NCBI GenBank assembly: GCA_904063045.1
Contig: CAJFCJ010000019.1
Location: 2,672,684-2,736,683, forward strand
DNA from: Dimorphilus gyrociliatus
Lineage: Eukaryota; Animalia; Annelida
Reading direction: 5' to 3'
Length of the DNA stretch: 64,000 bases
Below are positions 1 to 64,000 of this stretch, piece after piece (the stretch's first letter is position 1; each line of letters begins with the position of its first letter). The translations under genes were made by a program, and so were the position numbers. Below the pieces are notes generated by a model, which saw only the letters and a program-made list of their open reading frames with translations, was not told the DNA's origin and did not search any database.

Positions 1-597
1 AAAGGAGGAAATAATTAAATATTATTTTACAATTGGATAGTGATTGGCAAATAAGGCGGCCTGGAATATGTATACAATAAAATCTATATACGATTATCAA
101 TTATTTATTCATTTGTATTTTAAGTTTATTTCCCCAATAATTCCCCTCTAGACCAAGCTTAAGCGAAAATATACTCAATAAGAACTGATTTTATTAGTGC
201 TTTTTATACATATATATATCCTAATATATGCATATATAAATGTATATATTATATAATATATATATATGTATATATATATATAACGTGTATATTTAATATT
301 ATTTAGACAATTATACATCTTTACATGTAAAGCCACACTCGCCTCTATATTACAAATATACATTATATCTGTAGAGTTTTACTTTGATCAATTATTAACT
401 CTTTTCGTTATTCAAAGAATATAGTTTCTCAGATGTAAAAACTATTGTCAATAATTCTTTTATTATTTTCAATATTCAATAAAACAGTTATTTATCCTCT
501 TCGGTTAGTTCTTTTTAATTGTTTTTTTTACGTTTGTTTGATTTCTTATTCAAATACTTTACTGTCTATTAAATAATAATAACAAAGTACTAAAGAA

Positions 598-623
598 GAG
601 GAGGAGGAGGAGGAGGAGGAGGA
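598..623. repeat. (GAG)8 trinucleotide microsatellite
   Basis: Read directly: gag x8 plus ga. No convincing host ORF was found. Confidence 0.9.
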
Positions 624-2136
624 TATGGAAACGAATGGACGTCGTTTAATCCAACCTATCAAAAACTGCATGAAATTAGATTAAGTATTGGCATTTATTC
701 AATAATAGTAATAATATTTCTGTAATAATAACAATTTCAATAATGAAGATAATCTTTTACACACAATATTTAAGGAAAAATCAAATTACGATAAGTTTTG
801 TTTGAAAAGAAAAAGAAGATTATAAAATATTGATGTAATATGATTTTCATATAGTAATATCATTATTACTCCATTTCTTGTTAAACTATATAAGTAGAAA
901 TAGTAGTAGTTCATTGGTAGCCAAGGCAAACTATTTCCTTTTCCTACCATGATCAATGGAATTGCGTTTCATACCATAATTTTCTATAATTGATAAAATA
1001 GCTATAATTTCCCGAATGTTTAAGGCTTGTATGGGAATATAAATTATTTACGGTAGGAAATCATCTTTTTGTTCCATAGGAATGGTGATTAAAAGGCGAA
1101 ACTGAAAGATAGAAGAGCAGAATGGAATAATAATAAAGATAGAGAGAAGGAAAAAGGGAAAAAAATAAAGTCTTTCTATTACGCAAAAAGCATTTTTTTT
1201 AGCTTTTTTTCCCTTTATTTCTTCAAATGAGAAGAAAAAATTGCAATATAAAAAGGGATATACAGAAGAATATTAAAAGAAGAAAAATAGTGTGTTGTCG
1301 TGATGCGTTTTCAAATTGGAATTGAGTAAACATTCGATTCCAAATCATTCAGGGTTAAAACCCAATTAAGATAGGATATATCTTATAAATAACTACGGAA
1401 ATTATTCTTCCTGATTATCTATGATAATAGTACGATTAGAAGAAAACTAAGTTATATAATTTATTGCTGATGTTGCAAAAATTGAATTACTTAAATATTT
1501 CTATCTCAATAGGAAGGATTAAAGAGATAAGGTGAAAATTAAACGCCAACTGAGAGACAGTACCGAGAAATGCTCTTTAAATGTTTCCTTTTTGGGTGAA
1601 AACTTCAATTTTGATCAGGAGGCGGGCTCGTATCCAGACCGAGTGGCTTAACAAATGCCAAGACTGACAATGACTTGCCAATTTTGGAACACAAGTTAAT
1701 ATAGGAAATTTTAGGAGAAAAGAGAGAAACAGAGTTGGAGCAGACAAATTCTCGCTACCCATTAAAGCAATCTTGATGAAATTTTCCTTCAGTTCACTTA
1801 CATGATAACGCAATCAATCAGGCAAAATTTATTTTGTACCGCCTTTATATTCGAGAGAATATTAATAAAAATTCTACCTCTTAGGCAGGTTATCGTGTTT
1901 TTACTCTTTTCAAGACGAAATTTTATATAAAGGGAATATGTAATCAACGAAGAGGGTGACCGTCAATAATGTTTAGGTATTCTCACAATACAATGAGAAT
2001 AGCCACAGCTAATTAACATACGATGTGAAATTTTCATTAATCAAATCGAATGACAACGCCACTGATCTATACAACTTAATTTTCTCATTCACGGACAAGA
2101 AAAGGAAGACTATTCTCAAGATAAAATAGAATAACT

Positions 2137-2150
2137 CCAATAGATGGCGA
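2137..2150 (+). promoter_or_regulatory. CTCF-like motif
   Basis: CCAATAGATGGCGA matches the CTCF consensus CCASYAGRKGGCR at most positions. Confidence 0.45.
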
Positions 2151-3020
2151 TATCAACTTATATCTCTTGTTTTTTTTTGCAAAATTCGAAGGAAATCGTT
2201 AGGTTGGCCTAAAGGTTTTTCTTTGCGTGGTCTATCTAAAAACATTGTCCTTGGACAATTTTCTTTATGAAAATTGAAAGCATGAGGGGGAGTTTGTACT
2301 TTTAAATTATGTAAATCTTTTAAACAAAAGAAGACAATTGAGAAAAAGAGTTTTCTTTAACGATTGTAATTTATTTCGCATTAGAGCTTAATTCATGATT
2401 TTTAAAGTCTAAAATGCCCTATTGATAAACATAGTAAATAGTTTGTCAAATATCAATAAAATATAAAAATGAATTTTTAGTATTTCCAAGAAGTAATCTT
2501 AATTGATTTCGGTGGAAATTTTAGATTATTGAAGATTGTACTAAATCCTAATGAAGCTTAGAAATTAATTGATATGCTATAGAAATTATTGACGAAATAT
2601 ACACTTTCTCAGTTGAGGACGTCATATTTATAAAAAAAATAGGAAACGGAGATTAGCGACAAATATGACCTATATAATCAAATGTTATATAATCAAAAGT
2701 TTTTTCATATATAATTCTTAATTAAAGGTGATATTTTCTGAGTAGGGAGACATTAGCCAATGAGGCGAGAATAATTCTGATCGATTGATAAAGTATTACA
2801 GATAAAAATAATTAAACAATTATATCACTTAATTCATTTACCAAGTTTTTTAATTCATCTTTTATTAATATTAGAAAGTGACTATAACGCATAAATTGAT
2901 TTTCTTAATTGAAGCTTTCCTTTTAGCATTCTCATCAAAAGACTAGAAAGATTAAAAGAGATTAGTAAAGAGCTTGACAACTTTGAAAATGTAACGCTTT
3001 TAGAGTAGTACCACAATGTA

Positions 3021-3035
3021 CCGGTAGATGTCACT
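3021..3035 (+). promoter_or_regulatory. CTCF-like motif (GTC variant)
   Basis: CCGGTAGATGTCACT. Confidence 0.4.
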
Positions 3036-6000
3036 AGTTAATGATATTTCTTTTATAAATATATTAAACATTACGAAATAAGCTTTTAGATAATTTTACG
3101 TAATTTTTCATAATAAATTAATTAAAATAAATATTTAGTTTAAATATAGAAGTATCACCTTATAAGAATACGTTTTGTTAGCTTGAATGATTGTTAATAA
3201 ACAGAAAGATTTATAAAGATTTTAACAGAATTACACTGTCTCATCTTGAAATATTAACACGTATTTGAATTTTTTAACAGTTAAAAGACTAGCTTTTTTT
3301 TAGCAGTTGTAGATAAATTTTAATTCATAAAGACAATACATTTATTATACACTTCCTGCGAAATTAGTTATATTCACTCCTCTTCCAAAATTATTGATCG
3401 AACAACTAAACGCAAAATACATTACCAGCAAAATTACTCATTCCACTATATTGTAATTAAACGGATGACGTAACGAACCGAACAATTCTGACTTATATTG
3501 TCCTTTATTTGTTTCCTAATTAATATTGATAAACTACCATTCATTTAGTTTTATCAAATTATTTAAAACTAAAACTATATTTATAATATTCAAGTGATAA
3601 TATATAATCAACTTTTAACTCATTTCATTTATTTAACAATTCATAATTAACAATAAAAAAAGAATGAACTCTTAGTTTGTTAACAAAAAACATTTTAATT
3701 ATTTTATCTTGCCTCCCTCCCCCCCCCCTTGTCTATTTATATCAATACTTGTATGTATATATGTATAAATGTACTTAATATACAGTGTATATGCTTATAT
3801 ACATATAGATATATATTCTAATATAAACTGTATATATCTAGTATATTTAAACAGCATAGTATTTAATCAATCAATCTAAAGTATATTCAGCATAGATAGA
3901 TGTATATTGTCTATACATACTTCTGTAATTGCGATGTCTATGTTTTTATATAGATATACCATTCTTTTTATTATTTAATAAAAGGAAGAAATTCTTTTAT
4001 TTCTTATTATTTACCTAATGCATTTTCATTAGTAAAACAATGTAAGCTTAGAATTACTAGTATTTTTTTATGTAATATAACAATACTTTCATTATATTAT
4101 TTGTTTATTTCAATATATTATTTATAATAATTTGTTTTCTTTCTCCAAATTTTTAATGAAAAGAACAAAAAGTTTTTCTCCACTCACCCTCTTTCTTTCT
4201 CTTTCTCTCTCTTTCTCTCTCGCCACCCCCCTTCCCTTCTCTCCCCCGTCTCCATTCTGTTCCGTTATAAATAAAAAAAAATGTGTAGGTTTCGTTCTTT
4301 TTGATTCGACCGCCTACTTATTTTATATATTTACAATGGGGTCGTCTAATCTATTTAAAAGTTGACGGCCGTTTCTTTCTTTCTTTATTATATGGAAGGG
4401 AAATGTTGAAAGATGTTGAATAGTTCACTCTTTCGTCAATATATTTCGTTCAAGAGCCGTCTAATAGCTTTTTCCATTCACCTGAGAAAGGAATGACGTT
4501 CGTTTTCCAGCCGACTTCATTGCCTTGAATTGGTCATTGGAACTTGAATGTTTGTGTCGTTGGAAATACAATGGCTATGTTTACGTTCGAATTAAGCGCA
4601 TTTAAAGCGGGCGTAGATCCGTAGAAGTGGTAGATTCATGCTTCTTTTTTTTTTACAAAGTTCTTTCGCTCTCAAAAGTCGTATTTGTTATAATCAAACG
4701 GGACGGAATATTTATGTATTTATTACGGGAATGACACCCTATAATTAAACGAGTTATTTATTGCAACATGCACATAAAAAGCGAATATCTCTCTTTTTAA
4801 ACAGGTTTATTATGAATCGGCTTACGAGAGTATCTCATCAACGATTAATTACAATAAAACGTGTGAAAATGTTCACCTTTAATATCAAATATTTTGTTTT
4901 TACAGTTAAGTATGAATATTTAAGATTTTCAACTCGGGAACACTTTACACTGCGGAGTAAAAGTGTCGATAGAAGACGCCCTCGAGGCATCAGCGGGACG
5001 CCGGATATGAAAGGCAACGTCCATAAACAAATTAGGCCTAGTTTTGTGGGCGGCTTCTACAAGAAGAGGGCGGAGCTAGAAGCGGTGTCATCTTTCTTTA
5101 TAGAGCGTACAGAAGAGTTGAATAATTAAAGGGCCGATAGCGCTAAAATGACGATCGTTTTCGAAAGAGCGCTAGGCGTTTTGATCGATGCGAAAGTAAA
5201 TATGTTGAATAATTCCACAAGCAATTTTTTTATATAACGCCATTCTCATGGCCTAACCAAATGTATATATTTGCGAGCGAAAGAGGCGTCGTACGAATAC
5301 GACGCACGTCAAGCAAGATGGATGCGTTCATGAATAGTAAATGACTAGTTTGTGCGCGTCTCGTACCAAAATAGAGAGCGCAATCAAAAAGTCATTAAGT
5401 CGAGTGTTGGCAGAAGGCGTCAATTTTTTTAACTTCACACTTTATATATACACATATAGTTCACATAACAAACGTAGAATCTTAAAAATTTAATATATAT
5501 ATATATATGAATAAATGAAAAATTAAGTTCTATATACGTATTTATGAACATAAATAAATATATGTGCGTATATATATCTATATATATATATATATATAGC
5601 TTTTTTCTTTTCATATACAGTATATATCTATATATATCTCAGTCTGTTGCATTGTATATAGAATTATATATATATATATATACTGTATATATATGGAAGT
5701 GAAATGTATTCACGTAGAAAAATATAGAAACTTGTGTAGTATATGCTTATATACTTTAGTGTATATTTAAGAAGAAAAATGCAGTATTATAGATATTTAC
5801 TATTTTCAATCGGATTGCGATCCGCCGCCAGTCAAAGTCGTGTTTATGCAGGTGCGACTATAGGCGACTATCGGATTAATCGACTCGATATATTCAGCGA
5901 TTCTTCTTCAGTGAAGCATTGTATAAATATTGACAAAGAGATCGGTATTTTATGGCCAAAGCCAATCGTTTCTCACATATTTATATGTACGACCGCTTTG

Positions 6001-9000
6001 CGTTATAAATTATCATTTCCCAACCAGCGCGCCCATCAGTCAATATCGTCGACGCTTCTTTGTCGGCGTCTTACACGCAATCTAACGCCGGCTTTGCGGT
6101 AGAGCCTGGCGCGATCGAAACGCCGTCGTTGCCCTACGATTAATGGTGACCGGCGATTTTCGAGGTTAGATCAATTTTACGTACTCCTTCCCTTTACTCT
6201 TTCCCTTTCGTTTCTCTTGAGATTTATAAGTTCCAACAATTATACTAGGGCCAGGTGCGAAAGATGCGGGCGCATAGGAATGAAGAAATAGGCTCCGCCT
6301 TTTTTGGGCTATTTATGAGTTAATCAATTCGCCGTTTCTCTTTGTTTGCGTCCGAGCCGTTTCTAAGTTGTTTTACGTGTATCGGTCAAGCGGCTCGACG
6401 GTTCGATTGCGGTCGACGACGTCTCAATCGGCCTTTTGTGCGTATTTAATTGCATTTTCATGACGTTTTTATGAGTTGAATTTTTAAAGTGTATATGGAT
6501 ATGGAATAAAATATTTATGTCTCGTTTACACTAGCTGCATGTATAACGCCTATGTATTGTACATCTATGAACTATTCAAAATATAACGCCATTGTTAATA
6601 AATAGCTAAACATAATTCGGTTATTCTTTTTTATTCAGCGCCTTTAACGTAAAAATATATAAATTTGCATTTAAACAATCTATTTAATCATTTATAGATG
6701 AAAAAAATTGATAAGTCAGCCTATATTATAGAGGCTATACCATCGGGTACATTTAGATAGGCTTTATTATATCTCTATAGAAAAACATATAATCCTACAC
6801 TATGTTTAAAAAATCAAAAACACAAAGTAATTAAAGAGAAAAATCATCATTCAGATTACTGATACTTATATAAAGTAATTGAACAAAAAAGTATATGTTT
6901 CGAAATTGGACAATGGTGCTTTATGTCCGTCCGATGGGTGTGATGACAACGCTATAACCTCGACCTTTCTTTACGTATGACCGAAATTGACATTTTCAAC
7001 GAGAACATTTGAAAAAAGTATTCTTGTTTGAAAAAAAAAAGTTTTTTTCTCTCCACCCCCCACTCTTCATTGAACGAGTTGATGAAAGTTCTAAAAAAAG
7101 GCAGGATATAGGCCTTGTTATACTCTATTACTATTTAGTAAATAAAATAAGCGTTAAATGTGATAGTCGTTCATCATGTCACCTGTAAAAGATTTTTTAA
7201 ATAATAAATGAAATAACGGAATAAAATAAATGAATATTATCGTTTCGCTGTCCGAAAAATAGAGAGTGGGAGAAAATGGGGAAGTTTTAAATAGAATAAA
7301 AGGAAGGAATAAAATGATGGACATAATTTATACCCGGCAAATCACGACACGGTGATAATCGTTGACTTGTTTCTTTTCTAGAGGAAAAAAAGAATGAAGT
7401 AATTTCGAGCGTTTCACCCATCGATTTTGTTATTGAACAAACATCAGTTTTTAACAAAGTTCAATAGAAACGGGCGCAAAAAGGTGCGGTCTAAGTGGCA
7501 ATATATTCGCCGATTATTGTCTGCCTCGTACAAAGCTTTTTGTTGATTTTTCTTTACAAAGCCTACCTTATATGTATATGATTTTATATAAGTTTAAATA
7601 TAATTTATTTATTTCCACACGTATTAGCAAATACACATATAGTAAAACGAATACATTTACCTCTCTTTACATAAATACAATCATTATCTACAGCATATTG
7701 GACAAAATTTCATTAGCGTTTCTGTGTTTGTAAACAACTTCTTAACTCAATAACTTACTTTCTGTTATTTATGTACATAAGGTAGAATGAGTTGAATGAA
7801 CATTTAGTAAATATATACATATTCTAATAGAACGTATAAAGTTTAAATATAGCTGTTTAATTAAATCGAAAGTAAATATATACGTTCTTTTAGAAGATCT
7901 TTTTATTACGGACGTCTGGGTTGTATTTTCTCTCAACTGTAATTAACTGAAGCAATACAATAATTAACAACAGCGTGCGTCCCTAATAAAACATTGACCA
8001 ACACGGCGTCTTAAAAACGCCTACTAATACAAATCAGCAATAATATGCAAATGAATGTTCACTTGCAAGAGCGATTCGACTGATCCGTATAAATAAATAA
8101 CTATAGCGATGGCGTTCATGTAGAAAGGAGCTATTCAAACATTTGTTAAAGCTTTCTTGTATGGTGTGAAGTGAGTAATTGACTCTTCATAGGCCTACAC
8201 AATCAATTTTCTCTCATAGGCTACTAAAGGACAAAAAGAATTCGTTATTAATGTAGAAATGCTTGTTTGTCTTCTCCCCACGCTCGAATACGTTTGGCAG
8301 TTTACGATTGTTTGTAGCGAGACGTTATTTCTGTTGGTATTGCGTCATGAATTTTTCATCGTCAATGTTTTAATTCTGACATACAAGCAGTATGTAGAAG
8401 AAAGGCTTTATCAACAATTGAGGAGTGTAAATGAAAAATGGTGAATTAATAGTCCGTCGCCTTTGTGCGTAACATTTGAAGGTTTTTTTGACATTTGAAA
8501 CTGTTCAAAGTGTTTAAGCTATTTTTCGAATAATTCATTTATATATTTTCTTTGTATATCGCGTAAAATCCTGTAAACATATTTGACGTCGGCGCAGCGT
8601 TTGAATGCCTTATTCAATTTGACAAAAGAGGAAAATATTATCAGTTTAACATCACCGTTAAAAAATCCAATTGCAATTTGCAATGTGTTCAAATTGAGCT
8701 TATGTTTTAATTTAAAAAAGCTGTTGACTATCTAATAAATGTATATTAATTATATATTGCATGTTATAATTATCATGACTGATATTAATATTCATTCTTA
8801 CATTATATAATGTATATGAAAGGTTTATCTATAATTAAATTTATTTACTACTACTGAATCTATTGACGATCAATTGCCTTTATATTGATTTTTTGCTGGT
8901 CAAGTATACTCGTCTATACTTCTTTCTTAATTCTTACGTTTCCGCAGAGAATACTTTCTTTCAATCTTAAACAAATCCTGTCTTTTGAAAAAAAATTTAG

Positions 9001-9591
9001 AAAAGGAATTTTTTCCCTTCTTTTCTTTCTCGTCGGCTTTCTTCTTATAACTTTTAAAATATTAAATTACAACGATAGATAATAATTTTCATCTTATTTC
9101 ATTATATTTATTTCATTCATTTTATTGCCACTTCAAAAGAACATTCTATCATCTCTAAAATTATCCAAATGGTCTTTCTCTCTCTCTCTTTCTTTTCTTT
9201 TTTACTTTCTCCGTTTTATTCACTTCTTCTCAATTTCTCTCTCTCTCTCTCTCTCTCTTTGCTTCCCTGTCCCTCTCTTTCTTCTCATTATCGGTAAAAA
9301 TCAATTTTTTTGCTAAATTATATCCAGAGAAAAAACCTGCTACCTATGCTTACTCTTATAGATAGAAACATTATTAAACTATTTAAGAAAGAGAAATTAT
9401 TAAATATATCATGTAATCTCAGTATTTAATTTTATTCAGATAAAAAAAATGAAACAAAAAATAACTGCGCTGCTTCCAGAGTTATATTTACAATAAAGAA
9501 ATTGTTTTAAATGTATCAAATAAAATCTGCATATATACTGAAAAATAACTTTTACTTGTATATAAGCAGTGAAATGAATTGAAACCAAAAG

Positions 9592-9629
<38 letters not shown>

Positions 9630-9751
9630 ACAACCGAGGGAAAGACGAAAACAGATTACTTTTCTCTGTCTAATTTAAACAAACAAATAAACCTATTCTT
9701 ATAAAGTGTACGGATTACAGTTCTTCTTTCTCTCCCTTCTCACAATTATAA

Positions 9752-9784
<33 letters not shown>

Positions 9785-10062
9785 AATACACAATATTTAA
9801 TTTTATATACATATATTGACTGTCTTGACTGTATACGATATTAAAATATTCTTTTAATTTTTTTCTGATATAAATGCATACTTTTAAAATTGTTCATTTT
9901 ACTGTACTCTATCCATTTTCTTAGTATGCATATATATATATATATATATACAATGAATTATATGTATCTTATTTTTTAAAAAAAAGTATATTAATGGGTC
10001 TCAGCATGAATGTACGTATTTTTTTTGTTTACTATCATACACACTCACATGCATACATACAG

Positions 10063-10064
<2 letters not shown>

Positions 10065-10117
<53 letters not shown>
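10065..10117. repeat. (TA)n microsatellite, about 26 units
   Basis: Pure TA run starting about 30 nt downstream of the FoxB stop codon. Confidence 0.95.
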
Positions 10118-10120
<3 letters not shown>

Positions 10121-10147
10121 ATTTTCTTTTGTTTAAAACAAAAGGTA

Positions 10148-10873
10148 TTACCCATGAGATAGGATAGATTGAAGTGAATGAGAGGAGAGAGATGGCTGGA
10201 GAGCAAACGGTCTCTTTACTGACGAATGCACAGGAATTAGAGGAGGCGGATTAAAGTGAAGAGATTTTGAAGACGACAAGGGCGGATCATCCCTTGCCAT
10301 TATACTTTCAATGCTAAACGATTGCTTATGAGATGTTGATTTTTTAGTAGGTGGTGGACTCGTTGAACCAGATGGTGGTAAAGTAGAAGATATCGCCAAC
10401 TGAGGGTGAACCGTTAGAGGCGTTCGATGAGAAGGTGTATACATTCTCGGCAAATAAGATGGAGAATATAATGCAGGTGGTGGTGGCATAGAGTATTGTT
10501 GACTACTTGCTTCAACTAGACTAGGAAGGTTCCTAGCTAAGAGCTTGAATCTCTTTCTTCTTCTCAGAAAACTTCCATTTTCAAACATATCTCCACAACT
10601 TGGGTGTAATGCCCAATAAGAGCCTTTTCCGGGTCTGTCAGGACGTCTTGGAATCTTGATAAAACAGTCGTTAAATGAGAGATTATGTCGTAAGGAGTTC
10701 TGCCAACGTTGCGTATTCTGACGGTAATAAGGAAAATTATCTGTGATGAACTTGTAGATATCGTTCAGTGGCAGCATTTTTTCCTTAGAGCTTTGGATAG
10801 CCATTGCTGTGAGAGCGATATAGGAATAAGGAGGTTTTTGATCGCCGTAAGTATTCTTTCCGGGGCGAGGCAT
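10148..10873 (-). CDS. FoxB: Forkhead box protein B (241 aa, single coding exon)
   Basis: Starts with the FoxB-diagnostic [27 protein letters not shown]; complete forkhead domain ([15 protein letters not shown]...[20 protein letters not shown]); C-terminal eh1-like motif FSIESIM. The ORF-track start at 10921 is a TTG; the ATG is at 10873. Confidence 0.95.
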
Positions 10874-10947
10874 GATTGCGATGAATCTGACGGACGGCAA
10901 GCTGTTTGCTCTACTGACCAACTGCCAATCAAACGGTGGGCGGAGTT

Positions 10948-10959
10948 AGCGCATGCGCT
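10948..10959. promoter_or_regulatory. NRF-1/Ewg-type palindrome in the FoxB proximal promoter, next to GC and CCAAT boxes
   Basis: AGCGCATGCGCT, a perfect 12-bp palindrome; GGGCGG at 10938-10943; CCAAT at 10925-10929. Confidence 0.6.
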
Positions 10960-11321
10960 GCGGACGCCTATTTGCATTTAGATGGGATTACAGAGGTTGT
11001 ATGTTGATTTTTTCGTGTTTGACCAAAACCGAATGGTCAGCGGGACGTCGGCATTGACTGATGACGCTGCAGGTGTGACGCCCCGCTGAGTGCAGGTGTT
11101 GGCCGCTTTGCGAGACCACGTTGTTTACTAGTCCTTTGTGCCAAAAGCCGCTCCTGGCAACGAACTGCTCAAAGTCAATATTTGTTGGATATTTAACCGC
11201 GATCATGCAGAAATTTTCTTCACTCTCTTCGCTGATGTTATCAGGGACAAGACGGGGTGAAAATAACCCCTGGAAGGTGTGAGCAATTAGATCGATATGG
11301 AGATATGCAAATGATACGTCG

Positions 11322-11336
11322 GCGCCAGATGGCGTT
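11322..11336 (+). promoter_or_regulatory. CTCF-like motif upstream of FoxB
   Basis: GCGCCAGATGGCGTT. Confidence 0.5.
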
Positions 11337-13658
11337 CCGACAAGCTCGTGTCGTCTCAATTAGATGGGCTGATTGAGGTCAAGTTTTATCGCTCGTCTTT
11401 TTTGCGTTGACTTTACATAATAGAAGTAATGTCAACTGATGGTTGTAAAGTCTGTTACAAACTCTGAAACTAATGCATACACGTGACATCGTGTAGATAA
11501 TTCACTTGTTTTTTATCATTATAAACACAAGGAACAAATAAACTAAAAATGGTTTTTTAATAGCCGTATCTGTATATATATATATATATATATTATACAT
11601 ATTATTATACGAAACCCTTATTACCTTCATGACGCACCATATGCATATTTCTATAACAATACTTTTATTATTAAAATTTCTATTTGTCCAAGTTTTTTTT
11701 CTATTTTTCCCCAATTACTATTAATGGAAACAGGCGGTGTTCTTGGAATAGATAAGAGGGAGGGGAGAGAGAAAGAGTGAAAGAGAATAGAGCAATGAGT
11801 TTGAAAAAAAAAAGCAAAGTGATAATTATGATTAATATAATATAATAGTATATCATAATATATACAATAGAAGCTATTAAAAGTTGGATAAAATAATTAA
11901 TCTTTTTTTTTTTTTTGCTTTCAAAATGATTAACTTTTATGAACATTTATAAAAGTAAATTGTATATTGGTAAACAGGTATTAAGTATTCTTTTTATATA
12001 TTCAACATCTGTGCCGGATACTTATTTGTATTATAAACGTTTGTAAGTATAGTTTTTAATATATATATATGTACAGTGAGAGAGAGAGAGAGATAGATAG
12101 ATAGAGAGAGACAGAGAAAGAAAAAAAACGGTAAAATATTATCTATAGTTTGGATATTCAATATTGATAGAAACTGACCACTACTGTTGAATAGATAAAA
12201 TATAAAGCCATATATCTTTCAACTTTTTTCATTGATACATAGGGGTCATTTCTGATAGTGCATGCCCGGTTTCACCCAAATTTACACATAATGTAAACAT
12301 ATGGTTTAGAACTAGGATAATTTAAAATCCCTCTCGCCTTCGCGAGTCAGAATAGGTATTAAAGTATTACGTAATTAATAATTTACACCCTTGCTAAAGT
12401 ACGCATATAAATTCAATAAGAATATGCATTACCTCAATCTTGCACTATTTTTCCACGATTTTTTCGACAGATAAAGCGCTTAAGTAAACAGAATTTACAT
12501 TTTAAAGGAGCATCTGTATAAGAATTTTTGTCGCGCTATTAATATTACATTATTTAAGTTTATCTATTTTCTTTATGTTAAACATTTTCGTACAAAATTA
12601 CGTAATATTTAATTATAGAGTATATACCATATAAGCGTACAAGTATTCGTTACATCATCATTTTCAATAGAGCAAAGAATTTATCAATACCCTGAAGGTG
12701 ATTTTATATAAAAGTGTATCTAGCTACGAGTCTATAAGCTATATAAATATACTATATATCTAAATATTTAAAGTTAAAACGGGTTTCCCTTATATAAAGA
12801 ATTTTTTTTGAAAAGATCAATTTTAAAAAAAGATATTAATAACTTTAATGTATAGTTTTATTATACTTTTCCTTTTTTTGGCGGGAAAAAAGGACATCAA
12901 TTGAAGGGCCAAATAGTTGGTTCTAATTCTTTCTGACAAGGATGAATAGAAGTCTTAAAACATCAAATATATATATATTTTTATATTATTTTTCTATACA
13001 GTATATAATTCAATTACTTTTTATTCTATTTTATTTTTTAACCTAAAATTATCAATATCAACGTTAACAGTATTTCTAAAATAGCCTATTTTCCTCTCCA
13101 TTCAGTTTTATAAATTAAAGGCGCGCCTGAATTGTCAATATTTCTTAAATAAATATTTTTTAATTTATATTTTATCTTTGATTTTAATTACTTAGGTTTT
13201 TTTTTCATTTTAAATCATTTTATAATAGTTAAATATAACTTTAATATATAGAAAGGTTATCTAAAGAATTTTATATATAGGACAAATGTATGATTTATTC
13301 ACAACATTCCTTAAGAATTTATTAGTAAAACTGATCACACTCGGCCCTATATACCTTTTAAAAAAGGTGCTGGTACTATTACTTGTTTATACAACTTCCC
13401 AATAAAAGTCACCGACTCGTGACTTTTTAATTCGAATTTCCCAGTATGAAAGTCTTTGTACTGATAAAATGCAATTTATTTAAAGAACATCTTAATAAAT
13501 TACAATTCAATTATCAAACAATGAAAAGGTATGTTGATAATTTTATTCATTTAAAAATTTAAAATCTAACAATTTCTTTCAAACAAGGTGGCGCTTATTA
13601 AATTATGTATATTTAGACAAAATATATCATGCATTTTAACGCGTACTACGTATGCTAT

Positions 13659-13691
<33 letters not shown>

Positions 13692-14258
13692 ATATAATAT
13701 GTATAATATATGTATGCATATGTATATAAATATAACAACACATTGCATATAAATACAGAATTTCAGCTTAGTCATCTGTCTGAATATATGCAGGCTCGTT
13801 ATTATGCAAATGTTTACAGGACGCATATGTGACATTACGATCTTTTCATCTCAACTAGAATCGCAATCGACAAGTGGGAAAATTTGTTAGAATAATTAAA
13901 ATATTTCATCATTTATCGTTAACGAAGTGTTGTTTTTTTTTTTTGTTATTTCCTTTTTTTTTTATAAAAAAAAAGGAAATAAAGAAAATAAAAAGTTAAT
14001 ATTTAAACACTTTTTGTAATAGAAAAACACACTCTATTTGTTGTATTTAAGTTTTATTTCATTTTTCTATATTAGTTTTTATTAGAAAAAAAAATAAAAT
14101 TAATCCTTCTTCCATTTTTTTATTAAAAAAAAATTAATATTTTTTTCTTGTCTTCTTTCCCTTTTCACGTCGAATGGAAAAGAATTTACTTTGCAGAAAA
14201 AGTTATAATATGAAAGATGACGCCCTTAGTACTGTTTCTATAGTAATGTTGTATTAAG

Positions 14259-14274
14259 ACACTAGATGGCAGCA
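14259..14274 (+). promoter_or_regulatory. CTCF-like motif upstream of troponin C
   Basis: ACACTAGATGGCAGCA; a second, reverse-oriented core (AACGCCATCTATT) lies at 14388-14400. Confidence 0.55.
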
Positions 14275-14537
14275 TTATGTTATCATTAGATTTCTATGTG
14301 TTATTTCTCTTCTCTTTATAGTTTAATTTTTTTTTCTTGAAATATTTTACAGATCCTATCGTTTTATAATAGCCAGAATAGTTGTATAACGCCATCTATT
14401 AAAAGAAATGTCGAATTTTTAGTTGTTTAATAGGCATATAAACTCGAAAATACACCTAGACAGAAATAGAACAAGCATTACTACCTCCCCAGCTTCGGTT
14501 CTGTTTAGAAGAAACTAGTTTTTGATTACAAGATAAA

Positions 14538-16028
14538 ATGGTAAAAAATCATAAATTTTTCATCTAATATCTAGATGAAATTATTAAAACTTTATACTCT
14601 ATTTTTAGACTGAAATAAAGCTGACGGATGCTCAGCTAAAAGGTTCGTTTAGAGAATTGGTATAATTTTACATTTTATGGATAGCATATGTGTAATCTTA
14701 TGTCAGAGTTACCAAAATGCCATTAAAAATGGTATCAAATTTATGAAAATTTCTTTAACAAATTTAATAATACATAGTTTGATTATAGCTAAGTGTTTTT
14801 CAGAGAAATTAGGATAAGGTAGTTTGTATTAACTTACACCATTCAACAGGCTGTCAAGAAGCCTTCCTTCAACATGATAAAAGAGATCAAAAGAAGATTA
14901 AAACTGGAGACATTAGTTCTGCTATGAAAGATCTTGGTCATAGTATAAAATCTGATTGGTTAGAAAAATTCGAAGATGAAATTGATACGGAAGGGACTGG
15001 TTTCATCGAATTTGAAGAATTTTGTGATATTGTTAAAAGGAAGATGCAAGAAGAAGAAGATGAGAGAGAACTGAAAGAAATATTTAGAGTCTTAGATAAA
15101 GAAAAAAAGGGAGAGGTATATTTTCTTGAGAGTTACTTAATCAGCTGTTTTATTTCTTTTTTTTATACATATATATATTATTCTTGTACTCTTACAAATG
15201 AAGTATAAATATTTTATGCAGGTGGATGTCAATGAACTACGTTGGATTCTGAAATCGCTTGGAGATGATTTAACAGAAGAAGATATTGACGATATGATTG
15301 CTGATGTTGATACTGATGGATCCGGTTGGGTTGATTACGAGGGTAATACAAATAGTATATATAAATAACAATATGCTTAGAGTATGCCTGTACCAACTTT
15401 TCGTTTTGTTTTTTTTTCCTAAAAAACTCGACTAACAACCGTCTGGCTTATTTTTTTGGCTAAAATTTTCTTTTATTCTATCCTTCATAAAATAAGCGTA
15501 TGATGAATTATTTAAAAGGTACTTTATCAGTCCATTTTATGTAGGTTACCTAAACTTTTGGCTAAGCATAAGAGTTGCTAAAATAAATCGAATTTGTACC
15601 GCCATAAAGTAGTATGACTCTACGCAAGATTAGGTTCGCCTCATGTGTTTGCCCTGCGCCTGCCCAATCAACCCCGACCTTGAATAACAGATCCCATCTT
15701 TTCTTTTAAAGCAACCACTTCTTTCCTCAGCGGATTTATTTTCAAAATAGAGTATATTTCTTTTATAAATCTCAACAGAGCTTCAAGAAATATGAGATAA
15801 ATCAGTTTTTTTTTTATTCATGAGATTCTCCCACACCTTAACACATAAAAAAAATGGCACATGTTCTGTATATATAAAGTCTCATTTGCACAAACATATA
15901 TATATATATATATATAGAGAATATGTACTATTTATAAATAGTGTAAAAATGACCGCCTTTAATATTAATTATTCTATTTCTTTTATTTCTTTCTTTCAGA
16001 ATTTGCTAAGCTCATGTTGGGCGATTGA
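14538..16028 (+). CDS. TnC: Troponin C, lophotrochozoan type (150 aa, 5 exons)
   Basis: Exons 14538-14540 (ATG only), 14609-14642, 14850-15115, 15222-15342, 16000-16028; all introns GT-AG with matching phases. Protein MTEIKLTDAQLKGCQEAFLQHDKRDQKK...FRVLDKEKKGEVDVNELRWILKSLGDDLTEEDIDDMIADVDTDGSGWVDYEEFAKLMLGD. RVLDKEKKG, LRWILKSLGD and DTDGSG.VDYEEF match bivalve-type TnC; canonical EF-hand IV. Confidence 0.9.
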
Positions 16029-16718
16029 TAAAACTTCTCAGAGCAAATTCCTCAAAAATATGCGTGCTTGTTATATATGTTTGCCTTATGCTTCTCCGAA
16101 AAAAAAAGCATGTTTGTTCACCGGTCTAAAAAAAAATGAGCGGACTCAGTTACCAGTCAAAAATAGTTTTATTTCTTTATTTTAATTATGAGTTGAATAG
16201 ATCCATAAAGAGACAACCTAATAAAATATAAAACTAAAGGGATTTTAGTGGAGAGAAGTTTCTTTGTTTCCTGATAATCTTTTTTTTTCTGAATACTTTG
16301 TTTTCTATTGAAACCACTCAACTTACCCCGAATACAACTTCCATAAATAGACAAATATATGGAATGATGACTTTCTTTAATAAAAGAATTTCAAAAAAAA
16401 AAAAAAAACACAAAATGTTTATAACGTGTCTTTCATTATTAAAATTTAGACTAAATGATTAAAGGTTAAGATGAGACGATTAAATTAGAAAAGACTAGGA
16501 AAAGGCTTTTACCAGATTATTAGTTGTAAGATTTTAAGGATGGTTATTAACAAGAATGTCAAGTTTTATTACTTGTACTTTTGTTTTCAGTGTAATATTA
16601 TAAAAAATTTATGTTTATTTTTGTATTATTTATTGAATTTTCTTTTATAATTCATGATTTTTTAATTTTATTTAATCAGTGTAAAAATAAGAAAATGTAT
16701 TTTTAGATAAAAAAATAA

Positions 16719-19700
16719 TTATGAATACTCTCCTAACCTAGCTCCTGCTCTGGAGAGAAGATCTTTTACCAAATATTGCTCTTCTTCTATAGCTATATCT
16801 AACGGTGTCTGACCCTTCCTATTGATTGTATTTACATCCACTTGTGCGTCAATCAACAACTGGCAAAGATCGACTAGGCCTAAGCCACTGGCAATATGCA
16901 AACATGTCCTACCATCCGGAGTTTGATGAGCTAAATTTGCTTTAGCTTGAATAAGAATTTTAACACAGCCGGGATTATTTTGATCAACGGCTGCCATTAA
17001 TGGAGTCATTCCATATTCGGAAACGGGATTTATATTACATCCTTTTTTAATCAAGTACCTCAGACAGGTCTTCCTACCAAATTCAGCGGCTAGATATAAA
17101 GCAGTTCTACCATCTGGTAATTTTGAATCAAAATCAACAATGTTTAAAAGAATCTCAACTACTCTCTTATGACCCCTTTGAACAGCGATATGGAGCGGCT
17201 TCCATCCACTTTCAGTAATACTTTCATAGTTTGCATTCGCCGACAACAATAATTCTACAGCAGCAGTATCACCCTGTGCTGCTGCTATAAATAACGGGCT
17301 CATACCATTCTTTAATTTACACTGCACATTGACCTTAGCAGTTATAAGGGCAGATAGAGCTTGACTGTCCCTAAGATAGCTAGATATTAAGACCGGTGTC
17401 CAACCCTCCTCATTTGCCGTCGTTGATTTTATTCGGTAATTTAAAAGTATTTTAATTAACTGAACATCTTCAGACCAACAAGCTAAATGTAATGATGTTG
17501 ATTTATCCCTCAAGAGGGCGTTAACATCGGCTCCATTTTCTAGCAACGATTTTACCGCTAAAAGATTTCTTCGTTCTACAGCGAGGTGTAGTGGCGTCCA
17601 ACCATCTTTTTTTGGCAAATTTATATCTGCGCCTAATTGTTTTAAAGCTTGTATTTCGTTAATGTTACCAGCCTTGGCAGCCATACTCATAGGTGTCCAC
17701 CCATCATTATCCCGAGCATTTAAATTAGCCCCAGCAGACTTTAAACAACCTATTAGTTCATAACCACTGTTTAAAGCGGCAAGGTGAGCTGCGGTTCTAC
17801 CGTATTTATCAACTTTATCAACCGAAGCCCCTGCCAAGACTAAATCGGACGCTACGCGAAACATTCGATTCCTGCAGGCTATATGAATAGGCGTGCAAAG
17901 ATTCTCATCCTGAGCATTGAGTGATGCTCCACTTTTTAAAAGGACATTTAACATTGAATCTTTAGCCGCCGCAAGGTGGAGAGGTGTTATACCAGAAGAA
18001 TTGGAAGCATTAACATCCGATCCCCTTTTCAATAATATCCTAGCAACGTTCTCGTGGCGATGTTGTAAGGCTACGTGAAAAGGCGTATCACCACTCGCTG
18101 TAACGCTATTAATCTGGGCCCCGGCTTCCAAAAGTAATTGGCAAGTGCTTACGTCGCCATTTTGCGAAGACATATGCAGTGGAGTCCAACCGTCCTTTGT
18201 TACCGAATTAACATCAGCCCCTCGACTTAACAGATACTCAACAATTTCCGAGTGTCCGTGCTGGGCAGATAGGAATAAAGGAGTGGCGCCATCTTCTGTC
18301 ATTCTATCCACATGTGATGTCCCATCGAGCAGCAATCGGACAATGTCGTAATGACCCTTTGAGCAGGCAATATGTACGCTCGTCCAGCCATCAATTTTAC
18401 TTAGATAAGACAGAGCGCCAGCATCCAATTGCGTCTTGCTCGAACTCCTGATTGTATAGATCGAGATGTTTCACTCACATATATCTTTTTTATAGTTACT
18501 ATAGAATAAAATATGCACCTGATGGCGTTTTGGGCCGACAAGTAAAGTCCACTTGCGCCGGACACTGTAACACTATTCAGTTTGCCCCCGTGTTTGAGAA
18601 GTATGTCGATAAGGTCGCCGCGTCCAAAATAGGCAGCTATGTGAACGGCATTCCACTGTGAAGGTCCAGCAACATCAACTGACGCTCCTATGTTATTTAG
18701 CAAATAAGCCTATTAGTCAAAGCAAGAATTTATAAGAATTCCCCTATTTATAACCTCACCTAATTCGAGTAAGGTTTTTACAGAATCAACTGTACCATTC
18801 CAGATTGCTATTTGTAGTGCAGTCCAGCCATTCTTCGATTTTAAATTCAAATCGGCCGAGTATTCGTGAAGTAATTTAATAACCTTAATTTTTCCAGGCG
18901 AACTCGATAAATATATTTACAAAAATACAGTTTAACATACTATTTAACTTTTAACTTGTGTAAACTCTCACTTCAGTTAGGAGTATCGATTCTTTTCTAT
19001 TAATATATTATATATTTTATACTAATACAGTACATATACTTTACTATCGTAAATAATATAATATACTGTTTTATCAGTGTTTAAAAAATTTACTTTTTAT
19101 AACTAAAAATAAATTAAAATAAATGTCTCCTTGATGAATTCTATTACTTATATATAGACGTATATAAACCAAATATAAACTATATATCACATATAGAATA
19201 CATTTGCTTTATGTATAAAAATGTTTGTATAGATACTAATATATTAGTATATACGGAACAGAATCTATTTCAGATGTTTATTTACAAGGTTGTAAGTTTT
19301 ATTTCTGCCTGGATAAATTAGGTAAACGATGTACAGCAGTGTGACCCTGACGACTGCTAGCGTGTATTGCTGCCCAGCCACTAAATGAAGTTTATATTGA
19401 ATTATACACTGATAGAAACGTATCGAGTCGTCGCTCACTTATGGTCAATACTATTTACGTTCGCATCAGCATTCAGAAGAGTTCGTAAGCATTGTTCGAA
19501 TCCCAAATCGGCGGCACACGTTAGAGCCGTCCATCCACCGGGACCTTTCTGCTTATTAATACAATTAGGCGGGGAGTAGCCAATTTTTTTTAGAATAACG
19601 ACAGAACGACTATAGACTATTAAGCATTATACAGATATCAAAGATGGAAAGTTAAAAAGCAAACAACATTGGAATGGTAACGAACCTAGTTAAGCGTCTC

Positions 19701-19941
19701 TCGGCAACTCAAAGTACCGAGAATGAAATGCGTATGGGACTACATACATTTCATTTATAATGTCTCTACTCTTATTTTTATATTAAATATTTAATGATTA
19801 ACAGAATAGAGCCGTTTATACCTGCGTACAAAGGTAAGCGATCTCATCCGGCTTTCTCATTAGTATTCTCTTCAAATTCCGTACGTCATTTCGTCGGATG
19901 TATTCAATTATTCTACCGATAATTTCGTACTGCGTGTCCAT
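16719..19941 (-). CDS. Ankyrin-repeat-only protein (about 765 aa, about 22 repeats, 6 exons)
   Basis: Exons 19941-19822, 19548-19439, 19380-19335, 18883-18760, 18687-18519, 18447-16719; GT-AG with consistent phases (total 2298 nt). Repeated G-W-T-P-L-H-x-A...G...V..LL..GA.VN units. The exon 3 donor (GTACAT) and exon 4 acceptor are weaker than the others. Confidence 0.88.
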
Positions 19942-21069
19942 ATCTGTTTTCTGATTAGTAGCCAAGAACAACTGCGAAAAGTTGTCAAGTATCAGAGCCT
20001 TTGCTCTTCTTATCGTATCGATACGTGTTAGGCTTAAAGTCAATAATCGATATAATCGTAGTAAATCACGACAATTTTTCTTGAAACGAACCTATTGAAA
20101 AAACGGCGGTGAATTTATTTGATCTCGGATGTAATTACTAGTTAAATAAAAGGAAAAAAAAACAAGGCCAACTATATTACAACAAATAGCAGTAGAAGCA
20201 TCCTCACACTTGAGATATGAGATATTTGGGCACAAAAAGAAAGGTTAAATTCGGCTTGTTTGACTTAAATGGGACCGTTGTAATTTTTTGCAGTTGTGCA
20301 GTGCGTGCAATGCCGTAATCAAGTTACAAAGCGAGTTGCTTTGGTGCGCATAGGTGGGTTGAATAGCGTTTTTAAGTCACTAAACATAAATCACTCATGA
20401 CAAAATCAATTTGCTCGCTAAGATTTTAGCCTCTCGTTCTTTTGAGAAAATCTCCGAATTTGTTGAGACGAGGAGAGCGCACATATACGTATATCTATAA
20501 ATTAACTTTGACGTTTGCCTCAAGCGCCAAACTGTCAGCAATGGGAATCAAGTTTGTTTTTTTGTATGTTTACAGAGGTACATATGACTTGCAGTTACAA
20601 TTTAACCTAAGTATTTTGTATTAAGAATAGAATAAAGAAGCAGAAATAAAAACCGATAACTTAAAAGACTGACAGTGTGGGGGAGGATGACGGGGGTGAA
20701 GAGGGACGACTGACTGCTAGACTACCAATGAAACGAAATGATGTACTACGGAATATTGTAGACTAGGCGTAGACAGTGGGATTCACAAACTCTGCAAAGA
20801 ACTACACTCTGATAGACAAACAAAAAGCATAGAAGCCAATATAAAAATCAGAAACGAGAAAAAGATATATGGTATTGGAATTGAAGAGAAGGAGAAAGAG
20901 AAAGGGAATGGGAGAGTATGAGAGAAAGAGAGAACAAAAGAGAATGAGACAGACAGGCAGACAGACAGAGAGTGAAAGGTTGATATTGCAGACGCGTGAA
21001 GAGAAAAAGACTGCAAAGCGCTATATTAAAAGGCTATACAGCTGCAACAGCATCCGGAGCGGGACGGGG

Positions 21070-21079
21070 GCGCATGCGC
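21070..21079. promoter_or_regulatory. NRF-1/Ewg-type palindrome in the TARP promoter
   Basis: GCGCATGCGC; opposed CCAAT/ATTGG boxes at about 21137-21147. Confidence 0.55.
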
Positions 21080-21258
21080 TTCCCCAACCCCGGATGTGAC
21101 GAAAGAGGAAATTAACATAGGGGCATCGTGCAGCCGCCAATCAATTGGTGCAAATAAGTGTGTTGCAGTAGACGGCTGGAAATGTTCTTTCCGCGCTCAT
21201 GGTGTACAAGCTGAGGAAGGTGGCATGCTGTTTGTATGGAATGCGGATGTTTGTGAAA

Positions 21259-22908
21259 ATGGGCGGCTTATGTAATAGCCGCAAATTGCTCACGTTCACG
21301 AGCAGTGTTTGTTCGTGCGTATCGTTCGCTTTCTTGTGCGTTGCAGTCGCTACAGATTATTGGCTCAGCTCTGTCGAACGCGTCACCAACCCAAATGGAA
21401 CGAAGGAGACGTTTTTAAATACAACTGCTGGTTTATGGAGAAAGTGTATGCGTGCAGGTAAAATATTTCAGGGATAGGTCCTAACAGATAGTAAAGGGTA
21501 CTTAATATGCACTAGTTAACTGCATAACACTCTATATTACATTTACACTATATATATGTAGTTTGTTCTGTGTGTTGTACATACATACAAGATAAAATCG
21601 CTTAGAAAATACATATATATATGTATATATATATATATTTATATAAATATAAGTAGTATGATAGGTAAATAAAAATATAGTAATGATTAAAGCAAATGCT
21701 ATATTTATGTAAAATTATATTGATATTCGATAATAGAACTGATGAAAAGCGTAAATGATTACATGCATATATACAGAGAAATCTGTTTATATGTATATAT
21801 ATATATATATAAACATATAAAAAGACGCAAACATAAATAAGTATAAAATCAATATATTATTGTATATATACGTTTTATTGATAATATTTGAAATAGCTTA
21901 TAGATATTACATACATATATAGTATAATATCCTACATGTCTATATATCAGTATAATAAAGGGTAAAAAATCTCTGGACATCACCAATGCAATGAGTAAAT
22001 TGGAGTGAGTATGTCTGGTAAAGTAACAGGAATGTTCAGGTTTAGTGTCGAAACTATTTAACATAAAACGTACATTTACTTTCAACAAGGAAAACTCAAT
22101 CTTATAAATTATTATATACCATGTAAATTAGTAACTTTCAAAGTGGTGATGAAAATATACGGTGCGGTGTTATCTGATCTGCAAAGCAGTATTTAAAAAC
22201 TTAAGAGCTATAGTAGCAGTTACATCTGTTAGGTAAAGATAGCAACAGTGGAGTACACTGTATACAATTTGCAATAACAGTATACTGTCGGATATTTGTA
22301 TGTATATTATATGTATGAACTTGTTTCTAAAAATCGACGATCGATAAGACTCTTTCCCCGGGTTACCCTAGAATGGGTCTGTGTGCATTTACATCTATAT
22401 TGGAATATGAAAATGAAAAGAGTGTAGAGCTGCATCGCGCGTCTATAAATTAATTAGTGTTAAAAGTAGCTCATTATTCCTCATCAGGCCTCTCTTCGGA
22501 CGTGCCGGTGCCGAGAAAGGACTGCTCTTACATTAACTACTTTGATCCCCCCGAAGACGAAGACGATATGAGTGCGACTGAAACGATTTTGCGTGAGTAA
22601 ATTTTAATTTTATGTTAGCACAGTATAGAATTTTATAATTAGAACGAATGACCACAATTTTTTGAATAATTATCATTTATATAAATAGAATTAGATTATA
22701 TAAATTAAGTACAAGGTTTTTAAAATTTTGTATTCAAATACAGATCTTAAATAATACTATGACTCATTTAAAACCATTAACATTCGGGATGAATTTGAAT
22801 ATAAACAAATAACTGCAAAAAAAAAACGATATAAATAGAAATAAATTGACATTGCATCTGTACTGCATTTATAATATATACAGTATATATAGTATATATA
22901 CATAAATG

Positions 22909-22939
<31 letters not shown>

Positions 22940-24018
22940 TAATATGTCTATATACCTAAATGAATATTCTATGAATGTACATCGTAAATATGTAGACAAG
23001 CCGTTCATTGAAAAAGTGAATGTATAGGCAATATAGTTAGAATTTTTATTAATAATTCTACTATTCTTTATATATATATATATATTAGTATATATACTTA
23101 TATCTTAACCTAATAATGTAAACAGATAATATTTTTACAAATTTAAATATTTTAATATTCATTTATTCATTTATACAAATACGTAGAATTAAATAACACG
23201 GTCAGATGAAATCTTGAATTATAAAAATGTACATGTGATTATTCAAATAGTAACCTACCATTTATAATAAAATCTTCATAGATAACACTGATTTTTTATA
23301 CTGTTTTATAAACATGAAATACTCGTTGCAGAATCGACGCGGCGTTCGGCCATCTTTCCCCTAATATCCTTGTTTATTCTACTCGTGGCAAACATCATTT
23401 GTTATCTGGGTCACTGCAATCACAGAAGACAAGTTCTCACTTTCATTTCGGGCATTCTTTTTGTGATGGGAGGTGAGCTTAAACCATTCCCAGCCCCTTT
23501 TGTTTATTGATGAGTCTAAAGTTGCCTGCTGTATGTATAAATATATATATATATATTTAGGCCTATGCACATTAATTGGAATTATCCTCTACATCGGCGC
23601 TATAACTGAAGAAGTAGGTAATTACAAGCCGAAATCAGGTCTGGAGGATCCCAAGTTCACCTACTCATATGGTCTATCTTTTGCTCTGATTGTTGGCTCG
23701 TTCGTTATGTCGGAGGCAACGGGCGTTCTCAGCGTCTACCTGTACATATCGCGAAATAGACACGCTTACAAGAAAAAGCAGGAGAGAGTTGGTATGACAG
23801 CAAACGAGCAAAGGACTCAGCGCTTCCGACGAAACAAGGGTGAAACGTCTACGACCTCTCCGTCTCATTCGGAGAGTTACTATACTTATACTCCCGTGTC
23901 CGATAACGCTCCATCAACTATGAACAGAGACGCTTCTCGGCACACTATCTCGACGACAGCAGACGTCACTTCCGGTCACCACATGGTTGATACCTTACGA
24001 CGAACGACGCCTGTATAA
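21259..24018 (+). CDS. CACNG: Stargazin/TARP-like voltage-gated Ca channel gamma subunit (claudin/PMP22 fold, 300 aa; in-frame upstream ATGs at 21199, 21241 and 21247 are possible)
   Basis: Exons 21259-21457, 22488-22592, 23332-23472, 23561-24018; phase-1 GT-AG introns. Motifs VATDYW, GLWRKC, SAIFPLIS, ISGILFVMGGLCTLIGIILYI, YSYGLSF; C-terminus RRTTPV. Confidence 0.93.
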
Positions 24019-24163
24019 ATAATGAAAAACGAAAAAAAACTGGTCCGTGAGAACTTTTCTACCGAGGAGTGCGTCTATGCGCGCCGCTTTTTAAGTGACC
24101 CCAGCCACCTAACCACCTTAGCATCGATTTTTGTATACATTTTCGCGCGTTTCCTGAAGTAAC

Positions 24164-24178
24164 GCGCCAGGTGGCGCC
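24164..24178 (+). promoter_or_regulatory. CTCF-like motif just downstream of the TARP stop codon
   Basis: GCGCCAGGTGGCGCC inside a CpG-rich patch (about 24060-24440). Confidence 0.5.
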
Positions 24179-24510
24179 GTCCAGCAATAGAGAAAAATAT
24201 TCGCGTTCCCTCCTCGTAAACGACCTGTCAGATTTGTTTGTGATGTCCGATCATCTCTAAGCATGTCATTCGGTCGCCCTTACGCGACACTTCTTTGTAT
24301 AATTTTTTTTACGCGCCCGCTTGAAGCGCGTCGGAGGATACGTAATTTGATTGTAGCGATTAGTAATTTATTTGATTGGCGGACGTTTTCGAGTTCGTCC
24401 CGCGGCTAGCCTCTAAAAACATTTTTTCGCCTGCTTAATTAAACTAACAGGATCGACGGCTATATTATTTCCTTTTTGTACCATTTTTCTGCAATATTGT
24501 CTACAACGTA

Positions 24511-24531
24511 CATAAATATATAAATATATGA

Positions 24532-24578
<47 letters not shown>

Positions 24579-24630
24579 TATATTTATGCATATAAATGTA
24601 TAAATATATATACCGTACATATATATATAT

Positions 24631-24667
<37 letters not shown>

Positions 24668-24668
24668 A
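24511..24668. repeat. Compound (TA)n-rich low-complexity tract
   Basis: Several TA runs with short interruptions; they explain the YIYIYI pseudo-ORFs in the track. Confidence 0.9.
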
Positions 24669-27600
24669 AGTGGAATGTGTAACATCTATATCTATACATA
24701 CATTATGCATGCGACTTATACTAATTGCAAATTTTTGCTGTACAAGCTGCATATGTTATGTATATACAAAAAAAAATAATAATAATGCTCTGCTGAACTG
24801 TATACCGTTTGTAATAAACCCGTTTGCCAAGATCTCTGACTGTATGCTTATGTTATTTAAACGAAAAAGCACAACATTTACACACTTAGGCATGATGCCA
24901 TCTAGAAACTATTTCTCTGTTTGAAAAGAGATTATCGTTGATAAAGTCCCTAAAAGACTCATAGTCACTTGATGCACTCGATTATGATTAAAGAACTACT
25001 GATAAAATGTACGTATTCTATCATTAGGAAATAGTAGTGAGGCAATTCGTTTGTGTTTGATTACTTAACGTTTTCTATTTTGATGCAAAATAGCAAAAAG
25101 TCATATATAAACTTCAAAAGACAGTATTCTATCGTGTTTCTTCCATAAATACGTGACTTATTTGCGATTTTTTAGCTTTGGAGCGATCATAGTTCCTATG
25201 CCGTGATAATCAATAATCCATGGAGTGCATAATACGTCTTTCCTAAGAAAAATTTTGGACTTTCCGTAACAAGCTTATTAGTGAGATGACACTTTAGAAT
25301 TATCATTAAAGTGATAAAAGTATTTCTGAAAAGGTTCTTGACGAAAGGACGCTGAAATCTAGCTGTTAGGGAGAAGAAGTAGCTCCTTCTTACGAAAATC
25401 TGTTTTCTTGTAATTATTTAAAGGCTAAGGAATTGAAAGCAATCAGCTAAAGCGCATGTTAAATTCATATAACCATCAAGAGTTGGGAAAAAAGAAAATA
25501 TCTGGTTTTAATCTAAAAAGTCTATACTTTAAATAAAGTTTTTTTTATCATTCTGTTCTGAAATTATGTCAAAAGAAAATAATCAAATTATAACAGGAAT
25601 GTTTAGATTTATCTACTTGAATTTGTTTCCCTAGGATTTTATGATATCTTATGCAAGTTTACTTTCCTTTGGTAAAACTAATACAGATCGGTCTCTAGCC
25701 TATTTCTTTTTCTATTCTGCATGTGTAATTTAGACTTAAAATTACCTTGTTGCATTGCACTTAGGTATTTGATTACTACTACATAAAATAAGCATGTTTT
25801 GTCTCTGAAAAAGGATGCAATTACCTTTATTCCTTTGGAGTCAATGAATAAACCAGTAGATATATAATTATGAAATACTTAAGGAGTATTTTTTTCGTAT
25901 GTTTTATTAGTATGTTTAACCTAGTTTTGTATAGTAGCTTCTTCAATATCGTGACGGGGTAGAACTTCTAAAATGGCTCTACATAGATAGCAATTTATGA
26001 AATTGCCTTTATTTGCCGTTTTCTTCATTTCCCGCAGGCGCCTGTATGTAAGTCCTTGAAATTTCTATCCTTAATAAATTATACTTAAGTATTTAAGGCT
26101 ATAACGTTTCTAGTCCAGCGATGACAGTTTTCGTAAGAGTTATCTATCCAGAAAGGCTGGACTCTAGTAGCTAAGTTTATTTTTTTAGGCTTTTTTATTT
26201 AATTGTCAGACTATCATTTTTCAAAACGTCTCTCGCTATATATATAGATATATACATATGTATATATATATATATTTATATATATCTATATATATATATT
26301 TAATACATATGTATACATACATACATATATATATATATGTATATATATATTTATATATATATCGTTGTTTTTGATTTTTGAAGGCAGCGCAATAAAATGT
26401 GCGAACTTTTCAGGGCATAGTTTACATCATAACTTTGTTAATTTATGAAAAATATCAATGAATTCATGGTTTTTCGATGATTTTTTCATATTCTCTCTTA
26501 ACCCATCTCCACATAGCAAGCCAATCTTCTTTATTACCGCCACCTGTAATATTACATAAAATATTTAGAATTAGTCAGCATTAGTAGAAACATTTTTGTT
26601 AAGGCAAATTACACAATAAATATGAGAGAAGAGCATTCCTATATGAAAGTAAATCATCTCTAATAGTCAGATTTATCAATCTTGCGTGATGGGCATTTTT
26701 TATGGATTCCACAGAATACAGATTTTTGACTATTTTTATTTTCTATTATCAAAAGTTGAAGTCAATACAATAAATCTTATTATGTGTTATCTTCTGTAAG
26801 GGTAAAGGTGATTAGTTGTTTTTTGGATTTTTTTTCAAGCTATATTCGCCAAGTATCTTCAAAATCTTCAAGGATTAAGCAAGGTCAATGAAAAAGGACA
26901 AATTTAAGAAAATATTCCATCTTACGGAATCCCGCTTTTTTTGTGTAATATTTGGTAGCGTAAAGCGGAAACATAATTTCCTTTTTCAGTCTAATAAAAA
27001 AAATCTTTTCCCCTTCCATAAGCCCAGCAAACAGCTATTAAGCAATTAAGCATAATAATGGAACCAAGTATAACCGAAACTAATTACAAAAAACTATATA
27101 TAATTAAATATATTGATGATATTTTTCGGTATTGAGGCAAAAAGGAAATTTCTTTTCTTTTGTAGAAATAAGAGTTTACCGAGGTCACTTAAAGGCTAAT
27201 CTTCGTTGAAAAGACATTCAACGTATAATCCAATTGAAAATGTTGAAATATTTCAAGTACTAAATAGAAAGTTATTATTAAAAAAATATTATATTTTTCT
27301 AGTGTGGGAATTGATAAAGAGAAGTAATTCTTTCCTTAAATACACAATTTTTTTGAATAAATTTCCTTTTAAAGTAGGCTAAAGTTTAACAATTTTTCTT
27401 CTCTGTGTCTTTTATTTAGTCTTTTGTCTAAGAAATCGGATTTTAGCTTTAAAAAAATTTCTTCAATTTATTTGACTTTTTTTCCTTCCTATTACAAAAG
27501 ATTTCTTTTACTATGGAAAAAAGGCATGTAAATTAATAAACTATTAATTGAAAAGAGTGTTCCCTTCTTATATTTGGAGAATATATATATGTATATATAT

Positions 27601-29481
27601 AAAGTATATACAGTATACACAGAATGATTATACCGGTTCTTGTCAGTGGTGAACGTGTAATACATACTTTCTATAGCTAGTGTGTATTTTTCATTCATAT
27701 ATGCCTTTGTCGGCTTTCCTAATTGTATCATTAACACCACAAAATGTCATAAAAATGCATTACAAAGGGTTATTTTTTAACTATAATGAACTGAAATATC
27801 TCAAAAGAACTCCTCTCGACTTAAAAATCAGAGGGTGAATGAAGTGTTAAATTTATTTAAAATATCCTTGAAGGTACGTTATACTAGCTGCAACGAAATG
27901 GAAATAGAAAAGAAGTGAATCAGTTGCCACAACTAAGATTGTAGAGAAAAGAAACTATTTAGAATGGTAGTTAATTAGTTGAGAATAAAAGAAGTTGGAA
28001 AACAAAGCCTAAAGCTCTTTTCCTCCATCACACTTGTTAAACTAAGGAAAAGAGGTGAAGAAATGTTGTCTTGTTTATGACCCCAGGATATTGACAAATT
28101 TCTAATTAATTTATCGTTCAAGAGTAAAGTAATAGTTATTAGAGAAGTCTATAAATAGAATTTAAGAAAAAAATATCCATAGACCTTTGATCTAAACTTA
28201 GCACTCTTTCAAAACCTCAGCGCTTGCTTAAAGAAGAATTTCATTGAAATTGATTCCTTTATAAATTCACTAGAAAGTTAATATTAACAGGACGAACAAG
28301 TCATTTATAATAAATTAGAATCAAGAATCAGAGATAACTTTATACTAAATTAACTGATTTCTTTTGCAAAATACACTTAAAAAATCATTTGTTACGTAAT
28401 AATCATTTCTTTAGGATACATTAAGCTGGAAGCTATTTCAATTATTACAAGTATTGAGTAAACCGTGAAAGGCATGATAAAGGGGTTGATGGGTACGTTG
28501 TGAAATATGTACGCCTTAGTGGGCAACTAAACGGAAGTGAGGAAACGTTAAGAAGATCGAACTTATTTATGAGAAATACATGTAAAGTCATGCTTAGGAA
28601 TCCTTTTTCGATAGTAAAGGTACTTTTTTCATTAATACGTATGAAATATAATGCAAGCCTACATACTGTTTTGTCTGATTATATATCTTGTATATGTAAT
28701 GTGTAATATATAATGAAAAGCATAGTCAGGCAATATTTTTTTTCTTAACTGGAATAGGAAAAGGGCGTGTAAAAGGTAATTCTATTATTATTAATGAATA
28801 TTTCATACTTTTCTTTGCATGTGTAATACTTAAGCCGGTTCTATTTAAATTGCCATACAAGAGTAGAGTGTACTTTCAAAAAGTAAGGGTATAGCCACTC
28901 TTTTAGTTTAGCTTTTCCCCCCTCCCTCCCCTTCTCTCCCTCTCTCTCTCTCTCTTGCTCTTTCCTTCTTTCTTTTTTTAAAAAAAAACAAGTAATCTAT
29001 CTGGACTAATCGATGAGAAAAAGCTCTTGTAAAGAAGATTGTCAAGTTTACAACGAACACTCATAATATTTAACATAAGATGTTTTCCAACATTTTCCTA
29101 TAATCATTAATTATTGATAGTTAAATATATTTTATTCGTAAAACTATGAGAAAAAATGAAAGGCGAAATAAAGACATCAATAAGTTTCTGTTAGAAATTG
29201 TAAATGTATTTACAATATGAAACTTCGTTTTGTTTTATCAAACACAAAAAGATTTCTAGAGTCTTATAGAATTTTTCTCATGTTATATTTTTTTGGAAAA
29301 CAGATCGAATACTCAAATTTATTAATTAATAATTATATTGTATCTCTTTAAATAGTTGTTTGTTTGAGATGTTTGATTGTAATTTACTTATTATCTTTAT
29401 AAATGTATACTGAATATTAAAATACTAATACATGTCATTTTTTATGTAAATTATTTCAATAATCTCCTATGAAATGATAAT

Positions 29482-29525
<44 letters not shown>

Positions 29526-30708
29526 AATAAATAAGGATTATAATATTTATACTTTTAGGTAGGATTTGTCATTCTCTTAGTGATATTTTTCTTTCTATTT
29601 GTATTTCGGATTAAGAGATCTAAAGGATGAAATAATCAATTAAGAATAAAAAATTATTAGTTAATTCTTCTATAAAAGAAATATCTATATAGCTTCGTTT
29701 AACAAGGTAAATATAATTTTCAAACTAACAGAAGAAGATCAAAGACTTATTAGTTATTGAAACTATTTTCAATTATGTATAGAAATATTCACTAATAGAA
29801 ATAATAATGGAAAGTAAACGCTTTTTCTTGTTAAGGTAAGCAGACTAAAACCAATTGGGATTTGTCATAGACTGACTAATCTTCGTCGATTCTTCTTTGG
29901 CACTTGTAGAAAAATGAGGAGAATGAGTAATTCCTAAATTGTTAGGCAATCATTTGTTAGTGCATCATGTGCCGATAAGCTTACATGTTTTATTGTCATA
30001 TTGTACGAATAATTACAGGCATTAATAGATTTTTGAATGAGTGCGTTTTTTTCATCGCCCAATGCATTGAAACTCTAGCAAATAGTTGTTACCCAAAAAG
30101 AAAAATAAGATATTATTTTGACATCACACAGATCGTCGTTTTATCAACATAGGTCTTAAATGGTTTCATCAGATTGTCATTTTTGTCTACGTTTGACATG
30201 TATGTTATTTTTACCTCCAAGAATTATTTATCATATACACTTAACCCATTTATTTTTATAACATTTGAGCCTCCAGCTAATGAATCTGTCCAGTTATATG
30301 TCAAACAGTTTAAGATTAGAAATGTACTGTAAGCTAATCTTACATTTTGCATATATTAATGAACATGATTACGCACAATTATTAGAAGGATTTGGCCTTG
30401 AAGCCTGAGTATAAATTATTGAAACTCTAATCTCCATTGGTTTACAATGGGAGTAGAATACAGCAAAAGCGTATGGGAGACAAATTTCATTTGTTCCGAC
30501 AGTCAATTAATACAATTAGTAGTGATAATCCTTATATTTAACTGCAAGTTATAAATCTAAAAGCAACCTTTCTGCTCTCTCTCTCTGGGAGAATATATAA
30601 CAGGGACAAAATCCCACGTGACCTCTTCAAATAATAATGTATACTACTTTTAGTTCTGATGACGTAATTCGTAGTAAACGGTCTGGTACATCAAGTAAAA
30701 TAACTTAC

Positions 30709-33106
30709 ATTCAGGTTTTGGGCGGCTCTTGTACTTTTTTATAAGATCCTTTAAAATACTATTCGTCGCGTGATGTGACCTCATTTTGTTTATCCATTGC
30801 AAGATTTCCATTTGAACATCAGAAGTATTGTTTTCCACATTAGCGCTCCGAGACTCTTCATTAGTTGGCAATCTATAATTTTGGAAAGACCATTAATAAT
30901 TAGTAGCAAAAGCAAACGAAACTTAATAGCTTAATATTATCATTTAATTTTCGTTTTAAAGTACCTTTTTGATTTAATTTCTGCCAATTTCGAAAGGAAG
31001 TTGCGACCATAATCTAAGTGAAATTATCGTAAAGATAATTTAAGAGTGTTTTAAAAGTAAGCATATAACATATAGCTTATAAAAGTTTTTCATCAATTAA
31101 AATTTATGCTTGATAAATACTACATAAATAAACATAAATTACTCTAAGACGTAAAGTAGTAATTGTAAATAATTGAATTTCTGTCCAAATAAAATACGTC
31201 TGGAAGTTGCTGTCTGTCTCATTCATAATAGGCTGCCAGCTACATTCGTACATTAAAGTGTACGAAGAATAATTTAAAATCTTTTAGGAACTGTCATCAA
31301 AAGTTCCTGATAGAGTAATTATTATAAATTGTAGAAAATCTCTGATTCTCAAGAGACAATATAATTCATTCTATTATGGATAACATACTAAATTACATTT
31401 TTAAAATATTAATTAGCATAAACAAACTACTTCACTTTTAGTAATTATTTTTTAATGAAGAGTCCAATTTGTAAAGAAAACAACTGAAGAAATAATTTAA
31501 GAGTTGTTGCCGAAAAATTAAGCTACTTAAAGAAAATGTCCATTTTATCATTTCATCATTTTTACAATTTTCCTTTCATACTACCCTTTCTAGGTGAAAA
31601 GATGATATCGCTTTTAAAGGAAAAAGGAAAAATAGAAAAAGAAATTATTGTGCGCCTGCTGAAATTGGTCTACCAGTGCTTTAAAGAACTAGCCTACTGT
31701 ATGCGGAATTAACTGAACGAACGAAATGGAAAACCGTAAAAGTGTACTTAATTTAGGCTAATCTTTTAACGTATACTATTCTTAAAGCATCCATAATAAA
31801 CGCTTCAATACAGCCCACTAATTGACCGGATATACGTTGTTTTTCACGGGTGCGCGTTTGTAGGCGTCTAGAAGCGTCTTCTCCTCAGCTTCCTTTTAAT
31901 GACAGGTGGTGACGGCGTCAGTACATGTACTCGGTTGTTAAACCCTATTCTTGTTATACTCTGACTGACAACGTTTTTCTCGCATGTTTTACAGTATAAA
32001 AGAAACTATTAAGTATACTTCCTACTTGTTCCCAATCATTTATTAAACAATACAAATTCAATGCAAAAGCATTTACGATCTTTAATTAAAAGCAAATATA
32101 TTTGTGTGAGGAAATGTACCCACAAAGCTGGAGTATTAAATATCAGATTAATCATAAGAGAATTGTATGATTTCTGGTCCGTGTTAAAGGGAATATACAT
32201 AATTAATATACGGGTAATAAGCGTAAAGTTTTTCATTTACATAGTTTCTATTTCTCTATGTTCCAGGTTTTACTTGTATAGATCTATAATTAAATATTAT
32301 GTATTTCATAGTCCGATGCTTTGTATTCTCTCTCACACACTCTCTCTCTCACTCTCTTTCTCTCTCTCTCTCTTTCTTTCTCTTCTTAAATATTGACAAG
32401 AAATTGACAGTTTCTCCAATATTTATCTTATTATTTTATACTTTGCAAAAATTTTAACTTTTTTTGTTGACTAAGCAAAGTGTAGCATTTTCAAATACAT
32501 TAAAGAAGGAATGCGAAAGGGGTTGATATGAAAATTACTGACGACAAGAGAATAATAATCCTTTTTCACCTAGGGAAAATCTCTAAAGATTAAGCAACAG
32601 GATTTTCTTCTAAGGGTGATGAAATAAGAATTATATCTATTCAAAAAACCTATTTGCTAATTACCAAAAAAAGAAATATCTCTATATTCCTTTCTCCTTT
32701 TCTCTCTCTCTCTTTCTCTCTCTTTCCCTCTTTCTCTCTCTTTCCCTCTCTCTCTCTCTCTCTCTCTCACTCTCTCTCTCTCTCACTCACTCTCTCTATC
32801 TTTCTTTTCATAAAAACTTTTATGAATATTAGAAGGCGACCCTTTTCCTTTTGAAAATCACCGTTTCTCAGTCTTTTTATCTTTATTTATATATTCGACA
32901 GTAATGAGAGTTACGTTAATTTGGAAATGTTTGATCGTTAAGCGTCTAAAATTCGTTAGCTTTTTTATGAGGATACTCAGAAATAAAGCGTTTTACTTAG
33001 CAGATCTTAACTTACCAACTTCTCCAAATTGAAATCCAACAGAATAGTTCAATGAAGAGCACAACATGACCGCCAGGAAAAGAATTACATAAGTATGAGA
33101 ATACAT
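30709..33106 (-). CDS. Candidate secreted prepropeptide-like protein (3 exons identified, 3' end unresolved)
   Basis: Exons 33106-33016 (MYSHTYVILFLAVMLCSSLNYSVGFQFGEV, donor GTAAGT, phase 1), 31013-30965 (DYGRNFLSKLAEIKSKR, donor GTACTT, phase 2) and 30872-30709 (LPTNEESRSANVE...KYKSRPKPE, donor GTAAGT). All phases match. A 47-nt upstream intron (33160-33114) has a GTAAGA donor and TTTCAG acceptor. No homology evidence. Confidence 0.5.
32700..32810. repeat. (CT)n-rich imperfect microsatellite
   Basis: Long polypyrimidine CT-repeat tract; similar tracts at about 4190-4250, 9177-9260, 28917-28960 and 32330-32385. Confidence 0.9.
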
Positions 33107-33184
33107 GATGAAGCTGAAACTTTTCGAAGTGGCCGAAGTGCAGGAAAGCCTCGCTCTTACCTGCTGCCCTCTGTGAGCGTCTCA

Positions 33185-33192
33185 TGACGTCA
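33185..33192. promoter_or_regulatory. Perfect cAMP-response element (CRE) palindrome
   Basis: TGACGTCA, 79 nt upstream of the ATG of the candidate secreted-peptide gene. Confidence 0.5.
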
Positions 33193-33466
33193 CCTTCTCT
33201 CTGTCACTTGAAAAATGAAAAAAGAGCCTTACAAGTTACACAATCTTATCTTTGGCTGGACAAGTATTATCTAGTGTCCAAGTATCATAATTCTGTTCGT
33301 TTTAGACACATTATTAAGTTCCGCGAAGCGTCTTTCCTAGAAAATAAGCTATCTACATTTCAGCTAGAATCTTATTTCATCCCGAATAATTAATACCTCA
33401 AAAATAATTCTTCAAATATCATCCAAAAATTCAACCCTAAGTGCCCAAATGCTCATATAATAAATG

Positions 33467-33481
33467 CCGCTAGATGTCGCT
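33467..33481 (+). promoter_or_regulatory. CTCF-like motif (GTC variant)
   Basis: CCGCTAGATGTCGCT. Confidence 0.45.
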
Positions 33482-36139
33482 TTTAAAAAAATATATTTGA
33501 GCGCAAATATCAAACAAGGAAATATGATACATCGAAATAACGATGGCCTAAATTGCCCTCCCAAACACTCCCAACCATTTCGTTAATTTTAGCTAGCAAA
33601 TGTTCCTTTCTACTGTCTGTTAAGGAGGCCAAAAAAAAAAGCAAAATTTTTTCACTGTGTTTATGATGTTATTATGATAATATATTTAAAAATAAAAGAC
33701 TATTTATACGAAAACACAAGTTTTCGGGAATAATTCACTTTCACGAATGATTCGCGATACCTCATTGAGAAAACCTTATGAAACGTATCAATATTACGAA
33801 ATGATATAGGCTAATAGAAAAAGTAATACCGCATAAATCCCTTATTCATTCATATATTATAAAAAAGAAAAGCGTAATATTCTATAAATAATTCATGAAA
33901 CACTTTATTTTGTTTACTAATTTATTAATAAAATACTGTATTTATAACTTCAACTTTTCCGACATTTAGTCAATTTTCAGATCAAATATTTACTTAGAGC
34001 AGTCCGTACTTTAACGGTAAATATTATCAAAGCAGAAAGCTCCTTTCAAAAACTTCATCAAAGTTACGTAATAATACAATTTATTCAAATTAACTATAAA
34101 ATACTTTTATTAAATTGAAGCGAAAAATGAGCTTTATAAATTACAAAGCAAAATAGTATATGATGTTCAATTTAATGAAATATAATATAAATAATATTAT
34201 AATTCAATATTATAATTATATAATAAGATATAATATAAAAGTATATTTTACTTATTCGTAAATGGTCGAGTTTGGTGTAATTTTCCAGAAATTCTTTACA
34301 GTAAAAGAGATAAAAAATAAGATGAGATGGGTTGCGCTTTTCTTGTCAGATTTTTCATCTAGAAGATGTTGTTTACAAGCATTAAATGTCGTAACAGATT
34401 TTCAGTTCAATTTTCTGTCTCTTAACTAAACGTAAATATACTATTTATAAAGTGCAGACAAGAATATTTTATCTTTTCGTCACCAATAATCAATCAATGA
34501 TTACAAATGACAAAAAGGGAAGATTGTTTTTGACAACCTCTGATCCCTGACACTTTTGTCTAGGACTCAAAATGTAGAAAACAATCACATAGGCTTTCCG
34601 GGAACAAAATTTCAAAGGAACTAAATGATTATTTTAGTAAAAACTCCATTTTCTTTCTGTGAGGCCTGAGATGCTTAAACGGTTAAAGGTTATCTATTGA
34701 AGATAATGTCTCTATATTTCTTATTAGCTCTGCTAAATCGTAAACTATTTCGATGTTATTAGTTTTCCAAAGATATTTACTAAAATCTCTTGGGTTCAAT
34801 CTTTCGGTTTTAATTGATATCTTCTCAGCATAATCAGTTAAACCACAGTCGTTATCCGGTTGAAAGGATATTGAAAGGTTGAATTATATAAGTTTCAACA
34901 TCTTTAATTACAACCTTTCGTGAGCAAAATGTACCTTATCTCGGGAAATTCCGACTATTTTAGCTCCTCTCTCGACCTTCATAAACAGTTCAAAGTGGAT
35001 CTTTGTTACTCTTTTTTATAAGTATTAGCTTTTTATGATGTCTTTGAATCTTCCTCTTTGATATTGGTATATCTTTAGGCTTCCTTTTATCTTAGTACTG
35101 TTATTGTTTCCCTTTTTATTCTGTTTGTCTTATCATTTGCATACTCTTTTTAGAACTTTCGTTTGTGAAAAATCTAACGTTTTTCACATTACATTCTTTC
35201 ATTGTTTAATAAAAAGATATCTAAGCTATTCAAATGTGAAATTAATTCCTGATCAGCTCCATCTACCTTTTATTAGAATTTTATCATAATAAACGATAGG
35301 AAAGCATACTTGTTAACTTCCGTTAGATATAGTTACTATTAAATACACCTAGCCTCAATTTAAGGTTTTACAGAATGATAGTAGAAAATTAAAACCGGAA
35401 AGTGTGTCTTTTAAAGTGGAAATATAAAAAGACTGACCCTGTTTTCAACTATTTATTACAATTATCTATATTTTTACAACTTTAAAGATAGAAAGTTGTT
35501 TTTTTTTTTGTTAGTTTCTAGTAAATAACACTTGGCAGAATTATTCAAATTCTCACTAATATATTCATTTTGTTTGTACTTGTGTAACATTTAATTTACT
35601 AAATTATGGATAGACGTTTTTATTTACTTAATAATGATCAGTCAATAGATTAATGGTGTTCATTTTGTACCTATTACATATTCATAGTGAAAAAAGTATC
35701 TACATTTATAAATAGTATATTATTAACTATACATAAAAAATGTATTCTTTAGATAAATTCTGATAAATAGATTTATTAATATCTAATCAATACGTGAATT
35801 TAGTTTCTATTAAGCAAACTGCAAAAAAAATACTTTGGTATAAATATACAGTATATAAAACTATATGTGTTATATACAGCAATGTATATACAGTATAAGA
35901 GAAGACGATATTATATTGATAATTAAGCTCTATTATAACTATAACTGAGTATCAACTGTGAAGGGATTATACAATAAAGGAATTAGCACCTTATGAAAGA
36001 AATATTCTCGATTTATACAACGTACGTCTGATTAAAATCGATAAAGAGCGTTTAAATAGGGCTATGGTCGCGTATTGATTAAGGAAGAATCGATGCAGAG
36101 TTGCAGTTTCGCAGAACTAGTGTGTGGCTGCGCTGCAGC

Positions 36140-39100
36140 ATGCTGCTTCGTTTATATTTTGTATTTATAACCGTTTTTGCTGGTTTGTTGATGATAAAAT
36201 TATAATTCTAATATTAAATATAATATGATTTATTAATATTAAATGCAGATCTTAATATACCTAATTGTCATAAATGGTATTATAGCAAGCCTGCTTGTAG
36301 TAATCATCCTGACGGATATAGGTAAATTATTTTGTTTTCTGCATAATGTGGTTCGTAAATTATTAAGATATCTTTTAGGTGTACTTGCGGTCCAGGATTT
36401 TTATGGAATACTCATATATGCGTTGCAGAGGGTCTAAATTCTGCGTTTGAATTCCATCCAACGAACGACAGCAAATTCGTCTTATTAAATGACAAGCAGT
36501 TTCCTGATTTAAGAGCTTTCACTCTTTCTTTATGGCTAAAACCGAAATCAGGAACTGTGTTATCATATAGTTCAAACCAAAAACCCAACCTCTTGACAAT
36601 AAGCATCAGTGAAGCTAATCATCTTAATCTTAAACTAGATTCTAGTCTTTTCCAGATAAGGAGAAGTTACATTCCTAGTCAGATATGGTCACATCTAGTC
36701 TGGACTTGGGAAGGGCGAAATAAACACAAGGTATACGTCAATGGAAACCGTATAGAAATTAAAGGACATGGAAAAGACTCAAGCCGTTCCGAAATACCCG
36801 GAAATGGGAGGCTTGTTCTCGGTCAACAGAGGGCCACAAATGGTGCTAGAGCTGATGAAGAGCAATGGGTTAGAGAAAAAGAATTTGTAGGGCATGTTGC
36901 TTTTTTAAATATTTGGAAAAAAGTTCTCACTTTAGAAGAAATTGTTCAAATAAAAGAAGATTGCAAATTAAACTGGTGCGGGGATGGAATAGAATGGGCA
37001 GATCTAAGATCTGGAACGAGAGGTCCTCTTCGTATGAGATGGCCGTCAGATGTTCCGTTTTCAAACGACATCTGTTTTAGCGGTAAAGAGCAAGCAGATT
37101 CGTGTGAAAAATTTTGTACCGTTACCGAAGGTGCCCAATGCAATGCCGAAATAGCAGAAAATATTGAATGGCCTAGATCTAAAGCAAATTTAACATTAGT
37201 AATGCCTTGTCCAGGGTTAAGTTATCCTCTAGATTATACAAATAATAGTTATCCAGAACAAGCTAATTCAACCAGAGCATGCGGCGTAGAGGGAACCTGG
37301 CAAAGCCCTAATGTATCAGCTTGTCTTTCAGGAGCAGTCAGTTTATTCTTTAAAAACGTCTCCAACCCAACTATAACCAGTAATAAGGAGGATTTGCCCA
37401 TCAAACTATTACACGAAATTCATGACCTTATTGATGCTAGATCTTATTCTAATCCTCTAGATATATCAACGTTAGTAGAATCATTTGGAAAAATAGTAGA
37501 GTTGCAAAGTAAATCCGTTTATGATCCCACCTACACTAAACATATTAGAAGAAAAGACTCATCGTATCCAAAGTGGGATCAAACAATAGAATTTTTTGAA
37601 TTGTCTGTAGAAATAATCAACAAATTAACTGGAGATCGAAACAGCGAAGGCTGGCAAGCGGCTCAACCAATGGGAATCGAAGGGGACTACTTGGCGAACA
37701 CTCTGGAATCATTAGTTCAGCTAGCTGTAGAATCGTTACTTTTTGAGAGGAGGGGAGATGCAAGTAGAAGAAAACTCAGCGTTAAATCAGACACTTTCAC
37801 AATAGAATCAAACGTATTAAAAAGGTCATCGGACTTCGAATATTCAGAATTGAAAGACATCTTATCATGGAATCTAATAGAAAATGAAGGCACTGTAAGA
37901 TTGAGTGCCAATTACAGCGATTCTGAAAATTTGATCGTTACATTGGTGAAAGCTTCATTTGGAAATATCTTACCCACTCAACGAGAAAATAAAAAGATGG
38001 ACAAAATTAATTCGGCAGTATTTGCCGCGTTTGCTCACCGTAAAAACAAACGATTAAACTCTCCGATTACAATCGATTTACATCTGAAGTACCTGAACAA
38101 TTTCAATATTTCAGAACAAAAATGCGTTAGATTAATGCATGGTCCATTTTGGCATTGGACAGGAGCAAACTGTTCATTAAATTCCAAGAGATCTTCAGTA
38201 AATTATGCACATTGTGTTTGTTCAACATCGGGCTGGTTTGCTGTAACAACTCATATGTTTAACGATAATTGGGTAAGGGAGGAGAAGCCCTTAGAGTTGC
38301 TTTTACTCCCGTCGTACATTGGCTGTGCAGTATCCACGACACTCTGTATTCTAGCTTGCTTTCTGCACCGTTATGTTAAAACAGCCTCTCAAACCGCTCT
38401 AATTCACAAGAATTTAGCAATTTCAATAGCATTCAGCCAGTTAACCCTCATGTTTAGTATTGACAAACTAAAGTACGACACAATTTGCAAGGCTTCCACC
38501 GTTTTACTTCATTATTTTTTTATATCGTCGTTTGCTTGGCTAATGAATGAAGCATTTAATTTATACACAGTTATTACATATGCGGCCCATTCACACTCAG
38601 AATCCTCTGCTGAATCGAGCTCACAGTGGCGCTACTATATTCTTGGTTGGTTACTTCCGGCCGCTCTGGTTGGCGCCTTTATTGGTACCTATAATAAAGA
38701 TTATTACTCGTTAGAAATGTGTTTTGTGGCTTGGAAGCATAAATGGCTTTGGATAGGACCAGCAACAGCTATGTTAGCAATTACTGTTCTAGTTCTTATT
38801 TTTACAGCTAAAGAGCAACACGAGAGCTCTTACAGTAAGAATGAAAAGACGAATAAAAGTATATTTAATCATTCAAAGGCATTATGGAGTCAAGTAATTT
38901 TGCTAACCATGTCATGGTCATTTGCTTTTATATCACTCAGAATGGTTGGGGCTATCGTGAAATGGCTATACGCACTTTTCAACTGTCTTCAAGGAGCTTT
39001 CTTTTTTATATTTTTCTCGGTTTTACACGACGAAGTTAGAACTTTCCTTATCGCTAAGAAGAAACAACATAATCTTTCAAAGCATGGTTACGATTATTCA

Positions 39101-39295
39101 CCAACCCAAACGGACTCGGATTTTTGTCAGCCTCCGGTTGCATTGATGGATGTTGGAGTTCCATCTGTCAGCTCCCCGACAGACTTTCAATCGACAGACG
39201 ATGACGAAAGAGAAGGTTATTCAACCTTATCAAGACGTAAAAATATGTCGAAAAGTAGTGAATCTGAATGCGAAATTATGGTTACTAGTGTCTAA
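36140..39295 (+). CDS. Adhesion GPCR (about 1010 aa): signal peptide, EGF-like module, pentraxin/LamG domain, HRM, GAIN/GPS, secretin-type 7TM, PDZ-ligand tail
   Basis: Exons 36140-36182 (MLLRLYFVFITVFA), 36249-36321 and 36379-39295; 66- and 57-nt GT-AG introns in phase. EGF-like CHKWYYSKPACSNHPDGYRCTCGPGFLWNTHIC; pentraxin FTLSLWL...HLVWTW...LVLGQ...FVGHVAFLNIW; HRM IEWP...MPC...TRAC...GTWQSPNVSAC; GPS CVCSTSGWFAV; 7TM with HKNLAISI, HYFFISSFAWLMNEA, LGWLLPA, FNCLQG. The first exon is the least certain. Confidence 0.9.
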
Positions 39296-39934
39296 GACTA
39301 TAATTTACTCTTTCCACTTAATCTTTTTCATTTCGTCTGTTCTTACCTCACATTCCTAAATCTTTTTTATATTTAAGTTTTTTTATTAAAAAAAAATGTC
39401 TTAAGTTAAATTTTTTTTAATGAAATATAATTTATCTAAACAGGCACACCCTAAAATCTTTGACCAAAGACGAACTGTTTACATAGAAAGGAGTGATAAT
39501 TACACATTTTTTATATAATGTTATATAAAATAATTCATACGCACTTAAAACAGTGTAATATAACAACTGAAAACAAGCATTTTATTACAAAGATCAAAGT
39601 TTTAATTAAGGCTTTATACCAAATTGTATGGGCGGAAGCAAACTTATCGTCCTCTTAGAAACTAAATAACAATATACATGAAAGATTTTACAGAAGGATT
39701 GACGCTCTGAAATGCAAAGGACAATTACTCCTTTTTGTTCTTTTTTAAGAGGTTTGAAGGTGAAGAGGAATCTGTAAACTGTATAAATAATAGGAAGGAT
39801 TCTTTTACTTAATAATTTTTTACCCTACTATAAAAAGTTAAGATTTCTGAGCATTTTCATTCTCTTCCTGAAGTTAACTGAAGTGTCCGAAAGAATATAT
39901 CTGGTTATATATTAATATCCTAATCGTCAGGACG

Positions 39935-41027
39935 ATGTCGTTCTTTTTGGATCCGGAAAAAATATCCTTATTAATCAAGCAGCAAAAGGCTCTTTATTCG
40001 AATCCAAACTACACTGGCCCAATTCACCCATTCGAATTTCCTAAAAGACCTTACTGGGAAAACTGTATCAATATTTTTCAAATGGTTTTCATTGTTGTTA
40101 CGAACAGTTTTTTCATTGCTTTGGTAATGCTTTCTCCAAATCTACGAAAAATACCTTATGGTATAATGACATCGATGGCAGTTGGAGATATGACTGTTGG
40201 AATAATTACTCTTCCAACAGCTTTCATTGCTGAGAATCTAGTAGTCAATTTCACGTACAAAACTTGCTTGATCAATTATGGTGCGACGATTGCTTGTCCG
40301 TTAATTTCCGTTTTGCACTTCATCGTAAGTCTAACTTTAACGTATTGCTTTGATGTAAAAATATTACTTCTTAAGCTTTCTTATTTTAAGAATCCTAAAG
40401 ATTAACTTTTTCTTTTTCATTTAGATAATCGCGGCTGAAAAATTCATTACTATTCAATATCCGCTTAGATATCAACAGATTGTTACAAAGAAGGCTGCGA
40501 TAATCTCGTGTTTTATCGTATGGCTTATATCATTGTTGGTAGGATTCCTTCCACCAATTATTCTTATCATTATTAATAAACCATCATACGAATGGTTTAA
40601 TTATTGTTCCCCACTCTTTATTTTCCCTGATGGTTACATGTTCTCTTCAGTAATCGTCTTCTTGATACCAACTATGATAACTGTTTCTGTTTTGTATGCA
40701 AAAATTATTTATATTGCCAGAAAGCAGAGTAATAAAGTTTCCGCAGAGCAAACTAAGCAAGCTTCTCAATCACAAAGAGCAAGGATTATTAGGGGTATGG
40801 CAATTATTTTATTTGTCTTATTATATTTTTTAGCATCGTGGCTACCTCTTGGGGTTTTACTGTTAATACCCAACCTAGACATTTCCCAAGAAGTATGGGG
40901 AATAATTAAGATGATAGCTTTCAGTAAAGCGTGGATTGATCCTATTGTCTTTGGAATCGGTAGCAAGGAAATTCGTAATGCTGTCATGCGGCTCATTTGT
41001 GGAAGAAAGGTAGCCGATGATTATTAA
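39935..41027 (+). CDS. Orphan rhodopsin-family (class A) GPCR (330 aa, 2 exons)
   Basis: Exons 39935-40324 (donor GTAAGT, phase 0) and 40425-41027. TM2 MAVGD, TM3 end AEKF followed by YPLRY, TM5 IP...LY, TM6 SWLP, TM7 DPIVF. Confidence 0.88.
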
Positions 41028-41783
41028 TATTCTTTACGTTGTTTTTATCAACTATCTAAGCTTATACGTTTATATATATATATATATATAGATCTGTTTA
41101 TGTTGTTCGACGGTCTAAAACAGCACAAAACTGTTAGATTAGATGAATAAACAATGATGTTTTTTCTTGCCCTTTAAATAGTTATGGTTTTATTCGTCAT
41201 TCCTAAAATTATATAAAAAAATTAAGCGTTTTTTTTTACATATATAAAAGCGTAGATGATTGATTATTATTAGTATTGGAAGATGTCTCTCGACGCCTCT
41301 TAACAATATTCATTAATTGCGCAGCTTGTTAAGTGCAAAACATTTTCCTTTCATATGATTTATCCACCGTACAAGACGGTGTCTCACGACTAAACTCTTT
41401 TGCCTATTCATTCTTAAATCATTTTTCTTTTCTTGCATCGGCACAATACCTTTTCAATAACTTTATTGAAATATCCAAGACAAGAAAATTGCTTTGGTTT
41501 AATTTTTAGGATAAAAAATATTTTTCATTTTCACTTTTCCAGTCTCTGGCAAATCTTATAGAGGGAGTGATCGCTATTTTCCTTGAAAATCAGGTATCAA
41601 CCTGATTACAGACAACAGAAATGGAGTTAGAGTAATTCTGTCCATATTATTACATTTACAGCAGTGTATAGTTGCAACGATCGTTGGCATGGAGCCAGGG
41701 GTTTATCGATAATAAACTAGAGTGGGAGTGAAGAGTTGGACATAAAGAAAAATATGAATAATATTCTTGATATTAATTAGACG

Positions 41784-42429
41784 ATGTCTCTTGTTACTTT
41801 CCGCCAAAGGTAAAAGTTCTTTTTTTTTCACGAAGTGGAAAAAACACAACACCTTACGCTAATCTTAACAAACAGGCAACAAAGGTAAAACAAAAACAAC
41901 TATAAATGTAGTTAACTATTTAAGAACAGAGACAATCTAACGCTAAATGTACTCAACATCTCTTTTTTCAATCTTTTGAGACCATACTCAAAGTATGAAC
42001 AATTGCGCAATTAGGCCTATTTGTAGTTAGGAGTACAAAGAAGGTTCAATGTTCATTTATAATTAGAAAGAAGAGTCGTTTAATGTTTACGAATCTTTTT
42101 TTTTTGTACAGGCACAAAAGAATTAAAAGGAGGAAACTATTTCATTCTCATCCTCTTATAACAGCAGCTCTGAACAAATTCACTGTACCAACTTCCTACA
42201 ATCGAACGCTACATTATAGGTGGCACCATAATACAATCTTTATTTGTTCTTTCTCTCTTTTCAAAGATTTAAAGAATTGATTTATAAATTACTACATATC
42301 CATGTCCCTAATTATTTGAATTTCGAAAAAAGCCTATATATAGGTCTAATTATTTTAATTAGTGTTGTTTTCTTTTCTTTTTTGGCTTACTATTTTGCAG
42401 AGGGCGCCAACGATCGAGAATGTTCGTAA
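41784..42429 (+). CDS. Speculative 98-aa tail-anchored membrane microprotein (3 exons)
   Basis: Exons 41784-41809, 42112-42219 and 42267-42429 join in phase (297 nt). Basic N-terminus and C-terminal hydrophobic helix. The second donor (GTGGCA) is weak and there is no homology support. Confidence 0.22.
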
Positions 42430-42502
42430 ATATTCGTAAAAAGATTTTATTGAATTTAACAAAACAATTAAAAGTGATAAATAATAATTAGTAAAGAGTA
42501 TT

Positions 42503-43267
42503 TTAAAAATTTCCATCGACATTTAAGTGTGACGAATATTGGGTTGATATACAGTCCTTGGGCACGTTTTGCTTCTCTTTTCTCTTCTCAAACTTTTTTT
42601 GGGCGGCACTTCCCTCTTTAAATCGATACCTTCTTCTTAATAGACTTCCATTATCGAACATATCTTCGAATTGTGGATCTATTGACCAGGGATGTCCTTT
42701 ATCACCTGGGCGTCTTGCAAGTTTAACGAAACAATCGTTGAGTGTAAGATTGTGTCGAATTGATCCATGCCATCGTGTATTTCGTTTATAGAAGGGAAAC
42801 TTTGTTTCAATAAACTCGATGATTTCTCGTAATGTCGCACACCTATTAGGAGTATTACTAATCGCCATGCAGATAAGAGCGATATAGCTGTATGGAGGTT
42901 TTCCAGACTCCAACGGCCTTTTTCTTACTCGACCACCTGATGTTACCTAAACAAGAGAAATAGTTTCGTGATGTAAATTTTAGGACTTCACCAATTTGAA
43001 AGTTTATCAAAAAATAGAAACACTTACATTAATAGAGTTAGAAGTTGCTGCATCAGCATCTGAAGCTGCCGAGAAAGTTGGAGAGACGCTTTGTTCAGAT
43101 TGAACATTCCAAATAGGTGGCTGATAGTTAACATCCTGTGGTGTTCTTTCATTATAATTAGTCTGTAGATTCGGCGGTTGTATATGATCGAAGTTCAAGT
43201 AGGAGTATTGGGAATATGCAAGTGAGGGGGGAACGCCGTAGAAACTTGAAAGTGGATAGTGTTGCAT
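42503..43267 (-). CDS. Divergent forkhead-box transcription factor (227 aa, 2 exons), class unassigned
   Basis: Exons 43267-43028 (Q/P/S/Y-rich, donor GTAAGT, phase 0) and 42946-42503 (81-nt intron). [22 protein letters not shown]...[17 protein letters not shown]...[17 protein letters not shown]. Confidence 0.9.
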
Positions 43268-44283
43268 CTTGAAGCTGGATATCGAATGTCGACGAAGCGG
43301 AGATTTAAATGCAGTTATAACGGACGGTTAACGTACTGTCAAAATGCGCAATTGTTAAATAAACGGTGACGTAATCGACAAAGCTGTTTGACACCGCCCG
43401 ATCGACTCGTTCAAAGTCGTGGATAAAACGGTAATTTAGGGACTAATTGCGGTATTTAACTGATCACAGGTTAGAGAAGGAAATGTCGTTTTTGATAGAG
43501 TAGATCTACTAATAGTTTCATTCAAATTTACAAATTAGTTAAGTTTGCCTAATCCGTTTCTTTTTTTGAGTGTCAAAGAAAAAGTCTTTTGATAAAGACA
43601 GACTGCTTAATTTTAATTTTATGATCGTTTTTCTTTTAACATTCTATACTTAATCTAATAAATATATATTATTCGATTCTTTGATGAAAATGCAAATAGG
43701 AATTAATCCGCTGGCTGACTTTTAGAAATTAGACGCAGAGATAAAAACCCTCTTTCTCATTTTACAGCATCTTCTTTAATACATTCTACACTTCGTATTC
43801 CCTTTCTTCAGACTCTATTTTGTAAATTAATGTCACTTACAAATAAATATATAATAGATCTTTTACTTTTTTGAGAATTGTACGTTGATGTTTATATAAT
43901 GTATAGGGAAATGGTCTGAATGAACATATACATATATGTTAGTATATATACAGTATATACTGAATATATATTTTATATAATATATTTTAGATAGGCCCGC
44001 GAAAAGCTTGATACTCTTGATACTAATTAAATGCAGGTCGGCGGAACTTACTTTGATGAAAGTTCCTATAACACTTTATTTACGTTTATTAGTCCGTAAC
44101 GACCAGGCCTATCGTGTTAAACAAAAGCTTTTTTACCCAAAGGTATGATAATAAAGGCAAACGGCCTGAGTATTCCTTTCCTTATATTGATTATGGGTTC
44201 TTTCGTACAGAGGAATTTTCCCGTTCATTAAATTTCCGTCCACCAGGGGGCATAAAATAAAATAACTGAGATTAGTTTCGGGA

Positions 44284-45336
44284 ATGGATGATAACGTATC
44301 GCAATCGTTCCGGTCGAATAATGTATCTTTGGAGCTATCGAATCCACCTATTGAATCTATCATAATTCCTGTTGTCTTTGGGTTAATTGTTCTTGTTGGT
44401 GCAATCGGTAATGTTCTGGTTCTAATCGCCGTCTTCCGACAGCCTATGAGAACAACAACAAATCTCTTTATTGTTAATTTAGCAGTCGCAGATCTTTTAT
44501 TCCTTATCTTTTGTGCCCCTTTTCATGCAATCGTCTATACTCAGCATTGGTATTTTGGGGAGGTAGCCTGCAAATTGGTCCATCTTCTTCAATTTTCAGC
44601 CATGCTTGCAAGTATTTGGACTTTAGTTACTATGTCTGCTGATAGATTTTTGGCTGTTTCGTTTCCTGTGCGGACGAAACATTTGCGGAAGCCTAGAGCA
44701 GCTCTGATTAGTAGTTCGTTGGTGTGGGTCTTGGCTGTTTTTTCGTCTGTATTATGGCCTATAGTCTACACTATAAGAAAATACGGAGATATTCCCGTCT
44801 GTAGTGACGCCTTTGACAGTGATCAGAAAAGAGCTTCAACTTTTCTACTTTTGTTCGTGTTCGGTTACGCTATACCATTAGCTGTCATAGCACTTCTAAG
44901 CGCTTTACTTATACGGCAACTGTGGAAAACACCAATGGATTGTTCTCGGCGAGCAAGTACTGAAGCCAAGAAGAAAGTAACTCGCTTAATAGTCGTCGTA
45001 GTCCTCGCATTCGCCCTTTGTTGGCTGCCTTCTCACGTCTTTTGGCTTTATACAACACTTCACAAGCTTCATCAGGGTAGGGAGGCACCCAAGACCATGG
45101 CACTCTATGTTTTTAGAATGATTAGCCACGTTCTCTCCTATGCCAATTCGGCTGTCAATCCAATACTTTACGCATTTCTATCCAGACATTTCCGGATAGC
45201 TTTTAGGAGGGCGTTAAAATGTGAAAGATCGAATATATCTGAATCATATTGGATAAGCAGTGCAGCCCATCCACATTACAACATTCGCTTAGACAGAAAA
45301 TCTCATGGCCAGGGAGATGATTCGAAACACTTATAA
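44284..45336 (+). CDS. Galanin/allatostatin-A receptor family neuropeptide GPCR (350 aa, intron-less)
   Basis: GNVLV, MRTTTNLFIVNLAVADLLF, FCAPF, WYFGEVACKLVH, DRFLAVSFP, CWLP, SHVLSYANSAVNPILYAFLS..FR. Confidence 0.88.
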   Translation: MDDNVSQSFRSNNVSLELSNPPIESIIIPVVFGLIVLVGAIGNVLVLIAVFRQPMRTTTNLFIVNLAVADLLFLIFCAPFHAIVYTQHWYFGEVACKLVHLLQFSAMLASIWTLVTMSADRFLAVSFPVRTKHLRKPRAALISSSLVWVLAVFSSVLWPIVYTIRKYGDIPVCSDAFDSDQKRASTFLLLFVFGYAIPLAVIALLSALLIRQLWKTPMDCSRRASTEAKKKVTRLIVVVVLAFALCWLPSHVFWLYTTLHKLHQGREAPKTMALYVFRMISHVLSYANSAVNPILYAFLSRHFRIAFRRALKCERSNISESYWISSAAHPHYNIRLDRKSHGQGDDSKHL

Positions 45337-46028
45337 CTGAAATCTCTTATAGCAAATAAACTGCTTACTCTCTATGCTTCTCTTTGTCGATTCTATGAAG
45401 GAGAACTTCATTTTCTAATAGGTTCGATAAACTCTCTGCTGTCTTTTTAATTAAAATTATAAAAAATGACTCTTTGAAGACTTCACCTGAGTATTATTAC
45501 TTTTTAAATATACTTTTTACTATTAAACGATCTTCAATCCCCTCTTGTCTTTATGTTCAACATATATTAATATGTATTTCAACTAAATAGTTCTCTTTCA
45601 GGACTAAAATTGCAACTCTCCACCTAGAAATTGACGTTAAGTACAAAAGCTAACTGGAAGTGAATCGATAAAGTTGGTGAACAATAAAACCTCATTCTAT
45701 TACAAAATTAATTCGAATCGTTAGGAACTTAGAATGTCATCCGAATCCGTAAAATTGTTTTTGCAATCATTCTGTTTTTATTAGTTTGTGATAAGATTTA
45801 TTTATAATTTTCATTAACAAACAAACATCAAGGTAATTTATAATTATTGCATTTCTTAATTTTATTACTAGCATTATATTTAATTTTATTACCATCTTAT
45901 TTGACAAGACACTTATGAAAAAATGACACTCTGATGGAACTAAATTGGGTCAATAAAATGAAAGTGTATAAGTGTATAAAAAAAACGTAATTACATAATC
46001 AAAGGCACCGAATTAAGTCCGTTCACAA

Positions 46029-46100
46029 AGAAAAGTTACTTATAAAGGATAAAGAAAACACGGAAAATTTGGACATTAATTAGACTATATACTACTAAAA
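46029..46100 (+). mobile_element. Possible relic of a non-LTR retrotransposon endonuclease (decayed)
   Basis: Frame reads RKVTYKG*RKHGKFGH*LDYILLK, resembling the apurinic-endonuclease-like K.TW...G....QIDYIL motif. The second TAA is one transition away from CAA (Gln). No RT motifs were recognised nearby. Confidence 0.3.
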
Positions 46101-47551
46101 GCAGCCCAGCTAAAGTTACGTCCATTTTGTTTTCTGGAAACATTTTTTAGCATAATTAAGCGGAAATAAACGGAGTATTGTAACTTATGGAATAAACATG
46201 TAGGGAGGGGTGGAAAACTCGCAACCGACTTTTAACAAGATATTTATTTCGTATAAATTGCTTTCAGAGTCGATAAAAACCTCTAGAAGAGAGGCCGATA
46301 TAGAAACGCTTTAGTCGAAGTTGTTCAAATAGTGTCACCCACTTCTCTCATCTAACACCTGATTAAATAAATTAATTGACAAAGTTATTTAAATTTAGAA
46401 CAAATCATACCAGGAAACTAATCTCACTAAGTTGATTTTATATAAATAATAAATGGACTGTACATTCCTTTAAATAGCCTGAAATACCCTGGTTACTTGT
46501 GGGCTACGAAAAATAATTAGTATAGAACGTAAATCATTGCCAAACTTTATCTAAACTACCTTATCGATGGACATTCCAGGAGGATGAACATAAAGCGAAA
46601 TTGATAGAAATGGAAAGAATTAGAAAAATTCCTTTGCCTTTTCCTTGGTGTAGGGTTCTTGTACTTTATCCTTTTATCTTATTTTAACAATAAGACATAC
46701 AGTTCGCCGCTCTTTTATGCAGGAGCCTCATATATTTTTCGCTCACGTAACTCCTTATTCATAACAAGTTATTTTGATGGAGAAGACCCTAAATTTTGTA
46801 TGTAATTTATTTATATCAAGATTATCAGTAACCTTGAAAGTTTATATATATTTTTCATAAAAGTCTTTGTCTTTTCCTATATAGAGACACTTTTAGTCCG
46901 TTCGGGAATAGATATCCAAAAATTAGTATTCAAAGAAATAGCCAAACTACTTGAATTTGATAAAATCCCCCCATCTTAGACCGTTCTAAGATGTAATTAG
47001 TCTCCTTCCTCCAAAACGTTTAACATATCTCTTTACTTATTAACACTATCATTTTCTAGTTTCAATAAGAAGGAAAAACAAAAATTTCAACATCTCTCTG
47101 CTTTGCATCAATTAGGTACAGCCTTATGTTTCAGACGCCACCTTACGCTACCTTCAACAATCTTTAAAAGAGAAACATTTACATCATTCATCAAGAATAA
47201 ATACGATATATCGCAAATAGTATACATTCAAAATCCATTCAGTTCTTTTAAGATACTAATTCTATAGTTGTCGTTCTTAGAGAATAAACCAAAAGATGTG
47301 ATTGAATTAATTATTTTAATAAATAAGGTATTATGTTGATTATTTTTTGATAACACATCAATCATTGCACGTCTTTCAACTGATGGTTGTATGTGTTTGT
47401 AAATTACATCTTCTTGTTTTTCAACTTCTACAAACTCAAATTATTGGGATCGGTGAAGGCAAATAATTAGATTGTCCAAATGTTTTCACTTATAGAACAC
47501 CAATGGACGCTGTAAATTTGTTTTCCTTCTTAAACTTACTCCCTCTTATAT

Positions 47552-47566
47552 CCAGTAGGTGGCACT
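47552..47566 (+). promoter_or_regulatory. CTCF-like motif (near-perfect consensus)
   Basis: CCAGTAGGTGGCACT. Confidence 0.55.
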
Positions 47567-49094
47567 TTTTTCATTTAGCTATTCTGTATAAAAAGTCTGC
47601 TTAAAATACATTAAAATCAATCTAAATATAGCATATTTTATTGCCCAAATGTTCTGGTAAGTTTCTTCATATGTAAATTTAACGTGTTTTTTAAACAAAT
47701 ACTATAAAAGATCTATAAATAGTAGGATAAAAAATAAAAAAATAATGACATTAAAAACTTTATTTTTGTAGAATTGTTCTAATTTAAATTTAATCGAATT
47801 ATTTAGTTTTAAGCTCTTTAGAAGTTTCTTTTTAATTTTAGCTATTTATTTTAAAAATAATACAATCTCTTAGCCCACTGCCCTCCTCTTCTCCCAACGC
47901 CCCCTTACCTTTCTCTCTAGAGATAAAAAAGATTGGCGAATATTTCAATTCAGCCTAGGTATTGACAAAATATTTCATTGGTTTATTTTCAACGAGATCT
48001 TGAAGGGTTAGGTTAAAACAATATGTAATACATCAACAAAAATTCTTTACATGCAATGTATATATAATATAACTGTTAAAGAAGTAATAAAATGTAAATA
48101 TGACTATTAATAGAGCGAAGCTGGCAAAGTGAATATATTGTATAAATTATTTAATCTTCAATCGTTGTTTTTCAAAGAAACACTAAAAAAATGGCTTAAA
48201 ATTAATAAATTAGTTATACTAATTCTGTGCGAAATAATTGGCAGTTAATTCATTAGTGTCTATTAATAAAAAGTAAATACGGTATATTAATATATTCATT
48301 TGGCATATTAAGTTTTGAATAATTAAAAGTATTTTCTAGCTATTTTAGGAATGATAGTTTTGTTGGCGTGAGCTATATTCTATTGAAAATATAGGCATTT
48401 TTGTAGTTATGAAAAACAAATAATTTTATGGAATAACTGTGGCGTCATCTACTGTTTTATTACAGAGGTCAAAAGCTTTCCTCTTTTCAAGTAAATATAT
48501 TTTAATTAAATACAAAAAGGGCGTATTTACACGCTCTGTAAAAAAGTTGTCTTTCAATGAATGAAACTCATTAATTCCCACCGGAAATTGCCTACTCTGT
48601 GACGTCAGGTCTTCTAACTTTTTCTCCAAACATTCGATAATTTTTTTACGCCAATTGGTGTTCCCTACAGAAAACGCTCAAACTAGCCAATCTTATCCAT
48701 TCTCTTGATAGGTGGATGTAATTATTCTATCGCCTATAGGTCAGAGCATTCTGATAGACTGAAATAAAAATTCGAACCACGTGAATGTTCCAAATACCAT
48801 TATCATACAACCTTTTGAGAGGCCTATAATAAGATTTAATTAACTGTGAGTTCTATTGAAGATATTAAAACAGAATTCTAATATTGTATTTAGTTATTTT
48901 GTAGGGAAAATGAGTATCTTTCGTATTGTATTTGATAATTGTTTTACACTAAAAAGGTTCATTTTTTCGGCGAAATGGAATTCTATATTTCAATTCTTTC
49001 ATATCCTTGAAAGTTTCTAGTTGCAATTGTTTTTATAAAAACAGTTCCCCGTAGAGTAAAATATTATTCTACATTGATTCTTTACTTAAGGAAT

Positions 49095-50627
49095 ATGGGT
49101 GCCTATCTAAGTAAGCAAAAATTTGAACTAATTGACAACGTAATAGAAATTCTTTTGGAGAATCGTAAAATTGCTATTAGTTTATTATGCGCTGGAACGA
49201 TAATTGGAAAGTTACTGACTGATCGGTTGGCAAATTTACCACCGGGTCCTTTAAATTTACCGTACTTAAATGCAGGATGGAGATTATTCTTTTACCCAAG
49301 AGCAGATGTTTCTCTTAGTTCGCTGAACAATGAATATAAGAGTGATATAGTATCATGTAGATTTTTTTCTTCCCCCATTATCATTGTTATTAATTCTCCT
49401 CGATTGATCAAAGAACTTTTTAAGAAGAATGCAACCACCTTTTCAGATAGAGACTCCCTGAAAAGGATGCAAGGCAGCTTAAGTGGTGAGGAATTTTCTG
49501 ATGTTATTTTCTCCCTAAATTATGGAGACAAATTTCTACAAGCAAAGAAATTCATCTTAAGATCTTTTTATCAAGATAATCATGATATGTTAAGACATAC
49601 ATTAGACTTTCAATGCGATCAATTTATAGCTAATGTAAAGAAATTTGATGGTAGTACTCTTACTAACCTTAAGCCTATGTTATCAACTTCTTTGGCTCGT
49701 ATTATCTGCTCCTTCACAATTTCTATAGATTCGTCTATAAATGACGAGGATTTAAATGAATTTCTGCGAATTACAAATGATTTTAATAATGGATTCGGAA
49801 CTGTAGGCTCGTTTGTACCAAACCCTTATCCTTGGCTTTGGAGGAAAATTTTCTATAGTTCTATTGATATTAAATTTAGGAAATGTATCAGAGAGTACAG
49901 GGGTTTCCTTAGGAAATTTGTAAACATGTACGAAAAAATAGACTCTGATAGTCGTGGGACGAGCCTTTTAGCTGAACTATTGAATAACAAGACGATCGAC
50001 AAAGGGAATGAATTGCTCGACACTCTTCTTATGATGACTATTGATAATCCAACTTCGATTTGCGAGGCTTTTATGTGGTTGTTTCTTTATTTAGCATCTT
50101 ATCAAGATGTCCAGGAAAAGGCGAGGAAATTGATTGCGGAATTGACCAATAACACCAGAAAGATTACAATAGAAGATAGAGCAAAGTTGCCCTACTTTTC
50201 AGCCTTAATTTACGAAACATTTCGTTGTTGTAATTTACAACCATTCTCTCCTGTCCATCATGTGAAAGAAGGTCTAAAGTTTCAGGGCTACAATATACCT
50301 AAAGGATCAATAGTTCTGACGAACTATACTGCAATGAATAAAGATCCTAATGTCTTTCCAGACCCTGAAAAATTCAATCCAGAAAGATTTCTAAACGAAG
50401 ATGGAAGTTTTAAGCCTGTTGACTCCTTAACTCCCTGGGGTTTTGGTCCAAGATCGTGTCCGGGAGAGAGATTATCCAAAATGGAATTGTTTCTAATAGT
50501 TGCTCGAGTACTACAGAATTTTAGATTAGCTTTTCCCGATAATTACAATCCCGATTTAACTCCAATCTTTGATTCATTTTGCGTTCCTGGACCTTTTCCA
50601 ATAAGGTTTATACCGATTACAGAATAG
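49095..50627 (+). CDS. Cytochrome P450, CYP2 clan-like (510 aa, intron-less)
   Basis: LPPGP hinge, K-helix ETFR, FNPERF, heme motif WGFGPRSCPG. The ORF-track start at 49074 is a TTG; the first ATG is at 49095. Confidence 0.93.
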   Translation: MGAYLSKQKFELIDNVIEILLENRKIAISLLCAGTIIGKLLTDRLANLPPGPLNLPYLNAGWRLFFYPRADVSLSSLNNEYKSDIVSCRFFSSPIIIVINSPRLIKELFKKNATTFSDRDSLKRMQGSLSGEEFSDVIFSLNYGDKFLQAKKFILRSFYQDNHDMLRHTLDFQCDQFIANVKKFDGSTLTNLKPMLSTSLARIICSFTISIDSSINDEDLNEFLRITNDFNNGFGTVGSFVPNPYPWLWRKIFYSSIDIKFRKCIREYRGFLRKFVNMYEKIDSDSRGTSLLAELLNNKTIDKGNELLDTLLMMTIDNPTSICEAFMWLFLYLASYQDVQEKARKLIAELTNNTRKITIEDRAKLPYFSALIYETFRCCNLQPFSPVHHVKEGLKFQGYNIPKGSIVLTNYTAMNKDPNVFPDPEKFNPERFLNEDGSFKPVDSLTPWGFGPRSCPGERLSKMELFLIVARVLQNFRLAFPDNYNPDLTPIFDSFCVPGPFPIRFIPITE

Positions 50628-53600
50628 ATGTAAAGTTTGATAAATATACTGTAGGCAGTTTTGTACATATTCAGAAAATATACTTGATAAACAACATTAT
50701 AACAATAATAAAAACAATACTTTTATCTCTGTTATTAAAGCACATTTGAGTACATTTGGTCCAATGTGACTTCAATTATTTCAATGATACTTTCTCCAAG
50801 GACATTTTTGTTTCTTTTAAATATGATTACTTTGATTTAAGTATGTTTTTAAGTAGTCTCTTATTTATCCTTCTATATTTAGTAATAATTTAATTAAATA
50901 ATAGAATTCCAAGTAATACAGTTAGAAACTCTAATGATCTATGTTAAATTATTGAGTTTTAAGTCATAATTTTTAAGATTTTGTAGAATAATTCAAGCTG
51001 ACAGTGAAATGCTGTGAAATTAAACGTGTTTAAGCGTTTCTCGACAACTTATAAAAATTTCATGAGAGAGCGTCGTATTATTAATTTTGTTTAGAAAAAT
51101 TTGAGCTGTTCAATTCAAGCAATTAGCTTTTTCAAATAACATTATTAAAGTTTGATTATTTATTATACATCTAAAATAGTTGCTCTTTTCAAACCTTTGA
51201 GAGATTAAAAGAAATTTCTATGGACAAAAGGTCAAGGACATTATCGACATATCGCTTTAGAGTTTTCTTTGACATGCATAAAACCTTATATATAAAAATA
51301 GAAAAGTTCGATAAAAACGTTATTTAATAGATTAAACGTCGTTTTCGACAATAATTTCTCTGAATATATCAAGAAATTGAAATCTCTTCAATAATAGCGC
51401 AATCTAAGAATCAATAATAAAATATGATTTTTTACTTTTCCATGAATAGAAACATTAGGGAATGAACATGAAGCAAAGAACTCTCTTACAATATATAGAA
51501 AGTATTCTTTAGCATTTCTACCTCACTTAATGTTGATATTAATTGTTTAATGGCTATTATTTGAGACTATAGAGTCTTCAAGCAGCCATATACAGTATGT
51601 ATTTGTAAAGAGGTCCTTCCCTTAAGTTTTAAGACAAAAAAATATATACGCTAAGGATTTCGGCCTAAAGACATTAAAACTAAAAATCTTTAGAGAATCA
51701 ATATTTATTTTCGAAGATTGTGAATATTGCACTCATTTCATCTCTAGGTTTTTTTTTAAAAAAAAAAAAATATTTCTTTCCCGTTTGTTTCTTTAGCTGT
51801 AATTTTCTTGAAAAATAAAAAAAAAGACTCTAATGAAATGAACATAGAGAACGGTATTATAAGCAGCTATTTCATTACTTTGAAATAAATTTTTAGAGGA
51901 TTAGAAAATAGAGATTATTAAAAAAATTTCTCTTAAGAAAAAGCTAGTTTAGTTTAGATGAAAAGTGAGATGTTAAGTTTCTAAAGTAATTTACTTTAGG
52001 GAAGAAAACCTCCCAGACTTCATCTAGCTGAATATCAAAGAATAGATATAGAATCTAGTTGATAAGAGCATGATTATTTATTTCAACGTATAAGAACTAT
52101 CTTTTTGGGGAATGATAGAAGAAATCTGATTTCATTTATCAGTTTTCTCCTCTCCAAAAAAACTTCCCCTCAAGATTTTATATATAAATAATCAAGTAAG
52201 CAAGCTTCTAACAACGTAAATATGACTAGGCCTTTTACCGAACGTGATGTTTGTGATGTATTTCGTATAATTAAAACTATTGATAATAGATTGTACCAAA
52301 ACATAAAACAATTGTGAAGCAAGTAAAGAAACTTACTTCTTCAATATAAATTGTTTGCCAACATTCAATAAATAAATAGCCACTAGATGACTCTGCCTCA
52401 CTTCAAAAAATATCTTGTATCATTAATTTTAACAAACAGTGAAGCATATGTTACAATTGTAAGAAACAGTAAATTACCGATGTTACACGCACAATTAGCA
52501 ACTATGAATGAATTTTGCTTTTCAGCAAAAACAAGGTGAAATTTTATTCGATATATGTAAATATATAGTATACATTTATATATATATATACTATATATAT
52601 ATTAGTATATACGTAGATTGCAATATAGTTCTATATTATTACTATTATTATAGACTATTTTCAATGTTATTGTGGGAGTTAACAATTAATAATAGTAATA
52701 ACAATAATCAAGTTTTTGATGTATATAAAAAAAGAAATATAGCCAAATGGTGTTAGCTGTAATAATTAACTTTATTTTCATTTAGCCTGACAAAAAAGGG
52801 AGTATTAGATATGAAAAAAAATTCGTTTGGAGAAGAATATTATTCTTTGCAGAATAAGAAATCAATATTGTATATTTTTTCTGTTTCCTTGTATCAAAGA
52901 TTGACTTTAACAAGTTTATGCTGCTTAAAAGAAGACAAGACTATAGTGGAAAAATAAGAGAGGTGGAGAATATTCAATGTCACATTTTTCAATGTCATTC
53001 TTTTTCAATGACTCTACTCACTTCTGTCATAGGGTTTGATGGGTAGGGTATTTTTTTTAGAAGAGAGGAGATAAGAAAGGGAATAAGAGGGTAAATAAGT
53101 GCTAGGAAAGGGCGATTGAAGGGGGTAAAATCGACAAAGTTTATAAAAAGCTACTGTATTTGTGTTTTAAATGTAAAACGTTGACAAACTATGAGTGATT
53201 CGGGGAAAAGACTGCTGACGATAGAAACTAAGGGAAGATGAGAAAACACGAGAGGAATGGAAAAAGAGAATATATACCTGCTATGCATATGCGAATTGCA
53301 TATTGACTACGCAAAAGAAACTCGTACATTCCATTAATGTAAAAATACAAATGTTTACAGCTGTATAAAAAATTTTATTTTACGGTTATTAGACTTAACA
53401 GTTAATAAATTATGAAATAAGGGTGAAGAATCACTAAACATGTTTATTTACTCTTTGAAATCATAATAAGAAAAAAAAGACTCCCCAGAGCAAAGACTAA
53501 CCAAAGTCACATAATCTCATTAACTTCAATTAAGTCTTTACGTACGGAAATCAGAAACAAGAGTATGAATGATTCTCTATGAATATTACATTTAAACATT

Positions 53601-54690
53601 AGTGGGGTCCATTAAGCTAAGTAAAGACATAAAGAAAACATATGGTCATTACATAAGATTTTGATTATTTTATGTTATGACAAAGGACAATTTTTAGAAT
53701 AGTAAAAGAGTTATAAACTAATATGAAAATAAAATTGATTAGGTCAATCAATAAAACGGACAAAAAAATCTAATCAACCGAGATGCTGATGCATGATAAG
53801 CGCCTCAGGCGTCAAAAAGAAAAGTGAGATATAAACTCTCTTGATTTACTGAGATTTTTCTCTCTTTTTGTCTTCGTATATTAATAGATATTTTACCCAG
53901 GATTCACTAATTTATTCAAATCCATATAGTAACGCCATTGGATGACAGAATATTAAAAAAGAAAACAATAGTAACTGAGAATTGAATTACTCCGTACTTT
54001 ATTAATAGGCCTATTAAATAATGTACAGATATGCCAACATTTTCAATCGAAATTTGTGTATGATTATATACATTTATATATTAAATATAGCATCAAGGAT
54101 CTTTCTATAAACTATGATTATGCAGAAGTGCCCGGACGTATAAACATATACACACAATTCCTTGTTGATAGACTTTTTTTATTAAAAGCTTATATGAGGG
54201 TCGTAAAGCAGCCAGTGGCTGAATATTTTCATCCTCATCAACCTTGTAGATAGGAAATTGTTGGATATAAAGTAAGAAAACAATCCATTGGGATAAAAAA
54301 TTAGACAAGCAAGAGAATTTAGTCCTATTTAGGGTTAGAGAGAACTTTTACATATAAATAAACGGATAGGTGAACTCTTGGCGAGTAACTGACAGGCAGA
54401 TAGCATCTGCCCGGCAATGATTTTTTTGCTGAGTATGCAGAATAAAGTCGGTAATCGATAATTCGTCAAAAGTAGGTTATACACATATTGACGACTGACA
54501 TACTTATATGTGGGGCATTCTTTAAGAAATTACGTACAAATGAGCATTTTGAAGAGTGCTTATTAATGATGAATAATTAAAGGGAAATAATGAGCTTGGA
54601 CATTGCGACGAGCGTCATAACGTGCAGTATATGACGTAGATCGAATCAATAGTTCGAGTCTGGTCGAGCGGGTGCCTTGCAGTCGGCGCT

Positions 54691-56295
54691 ATGCAGAGCA
54701 ACGATGCAGTAGCGGACAACGCATCTGGCCGCGTGAATAATGGTTACAGCTGTACGGACTGCAATGCTGCAGTGGAACAGCAGCTGTTGGCGCCGGAGGT
54801 ACGCAGTAAACGTAAGTCGTGTAATACGACAGTATCCGACATAGGTGCGGATTATATGAAAGTTAATGGCGCTGTTCGGCCGTTTAAACAGCTACAACGG
54901 CCAGAACATCAAATTCAAATGTCTCCGACCAAAGAGGAGTTGACTATTGTTACTAACGAAGCCGCTAATCCGCAACTTCAGCAGCAACAACAACAGATAC
55001 AGCATTTTCATCACACTCCAACAGAAGAAAGACACCCAGTTGGACATGGAAAGAGTCACAAGCACAATGTTGGATATCGCCTCGGTCAACGCAAAGCTCT
55101 ATTTGAGAAGAGAAAAAGGATTTCTGATTATGCCCTCGTTTTTGGTATGTTTGGAATACTTGTAATGGTCGTCGAAACGGAATTAACAATGGCCAGAGTC
55201 TATCCTAAGACGTCGTTCTATTCTATAGCTCTCAAATCTTTAATCAGCGTTTCAACGGTCGTGCTCTTGGGCCTAATTATAGCCTATCACGCACTAGAAG
55301 TTCGACTCTTTGCCATCGATAATTGTATAGAAGATTGGCGTATTGCCATGAATACCCGCCGAATTTCGCAGATTTGTGTAGAACTACTAGTCTGCGCAGT
55401 ACATCCTATTCCCGGTTCTTTTTCGTTTCCATGGAAAAAAATATACAAGAATACTGTCTCGTCCGTTTCGGTTCCCGTTGACCTACTCCTCTCACTCCCT
55501 ATGTTCTTCAGACTCTACCTGATTTGCAGAGTAATGTTGCTGCATTCCAAACTATTCACCGATGCTTCCTCTCGATCCATCGGCGCCCTCAATCGAATTA
55601 ACTTCAATACACGCTTCGTTCTCAAGACGTTGATGACAATTTGTCCCGGAACGGTCCTCTTAGTCATTCTGCTCTCTCTATGGCTAATAGCCAGTTGGAC
55701 TTTACGAGCGTGTGAATCTTATCATGATCCAAAGCATGAAAACTTGTTGAATTCTATGTGGTTAATTTCTATAACTTTTTTATCAATCGGATACGGAGAT
55801 ATCGTTCCTAATACATATTGTGGGAGGGCGATTGCTGTTGGAACTGGTGTGATGGGAGCCGGTTGTACGGCTCTAGTTGTTGCCGTTTTAGCTCGTAAGC
55901 TCGAATTAACTAGAGCAGAGAAGCATGTTCATAATTTTATGATGGACACTCAGTTGACAAAACGTTTGAAGAACGCTGCTGCAAACGTTCTTCGAGAAAC
56001 ATGGTTAATTTACAAATATACTAAACTCGTTCGAAAGGTGAACAATTCGAAAGTTCGAGCCCACCAACGTAAATTTTTACACGCTATTCATAGTCTACGA
56101 AAAGTAAAAATGGAACAAAGAAAATTAAATGATTCAGCAAATACACTCGTTGATATGGCTAAGATGCAAAGTAATATGTTCGAAATGATGCAAGAGGTTC
56201 ATCAGAAAACTGCAGAACTCGACTCTCAAATGCGCACTGTGTGTAAACGACTTGAACAATTGACTTCGAGAGGCTCCAGGCCACAATATCCCTAA
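54691..56295 (+). CDS. SK: Small-conductance Ca-activated K+ channel (534 aa, intron-less)
   Basis: [38 protein letters not shown], pore [18 protein letters not shown], calmodulin-binding domain [30 protein letters not shown]...HQRKFL. Confidence 0.97.
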
Positions 56296-58055
56296 CTGTT
56301 TTTTCTTTGTTTCTGAAAATTTCAAGTTAATTTTATGTTTGTAAGTATAAGCAGAGCATTTATATATATATATATTTCTATATATCTATATACTGTATAT
56401 ATATATAAAGTTATATATATATATATACTCTTTGCAAAGTATAGTTATATCTGCACTACAAGTGCGAGTACAAATATTATATTGTACATATTTATACATT
56501 CATTTCTAAAAATGTTTAATAAATCGCCCATTTCTAAAGAACCGAGATATACGTAGAAATGTATATTATAAATAACTCTTGTTTATAAAGGCGGATAGAA
56601 TAAAAAATGTCTTCACAAACAGAAACGGTCAGGTAGAAGAAAATATGTGCCGATATATATCTCAGCGTGTGTTTATAATCTGCTCAGCAGTCAGTCGACG
56701 CATTACAAAATCATTGCAGTTGTCTTTCTCGTATAAAATTACTAAAAATCTACATAGTTGCTACGAGTAAAGTCTTTATGTGAATGATTGCGATATCTTG
56801 AGGTCATTCGTAAATAATCTCCAGCATACAACGTCACGCCGAGAGACGCAATAGAGACGTTGTTGTTTGCGTTACTTGGTATATATTAGATCCGATTTAT
56901 TCCACCCTTTCTAATTCATGTATGCGCGATATTTATAGTTCTGTAGTATATTGATTAAGCAACGATCGTAGGCTAAGCTGTGTAGGTACAATCAATTTGA
57001 TAACGTATCTGTTTTATTACCTTATTTCATAAAAAAGAGATCTAAATATGGAAAGTGTGTAGATACGTATCGATTATGTGCAATCTTCCGTATTCTTCCA
57101 CGTACTCTTATCGTGATTAATTGATTTCGTGATTGTTCTACATGCATATAAACACAATAATTGTAAATAATCTAATTGAAATAACCTCAACTTAACGTAT
57201 TTTGCAGAAAAGTAAAAAGTTTACAATTGTTTGTACTCGAATGACACACCCATTGTTAATCTTGAAACAACATTGGAACGCATATATCTGTATTTCCATT
57301 TATAATGTTATATTACGATTAATTCTTACGCTTCACTTGAAGCCAATCTGTACTGAAATGTCCTTTTGTCTTCAAAGAAAATGTATGCTCGTATTTCAAA
57401 GATTTCATAGCTATAGATATTTTGCAGACTCATCAAAAACAATATTTAGCAAAACTGTAATATTTCAGGAAGTAGTATGAATAAGTGCTAAAATTTTTCT
57501 AGGTATGATGTAGTTGATTGCGAAAGACTTTATTCATTCAGTGTAACTAAAGCGTTAAAAGCCCAACACTTAGCGTATAAAAATAAAAGCTAGTGATCTT
57601 CTGATCTTGCTTTTGCGCTTCGTAACTTGGTTAGTCCTTGGTGCTTATTATAGGCTTACCCAAAAAAATAAATATGAAGAGATAGAAAAGTGGGTTGGGC
57701 TAAGCGTGTTCGTCTTGAAGTCAGTAAGTAATTGGTTTTTAGCAAGTCCTAGAGGATTATCAGATTTTTACATTATTTTTTTTTATAGTGAAAATAGGTG
57801 GCTCTACCGTCTACACTTTTCACAACGAAGCCATCTCAATTGAGTGAAAACGCTTGTCACTGGTCTATTTATATATAAACTGTTTATAAATTTATATATA
57901 TGTATAAATAAATAGTAGTCATGCCGACATATTCTCCAATCCGAAACTGTTTAGCTCTAATAACAAAATGATCGATAATATCCATTAGCATACATGTATT
58001 ATGTAACTAACTATACAACAGTGATGTGTAACACGTTAAACTGCTTAACTTTTCA

Positions 58056-58070
58056 GCTGTAGATGGCGTG
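58056..58070 (+). promoter_or_regulatory. CTCF-like motif between SK and the DSE-like gene
   Basis: GCTGTAGATGGCGTG. Confidence 0.4.
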
Positions 58071-58977
58071 TACATTGAAGTTAAATAAATTCATATTTAC
58101 ATGTTTTCTATGAGTAAGTTTGTGAGTCAATGTAAGAATTAACTCTTTGACAGCAACATTTAAAGCCTATAAATTGTTTTTTTTTGCTCTTTTATTTATA
58201 AAACTACTCGATTAAGGTGCAGAATATTAGAAATAAATATTCGTGTTATGCTTACTGTTCGAGCAGTTCAAGCTTTCTGACTTCCTCTTAGAAAAGAGTA
58301 AAATTCCTTCTTTGCGGTTTGTTTTTTATCTATCTTTATACCTTGTTGCTTTTCCAGAAATTATAGCATTAAAAATAGCCATTACCTAATTAATCTTTTA
58401 ATATCAACTATAATAATCGACTAAGTTACCCACGCAAGAAAGTTTTTATTTCCGAAAGGCTTTCATCCGTAAAAGGATTTCAAAATGGCTCTAAATGGTT
58501 TTATTTAAGTACTTTTATCTATATAGAAAATTTAATCGGAAGTATAAAAAGCGTTTACGTATAATATAAACCAGATCTTGGTAACTATAACATTTAGTTT
58601 AATTACAAGCGAATTGAGATTGTCAATACAAAAGTAATTATATCTATAAAAATATAATAGAATGCTTGTCTTTTTGTATGGTTTTATTAAATTATTATAA
58701 TGATGTTGATAGTACAAATAATGGCATCAATAAACATAACAATAGATTTCTTAGGAAGAGTGTAAACTCGATACGGCTTAGAATGAAAACGATTTATATA
58801 AATCTATAGTATCTTCTTATAAATTCGTTACATTAACAATGATATTATACTATTAATTACAAGATCATTAGTTGTTGTTTTTTAGGCTGTTATTGTGTTT
58901 GTTTGTATTCTATTTTCTTATTATTCATATAATCTTTTTGTGCTTAGAGATTACAATATATTTCGCATGTTGGGAAG

Positions 58978-61912
58978 ATGATGCGCAGATGGCTTGTTAC
59001 CTATCTAGCGCTTTCTGCCATGCTTCTGGATTACATGTCAACATCGAAAGTAAATGGAGAGAAAAGAGAGCATACCTATCCGAAAAAGCCCCTAAATGCA
59101 AAGAGATTACACAAAGTTCATAGGTACGAACGACATGAGCATAATATAAGTTCGAGAACCCTTAATAGAAAAGGTTTCAATCATCCGTTACTCTTGTTCG
59201 ATTCAAAGCACTTAAAGAACATAAAGCAGAACTGGTTTACACTATCGCCCAATATTCTCTCTCAAATTGAATATATTTTCAACCGTGACAAGTCATTTGC
59301 CGTACCAAAAGATAATAAAATATTCCTGACGAAACACGGAATCTCCCTAGGTTCGAATCTTCCATTAATAACGCTCTACTGCCGAATAAGTAATGATAAA
59401 AAATGCAAAAAAAAAATAATAAAAATTATGGATAAAGTTTTAAAACAAAAGTCATGGAACAATGAAAGATATACAAGCGATACAGTCCTATCCTCCATGA
59501 TAACCGGTTTTACCGTTTCTCTAGATATTATAATGGAATCTCTAAGCCAAACCAGAATAAATAATTATTTTAAAAAGTTAACCTTTGAAACTAATAGATT
59601 GTATAAAAATTCAAAAAAGAATTGGTGGGGTAAAAATCATCTACACGAGACGAGTGTTAATAATCATCTTGCTATGTTTATATCCGGTGTTCTATGTAAA
59701 ACTCATGGAGTGAAGGCTTCGAATGACTGGATTAATTCAGGGGGCCAGTTTCTGGATAATTTGCTGCATACAGTAAATGAAGTTAAAGATGGTTCCTTTC
59801 CTTCTTCAATTATGGAAAGTCAAATTGCATCCTTGCCGTTAATGATTTATGCAAACTTAGTTGATAGACACTATAAAATACCAGTTAACTCTCATCATTG
59901 GTTCTATGGTAACCTAGTTTTTGCTATGCATGAAATATTACCACATTTTTCATTACCTAACGGGCCTCTTGATAGTCATCATAGGTGGCTATTTGGGCCG
60001 GAAGCTCAATTAGCTTTTTTAGATAAATATGCTGTAAAAGATGGGCGTGCAACGTGGATTCTATCAAAAATTATGGAAAGTCCCACCTACAAACATATTA
60101 TAGAGCTTAGAAAAAGCAACTCAAAATACCCGTCTCTATTCTATTATTTAATTTGGAGAAATGCTAGTCTTGTATCCAGAAGACCCAGATTCACTTCAGG
60201 GTTATTTCATCTTCCGGATTCAGGATTAGTTCGCTACAGAGATATAAATTGGGATTTATCATTAAGAGCATCTCGTCCTTATGGATTAACAATAGAATCG
60301 ATGATAAATAGAGGTTTGTCCGGTATCCATTGGTCGAATTTAATGCCTGTTGATGATCCACCTTTCCAGGCTGGTATCAGTTTAATAATGAAAGGAATAC
60401 CAGTATTTACACCAATTCCGGGAGCCTCTTTTTCCAGTCTGCATAATACCATTACGTTTCGGGCGGTGCGCACAAAGTGGAAAGGTTGTCTTGCCCCATG
60501 GTTTGGACAATTGGGTGAATGCGCAGAAAGACGTCCTTTGGGAGCCAAAGCGGATGTACTTACGGCCTCCAGAACAGTTGACGGCTTCACATTACTGGCA
60601 GTTGACGCCATGCACTCTTATCCTACTTTCCTTAAATTAAAAAGCGTTCAACGTCGAGTTTTAATAATGGGAGATGATATGCTATTAATAGTTGATCATA
60701 TACACGCTAATAAACATACACCTATTGATAAAGCTTCGTCGTGTCTTATAAATTTCTACTTTCCATGGAAGTCGCTTAAAACTAGAACAGGATTTTCAAC
60801 TCATTATCTGAATACGCCTGGAGGAAAAATCTTTGTAAAGGTGACGTCTTTGAGTACTAACAGTAAACACATTCATACAAATGTTATTAACGCCACTGTT
60901 AAAGGAAAGAATGGAGAATCCATAGATATTAGCACGTTAAATGTCACATTCAATTTAGAAAATGACTTAAACACTCTTGTATACATAATCGGAGCACCAG
61001 GAGTTGAAATTTCATCTAATCAAATGGGAATGTCAAAGCAAAAAGATTCGTTCTTTCTTATTCTTGAAACACAAAATAAGGCAAGATTTTCTTATTTATG
61101 AATAATTAAAAATTAGTCAGAATTTAGAGAAATATCAACACAAAATTTATTCTTTATTAACATAAAATCAAGTTAATAGATCTAAAGAGTCAAATGAAGT
61201 AGGATTTTAATTAAATTAAGAGAAACGGAAGTTACAAACAACAAGTAGAAATAGATAATAATAATAATAATAAAAATAAAGAAAATCTTGCCTTTGAAAG
61301 ATTCAAGAAGTGATTATGAAATATGGCGGTCCTCTCGGATGTGAAATAAATGATAAAATTACAAATAAAACTGTACGATTTGACGCTATACCTCACGTAA
61401 GAAATTTTCATACATTTGGACCTTTAAAGCGAGTTAGTGGTAAATCTAATCCACTTTATAGCATGAATATGGGAGTTAGAAACTTTGGAAAATCTTTTAG
61501 GCAATTTAAAAATGTATCTTATGAATTTCGTTCAGACGGTTTCGCCGAGGTTGATAAACTTGAGGAGGTAGAAGAGCTAATTCCAACAGTTTCCAATTAT
61601 AATATAACAACTGGAGAACTAACAACAGTAACCGATGCACCAAGAAATGTAACTGTGCAATGGAATATACGGGCATTTAATCGTCTTGAAAAGGATTTGT
61701 TGTACCGCATTCATTCTTCACCAAAATATGTATATAAGGAGAATGAAGCACTAGATATCAATAACATTCAAATGGATCATGATTATCCAATCTTGACATG
61801 TATTCTTGTTACTTGTTCTATGATATTATTTTCTTTTGTACTTTGTAAGCTGTTTGTCTTCAAATGTGTTCGAGGATTCCTAAGGAATATGTTTTTCAAG
61901 GAATATAATTGA
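58978..61912 (+). CDS. DSE-like: Dermatan sulfate epimerase-like protein (about 904 aa, 2 exons joined by a GC-AG intron), probably catalytically inactive
   Basis: Exons 58978-61080 and 61301-61912. N-terminal signal/anchor; FGPEAQLAFLDKY...GRATW and CLAPWFGQL.EC match DSE-family motifs; C-terminal TM helix ILTCILVTCSMILFSFVLCKLFVF. Confidence 0.82.
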
Positions 61913-62601
61913 CAATGATTTTTTTTTTTCAAATATCGCCATTAATTTGTTAGTTTATTGAGTTAATATGTCTGTAAGTAGCAGATATAGTAGGGTATAA
62001 TTGATGTAAAATTACATGTTTTCTTTCTGAGAAATGAGTTATTTTCAGATGATTTATTCGCTTTCATTAGAAAAGTACAATATTGCGCTTTAATTAGGCG
62101 TGTCATGCTAAATTATAATATCTATTACACCATATGTCAACGACTTAAGTAGACTTTTTATAGCGTGTGAATAAGGCATTTTATAACCTGGCCTTCTATT
62201 ATATAATGATGCTTAACAAACTTAATAGTTAGTATTATTTTTATTCTTTCATTCTATACAGATTATTAAAGAAATGTAAAATTTAGCTGGAATTGAATAT
62301 AAAAGATTTATTAATAGATCGAAAATATTTTGGTTTCAAAGAGAAAATGGTAGAGTTCCATTGATAGAAAAACAATATATTATAGTAGAAAAATCGCATA
62401 ATAGACTTAATATTCATACAAAAAAAAATCCTAAATGAAAAGCGAATTATTAATTGGCGGTAAGGAACACGACCAAGCCATTAACGTCGCTTGAAACGAT
62501 TCGACTAGCTATAGGAAATGATCCATTGATTTCTAGGAGCGCTTTAAAAAGGCGATTTTTTTCTGCGCGGTGTGTCACTTCCAGCGATCTCGTAGTTCAA
62601 T

Positions 62602-64000
62602 ATGCTCCGAGGACAAACACTTCAGGAAGAGCTCTCTAATCCTGTTCGATTGTTAAAAAGTTTAGCAGATACATCTCCAGATCGAATATCTTTAATTGGA
62701 TTACACCAAAGAATATCCTATTCGGAATTATTTACGAATGCTTTAAATCTATCGGAATATTTACAAACATATAACTGTAACCAAAAAGTTATTGGTATTG
62801 TTATGGAATCCTCAATTGAGCGAATTGTGGCAATAATTGCTGTTTGGATAAAGAAGTGTATAGTGTTGGCTTTCGATCCTCAAATACAACCAGAATCTTT
62901 TATTATTGAAAGAATAAAGGAAAATAATGTTGATTTAGTAATTTCAAACTGTAACGCAAGAAATCATTTCGCTCCAATAGTTATAAATTATAAAGAAGCC
63001 ATGAATTCTATTCCTATGACACGAACGATAAATTTAAACGATTTATCATCAGGCGATGTTTTATGCATATTATACACATCCGGATCAGAGGGGAAACCAA
63101 AAAAGATCGAATTGAGAAGCGAATCGTTAATTGTCCGTCTAGTATGGCAATGGCAAACGTTGCCTTGGCAAAAGAAGGAAATCGCTTTGCATAAAACGAG
63201 TATTCTTTTCGTTGATTCATGGACGGAAGTATGGGGAGCAATTCTCAAAGGTGTTCCATTAGTTATTGCTAGTGAACAACAAAAGATGGACGTCAACTCC
63301 TTATTGAATTTAATCGATAGTTTTAAAATTACTCGAATAGTTTTAGTACCCAGTGTTTTAGACCTTCTCTTGCAAAGTGGTAGAAGTTTACCAAACTTAC
63401 AAACAATAATATCATCGGGTGAAAAACTTCCATTAAAATTAGCAACTGATTGCTTAAAGTTTTGGAATGATAAGCTATTGGTAAACCTCTACGGAATGAC
63501 TGAAGTAACTGGAGATGTAACTTTTGAAGTTTTTAGATCAATTCCAGATTTGAATTCGAAAATTTATAATTGCGCTCCGTCAGTTGGTCAACCTGTATTT
63601 AATACTAATATATACATTGTTAAGGAAAATCGAATTTGTAATGAGAGAGAAATTGGTGAAATTTGCATTAGTGGAGATTTACTAGTTACTGCCAACGTTA
63701 CTGATAATAAATATTCGAACGAAGGAAAGCATAGTCGAATATTTTATACTGGAGATCATGGTCTTATAAGAGAAGGACGAGTTTATGTTTTGGGTAGAAA
63801 AGACGACGAATTAAAGTTAGCCGGTGCTAGAGTTCAACCCAGTCAAGTTAGCGAAGAACTGCTAAAAATGCCTGCTATAAGCGAAGCATTCGCTATGGGC
63901 CTAGATAATCGTTTAATCCTTTACTATACATCCGATAACAGCATTACGAATGAAGATGCAGAGAATTTCTTAATCGAACGTCTCCCAAGTTATATGGTTC
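62602..64000 (+). CDS. ebony-like: Ebony-like NRPS adenylation domain (beta-alanyl-amine synthetase family), truncated by the window end
   Basis: Open frame from ATG 62602 to the end of the window. Motifs LYTSGSEGKPK, RLVWQW, KTSILFVDSWTEVWG, RIVLVPS, SSGEKL, NLYGMTEVTGDVT, YTGD, GRKDDELKLAG.RV, LPSYMV are collinear with Drosophila Ebony. Confidence 0.88.
   Translation, partial: MLRGQTLQEELSNPVRLLKSLADTSPDRISLIGLHQRISYSELFTNALNLSEYLQTYNCNQKVIGIVMESSIERIVAIIAVWIKKCIVLAFDPQIQPESFIIERIKENNVDLVISNCNARNHFAPIVINYKEAMNSIPMTRTINLNDLSSGDVLCILYTSGSEGKPKKIELRSESLIVRLVWQWQTLPWQKKEIALHKTSILFVDSWTEVWGAILKGVPLVIASEQQKMDVNSLLNLIDSFKITRIVLVPSVLDLLLQSGRSLPNLQTIISSGEKLPLKLATDCLKFWNDKLLVNLYGMTEVTGDVTFEVFRSIPDLNSKIYNCAPSVGQPVFNTNIYIVKENRICNEREIGEICISGDLLVTANVTDNKYSNEGKHSRIFYTGDHGLIREGRVYVLGRKDDELKLAGARVQPSQVSEELLKMPAISEAFAMGLDNRLILYYTSDNSITNEDAENFLIERLPSYMV

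Follow-up and report, generated by a model that had tools for sequence, protein, structure and literature searches.

A lineage-restricted, single-copy, fast-evolving gene for a small (~110-120 aa), probably secreted helical protein is the best explanation of the sequence features described below, and we regard this reading as probable. The gene would lie on the minus strand of a 12.4-kb "desert" (positions 24100-36500) within the analyzed window, a stretch of 64,000 nucleotides from contig CAJFCJ010000019.1 of the annelid Dimorphilus gyrociliatus. Its terminal exon is very probably protein-coding, as judged from its translation and from a single homologue, P0006. The first-pass annotation of this DNA had proposed a hidden protein-coding gene in the desert, and this proposal was supported by conservation of the terminal-exon ORF in a close relative. 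The accompanying idea that the product is a peptide hormone precursor fared differently: no tested feature supports a neuropeptide or prohormone reading, and the idea remains speculative.

Locus and Annotation Status

The published D. gyrociliatus assembly comprises ~78 Mb in ~350 scaffolds (PMC7854359). The window is AT-rich (~31% GC) and contains metazoan genes for forkhead, ankyrin repeat, and claudin-like proteins, an adhesion GPCR, rhodopsin-type GPCRs, a P450, and an SK channel. The desert contains ~100 open frames of at least 40 codons, eight of which have at least 80 codons. Open-frame length is no evidence for a gene here, and the terminal exon (exon 3) is not marked by length alone. 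It is more than a chance frame because the ORF is conserved across lineages. The coordinates of all features are given in Table I.

Three neighboring proteins of the same contig are present in the public collection under NCBI/UniRef. No protein containing the terminal exon was found in public collections, either by the word-index search or among 1.84 billion representatives. Exact look-up in a collection of 15 billion proteins found none of six local ORFs, and no spliced or transcript-derived product of the locus was present in the protein collections searched. Because the neighbors are in the public collection and the exon protein is absent from it, the gene appears to be unannotated in the public gene set. 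A search of the genome (77,897,245 bases, 349 contigs) yielded no paralogue elsewhere, and the window gave no match in Rfam or in a tRNA scan.

TABLE I. Features of the candidate gene and its surroundings, in window coordinates. A slash marks an exon boundary, or the corresponding point in a protein.
Feature	Position	Strand	Remarks
Full palindromic cAMP-response element (CRE), TGACGTCA	33185..33192		80 nt upstream of ATG, in local GC peak (51%, 33100-33199)
Candidate first coding exon, 91 nt	33016..33106	-	ATG 33106-33104, A at -3, donor GTAAGT 33015-33010
Alternative donor TAA/GTAAAAC, last exon base 32997	32995..32996	-	Score 5.1; in frame with ATG 33106
GC-rich island, 47-49% GC	31800..31950		Inside putative 2-kb first intron; from composition profile
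Candidate exon 2, 49 nt (..YGRNFLSKLAEIKSK..)	30965..31013	-	Preceded by AG 31015-31014 (TTAG acceptor); in phase, open
Acceptor AG of terminal exon (aaaattatAG/A)	30873..30874	-	P0006 homology begins exactly there (YR/LPTNEESRS)
Terminal exon, very probably coding	30650..30872	-	Translation and homologue P0006
GTAAGT read earlier as third donor	30703..30708	-	Inside conserved ORF; unneeded as splice site

The Terminal Exon and Its Homologue

The first base of the terminal exon completes an arginine or lysine codon and is followed by 73 codons (LPTNEESRS...ELRHQN) and the stop codon TAA at 30652-30650. An exhaustive HMMER search of the 1.84 billion representatives with the 73-aa ORF (30871-30653) identified P0006, a protein of 82 aa, with an E value of 4.5e-12 over query residues 1-71. 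In the pairwise alignment, ORF and P0006 share 36/72 identities (50%) and 71% positives with one 1-residue gap (E 4e-23). The stop positions lie within one codon of each other, with P0006 ending in ELRHCY-stop and the window ORF in ELRHQN-stop. P0006 was the only credible match in the entire library, and there are no detectable relatives beyond close kin. The second match, P0007 (E 7.7e-4), is a repeat protein and was not considered a credible relative. The word-index protein search gave no candidates with the 73-aa ORF, and with P0006 it returned only P0006 itself.

P0006 was found only in Logan assemblies (four contigs, the longest of 19,425 nt). Copies of neighboring genes are much closer to their counterparts in the window: P0002 is 93% identical to the GPCR encoded 11.4 kb away, and the copy of the SK channel is 96% identical. 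The longest contigs of P0002 and P0006 are equal in length, and P0006 would thus come from a closely related lineage in which synteny is conserved.

Upstream of the junction at which the homology begins, P0006 resembles the translated T-rich end of an intron. An in-frame TAA lies seven codons upstream of the terminal exon in the window, and an upstream spliced exon is therefore required. A single-exon gene starting at an internal methionine was rejected; this methionine is unconserved, and it is preceded by the most conserved segment, which is 20 residues long. With the methionine unconserved and a TAA upstream, the start codon must lie in an earlier exon, one that contributes two bases. At the 3' end, the first-pass annotation had assumed a further splice at the GTAAGT at 30708 and could not settle on a last exon. 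The alignment with P0006 continues for 17 residues past this motif, to the shared stop position, and 30872-30650 therefore reads as the terminal exon. The difficulty was an artifact of the assumed splice, since the ORF is conserved to the stop codon at 30650-30652. Codon usage contributed little: some non-coding frames reach scores like that of exon 3 (0.20 bits per codon), and the log-odds measure, which failed to separate coding from antisense or shadow frames, was given little weight.

The Candidate First Exon and the Putative Promoter Region

The 37-aa ORF of the candidate first exon begins with a signal-peptide-like sequence of 24 residues with the h-region VILFLAVMLC and small residues at -3 and -1 of the predicted cleavage site SVG/F. 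Among ATG ORFs of at least 30 aa in 24100-36500, it alone has a hydrophobic run of 10/10 close to the start. Its distance from the terminal exon, on the same strand, is 2.1 kb. Under a Markov-2 model, 0.11 such ORFs are expected per 12.4 kb on both strands and ~0.01 in the 2.3 kb upstream on the minus strand, although this statistic was defined after the candidate had been seen. With a looser threshold of 9/10 hydrophobic residues, 1.12 ORFs were expected and 2 were seen. The signal-peptide-like ATG ORF, a "clear" signal peptide in the first-pass annotation, is thus unique in the desert at the strict threshold, with support that is moderate at the looser one.

The donor GTAAGT at 33015 scored 8.7, which ranks it among the best 1% of the region's GTs. 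Together with CAG/GTAAGAG at 33161, it represents the two best donors among the 259 GTs in 30600-36400, and both are located in the 51%-GC peak. The CRE palindrome had two matches in the 64-kb window versus 0.39 expected, and the copy upstream of the ATG may be a promoter element of the gene. From this combination of features, the signal-peptide exon at 33106 probably belongs to the same gene as the terminal exon.

The terminal exon could also be real and belong to some other transcript, with its 5' exons elsewhere, for instance within the GC island (31800-31950) or upstream of it, and perhaps with a product that is not secreted; the signal-peptide-like ORF at 33106 would then be coincidental. 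There is room for such an arrangement, with 208 phase-compatible donors upstream and with the GC-rich island, which includes a 43-codon open frame on the minus strand, located between both exons; the signal-peptide statistic, only moderate at looser thresholds, is a further point for it. We nevertheless consider it unlikely, because no other start in the 12 kb is strongly signal-peptide-like and 33106 is found beside the two best donors, the CRE, and the GC peak, and because the N-x-T sequon conserved in the terminal exon fits secretion or ER routing of the product. The island itself gave no Rfam match; it may have a regulatory role or represent an alternative exon.

Candidate Exon 2 and the Splice Models

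Two in-frame models connect the first exon at 33106 to the terminal exon. In model A, the splices 33016^31013 and 30965^30872 include candidate exon 2, and a KR dibasic site is created across the exon 2/3 junction. In model B, the alternative donor is used for a direct splice, 32997^30872, and yields a protein of ~110 aa with the sequence ...GKLRSA-K-LPTNEES..., which has a single lysine and no dibasic site. The three minus-strand pieces of model A join in phase as the first-pass annotation had stated, and we found phases of 1, 2, and 1 and no stop in the joined frame.

The splice sites were scored with matrices built from ~39 inferred introns in 264 kb of the genome; these matrices are rough, and the homology-supported acceptor of the terminal exon scores only 1.6 in them. 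The donor of exon 2 scored 3.5 in the same matrices, versus 6.5 as the median of donors inferred to be real, and its acceptor scored -0.9. A phase-compatible bridge between exons 1 and 3 would be provided by 61 internal exons, among which the candidate ranks 43rd by splice score. No GC rise was seen at exon 2 in the composition profile. Two observations speak for it. The intron downstream of exon 2 would be 92 nt long, close to the species median intron length of 66 nt, and the strong GTAAGT at 33015 also counts for exon 2 because, from this donor, the frame is kept only with an exon of this kind. Taken together, the use of candidate exon 2 appears doubtful. The two "perfect GTAAGT donors" named previously do exist at 33015 and 30708, which are the only occurrences of the motif on the minus strand of 24100-36500 and are not above the prediction from composition. 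However, the donor of exon 2 is AAG/GTACTT, and the motif at 30708 lies inside the conserved ORF.

The Neuropeptide Reading

The first-pass annotation had read the locus as a neuropeptide or prohormone precursor. After removal of the signal peptide, a convertase would cut at the KR site and release a peptide of ~21 residues (FQFGEV...EIKS) and an associated peptide. We judge this reading to be quite improbable, although several features agree with it. A signal-peptide-like start is present, and use of the 49-nt exon would create KR. The putative promoter contains a CRE, an element common in promoters of neuropeptide genes. The residues directly after the putative cleavage site (LPTNEESRS) are invariant between the window ORF and P0006, and precursors of such a size are typical of the published set of the species.

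The dibasic site is the critical point. The proposed prohormone layout with KR across the exon 2/3 junction was not supported, since KR hinges on the weak 49-nt exon 2, which is the weakest part of the model, and since the equally in-frame model B lacks it. A further processing site that had been suggested, an internal KK, is not conserved and corresponds to NK in P0006. The first-pass annotation was right that no amidation glycine precedes KR, and no repeated peptide copies are present either. What it had described as the associated peptide is the part in which the conservation lies, with the conserved hydrophobic positions falling in three predicted helices; the conserved part is thus a helical domain and not a short peptide. 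Finally, the product is absent from the published catalog of neuropeptide precursors in D. gyrociliatus, which the genome paper built by BLAST and a cleavage-pattern script and which it calls "canonical."

Nearby orphan GPCRs had been mentioned as possible receptors. The nearest, the GPCR at 44284-45336, is of the galanin/allatostatin-A type and not an orphan as regards its family, with galanin receptors as its best matches (E 6e-66). Galanin receptors are the vertebrate counterparts of allatostatin-A receptors, an established orthology. An allatostatin-A precursor is already known in D. gyrociliatus.

No search connected the product to a family, in agreement with the earlier statement that no known family was recognized. 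The spliced model was searched exon by exon. Pfam searches with the exon products and P0006 gave only sub-threshold matches (DUF5767, E 0.1; Steroid_dh, E 0.037), the best match in the sequence profile search of the PDB had an E value of 0.34, and scores in the ESM Atlas (0.79-0.81) were at chance level. An AlphaFold2 model, a low-confidence three-helix structure, was compared with the PDB by Foldseek; with a best E value of 2.0, this comparison was rejected as uninformative. Apart from P0006, no relative was found in Pfam, PDB sequences or folds, the ESM Atlas, or the 1.84 billion representatives.

Conservation Pattern of the Terminal Exon

The evidence for conservation comes from one sequence pair, the window ORF and P0006, compared at the protein level. 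Besides the first nine residues, LPTNEESRS, one N-x-T sequon is invariant. The other invariant positions are mostly hydrophobic with a spacing of i, i+3/4, and i+7 (Trp-26, Ile-27, and Met-30; Ile-39, Leu-40, Leu-43, Ile-44, and Tyr-47; Tyr-62, Val-65, and Leu-69). AlphaFold2 applied to the two-sequence alignment predicted three helices (5-31, 36-48, and 55-72) with low confidence (pLDDT 63.5, pTM 0.32). The sequence identity of the terminal exon is only 50%, compared with 93-96% for the neighboring receptor and channel genes, and yet the reading frame, the exon start, and approximately the stop position have been kept.

Neutral divergence was simulated by mutating the window ORF with the local base composition, with frameshifting indels uncounted. 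To reach an amino acid identity of 50%, ~0.25 substitutions per site were needed, and the frame then remained open in 3.7% of the trials. At 0.15 substitutions per site or less, an identity of 51% or less was reached in <0.3% of the trials. Unconstrained sequence is therefore a poor fit to the ORF/P0006 pair, whatever the neutral distance. That there is no gene at all, and that a chance open frame owes its similarity with P0006 to residual DNA similarity between close relatives, would agree with the many open frames of the desert, the overlap of the exon 3 codon-usage score with non-coding frames, and the lack of an annotation or transcript product in protein collections, but is highly improbable given that ~50% identity and an unbroken frame have a joint chance of ~0.02 or less with indels uncounted, that the sole gap is codon-sized and the stop position shared, that the homology starts exactly at a splice acceptor, and that the conserved positions show helical hydrophobic spacing.

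Proposed Gene and Its Meaning

We propose ATG 33106 as the start codon of a protein with a cleavable signal peptide, preceded by a GC-rich promoter that contains the CRE. A first intron of ~2 kb would join this exon to the terminal exon, either via exon 2 (model A, with KR) or directly (model B). The mature product would be a fast-evolving extracellular protein of three helices and would not serve as a precursor for short amidated peptides. Such fast change with a kept frame and a preserved hydrophobic core is seen in lineage-specific secreted proteins of reproduction, defense, or chemical communication. A more specific version, that the product is a secreted signaling molecule of the Dimorphilus lineage (a hormone, a pheromone, or a reproductive protein, for example of the dwarf male) under positive selection, seems unlikely on present grounds. 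If it is true, it would explain both the 50% divergence beside neighbors with 93-96% identity and the absence from an annotation built largely on RNA-seq of females and embryos. A signaling peptide would also extend the "canonical" neuropeptide set of the species.

The locus supplies a gene that the annotation of this compact annelid reference genome had missed, and it shows that short multi-exon genes absent from the public gene set of the genome can be recovered by reading its raw sequence. As a young or very fast-evolving gene for a small secreted protein, located between slowly evolving receptor and channel genes, it is also a useful test case for the origin and change of such genes.

Comparison with Known Systems

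The first-pass annotation had likened the layout to that of GnRH/AKH/corazonin-type precursors. The candidate shares with them the small size of the precursor, a predicted signal peptide, a short N-terminal segment, a dibasic site in model A, and a longer C-terminal part. Three precursors of this type have been published for the species; in these, a glutamine directly follows the signal peptide, and the peptide ends in G-K-R. The likeness does not extend to these features. Cleavage at SVG/FQFGEV would leave phenylalanine and not glutamine as the first residue, no glycine precedes KR, and there is no sequence similarity.

The cerebrin/PDF and DH31-like precursors of the same species resemble the candidate in their length of 80-120 aa, their amphipathic helical stretches, and their N-terminal signal peptide, which in the candidate is predicted. 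In these precursors, conservation lies in a short peptide at the C terminus, which has basic sites on its flanks and an amidation glycine, whereas the candidate has a C-terminal aromatic helix that ends in ELRH-x-x with no flanking basic site or glycine. No similarity to these precursors was found by Pfam or HMMER.

Another parallel is provided by taxon-restricted small secreted proteins, which are a descriptive class and not a homologous family. Fast-evolving reproductive, defense, and pheromone proteins belong to this class. Like them, the candidate is short, has a probable signal peptide and relatives only in a sister lineage, and was missed by annotation; like them, it has diverged far faster than the neighboring genes while its reading frame has been kept.

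Possible regulatory features and repeats around the candidate gene

Two full palindromes of the cAMP-response element (CRE) occur in the window, one at 33185-33192, 80 nt upstream of the candidate start codon at 33106, and a second, TGACGTCA, at 48600-48607, approximately 470 nt upstream of a P450 ORF that starts at 49074. For the short ORF that begins within the first palindrome, no Pfam match was found, and it was absent from the protein collection. This ORF may be a mere reflection of the GC-rich promoter, or it may mark a divergent transcript. The GC-rich island contains the half-CRE sites TGACG/CGTCA and a minus-strand open frame of 43 codons; it may act as an enhancer within the intron or represent an alternative exon. 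More than 50 copies resembling the microsatellite at 32690-32800 occur genome-wide, with identities of 75-94%.

Coordinates of features in the window
Feature	Position	Strand	Remarks
(GA)n/(GAGAGA)-type microsatellites	32690-32800; 32330-32400; 28900-28990
GC-rich island	31800-31950		within putative first intron of the minus-strand gene; 47-49% GC vs ~27% around
ATG ORF, 69 aa	33184-33393	+	begins within CRE, strand opposite to main gene
Large exon of an adhesion GPCR	36557-39295	+	Pentaxin, HRM, 7tm_2 domains
Rhodopsin-type GPCR gene, one exon	44284-45336	+	similarity to galanin receptors
SK-type potassium channel ORF	54691-56295	+	copy in close relative

Neighboring receptor and channel genes

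Because the Pentaxin match in the adhesion GPCR begins only at profile position 43, the signal peptide must be encoded by a further exon on the 5' side; the hydrophobic ORF 36243-36437 is possibly this exon. The SK-type channel shares 96% identity with the copy of the close relative, the main difference being a poly-Q run 7 residues longer in the latter, and the pair provides a handy yardstick of divergence between the two lineages. A Logan assembly of a close relative contains a copy of the rhodopsin-type GPCR (93% identity). The first-pass annotation had treated nearby GPCRs as orphans, a description that probably does not hold for this receptor: its best matches are galanin receptors, with galanin receptors 2 and 1 as the closest solved relatives (E values of 6e-66 and 5e-55), and by sequence it is probably of the allatostatin-A type.

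Follow-up and report, generated by a model that had tools for sequence, protein, structure and literature searches.

A divergent member of the Ebony family of nonribosomal peptide synthetases with atypical adenylation motifs in Dimorphilus gyrociliatus

An open frame that runs off the 3′ end of a 64,000-nt stretch of the Dimorphilus gyrociliatus genome (the window; G000:C19:2672684-2736683 of a 78-Mb assembly in 349 contigs) raises the question of whether this animal carries a functional synthetase of the Ebony type, and of what such an enzyme would make. Animals make beta-alanyl-amines by way of Ebony-type enzymes, the fly Ebony coupling beta-alanine to amine transmitters; in insects these compounds are pigment and cuticle precursors and intermediates in transmitter recycling. 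An initial annotation of the window had proposed an Ebony-like nonribosomal peptide synthetase (NRPS) with a beta-alanine code, missed by the ORF track. We found a single uninterrupted frame at positions 62602-64000 of the plus strand (1399 nt, 466 codons, adenylation motifs A1 to A9). Its start codon is the first ATG, located 9 nt past an in-frame TAG, and it is still open at the window end (64000). The frame is indeed absent from the ORF list, because that list leaves out frames running off the window; its absence is an edge effect and has no further significance.

Past position 64000 no early in-frame stop was encountered, as the annotation required of a real gene. The frame continues for 284 further codons, completing a first exon of 750 codons (G000:C19:2735285-2737534, plus strand, extending to the equivalent of window position 64851). 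A 59-nt intron (C19:2737535-2737593, GTAAGT..TAG) is followed by a second exon of 46 codons plus TGA in the same phase (C19:2737594-2737734). Four lines of evidence define the intron: its splice signals, the continuity of the frame across it, agreement with the database model P0001, and its conservation in both an orthologue and a paralogue. The spliced two-exon model encodes 796 aa and equals P0001, whose database record lists AMP-binding as the sole Pfam family. An Rfam scan of the gene gave no match. An antisense frame (CDS nt 390-887), open in both species compared below, is out of register with the region where synonymous change is low and was set aside as a chance occurrence.

The encoded protein has the domain order adenylation, carrier, C-terminal GNAT/AANAT-like, i.e., the A-T-(GNAT/AANAT-like) arrangement of Ebony. 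The adenylation domain was recognized by Pfam AMP-binding (PF00501, E 3.8e-49, aa 22-361), by a weak AMP-binding_C match, and by the amino-acid adenylation model TIGR01733 (E 8e-55, at 186 bits below its trusted cut-off of 317); NRPS adenylation domains of the PDB matched down to E 7e-60. The carrier domain predicted by the annotation to lie after position 64000 was detected there (PP-binding, PF00550, 23.8 bits against a cut-off of 20.8, E 5.2e-5, aa 511-574). Its attachment site, FQQLGGNSISAM, includes Ser541 within GGNS, a feature found almost throughout the family. A Pfam scan of the 755-aa frame gave no match to a condensation domain (PF00668), and none to PQQ repeats was found in the protein. 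The proposed collinearity with Ebony was borne out over the whole length by BLASTP alignment to sandfly Ebony (25% identity, E 4e-56). The same end-to-end collinearity was observed with an Owenia fusiformis protein (31% identity, BLASTP E 8e-109) and with a nemertean protein named by NCBI 'beta-alanyl-bioamine nonribosomal peptide synthetase ebony-like' (E 6e-86). The AMP-binding score and the two BLASTP alignments greatly exceed what chance would give.

The C-terminal GNAT/AANAT-like domain (aa ~585-796) also lies beyond the window. An Ebony-type AANAT-like domain had been anticipated at this place, and sequence and fold comparisons agree on it. In a phmmer search the last 222 residues matched the C-terminal domain of Ebony (6dym) at E 6.7e-5, and a profile of 22 family members matched it at E 2e-70. 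The AlphaFold2 model of the domain, built on the family alignment, reached pLDDT 92.3 and pTM 0.88. In a Foldseek search of the PDB, its best match was 6dym (TM 0.80/0.83, rmsd 2.5 Å), followed by the arylalkylamine N-acetyltransferases of Drosophila, Tribolium, and Aedes. The family-invariant residues F608, S642, E685, and G739 are all kept. Taken with the data below, these features make it probable that the window covers the 5′ two-thirds of an animal gene that is functional and encodes a 796-aa, single-module NRPS of the Ebony family.

The specificity code was read from an HMMER alignment of aa 196-345 with the TycA adenylation structures 7ywk and 7ywj, whose residue numbers, where the aligned range begins, are lower by 3 than those of GrsA (1amu). 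In GrsA numbering, positions 235, 236, and 239 are V204, D205, and T208, in the A4 motif FVDSWTE (63208..63228, plus strand). Position 278 is V247 in RIVLVPS, and positions 299 and 301 are I270 and S272 in TIISSGE (stretch 63334..63423, plus strand). Positions 322, 330, and 331 are L296, G304, and D305 in A5 (NLYGMTEVTGDV, 63484..63519, plus strand), and position 517 is K484 in TGKIDR of A10, just past the window end. The resulting code, VDTVISLGDK, was the same in a 53-row MAFFT family alignment, and all nine positions that had been read by eye from the window (V-D-T-V-I-S-L-G-D) proved correct.

The code contains the beta-alanine-type signature (V235, D236, S301, G/A330, D331, K517) and conforms to V-D…S…G-D-K, the pattern that insect Ebony orthologues have in common with annelid relatives. 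In five insect Ebony-clade sequences, of which two bear the name ebony, the code is VDSVVSFGDK; position 239 is thus S in these and not the A that the annotation had quoted for Ebony. The annelid relatives read VDTVVSLGDK and VDSVISFGDK, and a spiralian subgroup (P0134, P0136, P0137, P0140) reads VD[TS][VL][IV]S[FLY]GDK. A larger spiralian subgroup that includes Lineus and Capitella has VD[VI]x[IVM]NxADK; bacterial modules have VDWVISLADK and similar strings. Literature searches for published beta-alanine code strings gave nothing relevant. To our knowledge, specificity codes are poor predictors for animal enzymes and do not tell beta-alanine from similar small amino acids. With the published activities of fly Ebony (PMC11214079) and vertebrate AASDH/ACSF4-U26 (PMC10531068) taken into account, a beta-alanine-type pocket is the best reading of the sequence.

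The alterations of core motifs reported in the annotation (SGSEG in A3, no ARGY in A6, an unusual A8) are real. In place of the canonical A3 SGSTGxPKG and A8 GRxDxQVKIRGxR, the protein has SGSEGKPKK and GRKDDELKLAGAR, which are unique or nearly so among the sequences sampled. The A3 P-loop reads YTSGSEGKPKK (aa 158-168; 63073..63105, plus strand), with E163 for the family T/S and K168 for the family G/A; in a sample of about 295 P-loops taken from 238 adenylating proteins, TSGSEGKPKK occurred only in this protein and its orthologue. Literature searches for an SGSEG P-loop gave nothing relevant. The A5 core reads NLYGMTE, with M299 for the family S. At A6 (GEICISGDLLVTANV, 63655..63699, plus strand) the (A)RGY/GY is lost, followed by a 10-residue deletion. 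The A8 hinge (GRKDDELKLAGARVQPSQVS, 63793..63852, plus strand) contains the motif GRKDDELKLAGARV, with KLAG for the family KIRG and the final E-I/V-E replaced. Other elements are standard. The motif VWQWQTLPW (63142..63168, plus strand) recurs in most Ebony-family sequences scanned; A7 (FYTGDHG, 63742..63762, plus strand) keeps the ribose-binding Asp; and A9 starts with LPSYMVP (63982..64000, plus strand), cut by the window end. The A7 TGD Asp, the A10 Lys484, the A5 Thr-Glu pair, and the carrier Ser541 are all kept; these are the residues that matter most for the chemistry of ANL (adenylate-forming) enzymes. The departures in A3 and A8 say more about activity than about whether the protein belongs to the family, and with those in A5 and A6 they could mean that adenylation is slowed or altered.

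When the six-frame translation of the genome was searched with the nemertean protein, a second Ebony-type gene emerged on another contig (G000:C3:~2321924-2324700). This paralogue (the C3 copy) has a canonical P-loop (SGSTGIPKG) and a canonical A8 (KIRGHR), and its code, read from two separate exons, is VDTT/VSFGDK. It contains an extra intron in the adenylation domain and has in common with the first gene a phase-0 intron after HPVT. In many spiralian members, read-through tails beginning with V after PVTQ suggest that this intron is present there too, and the intron position was therefore rejected as a marker of recent duplication. A common deletion between A6 and A7 was likewise rejected as a sign that the two paralogues are sisters; there are two deletions, at different places. 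The gene in the window is the more divergent of the two paralogues.

Phylogenetic placement was examined in a main tree of 52 rows (LG+C20+F+G4) and in AU tests on 26 rows (LG+G4). The trees contained a single AASDH-like sequence (P0089) and neither D. melanogaster Ebony nor a flatworm NRPS; exons of the C3 copy were entered as separate, unjoined rows, its first exon being absent, and the window gene was represented by exon sequences or by P0001. In the 52-row ML tree the window protein, its orthologue, and the C3 copy fell inside the Ebony clade (SH-aLRT 95), and the window protein did so again in the reduced-set trees (SH-aLRT 93 and 89). With the C3 copy left out, the window protein grouped within the spiralian 'S301/G330' subgroup (support 98); with the window protein and its orthologue left out, the rows nearest to the C3 copy belonged to the same subgroup. 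The two copies joined as sisters with support 90-97, a union flagged by the program as a meeting of long branches. A lineage-specific duplication of an Ebony-type gene is likely. Pairing of the window protein with insect Ebony was not quite rejected (AU p 0.06). The stem to the window protein measured 2.42 substitutions/site in the 52-row tree, against a median end branch of 0.69; overall it ranged from 1.3 to 2.4 against a median of about 0.65. The second copy, and a stem with two to three times the length seen in the rest of the family, support the earlier suggestion of a fast-evolving or specialized paralogue.

Despite this divergence, the window copy is under strong purifying selection. 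An orthologue encoding an 89%-identical protein (P0002) was found on Logan contigs from two runs, with both the DSE-like upstream neighbor and the intron as in the window gene. Against this syntenic orthologue, dN/dS was 0.076 over the 750 codons of exon 1 (Nei-Gojobori), with regional values of 0.11 (adenylation core), 0.05 (carrier), and 0.02 (C-terminal domain). The two species do not differ in the odd motifs. Divergence of the motifs predates the split of the two species and has been kept since.

These values bear directly on the strongest alternative, namely that the protein is a neofunctionalized Ebony member that uses another acyl substrate (e.g., GABA, glycine, or some other small amino acid or carboxylic acid), has altered kinetics, or acts as a regulator or otherwise without catalysis. 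Its function would then reside mainly in the conserved C-terminal domain, and constraint on the adenylation core is about five times weaker than on that domain. The P-loop that stands alone in the sample, the KLAG hinge, the lost GY of A6, and the long stem all point the same way, and the second copy, with its canonical P-loop, could keep the ancestral job. However, with an omega of 0.11 the adenylation core, too, is under strong purifying selection, the residues listed above as central to ANL chemistry are all present, and all ten code residues fit the beta-alanine-type pattern, the orthologue differing from them only by V247I. We regard neofunctionalization as possible but considerably less probable than a functional synthetase of the usual Ebony type.

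Degenerate core motifs, and the fact that the nearest PDB and NCBIfam sequence matches are bacterial NRPSs, could also suggest a decaying pseudogene, bacterial contamination, or recent horizontal transfer, which we consider very improbable. The 796 codons are open, and the low dN/dS together with the motifs kept in the orthologue rule out a decaying pseudogene. The gene contains a spliceosomal intron and sits on a 3.8-Mb contig amid animal genes, and its nearest relatives are animal Ebony-type proteins. Hardly credible is an orthologue of AASDH/ACSF4-U26, the other animal beta-alanine-activating A-T enzyme, even though the code of P0089 (VDTTISLGDK) is nearly identical and the AU test on 26 rows did not reject a pairing with this single, very long AASDH-like branch (p 0.44): P0089 lies outside the Ebony clade in the free ML trees, in line with the placement expected by the annotation, its A-T part is only 24% identical to the window protein compared with 31% end to end for the Owenia Ebony-type protein, and the window protein ends in a GNAT/AANAT-like domain matching 6dym and not in a PQQ/BamB-like propeller, so that the exclusion of AASDH is carried by domain architecture and not by the tree alone.

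With an Ebony-type synthetase as the preferred reading, a reaction course can be proposed from what is known of its homologues, Drosophila Ebony and the NRPSs of flatworms. In the adenylation domain (aa ~20-495), ATP would be bound and used to convert a small beta-amino acid, most likely beta-alanine, to the acyl-adenylate, provided that catalysis is still supported by the altered motifs. The acyl group would then pass to the phosphopantetheine arm on carrier Ser541. The C-terminal domain would bind a biogenic amine and catalyze its attack on the thioester, with release of a beta-alanyl-amine. One candidate phosphopantetheinyl transferase (PPTase) was identified in the genome, along with about nine loci for group-II PLP-decarboxylases, which are possible sources of both the amine and beta-alanine. 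Matching of the genome exon by exon, which makes for a weak search, gave no Tan-type hydrolase (PF03417); a recycling loop of the Ebony/Tan type known from flies is thus not supported. A one-way product (a signal, a cuticle or pigment precursor, or an inactivated amine) appears somewhat favored over recycling.

The gene is a divergent new member of a known enzyme family and no new kind of system. Much of the present work is confirmatory, as the gene had already been predicted in databases and Ebony-clade genes of annelids have been published (PMC10531068). Suring et al. (2023) placed adenylation domains from Annelida, Nemertea, Platyhelminthes, Cnidaria, and other groups in the Ebony clade (PMC10531068). 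Our literature searches found no paper characterizing an annelid Ebony member or dealing with the genes of D. gyrociliatus. What makes the gene interesting is that an atypical ATP-binding loop has been conserved in one paralogue of the pair. The canonical-P-loop copy and the strongly constrained copy, whose ATP-binding loop was unmatched in the sample, form a compact natural pair, suited to asking how much variation the ANL P-loop tolerates and whether paralogues split amine substrates or tissues. D. gyrociliatus has dwarf males. A more speculative proposal, which we put forward tentatively and think unlikely, is that the window gene is a lineage-restricted, neofunctionalized paralogue in which the E163/K168 loop and the conserved amine-selecting domain serve to make a distinct beta-alanyl-amine or related acyl-amine, possibly a signal. 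If true, the product might, e.g., have a part in sexual development comparable to that of beta-alanyl-tryptamine in flatworms.

Among known systems, the canonical C-A-T module of NRPSs differs from the window gene in its condensation domain; the gene encodes no PF00668 domain, and its start lies only 9 nt past the in-frame stop. AASDH/ACSF4-U26 has adenylation and carrier domains as well, and vertebrate AASDH/ACSF4-U26 has been reported to activate beta-alanine (PMC10531068, citing Drozak 2014). The AASDH-like P0089 has an almost identical code; however, it carries a C-terminal PQQ-repeat beta-propeller (PF13360/PF13570, BamB-like) where the window protein is GNAT-like. For the flatworm NRPSs (Schistosoma mansoni Sm-NRPS and the Schmidtea mediterranea NRPS), the likeness is drawn from the literature. 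The flatworm beta-alanyl-tryptamine NRPSs belong to an Ebony-related family, beta-alanyl-amines can act as reproductive signals, and planarians have two coexisting NRPS paralogues, one of them making beta-alanyl-tryptamine (PMC11214079; PMC10531068). The NRPS of S. mediterranea has a gut paralogue.

Fly Ebony conjugates beta-alanine (PMC11214079). Like Drosophila and other insect Ebony proteins, the window protein has the A-T-GNAT/AANAT-like order without a canonical condensation domain, the WQW and FVDS motifs, a GGNS carrier site, and a code of the V-D-x-V-x-S-x-G-D-K type, and its C-terminal fold matches 6DYM (structures 6DYM-6DYS; TM 0.80/0.83). It differs from Ebony in its low identity of about 25% (19% for the C-terminal domain), in being ~80 aa shorter, and in having SGSEGKPKK instead of SGSTGxPKG as the P-loop, KLAG instead of KIRG in A8, and no ARGY in A6. 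Code positions 239/299/322 are T/I/L, compared with S/V/F in insect Ebony, and the Tan-type partner hydrolase of Drosophila has no counterpart among the matches in this genome. The closest relatives by tree and identity are P0136 and P0137 of Owenia fusiformis, members of the S301/G330 subgroup, which are 31% identical to the window protein end to end and 33% identical in the C-terminal domain. Their codes (VDSVISFGDK and VDTVVSLGDK) are similar, and NSHPVT precedes the last intron position in them as well. In contrast to the window protein, these Owenia-type proteins have kept the canonical P-loop, the GY of A6, and the KIRG of A8, and their branches are two to three times shorter than that of the window protein.

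Synonymous change is distributed very unequally along the Ebony-type gene of the window when it is compared with its orthologue in a second species (P0002, 89% identical at the protein level). The stretches concerned are window positions 62602-63231 and L002:2251-2450 (L002 being the window gene with its downstream DNA), set against L008:4144-6593, the DNA of the orthologue. Third-codon identity is 0.85 over codons 1-210 and 0.62 over codons 211-750 (Fisher p 2e-10). Of the intron's 59 nt, 56 are identical, as are 131 of the 141 nt of exon 2, while identity in the flanks and the neighbouring gene of the same two species reaches only 68-77%. From the sequences, this pattern suggests constraint at the nucleotide level or local gene conversion. 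No match was obtained when Rfam was searched for an RNA family at the window gene. Antisense to the coding region, 166 codons (window 62991-63488, minus strand; CDS nt 390-887) are free of stops, and in the orthologue this frame is open too (134 codons); the sense frame probably gives rise to it incidentally.

The next gene is probably the 350-aa ORF located about 2.9 kb downstream (L002:5363-6415, plus strand). Its start resembles a signal sequence, and we take its cysteine-rich sequence to be laminin/netrin N-terminal-like; further on, L002:7947-8189 presumably encodes EGF-like pieces.

A second Ebony-type gene, with at least three exons, was identified on another contig of the same genome (G000:C3:2321924-2324700, corresponding to L004:409-3190). 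Its P-loop (SGSTGIPKG) and A8 motif (KIRGHR) are canonical, its specificity code is VDTT/VSFGDK, and its A6 is without GY. A7 reads KMGD, whereas the Ebony family has (Y/R)TGD. The two copies have in common a phase-0 intron after HPVT. Many ORF-style gene calls for spiralian Ebony-type proteins finish in unrelated tails (columns ~213-225 of alignment A1), which begin with V immediately after N(T/S)xPVTQ. Since such tails are expected from read-through of a GT donor, they suggest that spiralian Ebony-type genes have an ancient, conserved phase-0 intron where the window gene has its sole intron.

In Drosophila, the Tan hydrolase reverses the Ebony reaction. A six-frame search of the whole genome with Pfam PF03417 (AAT), which we take to be the Tan family, gave zero matches.

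Of the bacterial sequences in the trees, those closest to the animal Ebony/AASDH group are NRPS proteins (P0222, an 844-aa protein from Chloroflexota, P0007, P0009 and P0005), among which the beta-alanine-type codes VDWVISLADK, VDWVVSLANK and VDLVISLGEK were found. Among spiralian Ebony-type proteins, the majority (P0003, P0121-P0133, P0135, P0138, P0139 and P0141-P0144) have codes of a class of their own, VD[VI]x[IVM]NxADK, in which position 301 is N and position 330 is A. Alongside it stands an insect-like class, VDxxxSxGDK, and both are represented in Owenia fusiformis.
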